Assembly: GCF_009914755.1 (NCBI RefSeq)
Contig: NC_060944.1
DNA: 64,000 nt
Reading direction: 5' to 3' (one strand)
Origin: the human T2T-CHM13v2.0 reference genome, Homo sapiens
Numbering within the stretch: position 1 is the first letter of the stretch; every line of letters begins with the position of its first letter. The position numbers and the translations under genes are program-made. Positions 1-64,000 of the stretch are shown one piece after another. The notes under the pieces were generated by a model. The model ran no database searches and was not told the DNA's origin. It saw only the letters and a list, made by a program, of their open reading frames with translations.

Positions 1-200
1 GCACTCCAGCCCGGGAAACAAGAGCGAGACCCTGTCTCTAAAAAAACAAAACAACAAAAACAAACAAAAAAAATCATAGTTCTACTAGGTTGAAAATCGT
101 TATGTTTTGGGAAGTTTCTGGCTTAATTACCAGGTTTAAAAATAAATGTGTGCAGTTTATTTCAATTATACATCAAGAAAAAAAAAAAACAAAAACAGAA

Positions 201-492
201 GGCTGGGCATGGTGGTTCACGCCTGTAATCCCAGCACTTCAGGAGGCTGAGGCAGGCGAATCAGAAGGTCAGGAGTTCAAGACCAACATAGTGAGACCCC
301 GTCTCTACTAAAAATACAAAAAAAAAATTAGCTGGGCATGGTGGCAGGCGCCTGTAATCCCAGCTACTCAGGAGAGGCTGAGGCAGGAGAATTGCTTGAA
401 CCCAGGAGGCGGTTGCAGTGAGCCGAGATCACGCCACTGCACTCCAGTCCAGCGACAGTGCGAAATTCCATCTCAAAAAAAAAAAAAAAAAA
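201..492 (+). mobile_element. AluS element in EIF2S2 intron 1
   Basis: Dimeric Alu with A-tail; flanking direct repeat AAAACAGAA. Confidence 0.9.
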
Positions 493-2472
493 CAGAAATA
501 TGAATAAAACAGAAAATTACTTTTTAATAGCAGCCTCTTTAATTGTCTAGCCTGACCACCAGGCAGGATTACTTCCACTCTGGGAAAGTCCTTGGCAGTT
601 TATAAATCATTTTCAAGTACAGAGTTTTATCTGATCCTCACAAGTCTGTACAGTAGCCAGATGTTAAAGGAATGGCCTAAAAATACTTACCTAGTCAACA
701 GCACTACAGGAACCAGGCCCTATACCCTATTCTTCATACCCCTCTCTACTCCTAACTTCTACCTGGCAGAATGGAAGCCAAAGACCAGGGTTCTTGTCCT
801 ACTAACTTTCTGCATGATCTTGGACAAGTTAATCTCCCTCGGCCCCGGTTTCCTGTAAAATACAGTTGGACCGGCACCCCTAAGTGGCCAAACTAATACT
901 TTATTGGCTTCCAAAGTCCTATGCCGAAATGCTGGTTCTGCCATCTTTGCTTCACAAAATTCTGTTCATCCAGCAGTAATGCATTCATATTCCACTTCTT
1001 TCAAAGCCTAATCCCACTGATCCCTCTAGCCCTCCAAGTCACTACGTTGATGGTCCTATTTCTACCTTGTGTGTCATCTAGTTGACCCATACACAGAATA
1101 ACACCCCATGGAATCTTGCACACGTAAGTACTGTATTTGCCAAAGGTTATGAGAAGTTTGAAAAATGAGTAGAAACAAAACAAGTGTGAAACACTGCCAC
1201 TCTCAGAACTTTTGAAATACAGCAGCCTAGAGCAATGTCTATAACCGCCAAGGACCATATACAAACTTTCAGTTTCTCTAACCCATTAAGATCCTAGTCA
1301 ATCTGGAATTCTACTGGTTTAGCCACTTAGTATTTGATCATGGGCATTATACAACTCTGTAACACTCAAATTTTTCATCTCTAAAATGGGCACAACAATA
1401 GACCTATTTTACAGGACTGTTGTGAGAACCAAGTAAGAGACTGGAATCCCGTCCAGAATATATTCCAAATTCCTTAACTTCGTCTTCACAGCCCTCCATG
1501 AACTAGTCATTACCTGCTTGGCAAGTGTTCACCCCTTAACTCTAATCAAACTGGAGATTATTCTACTTCCTGTGAGCACATTTACTGGCCTTTCTCGACC
1601 ATTCCTTTGCCCTTGTGATCAAGGCTTCCTATTGCCTGAGGAAATTCTCAACAACTTACGGGGCCTCCCCCAATGTTAAGCAATACCTACTGGGAGTACT
1701 TAACATCAACTTCATTTTAAGTCGTTAGACGTTATATCAACTAGGATAAATCTGAGGGAAAGGGATTTGAGGAAATTCACTGAGATCCAAGTACCACGGT
1801 AAAAAAAGATCCAGCCAGTTTCACAGCCCGCACTTCCCGCTCACGTCGCCGGTAGCCCTCTGTTAAGGGAAGCTCAGGGGCTCGCCCGGAAACTTTCCGG
1901 GAAGGTCAGTCACTTCCTGAGGCTGCAGAATCTTTTTCTCTCGTTCTAACCCCATCACCCCCTCGTCTTTTTAAAAAACAATGCTAGGAAGGCAAACAAG
2001 GGCGGGATACCGGCCCCGACAAGATAGCCTAGAAAGTTTTAACGAGGGCGTTATACCAAGCCAAGAGAGGCTCCTCGCGGCACCCCTGGCACCCCCGGCA
2101 CCCAGTGAGGCGAGCTGGGGCGGCAGTGCCCAGCAGAAAGGAATGCAGGGATCGCCAGCCCCAGTCTCGTTCGGGGTTATTAACCGGGCATTCGAGCCCC
2201 TTCCGGGAGGACGACTCAACGTGTGCTCTCCATTCCGGAAACGCCAACCACGGCAGGAGGTCCGCCTCAGCGCTGCCGCCCTGAGGAAAGCGGGCTGCGG
2301 CCAAGCCTGCGGCTCCGGAGTCCTCGCCGGCTCTGCCGCTCCGGGCCGCCTAGGCGCGGCTGCCTCACATGGCGGCGGCCGGCTGCTAGGCCGCAGGCCC
2401 GTTCTCCCACACTGGAGTGGGTTAGGCTTCTCGCCTCAATCCTTAGCCCTTACGCCGGGCTCAGATCCTCAC

Positions 2473-2487
2473 CTCGTCCCCAGACAT
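2473..2487 (-). CDS. EIF2S2: EIF2S2 (eIF2-beta) first coding exon, 5 codons (MSGDE); intron 1 runs off the left end of the window
   Basis: Minus strand reads GCAGCC ATG TCT GGG GAC GAG | GTGAGG: good Kozak context and a phase-0 canonical donor at 2472-2467, inside a CpG island. MSGDE matches the eIF2-beta N-terminus as I recall it (MSGDEMIFDP...). The neighbouring RPS2 pseudogene and old HML-2 provirus fit 20q11.22. Confidence 0.9.
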
Positions 2488-2620
2488 GGCTGCGGCTCGA
2501 GTGGGCTCGGCACGGACGGGAAGTCAGACGGGTCAGCCCCAGGCCCCGGCGGCAGCGCTGCCCCTGCCGATACCTCTCCCACCACCGCACTAGGCTCTTG
2601 CATCAGCGAAAGGAAACGAC
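2488..2620 (-). other. EIF2S2: EIF2S2 5' UTR (TSS approximate, near pyrimidine tract GTTTCCTTTC)
   Basis: GC-rich stretch upstream of the ATG. A pyrimidine-rich initiator-like tract lies at ~2608-2617 on the minus strand. The exact TSS cannot be read from sequence. Confidence 0.6.
2598..2605 (-). promoter_or_regulatory. C/EBP-ATF (CARE/AARE) composite motif TGATGCAA
   Basis: Plus strand TTGCATCA matches the ATF4-C/EBP consensus core. EIF2S2 is generally reported as ATF4-responsive. Confidence 0.65.
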
Positions 2621-2649
2621 ACCCCGCCCTCTCCTCCAAGCGTTGGAAA

Positions 2650-2661
2650 TGCGCCTGCGCA
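2650..2661. promoter_or_regulatory. NRF1-type motif TGCGCCTGCGCA (related copies at ~2674 and ~2782)
   Basis: Near-palindromic GCGC-n-n-GCGC motif just upstream of the presumed TSS. Confidence 0.6.
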
Positions 2662-2746
2662 GAGCTCGCCAAGGCGCAGGCGCGCAGAAGAGCCAACCTA
2701 GCGCGCTTCGTGTGGCGCGAGTTACCAGGCGACGCCGCGTCGCCAG

Positions 2747-2765
2747 GCATGCCGGGACTTGTAGT
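2747..2765 (-). promoter_or_regulatory. Extended ZNF143/THAP11 (SBS) motif ACTACAAGTCCCGGCATGC
   Basis: Matches the ACTACAnnTCCCRnnATGC consensus typical of bidirectional housekeeping promoters. An ETS CCGGAAG lies at 2838-2844 and an AP-1 TGAGTCA at 2952-2958. Confidence 0.7.
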
Positions 2766-3515
2766 CCATTTATAAGAGGGTTGCGCTTGCGCTGTAGCCG
2801 CCCAGCGACCTGTGCGCGGCGTCTGAGCGAGCTGCAGCCGGAAGAACATTCGGTTGTTGATATTGCCTCAGCCTTTTGGAGCATTCTTTTGCGCTGCTTG
2901 TAGAGTGAATTGGGGTCCCTTCCTCCTGGGTTAGGGTAGTGGGTTAGACACTGAGTCATATGAACCCGCTGGAGCTTTAGTTTCCCACATGACCCCCGGG
3001 CGTCATGGTGTTTGAGAAATTCTGAGTTGGAGCTAGAGGCGCCCACCTCCCTAAGGGTTTTTACTTCGTAAGAAATTTGACGGCTGGTTTTCTGCTTGGG
3101 AGGTCAGAAACCAAAGTATCTTCCCGGTCTTCCCCCAGGAGAGATAACATCTCCTGAGGAGAAACAACCACGCAAGAGGCAGCTGTCGGGGAGCCTCAGA
3201 ATACTTGTTTATGAAATCTGATTGAATGGGTGCGCCACGCAATTTCCCTTGAGACCTAACAACAGCAGCGACCCTTTAGGGAGCTCTCACTGCGGCTGTG
3301 CTCTCCAGCCAAAGACCATCGAGAACACTCCTGTAGCTGGACAAAGTGGAGTTTATGGTCTTGCAAGTAGGGCAGTACGCCGTGGGAAACACCGGGACGT
3401 CTTTGGAAGAGGGTGTTGGAAAGAATTTACAGGGTTTGGGCAGGGTTTAAGGAAGCAGAGCTTCTCTCTGGATTAGATGCAGTCAGGAGGTGGGGGTAAT
3501 TCTATGATTGGGTAA

Positions 3516-5190
<1,675 letters not shown>

Positions 5191-5793
5191 TATATCTGGT
5201 CATTTTTTTGTGGTTGGCACAATGTTTATTTTTGTTTGTTTATATTCAGACATCATTGTGGAGTGGTTTTGTTTTTGTTTGGACCCGCCGTGCTCACAGA
5301 ATGGCCTTGTCTGATGTTGGTGTTCTGAAATTGTTAGTGTTCAACAGGGCAGCACATCCTAGTTAATAGTGCCAGCCGGCTTCCTGCTATCACGGGCTGC
5401 ATCTCTTTTCACTGTGTTCCACATTACTTAATCATATTTGCTGCTTTAGGTCTCAACACAACTGTGTGAGATAATCCACAGACACCTAGTACTCTCTACT
5501 GGATATTAGTCCCTAATCTAAGCATGGCAGTTCCTTGCCTCCAAGGAGCTTACATCTTAGTGAGATGGATGGTTTATTAGCCCCTTTTTCCAGATGAGGA
5601 AACTGCTTTTGTGGCACTGAATAATTAGTCAGAAGCCATATACAGCCAGCAAAACAGGTAACCTGGGAATCCAAGTCCAGACAATCTGATGCCAGTGGCT
5701 GCCCCTTTACCACCTTGAGAATCTGAATCCCTAAGGAGCCTGGACTAGTGCCATCAAACCTCAGTCATTTTCAGCTACTGATATTTGTGCATA

Positions 5794-6030
5794 CCAGAGT
5801 TACTCAATGGCAGCATTATTGACATATTGGCAGACAATTCTTTGTCAGGCCAGATAATTCTTTGTTGTGGGATGTTGTTCTGTGCATTGTAAGATGTTTA
5901 GCAGCATCCCAGCCTCTATATAATAAATGCCAGTGGCACCCTCCCCCTAGTTGTGACAACCAAAAATGTCTCCAGACACTCCCAAATATCCCCTGGGAGA
6001 GACAGAATCACCCCTGTTTGAGAACCACTG
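5794..6030 (-). mobile_element. MER20 (hAT-Charlie DNA transposon)
   Basis: Ends TTGAGAACCACTG (reverse complement of the CAGTGGTTCTCAA terminus). Internal GTTGTGACAACCAAAAATGTCTCCAGACA and GATGTTTAGCAGCATCCC blocks match MER20 as recalled. Confidence 0.8.
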
Positions 6031-7245
6031 GTGTACATCATTTTTTGGATCTTTGAGAGAGAAACATTTGGTACATGACAGTCCCCAAATCATTTTAAGT
6101 GGGATGCCTTGAAGAGAAGAGAGGGAAACAGTGTGGCCTAAGTTTTGGAAAAGCCTGTTCAACTACAAAAATGACAGATAAAGGAAAAATAAATGAAATG
6201 GAAAAATGAAAGAAGACAAGTGGAAAAGGAGCTTATGAAATGATCTGTGGGCCAGACATGGTAGCTCACACCTGTAATCCCAGCACTTTGGGACGCCGAG
6301 GTGGGAGGATCGCTCGAGCTCAGGAGTTTGGGACTAGCCTGGGCAACATAGATCCATCTCTACAAAAAAAAAAATTTTTTTTAATTAAAAAATAAGTTAC
6401 TCAGATCACACCAAAGAAGTTAGTTCACACTAACTTAAGTTACTCAGATCACACCAAGGAAGTTAGCTTGTTAGTTCACACTAACGAAGACACTAAGAGA
6501 ACTAAGAAAGTCTTTTTTTTTTTTTCTTGAGACGGAGTATTGCTCTGTCGCCCAGGCTGGAGTGCAGTGGCTCGATCTCGGCTCACTGCAAGCTCCACCC
6601 ACTGGGTTCACGCCATTCTCCTGCCTCAGCCTCCTGAGTAGGTGGAACTACAGGCGCCTGACACCACGCCCGGCTAATTGTTTTTGTATTTTTAGTAGAG
6701 ATGGGGTTTCACTGTGTTAGCCAGGACGGGTCTCGATCTCCTGACCTCGTGATCTGCCGGCCTCAGCCTCACAAAGTGCTGGGATTATAGGCGTGAGCCA
6801 CCACACCCAGCCAAGAAAGTCTTAATGAGACCTCGTTGTACCTTCACTCCCTGTTTGGGAAATGCTGCTGTGTTTAGCAAATACTCTTGACCACTTTTAT
6901 GAAAAAATTTATTTTCCCTTACAGCATGGTACCAGGTGTAATCTCCCTGAACTGGCTATGTGCAAGAAGACTTCCTTCAGAGATTTCAGGCTTCCTCCAA
7001 GGTAGCAATTTCTTTTCTAGGAAAAGCCAAGATTCCCTGGCAAAAGTCACAAAGCAACGATAGCTAAACTTTTCCTGGTTTTCCAAGAGATTGATCCTAC
7101 TAACAACACAAATAATTTATATTTTCATAACTTCTTTCCTCCAGGAATCTGCAATGCATATAGACACTTATGGATTTTCTTCTCAATACCTGTGAGAGAA
7201 ATAGTGTAATTTTGTTTTATAAATACAGAAGCCAAGTTATGGAAT

Positions 7246-7267
7246 ACACACACACACACACACACAC
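7246..7267. repeat. (CA)n microsatellite
   Basis: Run of ACAC read directly. Confidence 0.9.
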
Positions 7268-7719
7268 CAAGCAGAGATACAGAAACAAGACTATTGGACT
7301 TTTCATTCTGGGCCATGCTCAATACCACCCCAGATCTCCAACTGCCCAACAGTAAGCTAATGATGATAGTACTTCAATTGTATGCTTAATTATATGTTTT
7401 CATTGGCTTTGAACTATTCCACAGTCTCCACTTGACCCATAAAATAGCAGGCCTGTAGAGAATGTGACTTAAAGTTAAATAGTGACAGAACTTGAACTAG
7501 AACCCAGATCTCATGATTCTTAGTGCAATACTCTTTTTATTTAGTAAGCAAGGTCACACATCCTCATGGGTAATATTTAACTTACAGAAAACATGATTAA
7601 GATAAAAATTATAATCCACGTAGAAATTGGTATTTTCTGTGTGGATTATAGCCAGATTTTCTGTGGAAATGCAAGATTTTCCACATAGAAAATCTGGGTA
7701 TTTTCCACAGCAAGTCATC

Positions 7720-8528
<809 letters not shown>

Positions 8529-9183
8529 TCATCATATATACTAAAAATGACCAAAGCTAACGTAATTAATCTCAGTTGTATTATAATATATCTGAAAGAA
8601 TATGTTAGAATTGAAATGGTTTACTTGGAACCCAGAAGGAGAAGAATAAGCCAGGATGGCTTATTCCATTCAGCAGTGTTCAGGATAGAGAAATTATGAA
8701 TCCAAAGAACATGGTTAAAAGCTAGTCATTAGAGAGGTATACTTGTTCTAGAGCGAAGATAAGCTCAGGCCTTACCTGTGACCTGAATGAAATGGGTCTT
8801 AATACCATCTCTTTTTTCAAATGATCAGAAGATCATTTGCCAAATAACATTTTCATTAGTGACTTAAAATCCTTGGTTCCTTTGCACTGGGAAGGAAATG
8901 CTCTAGACAGCAAACAAATATTTTACTCACTGGAAACATACATTCTATGTTATATTCCACAGAGACTGTAACTGTGAGGATAGGAAATTGTTAATGACAG
9001 CTGTGTCCCTAGTTCCTTAGAATAATGCTTCGCACAAAGTAGGTTCTTTACAACTATTTGATGAATGAATGAATGTACATTAGTAAATTAGGATTATCCT
9101 TTATACCACAATCTCTTATGAATTTGGTTATTGTGAATCAATCCTCAAGTATCTGTTCCATGATACATGCTTTAGGAAAATCA

Positions 9184-9408
<225 letters not shown>

Positions 9409-10560
9409 TCATCCTCAATGACTGCTGTGGAACAAAACAAGGGTCTTTGAGATCTTATTTGGTTAGTCCCTGACCTCCTTCTCCCATATCTTTTTCTTGG
9501 TTCTCTTGTAACTCCAGTTCATCCTCCATCTAGCCCATCGAGTTTCCTGGGGCCGGGAAAAAAACACTAATCAAGCTGCTCCCTTGCCTAAAAATCAGTT
9601 AATTCTCTGTTACCTTCAGAAGAATAGATTTCCACAGTCTGCCTCCAAGCCCCTCTCACCATGCTACTGTCTACCCTTCTTACCATTCTCCATTGTGTAT
9701 GCTGTTTCAGTCATACTAAATCATTTAATATTTCATAAACATGCTGTGCCATTTCATTTTTTCCATGCTGTTCCCTCTCTAGAACGTCCTTCCCTCCTGT
9801 TCCCGGAATCTGATGAACTCCTGTCATCCTTTAAGATCCAGATCTAGACTTTACTTTTTTAAAGAAGCCTTTGATTTCTGTACAAGGGAAAAAAATGATT
9901 CCTTTCTCTCTACTTGTCTTTTTTCTATTACAGCTCTTATATTATGTTGTAGCTGTCTTTGAGATCCTGGAGGGTGGGATCTGTACCTTACTCATATTTC
10001 TTTGCTTTCCCAAAACCTAGCACATGTTTGTGAATGCAGGCACCCGTATGGGGCGATAGGTATAAGTGCTAATTACTAACTTGCACCAGTCTTCACTTCT
10101 TGAATGTCGCCTCCTTCCCAAGAGAGGATGGGAAAACCTCCCAGCTGTATTCTGTTTGGAATAATTGGATGTGAGCATAGGAAATAAATATGTTTTACAT
10201 ACTCCTTTTATGATTCACTATAAAAGGAGGTGATCAGTTTTTGTTTTCACTTTTTTGAGACAGGGTCTCACTTTGTCACCTAGGCTGGAGTGCAGTGGCA
10301 TGATCATGGCTCACTGCAGCCTCAAACTTCTGGGCTCAGGCAATCCTCCTGCCTTATCCTCTCAAGTAGCTAGGACTACAGGCAAGTACCTCCACACCCA
10401 GCTAATTAAAAAAAAAAATTGTAGAGATGGGGGTCTCACTGTGTTGCCCCAGCTGGTCTCAAAGTCCTGGCCTCGAGTGATTCTCCCACCTCGGCCTCCC
10501 AGTGTGCTGGGATTACAGGCGTGAGCCATAAAAGCACCTGATAGTCTTCTTGAAAGATTA

Positions 10561-10860
<300 letters not shown>

Positions 10861-11114
10861 TTAGCCGGGCATGGTGGCATGTGCCAGTGGCCCCAACTAA
10901 TCAAGAGGCTGAGGCAAGAGAATCTCTTGGGCTCAGGAGTTCGAGGCTGCAGTGAGTTATGATCACACCACTGCACTCCACCCTGGGTGACAGCAAGACC
11001 CTGTTCTCTTTTAAAAAATCAATTAAAAAAAAAAGAATATGAATGTTTTTTGATGATGTTATCCAAGGTTACTTAGTATCTTGCCATCTGTACAGAAGAC
11101 TTCAAAACTCTTAA

Positions 11115-12175
<1,061 letters not shown>

Positions 12176-12731
12176 AAAGAGAGCACTAAACTGGGAGACA
12201 AAAGACCAAGGTTGGAGTTCTTGGTTGTTTTCCACAGATAGATCAGTCTCAAGGAATTTGAGACTTCCTTGAAACTCAAGGAAGTACTCAAGGAAGTTGA
12301 GTAAAGGAAGCTTCTTTACTCATTGTTTCTGTTAATTCATCTTTAAACAGGATAAAAAAGACTGTGGAGTCTAGATTTGTATGAGGATCAAATAAAAACC
12401 AAAAAAAACAAACGTTTAAAATAATTTTTTGAGTTGTAGTTGTTCTCAATATTCCAGAGCCTCTGATCTCTTGATATTTGTTACAAGTTTCACATCTTAT
12501 TTCATAATGAAATGCTAAAGATGCCTCAGCAATAGCCAGTTGACTTCAAAGGTCTTGTATGAGGAATCCTTTTAATTTGGGCTATTCACCTTATAATTTG
12601 GTCCTGGGAAAACAGCAAATAAATAAACTTTTATGAGGACTATTTATGATCTAAGATGCTAATTATCAATGTAGTTTAGCATGAACTAATGAAATACAAG
12701 CTCAGGATTTTCATGTTAGTATAAAAAAGCT

Positions 12732-13720
12732 CTTCTTCAACAAATCCCCAAATGGCGGATGACGCCTGTGCAGGGGGCGGCAGGGCGTGGGGTGCGGAGG
12801 TCGGGTGGAGGCCGGGCGGAGGCCGGGCGGAGGCCCCCGCAGCCCTGGGAGGGATGGGGAACCGCGGTGGCTTCCGCGGAGGTTTCGGCGGTGGCATCCG
12901 GGGCCAGGGTCATGGCCGTGGACTGGGCCGGAGCCGAGGCCATGGAGCTCGCAGAGGCAAGGCCGAGGATAAGGAGTAGATGCCCGTCACCAAGCTGGGC
13001 CACCTGGTCAAGGACATGAAGATCAAGTACCTGGAGGATGTCTCTTCTCCCTGCCCATCAAGGAATCTGAGACCATTGACTTTTTTCTGGGGTCCTCTCT
13101 CAAGGAAGAGGGTTTGAAGATTATGCCGGTGCAGAAGCAGACCCGCGCGGGCCAGCGCACCAGGTTCAAGGCGTTTGTTGCCACCGGGGACTACAATGGC
13201 CACGTCGGTCTGTGCGTTAAGTGCTCCAAGGAGGTGGCTACTGCCATCCGCGGGTCCGTCATCCTGACCAAGCACTCCATTGTCCCCATGCGCAGAGGCT
13301 ACGGGGGAACAAGATGGACAAGCCCACACCGTCCCTTGCAAGGTGACAGGCCGCTGCGGCTCTGTGCTGGTGCACCTCATCCCTGCACCCAGGGGCACTG
13401 GCATCGTCTCCGCACCTGTGCCCAAGAAGCTCCTCATGATGGCTGGTATTGATGACTGCCACACCTCAGCCAGGGGCTGCACTGCCACCCTGGCAACTTC
13501 GCCAAGGCCACCTTTGACACCATCTCTAAGACCTACAGCTACCTGACCCTCAACCTCTGGAAGGAGACTATATTCACCAAGTCTCCCTATCAGGAATTCA
13601 CTGACCACTTCGTCAAGACCCACACCAGAGTCTCCATGCAGAGGACCCAGGCTCCAGCTGTGGCTACAGCATAGGGTTTTTATACAAGAAAAACAAACTG
13701 AATTAAGCCTGAAAAAAAAA
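12732..13720 (+). pseudogene. RPS2P1: Processed pseudogene of ribosomal protein S2 (uS5), full-length
   Basis: Intronless homology across frames: MADDA...[12 protein letters not shown]...[41 protein letters not shown], ending TAG at 13672-13674. Has a TGG>TAG stop at 12977-12979, frameshifts and an A-tail. TSD AAAAAAGCT at 12723-12731 and 13721-13729. The parent is clear; the P1 number is inferred from the locus. Confidence 0.9.
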
Positions 13721-13764
13721 AAAAAAGCTGGTCTCAAATTAGGGGCCAACATGGAAGAATTAAT

Positions 13765-14245
13765 ATCTGTTGAGTACTTACTAAGTGTCAGGCCCTATAG
13801 ATGTTACATGCATTATCTCATTTAATACTCAACAACAGCCTTGTCAGGTTAAAAGTATTATACCCATTTTATAAACAGGTTAATGAAGGCTCAGAGAGTG
13901 TCAGTCACTTACCCAACATAACCCAGTGAGTAACAGAGATGGAATTTGAGCCCAAGTCTGTGTGAATCTGAAGCCCATATTATTTCTACTATGTTACAGT
14001 GCCTCTGAAAATATATTTAACTGTGCCTACTTCTAATAGAGTTTATGATAAATGATATATATTTGATGTTTATATATTTATATCAATTATTTTACTTCAT
14101 CATTACAAGTAAGATAGACTATCTAGGGATGATTATCACCACTTTACAGATGAGGAAACAGATGGTCAGAAAATTTAACTTACCTAGCTTCAGACCAGTA
14201 AATGATAATAACAGGGCTTGGACACATGTACCGCAACTCTCAGAC
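13765..14245 (-). mobile_element. Two MIR remnants
   Basis: CCCATTTTATAAACAG...GGCTCAGAGAG and TTTACAGATGAGGAAACAG core motifs. Confidence 0.7.
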
Positions 14246-14699
14246 TCCTACTTTTTCCACATTGGCCTATGAGAGTAGAATTTTATCTATATTTTACCTA
14301 TGAATTTTCTTTTTTTTTTTTTTTTTTTTTTTTTGGAGACGGAGTCTTACTCTGTCGCCCAGGCTGGAGTGCAGTGGTGCAATCTTGACTCACTGCAACC
14401 TCTGTCCCCCAGCTTCAAGCGATTCTTCTGCCTCAGCCTCCCAAGTAGCTGGGAGGGATTACAGTCGCCTGCCACTGTGCCTGGCTAATTTTTGTATTTT
14501 TAGTAGAAATGGGGTTATATCATCTTGGCCAGGCTGATCTTGAACTCCTGACCTCATGATCTACTCGCCTTGGCCTCCCAAAGTGCTGGATTACAGGCGT
14601 GAGCCACCTCGCCCAGCCATATCTATGAATTTTCTGGTTCTAACTTTTTTTAATAGGAGCAAAGAGTGGACATCTTGACAGTCTTGCACTTCTGTTTAT

Positions 14700-16975
14700 G
14701 CTTGGACAGATTAAACACATATGTTTATCCCTGTTCACTCCCCAAATCACTGAAGTGACAGTGAGTTAACATTTTTAGGTTTACCAGTCTACAGACAAAG
14801 AGAATAAGAAAGAAATCAATAGCAGATTAAGGATATCAACAAATTTTTGGAAGATGGAAAACCATAGCTGAGCTGAGAAAACAATTCTAAATGTTTGCTG
14901 AGGGTTATACTAACAAGGGACAAACAGATTCGTACTGCAGAACACTAGAATGTCAGGACTGGGACAGAGCAGATCAGAGGTGATGTGAGAGGCAGAAGAG
15001 AGAGGGTTTGGCTGAAAGCCTTTATAGGAAGTGAAACTGCCAGGTCTTTTTCTCCATCCTACTCACTTAGACAACTACCCTTTCATCTCCCTAGCAGCCC
15101 CTGGGACAAAATTGAGGTAGAGAAGTTCCAGACACTGAGATACCAGGCACAGCTAAAGATATAATAGCAGGGAGGCTAAGGTAGGAGGATTTCAGACTGA
15201 AAACAGAGATTAGATGAATTGTCTACATGCTGAATGGTGAAGCGCACTCAGTCCTCCTGCTGAAATTTATTCCAGGAATGCTGACAGCAAGGCTTGTATT
15301 CTCCAGGCAAGATATCAGGGAATTAATTTTAATTAATTAACCCCAGAGGAAAGATCTATACATACTGATATTTGAGGTCCCCCAACAAAACACCTAGGTA
15401 CCCACTTTATCATCCTACAGATAAACTTCCTGTTAACACAGAGCTTCCAAATACTTAGTGACTCACTCTTAAATATGAAGAGACAACAAAGGGTCACCAG
15501 ATATTTAAGATAAACCTCCACCAGGAAAGACAGCATCAAATAGAGAAAAAAGAAACTCAAATGGAACAGAAACTGAAGAGAACAGAAAAATATTTTTAAA
15601 AAACAATAAGCAGTCTATGAGAGATAATAGAAAATACTGCATCCATAAAGCAAAGATAAAATGCTCTAAAAAAAATAGAGTAAGTAACAGCTCTGGGGAA
15701 TTAAAAATATAATAGAAAAATTGGCTGGGCATTATGGCTCATGCCTGTAATCCCAGCACTTTGAGAAGCCAAGGTAGAAGGATTGTTTAAAGCCAGGAGT
15801 TCAAGACCAACCAGGGCAATATTAGATAGACCTCTTCTCTGCTAAACATTCTTTTAAAAAGAGAAATTAGGCTTGGTTCAGTGGCTCACGCCTGTAATCC
15901 CAGCACTTTGGGAGGCCGAGGCGGGCGGATCACGAGGTCAGGAGATCGAGACCATCCTGGCTAACATGGTGAAACCCCATCTGTACTAAAAATACAAAAA
16001 ATTAGCCGGGCATGATGGCGAACACGTGTAGTCCCAGCTACTAGGGAGGCTGAGGCGGAAGAATGACATGAACCCAGGAGGCAGAGCTTGCAGTGAGCCG
16101 AGATCACACTACTGCACTCCAGCCTGGGCAACAGAGCGAGACTCCATCTCAAAAAAATAATAAATAAATAAATAAATAATAAAAAAAGAAAAAAAATTAG
16201 CCAGCTGTGGTGGCTCATGCATGTGGTCCCAGCTACTTAGGAGGCTGAGTCAGGAGGGCTGCTCAAGCCCAGGAGATGGAGGCTGCAGTGAGCTATGATC
16301 ATGCCACTGCACTCCAGCCTGGGCAATACAGCAAGACCTGTTCTCAAATAATAATAATAGAAAAATAAATAATTTATATAAGTCTTAATATATAAAGTTG
16401 AGGAAATCTCTCAGAAAGTAGAACAGAAATACAAATGGAAAAATAAAAGAGAAAAGATAATTAGAGGATGAATCCATAAGGTCGACCATTAGATTAACAG
16501 GAGTTCTGGAAATACAGAAGAAATGGAAGAAAATTATCAAAGAAACTGAGTTTCCAGAGTGGCAGAGCCTGCTGAGTGCCCAGCATAATGAAAGAAAACA
16601 AAACAAAGGAAAAACATTATGGCACATCATCATGAAATTTTTTAACACAAAGGATAAAGAGAAAATCAAAAATCTTGGTGATAGGAGGTGAGGAGGGGGC
16701 AGGGAAAGGGCAACAGGTTACTTATGAAAGAGCAGGTAATAGGAATAGCATTTTTGTCCATAGTAACATTAGTGGCTAGAAGACGATATAGGGAGGCTTT
16801 CAAAATTCTGAGAGAAAATACGTTTTCAATCTAGAACTCCTATACTAAGCCATATTATCAGTCAAGTATGAGGAATAAATAAGTATATTTTTAGGCATGC
16901 AAGGATCAGAAATTTACCCCTCATCCCCACATAACTTTTCTTAGGAAAGCACTGGAGGATTTGCTCTAGTAAAAC
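14700..16975 (+). mobile_element. Ancient L1M 5'/ORF1 remnant interrupted by nested Alus (15722-16355); probably resumes at ~29514-30160
   Basis: A-rich decayed ORF1-like sequence (TTCAAAATTCTGAGAGAAAA...CTAGAACTCCTATAC). Confidence 0.55.
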
Positions 16976-17321
16976 AAGAAAGACAGAAAAAAAATCCTAA
17001 AATTTGTATGGAACAAAAAGTCCAAATAGTCAAAGCAATCCTAAGCAAAAAGAACAAAGCTAGAGGCATCACACCACCTGAATTTAAAATATACTGCAAG
17101 GCTCTAATAACCAAAACAGCATGGTATTGATATAAAAACACAGACCAAGGGAACAAAAAGAGAACCCAGAAATAAATCCACGTACAGCCAATTGATTTTT
17201 GACAAAGGTACCAAGCACATACATTGGGGAAAAATGTTGTTGGGAAAACTGGATATCCATATCCAGAAGAATGAAACTAAACTCCTGTCTCTCACCATAT
17301 GCAAAAAATCAACTCAAAATG

Positions 17322-18908
<1,587 letters not shown>

Positions 18909-18910
18909 TC

Positions 18911-18928
18911 TGGTGCCCAATGTGGGTT
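18911..18928 (+). other. tRNA-Lys primer-binding site remnant; major splice donor GTAAGC at 19018
   Basis: TGGTGCCCAATGTGGG directly after the LTR, compared with consensus TGGCGCCCAACGTGGGGC (CpG decay). Confidence 0.85.
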
Positions 18929-19052
18929 CCTTTCTCTACGGTGAAGATACGCTAGAGTGTGATCATTGAAGACAAATCGACGAGAGATTCCCGAAGACTT
19001 CCATGGTCAGCCTTGTGGTAAGCTTGTGCACTCAGAGAAACCCAGGGTAAGA

Positions 19053-20611
<1,559 letters not shown>

Positions 20612-20618
<7 letters not shown>

Positions 20619-22163
20619 GTAAAAAATAGAAAAATTAAACCACAAAAAATAGAAATAAGAAAAGACACATTAAAAACATTAAATGACTTTCAAAAATTGC
20701 TAGGAGATATTAATTGGATTTGGCCAATTTTAGGCATTCCTACTTATGCCATGTCAAATTTGTTCTCTATCTTAAGAGGGGACCCGGACTTAAATAGTAA
20801 AAGAATATTGACCCCAGAGGCAGCAAAAGAAATTGAATTAGTTGAAGAAAAAATTTGGTCAGCACAAGTAAATAGAATAGATCCCTTGGTCCCACTCCAA
20901 CTTTTGATTTTTGCTACTGCACATTCTCTGACAGGCATCATTGTTCAAAATACTGATCTTGTGGAGTGGTCATTCCTTCCTCACAGTACAATTAAGACTT
21001 TTACATTGCATCAAATAGCTACATTAATTGGTCAGGCAAGGTTATGAATAATAAAATTGTGTGGAAGTGACCCAGACAAAATCATTGTTCCTTTAAACAA
21101 GGAACAGGTTAGACAAGCCTTTATCAATTCTTGTACATGGCAGACTGGTCTTGCTGATTTTGTGGGAATTATTGACAATCATTACCCAAAAACAAAAACC
21201 TTCCAGTTTTTAAAATTGACTACTTGGATTTTACCTAAAATTACCAGACATGAACCTTTAGAAAATGCTCTGACGGTGTTTACTAATGGTTCCAGCAATG
21301 AAAAAGCAGCTTACATTGGGCCAAAAGAACAAGTCATCGAAACTCAATATCACTGGGCTCAAAGAGCAGAGTTGGTTACAGTCATTACAGTGTTACAAGA
21401 TTTTAATCAGCCTATTAATATTGTATCAGATTCTGCATATGTAGTACAGGCTACAAGGGATGTTGAGACAGCCCTAATCAAATATAGTATTGATGATCAG
21501 TTAAACCAGCTGTTCAACTTATTACAACAAACTGTGAGAAAAAGAAATTTCCCATTTTGTATTACTCACATTGAAGCACACACTAATTTACCAGGGTCTT
21601 TAACTAAAGCAAATGAACAAGCTGACTTACTGGTATCATCTGCATTCATAAAAGCACAAGAACTTCATGCTTTGACTCATGTAAATGCAGCAGGATTAAA
21701 AATAAATTTGATATCTCATGGAAACAGGCAAAAAATATTGTACAACATTGCACCCAGAGTCAAGTCCTACACCTGCCCACTCAAGAGGCGGGAGTTAATC
21801 CCAGAGGTCTATGTCCTAATGCGTTATGGCAAACGGATGTCACACATGTATCTTCATTTGGAAAATTATCATTTGTCCATGTGACAGTTGATACTTATTC
21901 ACATTTCGTATGGGCAACTTGCGAGACAGGAGAAAGTACTTCCCATGTTAAAAGACATTTATTATATTGTTTTGCTCTCATGGGAGTTCTGGAAAAAATT
22001 AAAACTGACAATGGGCCAGGATACTGTAGTAAAACATTCCAAAAATTCTTAAATCAGTGGAAAATTACACATACAACAGGAATTCCCTATAATTCCCAAG
22101 GATAGGCCATAGTTGAAAGAACTAATAGAACACTCAAAACTCAATTGGTTAAACAAAAAAGAA
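20612..22163 (+). pseudogene. pol: HML-2 pol remnant (RT thumb/connection, RNase H, integrase N-terminal and core)
   Basis: [15 protein letters not shown], RNase H VFTNGSS (catalytic D>N)...AQRAEL...SDSAY, integrase TVDTYS and [10 protein letters not shown]. Contains stops and frameshifts. Confidence 0.93.
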
Positions 22164-24072
22164 CTCTCCCTTTCCCTCTCCCTCTCCCCCTCCCTCTCCA
22201 TCTCTGTCTCCATCTCCCTCTCCCCACGGTCTCCTTCTCCCTGTCTTTCCACGGTCTCCCTCTGATGCCGAGCCGAAGCTGGACTGTACTGCTGCCATCT
22301 CGGCTCACTGCAACCTCCCTGCCTGATTCTCCTGCCTCAGCCTGCTGAGTGCCTGGGATTGCAGGCACGCGCCGCCACGCCTAACTGGTTTTCGTATTTT
22401 TTTGGTGGAGACGGGGTTTCGCTGGGTTGGCCGGGCTGGTCTCCAGCTCCTAACCGCGAGTGATCTGCTAGCCTCAGCCTCCCGAGGTGCCGGGATTGCA
22501 GACGGAGTCTCGTTCACTCAGTGCTCAATGTTGCCCAGGCTGGAGTGCAGTGGCGTGATCTCGGCTAGCTACAACCTCCACCTCCCAGCCGCCTGCCTTA
22601 GCCTCCCAAAGTGCGGAGATTGCAGCCTCTGCCCGGCCGCCACCCCGTCTGGGAAGTGAGGAGCGTCTCTGCCTGGCCGTCCATCGTCTGGGATGTGAGG
22701 AGCCCCTCTGCCCGGCTGCCCAGTCTGGGAAGTGAGGAGCGCCTCTTCCCGGCCGCCATCCCATCTAGGAAGTGAGGAGCGTCTCTGCCCGGCCGCCCAT
22801 CGTCTGAGATGTGGGGAGCGTCTCTGCCCCGCTGCCCCGTCTGGGATGTGAGGAGCGCCTCTGCCCGGCCGCCACCCCATCTGGGAGGTGAGGAGCGTCT
22901 CTGCCCGGCTGCCCCGTCTGAGAAGTGAGGAGCCCCTCCGCCCGGCAGGTGCCCCATCTGAGAAGTGAGGAGCCCCTCCACCCGGCAGGCGCCCCTTCTG
23001 GGAAGTGAGGAGCGCCTCCGCCCGGCAGCCGCCCCGTCCGGGAGGGAGGTGGGGGGCCCTCCGGGAGGGAGGTGGGGGTCAGCCCCCGCCAGGCCAGCCG
23101 CCCCGTCCAGGAGGGAGGTGGGGGGGTCGGCCCCCCGCCCGGCCAGTCGCCCCATCCGGGAGGTGAGGGGTGCCTCTGCCTGGCTGCCCCAACTGGGAAG
23201 TGAGGAGCCCCTCTGCCCGGCCAGCCGCCCCATCCGGGAGGGAGGTGGGGGGGTCAGTCCCCCGCCCGGCCAGCCGCCCCGTCCGGGAGGGAGGTGGGGG
23301 GGTCAGCCCCCCGCACGGCCAGCTGCCCCGTCCGGGTGGTGAGGGGCACCTCTGCCCGGCCGCCCCTACTGGGAAGTGAGGAGCCCCTCTGCCCGGCCAG
23401 CCGCCCCGTCCGGGAGGGAGGTGAGGGGGTCAGCCCCCTGCCCGGCCAGCCGCCCCGTCCGGGAGGTGAGGGACGCCTCTGCCCGGCCGCCCCTGCTGGG
23501 AGGTGGGGAGCCCCTCTGCCTGGCCACCACCCCGTCTGAGAGGTGTGCCCAACAGCTCATTGAGAGCGGGCCGGGATGACAATGGCGGCTTTGTGCAATA
23601 GAAAGGGGGGAAGGGTGGGGAAAAGATTGAGAAATCGGATGGTTGCGGTGTCTGTGTAGAAAGAGGTAGACATGGGAGACTTTTCATTTTGTTCTGTACT
23701 AAGAAAAATTATTCTGCCTTGGGATCCTGTTGATCTGTGACCTTACCCCCAACCCTGTGCTCTCTGAAACATGTGCTGCGTCCACTCATGGTTAAATGGA
23801 TTAAGGGTGGTGCAAGATGTGCTTTGTTAAACAGATGCTTGAAGGCAGCATGCTCGTTAAGAATCATCACCACTCCCTAATCTCAAGTACCCAGGGACAC
23901 AAACACTGCGGAAGGCCGCAGGGTCCTCTGCCTAGGAGAACCAGAGACCTTTGTTCACTTGTTTATCTGCTGACCTTCCCTCCACTATTGTCCTATGACC
24001 CTGCCAAATCCCCCTCTGTGAGAAACACCCAAGAATGATCAATAAAAATTAAAAAAAAAAACAAAAAAAAAA
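22164..24072 (+). mobile_element. Full-length SVA (C/D-like): CCCTCT hexamers, Alu-like domain, VNTR (~22625-23540), SINE-R, AATAAA at 24041, A-tail
   Basis: All SVA domains present in order. Candidate TSD AAACA6GAA (22151-22163) / AAACA10GAA (24073-24089). Subfamily is tentative. Confidence 0.96.
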
Positions 24073-24089
24073 AAACAAAAAAAAAAGAA

Positions 24090-25978
24090 AAAGCTGACAC
24101 AGTTCTCTGAAAAAAGCCTAGAGAACACAAGGGTGACACAAACTCCAGAGAGTATGCTGCTTGCAGCTTTGATGATTGTATCAACAGTGGTAAGTCACCC
24201 CATGTCTGCAGGAGCAGCTGCAGCTAATTATACCTACTGGGCCTATGTGCCTTTCCCACCCTTAATTCGGGCAGTCACATGGATGGATAATCCTATTGAA
24301 GTATATGTTAATAATAGTGCATGGGTACCTGGCCCCATAGAGGATCGTTGCCCAGCCCAACTCGAGGAAGAAGGAATGATGATGAATATTTCAATTGAGT
24401 ATCGTTATACTCCTATTTGCCTAGGGAGGGCACAAGGATGCTTAATGCCTGAAACCCAAAATTGGTTGGTAGAAGTACCTACTGTCAGTACCACCAGTAG
24501 ATTTACTTATCACATGGTGAGTGGAATGTCACTCAGGCCACAGGTAAATTATTTACAGGACCCTTCTTATTAAAGATCATTATAATCTAAGTCTAAGGGG
24601 AAGCCTTGGCCCAAGGAAATTCCCAAAGGATCAAAAAGCCCAGAAGTTTTAGTTTGGGAAGAATGTGTGGCTGATAGTGCGGTGATACTACAAAACAATG
24701 AATTCAGAACTATTATAGATTGGGCATCTCGAGGTCAATTCTACCGCAGTTGCACAGGACAAACTCAATCTTGTTCCAGTGCACATGTGAGTCCGGCTGT
24801 GAACAGTGACTTCAGAGAAGGTTTAGATAAAAATAAGTACAAAAGGTTAGAATCTCCCTACCCTTGGGAATGGGCAGAAAAAGGAATCTCTGCTACAAGA
24901 CCAAAGATAATAAGTCCTGTCATTGGTCCTGAACATCTAGAATTATGGAGGCTTATGTGGCCTCGCACCACATTGGAATTTGGTCTGGAAATCAAGTTAT
25001 AGGAACAAAAGACCGTAAGCCATCTTATACTATTGACCTAAATTCCAGTCTGACAATTCCTTTGCAAAGTTGTGTAAAACCCCCTTATATGCTAATTGTA
25101 GGAAACATAGTTATTAAACCAGATTCCCAAACTATAACCTATGAAAATTGTAGATTGTTTACTAGCATTGATTCGACTTTTAATTGGCAGCACCGTATTC
25201 TACTAGTGAGAGCAAGAGAGGGCGTGTGGATTCCTGTGTCCATGGACCGACCGTGGGAGGCTTCGCCATCTGTCCATATTTTGACTGAAGTATTAAAAGG
25301 AGTTCTAAATAGATTCAAAAGATTCATTTTTACTTTGATGCAGTGATTATGGGATTAATTGCAGTCACAGCTACGGCTGCTGCGGCAGAAGTTGCATTGC
25401 ACTCTTCTGTTCAGACAGTACGCTTTGTTAACAATTGGCAAAAAAATTCTATGAGATTGTGGAATTCACAATCTGGTATTGATCAAAAATTGTCGAACCC
25501 AATTAATGATCTTAGACAAACTGTCATTTGGATGGGAGATAAGCTCATGAGCTTGGAAATCGTTTTCAGTTACACTGTGACTGGAATACATCAGATTTTT
25601 GTATTACACCCCGAGCCTATAATGAGTCTGAGCATCACTGGGACATGGTTAGACGCCATCTACAGGGAAGAGAAGATAATCTTACTTTAGACATTTCAAA
25701 ATTAAAAGAGCAAATTTTCAAAGTATCAAAAGCCCATTTACATTTCGTACCAGGAACTTAGGCAATCGCAGGAGCTGCTGATGGCTTCACAAATCTTAAC
25801 CCTGTCACTTGGGTTAAAACCCTCAGAAGTTCCACTATTGTAAATTTCATATTAATCCTTGTGTGCCTATTCTGTCTGTTGTTAGTCTACAGGTGTAACC
25901 AGCAGCTCCGAAGAGACAGCAACCATCAAGAACAGGCCATAATGAAGATGGCGGTTTTGTCAAAAGAAAAGGGGGAAG
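24090..25978 (+). pseudogene. env: HML-2 env remnant (end of signal peptide, SU, TM); rec splice sites retained (donor 24190, acceptor 25885)
   Basis: [16 protein letters not shown]...[30 protein letters not shown] (type-2 segment), cleavage site RFKR|[19 protein letters not shown]. Premature TAA at 24571 and frameshifts. Confidence 0.93.
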
Positions 25979-26963
25979 TGTGAGGAAAAGAAAAAGAGAT
26001 CAGATTGTTACTGTGTCTATCTAGGAAAAGGAAGACAAAAGAAACTCCATTTTGATCTGTACTAAGAAAAATTGTTCTGCTTTGAGATGCTGTTAATCTG
26101 TAACTCTTGTCCCAACCCTGTGCTCGCAAAAACATGTGCTGTATTGACTCAAGGTTTAAGGGAGGGCTGTGCAGGATGTGCTTTGTTAAAAATGTGTTTG
26201 CAGGCAGTATATTGGTGAAAGTCATCGCCATTCTCCATTCTCTGTTAACCAGGGACACAATGCACTGTGGAAGTCTGCAGGGACCCCTGCCCAAGAAAGC
26301 CTGGGTATTGTCCAGGTTTCCCCCGACTGAGACAGCCTGAGATATGGCCTCATGGGAAGGGAAAGAACTTACAGCCCCCCAGCCCTACACCCGTAAAGGG
26401 TCTGTGCTAAGGAGGATTAGTGAAAGAGGAAGGCCTCTATGCGGTTGAGATAAGAGCGTGGCATCTGTCTCCTGCACGTCCCTGGGATTGGATGTCTCAG
26501 CATAAAACCGACCATATATTCTATTCTGAGACAGGAGAAAACCACCTTATGGCTGGAGGTGAGACATCATGGCGGCAATACTGCTCTGTTACTCTTTACT
26601 GCACTGAGTTGTTTATGTAAGCTTAAACATAAATCTAGCGATTGTGCACATCCAGGCACAGCACCTTTTCTTAAACTTATTTATGACAGAGTCTTTGCTC
26701 ACATGTTCCTCTGCTGACCCTCTCCCCACCTTCACCCTATAGCCCCGCCACACTCCCCTCGCAGAGATAGTAAAGATAGTGATCAATAAATATGGAGGGA
26801 ACCAGAGACCAGTGCCAGTGCAGGTCCTCACTTGCTGAGTGCCGGTCCCCTGGGCCCACTTTTCTTCCTCTATACTTTGTCTCCGTGTCTTATTTCTTTT
26901 CTCAGTCGCTCGTCTCCATCTTGTGAGAAATACCCACAGGTGTGGAGGGGCAGCCTCCCTTCA
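25979..26963 (+). mobile_element. HML-2 3' LTR (LTR5B-like, 985 bp)
   Basis: TG...CA termini after the PPT; AATAAA at ~26785. Confidence 0.95.
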
Positions 26964-27502
26964 AAAATGCATTAAAGACTTAAATGTACTCCAAACTGTA
27001 GAACTACTAGAAGAAAACATGGGGAAACACTCTAGGATATGGGTCTAGGCAAAGACTTTATGACTAAGACCTCAAAAGCACAGGCTACAAAAACAAAAAT
27101 AGACAAATGGGACTATTTTAAACTAAAAAGTTTCTGCACAGCAAAGGAAACAACAGAATGAAGAAACAACCTGTTGAATGGTACAAAATATTTGCAAACC
27201 ATTCATCTAACAAGGGATTAATATCCAGAATATACATGGAACTCAAACAACTCAACAGCAAAAACAATTCCATTTTTAAAAGCGGGCAAAGGATCTGAAC
27301 AGACATTTCTCAAAAGAAGACGTACAAAGGCCATCAAGTATATGAAAAAATGCTCAATATTACTAATCATCATAGAAATGCAAATCAAGGCCAGGCTTGG
27401 TGGCTCATGCCTGTAATCCCAGCACTTTGGGAGGCCAAGATGGGCCTGAGGTCAGGAGTTCAAGACCAGCCTGGCCAACATAGTGAAACCCCGTCTCTAT
27501 TA

Positions 27503-27628
<126 letters not shown>

Positions 27629-28522
27629 TCATTGTACTCCAGCCTGGGCAACAAGAGAGAAACTCTGTCTAAAAAAAAAAGAGGGGGGGGAATCAAAACC
27701 ACTATGAGATATTGTCTCACCCCAGTTAGAATGGCTACTATGAAAAAGATTAAAAAAAAAAAAAAAAAAAAACAGTTGCTGGTCAGGATGCAGAGAAGAG
27801 GAAACTTACACACCGTTGGTGGGAATGTAAATTAGTACAGCCATTATGGAAAACAGTATGGAGATTTCTCAAAAAAACTAAAAGTAGAACTACCATGCGA
27901 GGTAGCAGTCTCACTACTGAGTATTTATCCAAAGGAAAGGACATCAGTATATCAAGGGATAGCTCCACCCATATGTTTATTGCAGCACTATTCACAATAG
28001 CAAAGATATTGAATCAACTTTGTGTCCATCAGTGGATGACTGAGAAAGAAAATGTGATATATATACATAATGGAATATTATGTGGCAGTAAAAAAGACTG
28101 AAAGCTGGGCATGTTGGCTCATGCCTGTAATCCCAGCACTTTAGGAGATCAAGGTGGGAGGACTGTTTGAGGCCAGGAGTTCGAGACCAGCCTGGGCAAC
28201 ACAGTGAGACCACGTCTCTACAAAAAATAAAATAAAAAATTAGCTGAGCATGGCAGCTTGTGCCTTTAGTCCCAGCTACTCAGGAGACAGAGTCAGGAGG
28301 ACCACTTGAGCCTAGAATTTCAAGGCTGCCGTGTGCCATGACTGCACCACTGCACTCCAGCCTGGGCAACAGAGCAACAGCCCGTTCAAAAAAAAGGTGG
28401 GGAGACAGGGCGCAGTGGCTCACGCCTGTAATCCCGGCACTTTGGGAGGCCGAGGTGGGCGGATCACGAGGTCAGGAGATCGAGACCATCTTGGCTAACA
28501 TGGTGAAACCCCGTCTCTACTA

Positions 28523-29091
<569 letters not shown>

Positions 29092-30164
29092 CTAGACACA
29101 GAAAGGCGAATATGACATATTCTCACTCATGTGGGAGCCTAAAAAAAGTTGATCTCATGAAAGTAGAGAGTAAAATGTTAGTTACCAGAGGCTAAAAGGG
29201 GTGTGGGTGTGTGAGTGGGGAGGAAGAGAGTTTGGTTAATAGGTACAAACATACAGTTAGATAGAAAGAATATGTTCTGATTTTTAATAGCAGAGTAAAG
29301 TGACTATAGTTAAACAACAGTATATTATGTATTCCAAAATAGCTAGAAGAGACAACTTGAAATGTTCTGAACACACAGAAATGATAAATGCTGAAGATGA
29401 TGGATATCCTAAATAGCCTGAATTGGTCATTATACATTCTATGTACGTAAAAAACTATCATATGTACTCCATAAATATGTACCAATATTATGTATCAATA
29501 AAAAAGAAAGACAAAGGGAATAGGTTTTAGGAAGTGGGATCAACCTAGGAAGGAAGCAGAAGGAAGTCCCAAGAGGACAGCTGTATGCAGACTTAGAGAG
29601 ACTGGAGAAAGAAGTGCTCTAGGGGTTGTTTCCAGTGAACCTGATAGAGTATCTGACATGTTTGACTATGTTGAAAATAATGTAGGCATTTTTACATTTA
29701 TGTTGGAAATTCTGGAAGAATTAGTGATAATGACAGAAAATTTGGCAAACAAAAACTGAGGCAATTGTTAATTCCAAGAAAAACCAAAAATCGTGTAAGA
29801 AAGGAAATGTAGCTGGGCACGGTGGCATGCACCTGTAACCCCAGCTGCTCAGGAGGCTGAGGTAGGAGGATCACTTGAGTTCAGGAGTTCCAGACCAGCC
29901 TGAATGAGAGAGATCCCATTGAAAGAAAAAGAGAGAAAGAGGAGAGAAAAAGAGAGAAAGAAAGAGGGGGAGAGAGAGAGAAAGAGAGAGAAAGGAAATG
30001 TGATCATAGTATGTCTAATTGATCCAGAAGTAAACCACATTAGTATAGGAGAGTCATAATAAGGTTAACATGAAATATTGATTTAATAAAATATATTGTG
30101 ATATAACAGTATTGGGAAAGATAGAAAATAAAAGGTGTAAATTATCATATTTCCTGTAAGATAC

Positions 30165-34760
<4,596 letters not shown>

Positions 34761-34886
34761 AAAAAGCACCTAGTATTTTTAAATAGAAATTTATATTTTC
34801 TGGTTACGAAGGAAATAATGGCTAAAAAAAAAATGAAACATTCCAGAAACAAAAAATGAAAGTCCTCCACAATTTTTATTATGCAT

Positions 34887-39300
<4,414 letters not shown>

Positions 39301-39306
39301 AAATAA

Positions 39307-39663
<357 letters not shown>

Positions 39664-41613
39664 TGAGCCACTGTGCCTGGCCACATTTTATAATTTTTAA
39701 GAGCTTATGTTTGGCAGGGCTTTTTCTGTGAATTTTGTGTGATCTGGGTTGGGGCTATGTCTTTCCAGAGAGATTGAGTATTTGCTCTTGTCAAATACCT
39801 CAACGTAGGACTAATTTTTTACTTTAATTTTTTGGCTTGAAGGTTCTAAAAACATGTGGTTAGTGTAAATATGATCCTCAAATCCACCTGAGGGTGGGCC
39901 TATGGTTATACATTCTTAAGGAAGCCTTTTTAAAAATTTTTTATGCAGAACAAGGCATACTTCCTCATTATTTCTCTATGATGGTGGAAAAACTAGTTCA
40001 TTTTTTGACTAAGGTCCAAGTTTTCCCTGGACTTTTGAGTTCTAATATCCTGCTTCATTTTCTATTACTGTGTGTCTGTCAGAATACCAGGTCCTTGATT
40101 TCTGAGATAAGCAATCTTCTCCACTCCCTTATCTATAGGATTAGGATCAATTTGTGTTTATCTTCCAGTTTTAGCGCCTTTTTTTTTTTTTCTTAAGATG
40201 GAGTCTCTCTCCGTCCCCCAGGCTGTAGTGCAATGGCAATGGCGTGATCTCAGCTCACTGTAACCTCTGCCTCCTGGGTTAAAGTGATTCTCCTGCCTCA
40301 GCTTCCTGAGTAGCTGGGACTACAGGTGTACTCTACCACGCCTGGCTAATTTTTGTATCTTTAGTAGAGATGGGGTTTCACCATGTTGGCCAGACTGGTC
40401 TCAAATTCCTGACCTCAGGTGATCCACCCACCTTGGCCTCCCAAAGTGCTGGGATTACAGGCATGAGCCACCGTGCCTGGCCTAGATCCCTCTTTATTTT
40501 TAGTCTCTGGAAAGAGAGAGAGAGACAAAGAGAGAGGAAGAGAGAGAGATCAATCCTAGACTTTTACTTTCTTCGGAGAGCAATATGCATTTAAAATAAT
40601 GTTTACGATATTTTAGTCCTCAATTTTAGGCATCTTGTGGCTGAGGGTTTTCAGAAAATCTAGACTGAAATATTGCTGGAAACAGAATGGCGTTAAACTA
40701 TTCCTTCTCTCAACTCCTCAGAGTCCCTTGGGATAAAATATGCAATAAACATGTGAGGGCCTCTCCAGTCATCACTGATTTATTGGAGTCTGAAAAGTAA
40801 AAACAGGATAGTGTAATGTTCCTCATTAGGATTCTGCTTAATACTTAACTATTTTGTTAATATTTGGTTTTGCTTAATTTTACCCACATCACTTTTCTCG
40901 GAAATGGACATTATGGGGGTTCTAATGGCTTCTTGAACATCAAATAGCTCTTAAAAGTAAAACCGTGACGGACAGAGGGAATTAATCAAACAGGGATTAA
41001 ATTTCCCTTGAAACACATGTGGGTTTAATACACATGAAATACATACTTCCCTTGAATTACATATGAGTTTATGAAGAGCAGGAAAGTTCTTCATAATTTA
41101 AAAAATGTGGGATAATATTTGAGATGCTTGAGAAATGCAAAATGTTGCTGAACAAATAGTCCCGACCAGGAGATGAAAACATCTCACACTGTTTCAGACA
41201 CACAGTACACACTTAAGGAATTTTGGCACAATCTCAATTTTTCAAATGTTTCAAACACCCTTAAGCTTATTTCTGTGGAAGAAACTTCTTTCCCACCTAC
41301 GTGCAATCGAATGTTCAGGGTATGCCGCAAAGAAAAGGAGGGGTTAGTACATTCTACCTGAAGGAATCTAAAAAGGCAGGACAGATGGTGCTAGAGCTGA
41401 GTCCTAAAAGAAGAGCTGTTTGCCTGGTAGACTATGATGGGCAGAGGGAGCAGCATGTGTAAAGACTCAGAGGCAGGAAAACAGGTTGGAATTTTTAGGG
41501 AACTGCAATTAATTTGCTATGCCAAACTATATTATAGGAAAGGGACACAGTGAGAGATGGGGCAGCAGGACCAGTTAGAAGTCCAACTAAAGAGGGATTC
41601 GACTTTATCCTGA

Positions 41614-41778
<165 letters not shown>

Positions 41779-42160
41779 TGAGATTACAGGCATGCATCAC
41801 CACACCCGGCTAATTTTTGAAATTTTAATAGAGACAGGATTTCACCATGTTGCCCAGGCTGGTCTCAAACTCCTGGCCTCAAGTCATCCTCCCGCCTCAG
41901 CCTCCCAAAGTGTTGGCATTACAGGTGTGAGCCACAGCACCTGGCCTCAGCACTCACTTATATAAATATGTTTTAAAATTACCTTTATCAAGGATAATCT
42001 ATATACAATAAAATGCACCAATTTCAAGTGTGTCTTGGTGACTTTTGACAAATTTATACATCTAGGTAACCAACAACAATTTATAGAATTTTTTCTTTTT
42101 CTTTTTACTTTTTCTTTGATATCTAATAATTGTACATATTTATGGGATCAATCTTTAGAA

Positions 42161-42281
42161 TTCCTTCCTTCCTTCCTTCCTTCCTTTCCTTCCTTCCTTC
42201 CTTCCTTCCTTCCTTCCTTCCTTCCTTCCTTCCTTCCTTCTTTCCTTCTTTCTTTCTTTCTTCTTTCTTTCTTTCTTTCTT
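42161..42281. repeat. (TTCC)n/(TTTC)n microsatellite derived from an Alu-monomer tail
   Basis: Tandem tetramers read directly. Confidence 0.9.
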
Positions 42282-44537
42282 GCTTTTAGAGGCAGAGTCT
42301 TGCTCTGTCATCCAGGCTGGAGTTCAGTGGTGCAATGATAGCTCACTTCAGCCTCAATCTCTTGCACTCAGGCAATCCTCCTTCCTTGGCCTCCCACAGC
42401 ACTGGAGTTATAGGCATGAGCCACCATGCCTGGCCTAGAATTTTATATTGAGAAGTGAAGCCAGCTGGACTTCCTGGGTCAAGTGGGGTTGAGTGGGGAC
42501 TTGGAGAACTTTTTTGTCTAGCTAAAGGTTTGTAAACACACCAATCAGCACTCTGTAAAAACGCACCAATCAGCACTCTGTGTCTAGCTAAAGATTTGTA
42601 AACACACCAATCAGCACACTGTAAAAATGTACCAATCAGTGCTCTGTGTCTAGCTAAAGGTTTGTAAATGCATAAGTCAGCGCTCTGTAAAAACGGACCA
42701 ATCAGCACTCTGTAAAATGGACTAATCAGCGCTCTGTAAAATGGACCAATCGGCAGGATGTGGGTGGGGCCAAATAAGGGAATAAAAGCTGGCCACCCGA
42801 GCCAGCAGCGGCAACCCGCTTGGGTCCCCTTCCACAGTGTGACTTTTGACAAATTTATACATCTAGGTAACCAACAACAATTTATAGAATTTTTTCTTTT
42901 TCTCTTTAATTTTCTTTTTCTTTTTAATTAACTCGAACAAAGTGTGGGAGCTTTGTTCTTTCACTCTTCACAATAAATCTTGCTGCTGCTCACTCTTTGG
43001 GGCTGCACTAACTTTATGAGCTGTAACACTCACCATGAGGGTCTGTGGCTTCATTCCTGAAGTCAGCAAGACCATGAACCCAATGGGAGGAACAAACAAC
43101 TCTGGACGTGCCACCTTTAAGAGCTGTAACACTCGCTGTGAAGGCCTTCGGCTTCACTTCTGAAGTCAGCGAGACCACAAACCCACCGGAAGGAAGAAAC
43201 TCTGGACACATCTGAACATCTGAACAAACTCCGGACACACCATCTTTAAGAACTATAACACTCAGCACGAGGGTCTGCAGCTTCATTCTTGAAGTCAGCA
43301 AGACCAAGAACCCACCAGAAGGAACCAATTCCGGACACATTTTGACAACCCAGATGGGACACATTTTGGTGACTCCACCAGGACAGTCACCAAGCAGTGA
43401 GTACCTTTGGACCCCTTTCACTTGCTATTCTGTCCTATTTTTCCTTAGAATTTGGGGGTTAAATACTGGGCACCTGTCAACCAGTTAAAAGCGACTAGTG
43501 CGGCCACCAGACTAAAGACATGGGTGTCAGGCTTTCTGGGAAAGCACTCTCTAACAACCCCCAACTCTTCATAGTTGGGAGCGTTGGTTTGCCTGGAACC
43601 AGCTGCCGCTTTCCCTGTACTTCCGGGCTGAGCTGAGGGTTGACAGAATGGAAAGCCATTCAGCTCTGGGGTCCCAACAACAAGTCGGTTGACACTGCAG
43701 CCATGAGTGGAACTCTCAAAGTCATGTCACCCAAGCGAGACTCGCCCATCTATCATATCTATCCTGACCCTTGCCTCCTGGGTCCTAATGCTTGTCAGAC
43801 AAACTTCCTCTCACCTCTCTTCTCCAAGGCTAGTCCCACTTCTAAAAACCACTCCTTGTCTCTGGTGCTTTTCTAGTTTCTCCTATAAGAATGATCTCTA
43901 GTATAAACTACAGGACTCTATTCCCTTCTTTAGGCACCCAGGCTCACTAATCAGAAAGACACAATTTTTGCCCAAAGCCCCGTTGGGGGCGGGGGACTAT
44001 CTTATCTGGAATTTTAGTATCCCTCCTCAGACTAGCAGGCCTAACAAAAGCTATTCCTGAAGCTAGGATATGGGGAGCCTCAGAAATGATATCCTTCCTG
44101 TTCAAGTGAGGACAAAAGGCATCAGTCTTCCAACCCTGGAGATCCCTTCCCTCCCTCAGAGTATGGCCCTCCACTTCATTTTTGGGGCATAACATCTTTA
44201 TAGGATGGGGTAAAGTCCCAATACTAACAGGAGAACACTTAGGACTCTAACAGGTTTTTGAGAATGCGTCAGTAAGGGCCACTAAATCCAATTTTTCTTG
44301 GTCCTTTTTGTGGTCTAGGAGAACAGGCAAGGGCGCAGGTTTTTAAGAATGCATTGGTAAGGGCCAGTAAATCCGACTTTCCTTGGTCCTCCTTGTGGTC
44401 TAGGAGGAAAACTAGTGTTTGTGCTGCTGCGTCGGTGAGCGCAACTATTCTGATCAGCAGGGTCCAGGGACCGTTGTGGGTTCTTCGGCAGGGGGAGAAA
44501 CAAACAAACCAAAACCATGGGTGGTTTTGTCTTTCAG

Positions 44538-45996
44538 ATGGGAAACACTCAGGCATCAACAGGCTCACCCTTGAAATGCATCCTAAGCCATTGGGACCAA
44601 TTCGACCTGCAAATCCTGAAAAAGAGGTGGCTCAATTTTTTCTGCACTATGGCTTGGCCCCAATATTCTATCTCTGATGGGGAAAAATGGCCACCTGAGG
44701 GAAGTATAAATTACAATACTATCCTGCAGCTTGACCTTTTCTGTAGGAGGGAAAGCAAATGGAGTGAAATACCTTATGTCCAAGCTTTCTTTTCACTGAA
44801 GGAGAATACACAACTATGCAAAGCTTGCAATTTACATCCCACAGGAAGACCTCTCAGCTTACCCCCGTATCCTAGCCTCCCTATAACTCCCCTTCCTATT
44901 AATGATAATCCTCCTCTAATCTCCCCCACCAAGAAGGAAACAATCAAAGAAATCTCCCAGGGACCACAAAAACCTCCAGGCTATCAGTTATGTCCCCTTC
45001 AAGCTGTAGGGGGAGGGGAATTTGGCCCAACCTGGGTACATGTCCCCTTCTCCCTCTCTGATTTAAAGCAGATCAAGGCAGAGCTGGGGAAGTTTTCAGA
45101 TGATCCTGATAGGTATATAGATGTCCTACAGGGTCTAGGGCAAACCTTCGATCTCACTTGGAGAGATGTCATGCTATTGTTAGATCAAACCCTGGCCTTT
45201 AATGAAAAGAATGTGGCTTTAGCTGCAGCCTGAGAGTTTGGAGATACCTGGTATCTTAGTCAAGTAAATGATAGAATGACAGCTGAAGAAAGGGACAAAT
45301 TCCCTACCGGTCAGCAAGCTGTCCCCTGTATGGATCCCCACTGGGACCTCAACTCAGATCATGGGGACTGGAGTTGTAAACATCTGTTGACCTGTGTTCT
45401 AGAAGGATTAAGGAGAATTAGGAAAAAGCCCATGAATTATTCAATGATGTCCACCATAACTCAGGGAAACTAAGAAAATCCTTCTGCCTTCCTCAAGCGG
45501 CTATGAGAGGCCTTAAGAAAATATACTCCCCTGTCGCCTGACTCACTCGAGGGCCAATTGATCCTAAAAGATAAGTTTATTACCCAATCAGCCACAGATA
45601 TCAAGAGAAAACTCCAAAAGTGAGCCCTGGGCCCTGAACAAAATCTGGAGGCATTATTAAACCTGGCAACCTCAGCGTTCTATAATAGAGACCAAGAGGA
45701 ACAGGCCAAAAAGGAAAAGCGAGATCAGAGAAAGGCTGCAGCCTTAGTCATGGCCCTCAGACAAACAAACCTTGGTGGTTCAGAAAGGAGAGAAAATGGA
45801 GCAGGTCAATCACCCAGTAGGGCTTGTTATCAGTGGTGTGCAAGGACACCTTAAAAAAGATTGTCCAACAAGAAACAAGCTGCCCCCTCACCCATGTCCA
45901 CTATGCCGAGGCAATCACTGGAAGGCACGCTGCCCCAGAGGACAAAGGTTCTCTGGGCGAGAAGCCCCCAACCAGATGATCCAGCAACAGGACTGA
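44538..45996 (+). pseudogene. gag: HERV9 gag remnant (open for 231 codons, then stops and frameshifts)
   Basis: [23 protein letters not shown]...[19 protein letters not shown]...[14 protein letters not shown]; zinc-knuckle remnant CPLCRGNHWKARCP. Confidence 0.9.
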
Positions 45997-46435
45997 GGGT
46001 GCCTGGGGCAAGCGCCAGCTCATGTCATCACCCTCACTGAGCCCCAGGTATGTTTAACCATTAAGGGCCAGGAAATTGACTTCTTCCTGGACACTGGCGC
46101 AGCTTTCTCAGTGTTAATCTCCTGTCCCGGACAGCTGTCCTCAAGGTCTGTTACCATCTGAGGAATCCTGGGACAGCATGTAACCAGGTATTTCTCCCAC
46201 CTCTTCAGTTGTAATTGGGAGACTTTTCTACAGATAGTAAGTATACTTATCTAATCCTACATGCCTATGCTGCAATATGGAAAAAAGGGAATTTCTAACC
46301 TCTGGGGAAACCCCCATTAAATATCACAAGGAAACCATGGAGTTATTGCACACAGTGCAAAACCCCAAAGAGGTGGCAGATGGAGTTACTGCACGCAGTG
46401 CAAAACCCCAAAGAGGTGGCAGTCTTACACTGCCG
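45997..46435 (+). pseudogene. HERV9 protease remnant joined by deletion to an RNase H fragment
   Basis: IDFFLDTGAAFSVL (DTG active site at ~46090), then EREFLTSGETPIKYHKE. No RT core between them. Confidence 0.85.
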
Positions 46436-47364
46436 AAGGGAAGTGAGAGGGGAGAACAAAAGGGAAGGAGAAGGGGAGAACAACAGCATAAGTGGCTGGC
46501 AGGGGCAGGGAAAGACCAACAGAGAGTTAAAGAGAGAGACAGAGAGAGACAGAGACAGAAAGTGAGAGAGAGAGATGAAGTGATAAAGACAAAGAGGGAG
46601 TCAGAAAGAAAAGGGGTGGGGGAAGACAGAAAGAGAGAAGGAAATAGAGGAAGAGGCAAAGGAGTCAAAGAGAGAGAAAGAGATAGAAGTAGTAAAGAAA
46701 AAACAGTGTACCCTATTCCTTTAAAAGCCAGGGTAAAGTTAAAACCTATAATTGATAATTGAAGGCCTTCTCTGTAACCCTATAACACTCCAATACCATC
46801 TTGTTGTTAGTGTAAACAAGGGTATAGCCCGAAAGCACTGAGGCCACTGACAAGCCATAGCCTTCCTATCAAAAATCCTTAACCCAGCAAGTTTCCTAAC
46901 AGGGGATCTAAATCTTAATTAATTACCATACAAAGGTCTGACCAGACCAAGGAGGAATTCCCTTCAGGACAGGAGATAGATGTTTCCTCCCAGGCGATTA
47001 AGGGAAAAAGACACAATGGGTATTCAGTAAGTGATAAGGAAACTCTTGTAGAAGCAGAATTAGGAAAATTGCCTAATAATTGGTCTGCTCAAATATGTGA
47101 GCTGTTTGCACTCAGCCAAACCTTAAAGTACTTACAGAATCAGGAAGGAGCCATCTATACCAATTCTGAGTTAATATGAACTGAACAAGGTTTTATTAAT
47201 AGCAAAGAAAAATTAAAATCCCAAACTTACAAGGTTTTCAACTAAAGTAAAGTTTGCTAAAAGTTAACAGTGTAACATGTATTATCCTACTACCACACAC
47301 TGTCAAAGGATTTCTCAGACAGTTTGCAAGAAAAAACGAAATCTATCCTTACTCTACAATCCCA

Positions 47365-47866
47365 AATAGACTCTTTGATAGCATTGACTCTCCAAAACCA
47401 CTGAGGCCTAGACCTCCTCACTGCTGAGAAAGGAGGACTCTGCACCTTCTTAGGGGAAGAGTGTTGTTTTTACACTAACCAGTCAGGGATAGTACAAGAT
47501 GCCACCCAGCGTTTACAGGAAAAGGTTTCTGAAATCAGACAATGGCTTTCAAACTCTTACACCAACCTCTGGAGTTCAGCAACGTGGCTTCTCCCCTTTC
47601 TAGGTCCTGTGGCAGCCATCTTGCTATTACTTGCCTTCAGGCCCTGTATTTTTAACCTCCTTGTCAAATTTGTTTCCTCTAGGATCGAGGCCATCAAGCT
47701 ACAGATGGTCTTACAAATGGAATCCCGAATGAGCTCAACTAACAACTTCTACCAAGGACCCCTGGACCAATCTGCGGGCCCTTTCACTGGCCTAAAGAGT
47801 TCCCCTCTGGAGGACACTACAACTGCAGGGCCCCTTCTTCACCCCTATCCAGCAGGAAGTAGCTAG
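47365..47866 (+). pseudogene. env: HERV9 env TM C-terminal remnant
   Basis: Immunosuppressive-domain remnant [32 protein letters not shown], then the membrane anchor and tail (PCIFNLLVKFVSSRIEAIKLQMVLQME). Confidence 0.88.
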
Positions 47867-48996
47867 AGTGGTCATTGCCCAATTCCCAACAGCAGTTGGG
47901 TTGTCCTGTTTAGAGGGGGTATTGAGAGGTGAAGCCAGCTGGACTTCCTCCATCAAGTGAGGACTTGGAGAACTTTTCTGTCTAGCTAAAGGTTTGTAAA
48001 CGCACCAGTCAGCACTCTGTAAAATGAACCAATGAGCGCTCTGTAAAATGGACCAATCAGCAGGACATGGGCAGGGCCAAATAAGGGAATAAAAGCTGGC
48101 CACCTGAGCCATCAGTGGCAACCCGTTCGGGTCCCCTTCCACAGTGTGGAAGCTTTGTTCTTTCACTCTTCACAATAAATCTTGCTGCTGCTCACTCTTT
48201 GGGTTAGCACTACCTTTATGAGCTGTAACACTCACCACGAGGGTCTGTGGTTCCATTCCAGAAGTCAGCAAGACCACAAACCCACTGGGAAGAACAAACA
48301 ACTCCAGACGTGCCACCTTTAACAGCTGTAACACTGACTGCGAAGGTCTGTGGCTTCACTTCTGAAGTCAGCAAGACCACGAACCCACCAGAAGGAAGAA
48401 ACTCTGGACACATCTGAACATCTGAACAAACTCCAGACACAACATCTTTAAGAACTGTAACACTCACCACGAGGGTCCGCAGCTTCATTCTTGAAAGTCA
48501 GCGAGACCAAGAACCCACCGGAAGGAACCAATTCCAGACACAATATTACCTCAGAAACTCCGCTTGTGCCTCTTCTCAGTCAATCCCATACCCCCCGCCC
48601 CCAGTGCACACACACATATCAAGGCAATTGTTATGGATTTCTGTCACTATAAATTAGATTTGTCTTTCCTAAAGTTTCAATTAAATGGAATAATATACTA
48701 TATACTCTTGTGTCTGGCTTCTTTCCCTCAGCATGATGTTTTTGAGGTTTACCCATGTTGTTGTACATTAGTTCATTCTGTTTTTTGCTAAGGTTTAATT
48801 AGACTTATATAACAAATACTGGGCATGGTGGCATTACAGTAACTCAGGAGGCTAAGGTGGGAGGATCAATTTGAGGGCAGGAGAGTTTTGAAAGCAGTCT
48901 GGGCAACATAGCGAGACCCTGTCTCTACAAAAAAACAAAACAAAACAAAACATTAGCCGGGTGTGGTGGCTTCTGCCTGTATTCCCAGCTGCTTGG

Positions 48997-49964
48997 TGTG
49001 GGGAAAAGAAAGATCAGATCGTTACTGTGTCTATGTAGAAAAAGGAAGACATAAAGAAACTCCATTTTGATCTGTACTAAGAAAAATTGTTCTGCTTTGA
49101 GATGCTGTTAATCTGTAACTCTTGTCCCAACCCTGTGCTCACAAAAACGTGTGCTGTATTCAATCAAGGTTTAATGGATCTAGGGCTGTGCAGGGTGTGC
49201 CTTGGTAAAAATGCGTTTGCAGGCAGTATACTTGGTGAAAGTCATCGCCATTCTCCATTCTCTATTAACCAGAGACACAATGCACTGCGGAAGGCTGCAG
49301 GGACCCCTGCCCAAGAAAGCCTGGGTATTGTTCAGGTTTCCCCTCACTAAGACAGCCTGAGATATGGCCTCGTGGGAAGGGAAAGACCTTACAGCCCCCC
49401 AGCCTGACACCCGTAAAGGGTCTATGCTGTAGAGGATTAGTGAAAGAGGAAGGCCTCTGTGCAGTTAAGAGGAAGGCATCTGTCTCCTGCACATGCCTGG
49501 GAATGGAATGACTTGGTATAAAACCGACCACACATTCTATTCTGAGATAGGAGAAAACCTCCTTATGGCTGGAGGTGAGACATCATGGCGGCAATACTGC
49601 TGTTACTCTTTACTGCCCTGAGGTGTTTATGTAAAGTTAAACATAAATCTAGCCTACGTGCACATCCAGGCACAGCACCTTTCCTTAAACTTATTTATGA
49701 CACAGAGTCTTTTGCTCACATGTTTTTCTGCTGACCCTCTCCCCACCATTACCCTATAGTTATGCCACATTCCCCGGCCGAGATAGTAAAGATAGTGATC
49801 AATAAATACTGAGGGAACTCAGAGACCAGTGCTGGTGCAAGTCCTCACCTGCTGAGCGCTGGTCCCCTGGGCCCACTTTTCTTGCTCTATACTTTGTCTC
49901 CGTGTCTTATTTCTTTTCTCAGTCTCTTGTCTCCACCTTGGGAGACAGGAGTAGGCCCCCTTCA
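48997..49964 (+). mobile_element. HML-2 solo LTR (LTR5B-like, 968 bp) inserted in an AluJ (~48820-50098)
   Basis: TG...CA termini, 6-bp TSD GCTTGG (48991-48996, 49965-49970), colinear with the proviral LTRs. Confidence 0.95.
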
Positions 49965-50788
49965 GCTTGGGAGGCTGGGGCAGGAAGATCACTTGACCCC
50001 AGGAGTTCGAGGCCGCACTAAGCTATGATCATGGCACTGCACTCTAGCCTGGGTGTCAGAGCAAGACTAAATCTCCAAAAAAATTAAAAAATAAAAAAGT
50101 AATTTGAAAAATTAATGTAAAAAGATTTATATACCATACTTTGTTTATCTAGTCAACTTTCGATGGACATTTGGGTCATTTCCAGTTTCTAGCTATACAA
50201 GGCTGCTGTGAACATTTGTATACAAGTCTTTGTCAGCACTCACTTTAACGTATGGTATAGCTAATAAATTTGTCTAGGAAGATGCTACTACCCCATCACC
50301 ACTAGCCAAAGTATATGTATGTGTGGCCAGGAGTAGAGGGGAGGGCAGCATGAAGAATTTGTCTCAGGCCCGGACAATCATAGTTCCTCATTCCCCTGGC
50401 AACAGTAATTGGTCCAAGGAGCAGGCATATGACCCAGAAAGGTTAGTTAGAGTCTTTTCCCAAAAGAAAGAAAAAAAAAATTTCTTCTTGGGTTGCTAAA
50501 ATGGGACAATGTGTACTTGAGGTTATACAGGCTGGCCTTGAACTCCTGACCACAATTTTCTGCACTGGTTGTATAGAGGCAGCCCTTCTACAGCAGGAGA
50601 AAATCAGAACAATGAGTAAGGGAAAATGGGGTGGGGGAGACAGAAAGAATCCCTGCCTCCTCCATAAATTAGACTTATGCCAGACAGGAACACTCATGTT
50701 TAGACAAAATTGGGAGTCTGAAATAAACCTAATAAAGAAGAAACTAGAGGTTAGAAGAGAATGGACATAGTAGATACGGCTGAAATTA

Positions 50789-52659
<1,871 letters not shown>

Positions 52660-52799
52660 AGGAGCCATCAAAGACTTTCTTTCCACTACTTCATATGTTT
52701 TATTTTGTTGTATATTCTTCTAGAACCAGGTTCATTTTTTCAGTTTTGTAGAAAAATAGATGTTCCAGCCACCATTTACATAATTGTCTAGTTTTTTAA

Positions 52800-53116
<317 letters not shown>

Positions 53117-53779
53117 TGAGCCACTGCACCCGGCCGAATAGAAGACTTAAAAAAAAATTTTTTTTGTAGGGATGGAGTCTCACTGTGTTGCCCAGGCTGG
53201 TCTTGAACTCCTGGGCTCAAGCAATTCTCCCACTTTGGCCTCCCAAAGCACTGAGATTACAGGCATGAGCCACTGTGGCTAGTTCACATGGAAGACTTTT
53301 TTTTTTTTTTTTTTTTTTTTAATACAGAGTCTTGCTCTCCCCCAGGCTGGAGTGCAGTAGTGCAATCTCGGCTTAGAAAAACCACCACCTGCCAGGTTCA
53401 AGCAATTCTCCTGCCTCAGCCTCCCAGGCAGCTGGGATTACAGGCAACCACCACCATGCCCGGCTAATTTTGTTGCATTTTTAGTAGAGATGGGCTTTTG
53501 CCATGTTGGTCAGGCTAGTCTCGAACCCCTGACTTCAGGTAATCCACTCACCGCAGCCTCCCAAATTGCTGGGATTACAGGTGTGAGCCATCGTGCCCAG
53601 CCTGAAGACTTTTAAGTAGAGAAGGGCAAGAACAGATCTATACTTGAAAACATTACTGGTAACAGTGTGGAGAATGGACTGCAGGAGGAAAAGAGAAGAG
53701 GTATGAAGGCTTGTTAGAGTCTTTTGGAATTTCCCAGGCAAATAAATGATAAAAGCCTGAATTAGCCTACTCTCTGACA

Positions 53780-54098
53780 CCTGATTAGAATATAAATCAC
53801 CTATAGATAGAGTGGCTTATGAGCGGTTGATGACTTCCCACTAGGATGAATTATTTCATACAGGATGTTTATGCACATTTGCTTTGAAGAGGGAGAAAGG
53901 CTTTTCCTATTGTCACAGCTGCCAGCATTCACCCAGGCAAGCTTCCAGCTTGCTTATGTCTGCAGCTTGATTTTATAGTCTGCGTTTTGTTGGAAAATAA
54001 ATTATTTGGGGGCTGCTTTTTATTAAAAGGGAAACCTTACCGAGGACTTCCTCACCCTTACTATCTGCCTAAATAATTTCTTTTTAACTCCTATATCA
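53780..54098 (-). mobile_element. ERV1 LTR fragment (MER50-like)
   Basis: Minus strand starts TGATATAGGAGTTAAAAAGAAATTATTTAGGCAGATAG; family recalled from memory. Confidence 0.55.
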
Positions 54099-54235
54099 AA
54101 AAATCCACAAAACATGGAATTGGGCCCTACTTGGATTCTACGTTCTGGAATTACTGGGTGAATAACCTTGGGAAAGTCATTTTATCTCTCTGAACTTCCA
54201 TTTTATGATATGTAAAATGGAGATGATAATTTCTA

Positions 54236-54608
<373 letters not shown>

Positions 54609-54780
54609 CTACTTTTATTTTTTATTTTTATTTATTTATTTTTTTGAGACAGGATCTTGCTGGAGTGCAGTGGCGTGATCATGGCTCTCTGCAGCCTCAA
54701 CTTCCCAGGCTCAAGTGATCCTCCCACCTCAGCCTCCTGAGTAGCTGGAACTTCAAGTGCTCACCACCACACCTAGCTAA

Positions 54781-54915
<135 letters not shown>

Positions 54916-56147
54916 TAATTATGTTAACAAACTTGCATGGTAGAAATTATCATCTCCACTTTACATATCATAAAATGGAAGTTCAGAGAGATAAAATGAG
55001 CCACCTCACCCAGCCCATGAAAAGTATTTTAAATATCTGTACACATGTTATTTATTGCACTTGGTATCCCTAAAAGATACTTTTATGTCTGTAGGTGGGA
55101 GTGGGAAGCAGATATTTGTTACAGAGAACAATAGTGGCTATGATTTACTGAGTTGCCTGCTATGAGTCCTGGATGTGAGCCTTAGAGTACCTCTTTCTTC
55201 TAGAAGGGATCCCTAGGTCACAGGAGCTGGTTGGGTAGTAGTTGTATCAACATCTGAGAAAAACATGACTCTTCTGTGGGCTATTTGGATCTGATTACCA
55301 GAAAAGAAAAAAATTTGGTTTGATTTCAATAAATGCTAGAATTTGTAGGGGCAGATTTAGTATCACTAAGACAAAGGAAAGAGAGCACATTGACAAAAGA
55401 AGGAAAAAAAAAAGAGAAAGAGAGCCTCAGAAGGAACATGAAAATAAAAAGCAAAAACTAGAAAAGACACTAGAAAAGGAAAAACAGACTTTCCCAAGTG
55501 TCTCCTATTTCAGACTTTGTATTCATGTTTCATTTCTCATTGTTGTCTCTTGAGGAAGAACTATTCTGTTTAATATAATTTATGCATAGTGAATGTCAAC
55601 ATATTGTTAGTAATACTGTTGTTACAACAAATGATTCCAGAAAATTTTGGCTTGAGTTTGTTATTACATATAATAATTAGCATTTCTATAAATTCCATAC
55701 CTCACTCAAATCCTTCAGATGTGGGATTGCTGAGGAAATGACTTTGAAACTGAAACCTGAAGGATAAGTAAGATTTAGTTCTGAGAAGAATGGGGGAAGA
55801 ATAGTCCAGGCAGAGGAAATGCCATGTTTATAGCCCTGAGACAGGAAAGAGTTCATCGTGGAGTTCATCAAAGCAGGCTCATGTGGCAGATCTCGGGAGT
55901 CTATGCAGGCAAAACTTGGTAAAAAAAAAAAAAAAAAAAAATTCTTCTTTTGTGTCTCAAGTGCTTAGAGTTGACACTAATTGTTAAGTGTCTTGGGTGT
56001 CCAGGCTCAAACAACTGTTAACAGTTGAAACAGCTACCCCTGAGGCCAGGACTAGTTCTGCCCCAGTGAGGACAAAGAGATTTGAGGAGAGGAGAAAAAT
56101 CGAACTTAAGGATCCAGCATATTTATTCAGTATGTCCTCATTCATAG

Positions 56148-56478
<331 letters not shown>

Positions 56479-56597
56479 TAGAGTGTTTAAAGTTTAATTG
56501 TTTTTATTTTCTTAACACTCTACTATAGTTTTTTATGGTGTTAATTTTTCTGGTGATTTGGTGACCGGTCTAGTTCCAGCATCCCCTGTTTCTGTGA

Positions 56598-56888
<291 letters not shown>

Positions 56889-57183
56889 TGATCCACCTAC
56901 CTCAGCCTCCCAAAGTGCTGGGATTACAGGCGTGAGCCACCACACTTGGCCAGCCAGGCACTTTAAAGCCACCTTTGACTCTTCTGTCCTTTATAAGAAC
57001 AATAGATTTCACCTCTGTGTTGTCTCTCTGATGAGTTACCTCTGGTCTATTCTTATGGCCACGGACTGTGTTAGGTTCTTTACTTAGTTTCCTGACTCCA
57101 GCCTCATCCAGCTTAATCTGTCCTTCGGGTTCCTGCCATCATTTGTCCTCTTTGAATACTGTTCTAATTCTGCCCCTTTCTTA

Positions 57184-57614
<431 letters not shown>

Positions 57615-58289
57615 TAGTGGAGATGGGGGTTTCGCCATATTGGCCAGGCTGGTCTCGAACTCCTGACCTCAAGTAATCTGCCTGCCTCTGCCTACCAGAG
57701 TGCTGGGATTACACGCTTGAGCCATCGTGCCTGGCCCAGAATGTATCGTCCTTAAGATTACGTCAGACTTTGCCCTTGTTCTGCCTTTCTAGTATACTTC
57801 TTTTCCTATCCCCAACTCACTCTCTGGCCATCCCAATTTTATAGTCTTCCAGGCCTTTAGGGCATTCTTTTATTCATTCATTCAATAAATGTTTATTGAG
57901 TATCTACTATGTGTCAGACACTGTGTTAGGCACTGGAGATGCATAGTGAGCCAGACAGACACAGTCCCTGCCCTTGTGGAGCCTACACTTTCACAAAAGG
58001 ATGGTGAAGTTCCAACCAAAGAAATATATCAAGCCAGAGTAAGACAAGAAAATTTTCCCCATAGCAGATTAAATAAATTCCTAGGACTCTTCCAGCTGAA
58101 AGGTTGAATCTGAAATTAGATTGGGAAGCTAGTGGGCTACAAGTTACTCATCAGTGGTCTAGACTGGGTAGTAAAGGAAAATAAGGTTGGAGGGGTTAAG
58201 ACTAATTTATGGAAGGCTTTGAATACCAGGCTAATAAGTTTTAAATACAGTTGTAGACAATGATGAGGCATCCACTTTTTCTGATCTGA

Positions 58290-58475
<186 letters not shown>

Positions 58476-58630
58476 TAGTAGAGACGGGGTTTCACCGTGT
58501 TAGCCAGGATGGTCTCGATCTCCTGACCTTGTGATCCATCCGCCTCGGCCTCCCAAAGTGCTGGGATTACAGGCATGAGCCACTGCGCCTGGCCCTGATC
58601 CCTTCTTTAGAGACCCAGAGTCTTGTTTAG

Positions 58631-58753
<123 letters not shown>

Positions 58754-59025
58754 TAATTGTTTGTTTGTTTTTGTAGAAACAGAGTCTCACTGTGTTGCCC
58801 AAGGTAGTCTCAAACAATCATCCCACCTTGGCCTCCCAAAAGTGCTGGGATTATAGGCATAAGCCAACATGCCCTGCTGATCCTTTCTTAAAATTCAGAT
58901 TCTAGGCTGGGTGCAATGGCTCATGCCTGTAATCCCAGCACTTTGGGAGGCTGAGGCAGGTGGATCACCTGAGATCGGGAGTTCGAGACCAGCCCAATCA
59001 AGATGGAGAAACCCTGTCTCTATTA

Positions 59026-59184
<159 letters not shown>

Positions 59185-59634
59185 TCAAAAAAATAAAAAT
59201 AAAATAAAATAAAATAAAAACGGATCACGAGGTCAGCAGATCGAGACCATCCTGGCTAACACAGTGAAACCCCGTCTCTACTAAAAATACAAAAAATTAA
59301 CCAGGTGTGGTGGCGGGCACCTGTAGTCCTAGCTACTTGGGAGGCTGAGGCAGAAGAATGGTGTGAACCCAGGAGGCGGAGCTGGCAGTGAGCCAAGACC
59401 ACGCCACTGCACTCCAGACTGGGAGACACAGTGAGACTCTGTCCCCCCAAAAAAAAAATTCAGATTCTAAAGAACCACTAGCTTTCTTCACTCCCAGGTT
59501 TCTTCAACAAAACTGGAAAAGGTAGGTATTGTCTACAAATCTTTACACTAGGTGACTGACTAATGATCTACATTTGAGGTTGCTTCTTTTTTTTTAATTT
59601 ATTTTTTATTTTATGTATTTATTCATGTTTTTGA

Positions 59635-60360
<726 letters not shown>

Positions 60361-61667
60361 TGAATAGCTGGGATTACACGCATGCGCCACCATGCTCAGC
60401 TAATTTTTGTATTTTCAGTAGAGACAGGGTTTCGCCATGTTGCCCAGGCTGGTCTCGAACTCCTGACCTCAGGTGATCTGCCTGCCTCGGCCTCCCAAAG
60501 TGCTAGGATTACAGATGTGAGCCACCGTGCCCAGCCTGATTCTTTTAATATTTGCATTTCAGCCATCTTTTGTAACTTACATTTTTTCTGATAGTGGAAT
60601 CAGAGGTTTAAAAAAAAATCAAAAAGCCAAACCATAAAATTCCATATTCACCTTCTTTCCAGGGCAGAACAAACTGAAGCCTGCCAAACTTGCTCCCTAA
60701 AACCAATAGGGTCAGAGGAATGCATGCCTTCCCAGTCTTCTCTGTATCTGCTGGCTTCTTTCTTTTTTCTGGCATGAGCACTCACCTCTAGACCACAGCC
60801 AGCCACTCCTCTGAGGGGAAAGCCCAGGCTTTCCTTCCTCTGCCTTTACATATCCTTTCTCTCCCTCTGCCCATGTTTCCCAGGTGTTCTACTTGCTGCT
60901 ACTTTAGTTAACATTTAATGACTATTAATACCATAATCCTTCATAGCTGACATCCTGTAACAACATCCCTTTGCCATCTAAATTACCTAGACCAATAGTA
61001 AGGAGATTTTTTAAAGAGCCTGAATTCATTTTCTTTATAGCAATATTAGTTAACCCATAGACAATTAATTATACACACAATCATATTACTTCAGTTTGGC
61101 ATGGGTTTACACATAGATCGTGCTTTTACAGTTATTTACAGATAACTTCCTTGTCTATTCCCAGCCCATACTAGAATTCCACCTGTAACTTTTCTAGCCA
61201 TGGTAGAAGTAGCAATTTCCCAAGCTACATTCCACAGTTATTCCTAACTTCTGGGTTAAAAATGCCCACTTCAGAGCCTCTTGAACCCCAACTACTAAAG
61301 TACCACTTTGAAATCTGCCTGCAAAAAATGTCCAGACTACCCATTCCCTTCCACGTCATACACCTTAGTCCATCTGTTCACACCATCCTCAGCCTGTCAA
61401 GCTTTCCTTACAGCTTTTTCTAAAAATGCCTCATCATGTCACCTACAAGCACAGAGCTGCATATATTGTGTTGCTCAATCACCTTCATTGAAATATTAGG
61501 ATGACTACATTAGGACAAAAACCTAAAACTCAGTTATATTTTAATTATCCTCACCTTAGATCACAGCCCATCCACAAATCATGTTTGATTTGGGTGGAAA
61601 AGGTCATTTTAGCACGAGAGTGTAGTGGTCAAAAGGATAGAATTCTGTCACCTGTTCATAAGTTTAG

Positions 61668-61925
<258 letters not shown>

Positions 61926-62712
61926 TGATCCGCCCGCCTCGGCTTCCCAAAGTGCTGGGATTACAGGCATGAGCCACCGCACCCAGTCGCTGATTTTTTT
62001 TTTTTTTTTGTATTTTAGTAGAGACGGGGTTTCACTGTGTTGCCCAGGCTGGTCTGAAACTCCTGAGCTCAGGCAATCCACCCACCTCGGCCTCCTAAAG
62101 TGCTAGGATTACAGGCATGAGCCACTGCGCCTGGCCGTTTAGGCCTCTTTTGCTAAAACTGCATGAAAGCATGTGTCAAGAGAACTCAGAGCATGATTGC
62201 CCTGGGATTTGACAGCAGGGCTGCACTTCATCATTCTGGGCAGCTCACATCTGGGAATTACTATCAGAAAAATATCTTTGTGCTGTGTCCCTTCTTTCTC
62301 ACTGACATCTGCTTTGGAGGGGAGATTTGGATGGAGTAAAGTTTCTAAGCAAGTGGGAGAAGGCCTAGAAATAGAACACTTCAAAGTGCAGGCCATAGTC
62401 GTTTCTCCTGATATATAATTGATTTTAGAAGATTTAAGCTTTTTCCTCTCTGGAAGCTGGCACCAGTTTTCTCCATTATAGAAAAGCTGCGGCTCTTTAA
62501 AGGGATGTAGAAATTTACTTTGACTGGAAAATATCTGAGGAGAGAACAGCTAGTCTTCAAAGTAGGAAAACCATTTGTCAAACGTTCTTGTGCCTCCTAC
62601 AGGGTAACACGGAGCTGTTGACAGTTTCCTCCTTTCTCCTACAGCCAAGTCAGGCAGGCATTAAAGGACAAACATGGTCTCTAAAAAGAAGGCTCAACAG
62701 AAAGCTTGGGTT

Positions 62713-63558
<846 letters not shown>

Positions 63559-64000
63559 GTTTTTGTTGTTTGAAGATGCCTTGGCTTGTCCTCCCTCCTA
63601 AGATTTGCTGGAATCTGACTACTTTGGGGTAGTCTTGGAGCTTCTGCTATTAAACCCTTTTCTTAAAATGTGCTAGGGCTGCCTAGTTGCTCTTCTATGT
63701 AAAGAAAAACGTCTCTGAAAGAGTGTGTTGATTTGAAAAGTATATTCATCATATTCCAGGAACAGCTTACATTTTCCCACACTTTCATCCTTAAATAAAA
63801 AGTTGGCTGGGTGCAGTGGCTCATTGCCTGTAATCCCAGCACTTTGGGAGGCCGAGGCAGGCGGATCACGAGGTCAGGAGATCGAGACCATCCTGGCTAA
63901 CACGGTGAAACCCCGTCTCTACTAAAAATACAAAAAATTAGCCAGACATGGTGGCAGGCGCCTGTAGTCCCAGCTACTTGGGAGTCTGAGGCAGGAGAAT

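What the first reader, a model, noticed from the sequence alone, without database searches (positions are those of the whole stretch)
43331..43390. Tandem double primer-binding site in the HERV9 provirus, apparently for two different tRNA-Arg isoacceptors
Seen: after the LTR end (GGACACA, 43339) the sequence is TTT-[TGACAACCCAGATGGGAC 43343-43360]-ACA-TTT-[TGGTGACTCCACCAGGAC 43367-43384]. The 3' GGAC of the first 18-mer doubles as a second copy of the LTR end GGACACATTT. Recalled knowledge: the first 18-mer resembles the complement of the tRNA-Arg-CCG 3' end (TGGCGACCCAGATGGGAC). The second differs from the complement of tRNA-Arg-TCT (TGGCGACTCCGCCGGGAC) only at three CpG-decay positions. Inference: this records an aberrant plus-strand transfer. 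A mismatched Arg tRNA primed; its copy could not pair with the genomic PBS and re-annealed by GGAC microhomology at the U5 end, so both primer and template PBS were kept. That would be a direct record of primer-tRNA switching.
Basis: partly seen in the sequence, partly recalled or inferred. Interest (0 to 1): 0.8.

Follow-up and report, generated by a model that had tools for sequence, protein, structure and literature searches.

The report
Stacked tRNA primer sites in HERV9
An old human endogenous retrovirus carries two different tRNA primer-binding sites in a row, one of about a dozen such cases in its family, and these look like fossil by-products of reverse transcription started by the wrong tRNA.

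Summary
After the 5' LTR12 end come TTT, an 18-mer, a second copy of the LTR end (ACA) plus TTT, and a second 18-mer. A 12-nt exact repeat with period 24 frames them.

Against tRNA genes taken from the same genome:
- The first 18-mer is 16/18 complementary to the 3' end (+CCA) of a tRNA-Arg(CCG) gene.
- The second is 15/18 to an intron-bearing tRNA-Arg(TCT) gene, and all 3 differences are CpG-type transitions.

The two 18-mers differ at 9/18 positions against 8.4% LTR divergence, so simple duplication is rejected.

The architecture is neither private nor the standard leader:
- In a sample of 93 HERV9 5' junctions, 86 were single and 7 stacked.
- I found 12 stacked loci in all, with varied tRNA combinations.
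- This Arg(CCG)-Arg(TCT) pair is unique.
- Seven LTR12 elements end in U5-TTT-PBS-ACA directly followed by the target-site duplication.

Best reading: the plus-strand DNA end carrying the tRNA copy realigned on the GGAC at the U5 terminus. This keeps the primer copy upstream and the template site downstream. The mechanism is inferred, not shown.

The parts
42445..42448 (+). Left copy of the 4-nt target-site duplication (ATAT)
   Evidence: the same 4 nt directly precede the 5' LTR and follow the 3' LTR.
42449..43339 (+). 5' LTR (LTR12 type), ending in ...GGACACA. It carries a roughly 80-100-nt insert at about 42839-42917 that copies the upstream flank.
   Evidence: BLAST against the 3' LTR gives 91% over 403 nt and 90% over 151 nt. 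One search shows the U3 and U5 repeats. One search shows the insert is 96% identical to 42038-42117.
43333..43344 (+). First copy of the exact 12-nt repeat (U5 end + TTT + TG)
   Evidence: family D7, 100% identity, spacing 24.
43343..43360 (+). PBS 1 (type A): complement of the 3' end (+CCA) of tRNA-Arg(CCG), 16/18
   Evidence: against gene L114: 2 mismatches, 1 of them CpG-type. It has 5 and 6 mismatches to types B and C.
43357..43368 (+). Second copy of the 12-nt repeat. It consists of the last 4 nt of PBS 1, the re-copied LTR end ACA (43361-43363), the spacer TTT (43364-43366) and TG.
43367..43384 (+). PBS 2 (type C): complement of the 3' end (+CCA) of an intron-bearing tRNA-Arg(TCT) gene, 15/18
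   Evidence: against gene L113: 3 mismatches, all CpG-type transitions. It has 7 mismatches to each of types A and B. This type occurs in no other HERV9 copy found.
43385..43700 (+). HERV9 leader downstream of the PBS pair
   Evidence: 82-90% identity to the leaders of other HERV9 proviruses. The nearest is L065, at 90%.
44454..45996 (+). Decayed gag remnants (MA, p30 and zinc-knuckle fragments in separate frames)
   Evidence: Gag_MA E 1.8e-4, Gag_p30 E 0.009, zf-CCHC E 0.007. All are below Pfam's cut-offs.
47405..47866 (+). C-terminal env (TM) remnant. No pol domain was found, and the internal part is only about 4.6 kb.
   Evidence: TLV_coat E 2.2e-27.
47923..48542 (+). 3' LTR, ending in a plain ...GACACA with no PBS extension
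48543..48546 (+). Right copy of the target-site duplication (ATAT)

Best explanation
The doublet is a product of reverse transcription, not of later genomic duplication. A HERV9 genome whose primer-binding site was of the tRNA-Arg(TCT) type was primed by a non-cognate tRNA-Arg(CCG).

Proposed steps:
1. Plus-strand strong-stop DNA ended, as usual, with an 18-nt copy of that primer's 3' end, finishing in ...GGGAC.
2. This 3' end did not pair in register with the complement of the genomic site. It paired with the complement of the GGAC that closes U5 (...GGAC|ACA-TTT-PBS).
3. It was then extended, re-copying ACA-TTT and the template PBS.

The result is U5-TTT-[primer copy]-ACA-TTT-[template PBS]-leader at the 5' end and a normal 3' LTR.

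The event happened either in this provirus's own cycle or in a recent ancestor that then primed from the upstream site. The same realignment recurred in HERV9. It produced stacks of two or three sites, LTR right ends that carry a PBS copy plus ACA, and a long form that re-copied a 125-nt U5 unit.

Shown: the anatomy, the tRNA identities, the recurrence and the state of the LTR ends. Inferred: the order of events and the realignment itself.
For: This locus:
- Anatomy and the exact 12-nt repeat.
- PBS 1 has 2 mismatches to the tRNA-Arg(CCG) gene L114. PBS 2 has 3 mismatches, all CpG-type, to the Arg(TCT)-type gene L113.
- CpG decay of that degree is expected here. At 18 family CpG sites of the leader this copy keeps CG at 4, and the provirus CpG o/e is 0.22.
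- The two sites differ at 9/18 positions while the LTRs differ at 40/474 (8.4%). The binomial P is 5e-6 for a diverged duplicate.
- The 3' LTR is plain and the TSD is intact.

The family:
- 12 loci carry PBS stacks, always joined by ACA + TYT directly after a full 18-mer. Combinations are A-A-A x2, A-B x3, B?-A-B, K-B, K-A, A-C, B-unassigned, A-B-A', A-B-B.
- The K copy at C2:167.2M equals the tRNA-Lys(CTT) 3' end 18/18.
- The 3' LTR is plain in 8 of 8 stacked proviruses whose 3' end could be read.
- The upstream-most copy is type A in 8/12 stacks against 21/86 single sites (Fisher p 0.005). It is type B in at most 2/12 against 50/86 (p 0.011). The downstream-most copies (B 6, A 4, C 1, unassigned 1) resemble the single-site spectrum. 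This is what is expected if the upstream copy is a non-cognate primer copy and the downstream one is the genomic site.
- 7 LTR12 elements end in U5-TTT-PBS-ACA with the TSD directly after that ACA (4/4 nt in 3, 3/4 in 3, 0/4 in 1). PBS + ACA therefore works as an LTR terminus.
- At 2 loci a type-B copy is followed by a re-copied 125-nt U5 unit. The join lies at an 8-nt match between the PBS 3' end and U5. This shows realignment of the PBS-bearing end on U5 at a second site.
Against: - No other HERV9 copy with a type-C site was found. One search gave 16 matches, only this locus at 0 mismatches. I fetched 11 of the other 15 and none is HERV9. The postulated parent lineage is therefore unobserved.
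- This provirus's nearest leaders carry single A or B sites.
- Types A, B and C share their first 7 and last 5 nt, so in-register extension was not blocked outright.
- The leader tree is poorly resolved (0 of 88 inner branches at or above 95 support). Independence of the 12 stacks is therefore suggested (12 changes for 12 rows) but not proven. Two A-B stacks share an unusual variant of B and may be kin, which weakens the Fisher tests.
- One provirus (C4:164.0M) has a right-end A copy but a single B site at its 5' end. Simple inheritance from a stacked parent does not explain this.
- The tRNA comparison covered only genes matching my T-loop patterns (10 of 17 hits fetched, 3 of 23), not the full tRNA set.
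- ARAGORN mislabels L113. Its Arg(TCT) identity rests on its 5' half and anticodon loop, which closely match those of L119 and L122 by eye (called Arg(tct) with an intron), and on recall.
Confidence: 0.6

Rival explanations
1. Misaligned recombination, with no primer switch. Two HERV9 RNAs with different PBS types were co-packaged. During minus-strand synthesis the growing DNA, having copied PBS 2, TTT, ACA and GGAC of one RNA, switched to the GGGAC at the end of the PBS of the other RNA. That produced PBS1-ACA-TTT-PBS2.
For: Heterotypic pairs dominate: 10 of 12 stacks hold at least one unlike pair. One stack (C2:167.2M) has different spacers in its two units, TCT then TTT, as expected from two parents. 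Vargiu et al. 2016 report that HERV9 chains commonly show signs of recombination (PMC4724089, passages read). PBS types A and B are intermixed on the leader tree.
Against: It needs an intact U5 on the donor RNA at a stage when it is normally degraded (textbook model, recalled). It needs a type-C parent, and none was found. It does not predict the upstream enrichment of type A and depletion of type B, nor the homotypic A-A-A triplets. It does not by itself explain the right-end copies.
Confidence: 0.15
2. Inherited architecture only. The doublet arose much earlier in a stacked HERV9 lineage, and this locus merely inherited it. The downstream site was later changed to type C by non-cognate priming or mutation, so the locus records no event of its own.
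For: Stacked genomes seem transmissible. Two A-B stacks share an unusual variant of B. Two A-B-x triplets fall in the same weakly supported group. Right-end PBS copies in six solo LTRs are what priming at a downstream site of a stacked parent would give.
Against: The A-C pair is unique. Stacks are not clustered on the leader tree (12 changes for 12 rows against a shuffled mean of 11.5). If priming is from the upstream site, the downstream site is not rewritten by a primer. Seven mismatches separate PBS 2 from types A and B, too many for drift at 8.4% LTR divergence.
Confidence: 0.15
3. Post-insertion tandem duplication of a 24-nt unit (replication slippage on the 12-nt repeat), followed by divergence.
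For: The unit is framed by an exact 12-nt repeat. Homotypic A-A-A triplets elsewhere could arise this way.
Against: The two 18-mers differ at 9 of 18 positions while their 12-nt frames are identical and the LTRs differ by 8.4% (P 5e-6). Each 18-mer matches a different real tRNA gene.
Confidence: 0.03

Closest known systems
Alternative tRNA priming recorded in the PBS of HIV-1 and SIV (Fennessey et al. 2019, PMC6450007; abstract and outline read)
   Same: A non-cognate tRNA primes, and its 3' end is copied into the progeny PBS. The PBS sequence therefore reports which tRNA was used.
   Different: There the copy replaces the old PBS in register, at sub-percent frequency. Here the copy sits beside the old PBS, joined by a re-copied LTR end, and both are fossilised in the germ line.
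Aberrant or deferred second-strand transfer in HIV-1 proviruses with tRNA(Lys3) read-through inserts (PMC12657518; passages read)
   Same: This is an error at the plus-strand strong-stop and transfer step. It leaves primer-derived sequence next to the PBS in integrated DNA.
   Different: In HIV the insert continues into the tRNA body past position 58 and is coupled to large deletions. Here each copy stops at exactly 18 nt, the join is to the U5 terminus, and no deletion of the leader results.
Retroviral vectors built with two primer-binding sites (Voronin and Pathak 2004, J Virol 78:5402; seen only as an entry in a reference list; content recalled; PMC400373 is not held)
   Same: Two PBSs in one leader can both start reverse transcription. 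Starting at the downstream one carries the upstream PBS into U5 of both LTRs, which matches the LTR12 right ends with a PBS copy.
   Different: Those are engineered constructs with distant sites. Here the stacks arose naturally, lie 6 nt apart and hold different tRNA types.
PBS heterogeneity within HERV groups (Vargiu et al. 2016, PMC4724089, passages read; Grandi et al. 2016, PMC5016936, passages read)
   Same: Both report that HERV9 and HERV-W copies carry more than one PBS type and that PBS type is an unstable marker.
   Different: In the passages I read they score one PBS per provirus and do not mention stacked sites or PBS copies at LTR right ends. Vargiu et al.'s supplementary files held as text had no match to the three 18-mers I searched. 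Their large Table S1 may not be among the files held.

Membership tests
Retroviral primer-binding site | Lies a few nt downstream of the U5 terminal CA | tested here: met
   PBS 1 starts 3 nt after the LTR's CA. PBS 2 starts 3 nt after the re-copied ACA. The same spacing occurs in all the single-PBS HERV9 junctions printed, read by eye (86 singles counted).
Retroviral primer-binding site | About 18 nt complementary to the 3' end (including CCA) of a host tRNA | tested here: met
   PBS 1 is 16/18 to tRNA-Arg(CCG) gene L114. PBS 2 is 15/18 to Arg(TCT)-type gene L113, with all 3 differences CpG-type. PBS 1 now begins TGA rather than TGG.
Retroviral primer-binding site | Named tRNA is the best match among all host tRNAs | tested here: inconclusive
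   Only tRNA genes fitting two T-loop-anchored patterns were listed (17 and 23 hits), and 13 of them were examined. No complete tRNA set was available.
HERV9 (ERV9) provirus with LTR12 LTRs | Two homologous LTRs, a target-site duplication, a leader and gene remnants homologous to other copies | tested here: met
LTR pair and ATAT duplication. Leader 82-90% identical to other copies. Env TM domain E 2.2e-27.
Post-insertion tandem duplication | Copies differ no more than the neutral divergence since insertion | tested here: not met
   9/18 differences against 8.4% LTR divergence, P 5e-6.
Aberrant plus-strand (second) strand-transfer product | Junction lies exactly at the end of the 18-nt tRNA copy, which is the strong-stop position | tested here: met
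   In all but 1 of the 16 links in the 12 stacks, the next unit starts with ACA directly after a full 18-mer; the chrY stack L138 has 19 nt in its first unit. The 7 right-end copies are likewise full 18-mers followed by ACA (GCA in one), read by eye.
Aberrant plus-strand (second) strand-transfer product | Microhomology at the join | tested here: met
   GGAC is shared by the PBS end and the U5 end. The long form has an 8-nt match. The Lys-type copies share only 3 of these 4 nt.
Aberrant plus-strand (second) strand-transfer product | Only the 5' junction is changed and the 3' LTR is normal | tested here: met
   The 3' LTR is plain here and in 7 other stacked proviruses, 8 of 8 readable.
Aberrant plus-strand (second) strand-transfer product | Direct demonstration that reverse transcriptase makes the product | not testable with these tools
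   This needs a biochemical strand-transfer assay.
Stacked-PBS genome primed from the downstream site (as in two-PBS vectors) | Both LTRs carry the upstream PBS as a U5 extension | tested here: not met
   The 3' LTR of this provirus ends plainly. The feature exists elsewhere in the family at 7 LTR right ends.

The most novel reading that the evidence does not exclude
HERV9 changed primers by stacking. A mismatch-triggered realignment on the U5-terminal GGAC made genomes that carried the old and the new primer site together, both usable. Lineages could then move between tRNA-Arg(CCG), Arg(CCG/TCG), Arg(TCT) and Lys(CTT) without a non-viable intermediate. The order of sites in a stack would be a readable history of primer use, oldest downstream. 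The same slip fed PBS copies into U5 and may have built part of the LTR12 U5 repeats. PBS + ACA mimics the LTR terminus and was accepted by integrase.
Probability: 0.25. Interest if true: 0.75.

Novelty: new variant of a known kind. Interest (0 to 1): 0.6.

Why it matters
Which tRNA starts reverse transcription, and how a retrovirus changes that tRNA, is usually studied with engineered mutants. Natural switches are seen only as an in-register replacement that erases the old site.

These HERV9 stacks appear to keep both the primer copy and the template site. They would give a direct record, about 30 million years old, of non-cognate priming and of an error mode of the second strand transfer. 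At least five tRNA types are involved.

They also bear on practice:
- PBS type is unreliable for ERV classification.
- Annotation pipelines that score one PBS per provirus will miss or mislabel these loci.
- LTR ends can carry 24 extra bases that are part of the integrated element.

The PBS is also a target of host silencing by tRNA fragments (Viruses 2020, PMC7472051; search listing only). Stacking or switching could therefore matter for escape. That last point is speculation.

Tried and rejected
- Literature: four searches on ERV9/HERV9 PBS, stacked, tandem or second PBS, and the literal 18-mers found no description of stacked sites in HERV9. This covers only the open-access library. The classic ERV9 papers (La Mantia 1991; Lopez-Sanchez 2005) are not held, and neither is Voronin and Pathak 2004. 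The supplements of PMC4724089 held as text had no match.
- More stacks through the link motif: one search gave 102 hits against 19 in the controls. It returned only known stacks plus 8 candidates that proved to be unrelated DNA.
- A type-C lineage: none was found. A recurrent near-match string belongs to an unrelated repeat with no LTR12 or leader similarity.
- Assigning the second site of the chrY stack (C24:20.92M): it has more than 4 mismatches to types A, B and C and matches no listed tRNA end.
- Phylogeny of 93 leaders: too poorly resolved to count origins.
- PBS copy as tRNA read-through: I rejected by reasoning the idea that the ACA after a right-end PBS copy comes from reading on into the tRNA. 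The next tRNA bases would not give ACA without an extra misincorporation and a CpG decay at every locus.
- Abortive tRNA+6 primer re-annealing on the PBS end: rejected for this locus, because it predicts a PBS extension on both LTRs.
- ARAGORN without and with intron mode mislabels 3 of the 5 intron-bearing Arg(TCT)-type genes.
Full report
**Observation**

- LTR end ...GGACACA at 43339
- TTT at 43340-43342
- first 18-mer at 43343-43360
- ACA at 43361-43363
- TTT at 43364-43366
- second 18-mer at 43367-43384
- then a leader typical of the family

One search finds one exact 12-nt direct repeat (43333-43344 and 43357-43368, spacing 24). The end of the first 18-mer plus ACA-TTT-TG therefore repeats the LTR end plus TTT-TG. 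ARAGORN finds no tRNA gene in the window.

**Context**

The element is a bona fide, old, internally deleted provirus.
- The 5' LTR is 42449-43339 and the 3' LTR is 47923-48542. ATAT target-site duplications sit at 42445-42448 and 48543-48546.
- The LTRs differ at 40 of 474 aligned positions (8.4%), and 14 of these are CpG-type. With the formula quoted by Grandi et al. (T = D/0.13/2; PMC5016936, passage) that is roughly 30 million years, a rough figure.
- CpG o/e over the provirus is 0.22. At 18 family CpG sites in the leader this copy keeps CG at only 4.
- The inside holds weak gag fragments and a clear env TM end (TLV_coat E 2.2e-27). No pol domain was found.
- The 3' LTR ends plainly in ...GACACA followed by the duplication.

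**tRNA identity**

The whole genome of the window is searchable. I listed tRNA-like 3' ends with a T-loop-anchored pattern. It gave 17 hits, and the reversed control gave 39, so the pattern itself is not enriched. I fetched the 10 hits with a TTCGA loop and left the 7 TTCAA rows unexamined. All 10 are tRNA genes by ARAGORN:
- L114 (C17:68.9M) is tRNA-Arg(CCG). I call its 3' end type A.
- L115-L117 are Arg(CCG) and L118 is Arg(TCG). They share another 3' end, type B.
- L113 (C1:93.69M) has the 3' end I call type C.

ARAGORN mislabels L113. Its 5' half and anticodon loop closely match, by eye, those of L119 and L122, which ARAGORN in intron mode calls Arg(tct) with an intron. The name tRNA-Arg-TCT for the chr1 gene also agrees with my recall.

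Mismatch counts:

| Site | to type A | to type B | to type C |
|---|---|---|---|
| First 18-mer | 2 (1 CpG-type) | 5 | 6 |
| Second 18-mer | 7 | 7 | 3 (all CpG-type transitions) |

The comparison was not made against a complete tRNA set.

**Not a simple duplication**

The two 18-mers differ at 9 of 18 positions while their 12-nt frames are identical. At 8.4% divergence the chance of 9 or more differences is 5e-6.

**Is it private?**

No.

The exact doublet pattern has 13 genome matches against 1 for the control. Of these, 11 lie in HERV9 at 10 loci.

For an unbiased sample I took the 100 listed zero-mismatch matches of a U5-end + spacer + TG pattern. That pattern had 1681 matches at up to 2 mismatches, and the listing is capped at 100 rows. 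I fetched all 100 and sorted them:
- 4 are LTR ends with unrelated flank.
- 3 are LTR ends with a PBS copy (described below).
- 93 are proviral junctions: 86 with a single site and 7 with stacks.

The 86 single sites divide as follows:

| Type | Count |
|---|---|
| B | 50 |
| A | 20, plus 1 with a deletion |
| Pro-like (named from recall) | 13 |
| Lys(CTT) type | 1 |
| Lys(TTT) type | 1 |

With two further patterns the total is 12 stacked loci:

| Locus | Site order, 5' to 3' |
|---|---|
| C20:35879321 (this one) | A-C |
| C1:74586296 | A-A-A |
| C18:5248142 | A-A-A |
| C2:98279821 | A-B |
| C15:89970105 | A-B |
| C8:48611223 | A-B |
| C24:22055861 | B?-A-B (5' LTR missing; first unit read by eye) |
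| C2:135251257 | K-B |
| C2:167201088 | K-A |
| C24:20917581 | B-unassigned |
| C6:32367301 | A-B-A' |
| C11:85033251 | A-B-B |

K equals the 3' end of tRNA-Lys(CTT) genes, 18/18 at C2:167.2M. With one exception every link is ACA + TTT or TCT directly after a full 18-mer; the first unit of the chrY stack C24:22055861 has 19 nt. A few links carry single-base changes. The A-C pair is unique. A degenerate type-C pattern gave 16 matches, only this locus at 0 mismatches, and the 11 others that I fetched are not HERV9.

**LTR ends**

The 3' LTR is plain in 8 of 8 stacked proviruses whose 3' end could be read. In two more it is cut by unrelated, Alu-like sequence, in one none was found within 9.7 kb, and one was not examined.

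Conversely, 7 LTR12 elements end in U5-TTT-PBS-ACA followed at once by flank. Six carry type A and one a Lys-like copy. The target-site duplication abuts that ACA in 4/4 nt at three, in 3/4 nt at three and in 0/4 nt at one. Six are solo LTRs. One is the 3' LTR of a provirus (C4:164.0M) whose 5' site is a single type B. PBS + ACA recreates the terminal ...GGACACA.

Two further loci (C7:158.06M and C23:116.66M) carry a type-B copy inside U5 followed by a re-copied 125-nt U5 unit. The join lies where the PBS 3' end matches 8 nt of U5.

**Independence and direction**

A quick maximum-likelihood tree of 93 leaders is poorly resolved (no branch at or above 95 support). On it:
- The stacks need 12 changes for 12 rows (shuffled mean 11.5).
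- Types A and B are fully intermixed.
- Only the Pro-like group clusters (4 changes; 0 of 500 shuffles as low).
- This provirus is nearest a single-A copy, at 90% identity.

The upstream-most copy is A in 8/12 stacks against 21/86 single sites (p 0.005), and B in at most 2/12 against 50/86 (p 0.011). With the right-end copies added, A is 14/19 (p 9e-5). The downstream-most copies (B 6, A 4, C 1, unassigned 1) look like the single-site spectrum. Two caveats apply: some labels were read by eye, and some stacks may be kin, since two A-B stacks share an odd variant of B.

**Mechanism**

Shown:
- the anatomy
- two different real tRNAs
- the recurrence
- joins exactly at the 18-nt strong-stop position
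- GGAC shared by the PBS end and the U5 end
- plain 3' LTRs

Inferred:
- The upstream site is the copy of the tRNA actually used. The downstream site is the genomic one.
- The plus-strand end bearing the copy paired with the complement of the U5-terminal GGAC instead of in register, and re-copied ACA-TTT.

Three variants give the same product, and I cannot tell them apart:
2. Loop-out of the mismatched end onto U5 complement that the minus strand has just copied from the strong-stop DNA.
3. Slip-back while the tRNA is still attached, with the tRNA copied again. This best explains the A-A-A triplets and the long 125-nt form.

The bias towards unlike pairs favours a role for mismatch. The right-end copies fit progeny of stacked parents primed from the downstream site, as in two-PBS vectors (recalled). 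The C4:164.0M provirus then needs an extra 24-nt loss at its 5' end or a separate origin, and it stays unexplained.

**Comparison with print**

The nearest described cases are these:
- Alternative tRNA use in HIV/SIV is recorded as an in-register PBS change (PMC6450007, abstract).
- Deferred second-strand transfer in HIV leaves tRNA read-through inserts (PMC12657518, passages).
- HERV PBS heterogeneity is reported (PMC4724089 and PMC5016936, passages).

My searches found no account of stacked sites in HERV9. Closed-access ERV9 papers and large supplements could not be seen.

**Verdict**

The finding is real and correctly read at the sequence level. Its interpretation is the best available but unproven. 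It is one instance of a recurrent HERV9 phenomenon rather than a one-off.

Noticed in passing
window 42839-42917 versus 42038-42117: The R region of the 5' LTR is interrupted by an insert of roughly 80-100 nt. The insert is 96% identical to flanking DNA about 800 nt upstream, outside the provirus, and the 3' LTR lacks it. It looks like a templated insertion or a conversion from the flank.
   Followed up: partly
L115-L118 (G000 C6:28.62M, C6:28.76M, C16:3.18M, C17:75.93M): The commonest HERV9 PBS (type B) equals the 3' end of three tRNA-Arg(CCG) genes and one tRNA-Arg(TCG) gene. Vargiu et al. 2016 (PMC4724089) report that a tRNA database labelled this 18-mer as Trp(CCA) and proposed relabelling HERV9 sites W. 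The genes found here support Arg.
   Followed up: partly
L169/L170 (G000 C7:158060811 and C23:116659270): Two LTR12 copies carry a full type-B PBS inside U5, followed by a re-copied 125-nt U5 unit. The join lies at an 8-nt match between the PBS end and U5. The chrX copy is a 5' LTR with a second PBS and leader. The chr7 copy ends in flank.
   Followed up: partly
L133 (G000 C4:164009011-164019010): This provirus has a 3' LTR that ends in TTT + a type-A PBS copy + ACA, while its 5' junction has a single type-B site. The simple inheritance model does not explain it.
   Followed up: partly
L015 (C1:105151343), L029 (C3:51883624) and 13 loci such as L014, L027, L048: HERV9 copies with single sites of Lys(TTT) type, Lys(CTT) type and a Pro-like type. 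The Pro-like group always has the TCT spacer and clusters on the leader tree.
   Followed up: partly
L061 (C8:72823492) and L056 (C7:54123957): Other short tandem duplications at the PBS and leader. In L061 a roughly 40-nt unit starting inside the PBS is repeated. In L056 a leader segment just after the PBS is repeated. Many copies also differ by one or two copies of a 9-nt motif right after the PBS.
   Followed up: no
L063/L064 (C9:38.9M and C9:79.2M) and L106/L107 (C24:17.17M and 17.23M): Two pairs of HERV9 junctions have identical leaders. These are presumably segmental duplications rather than separate insertions.
   Followed up: no
window 43098-43339: The internal U5 repeat units of LTR12 each end in a sequence like the LTR terminus (…GGACACA + TCT…). 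The U5 repeats may themselves have come from slips at the strong-stop end. This is only a resemblance seen by eye.
   Followed up: no
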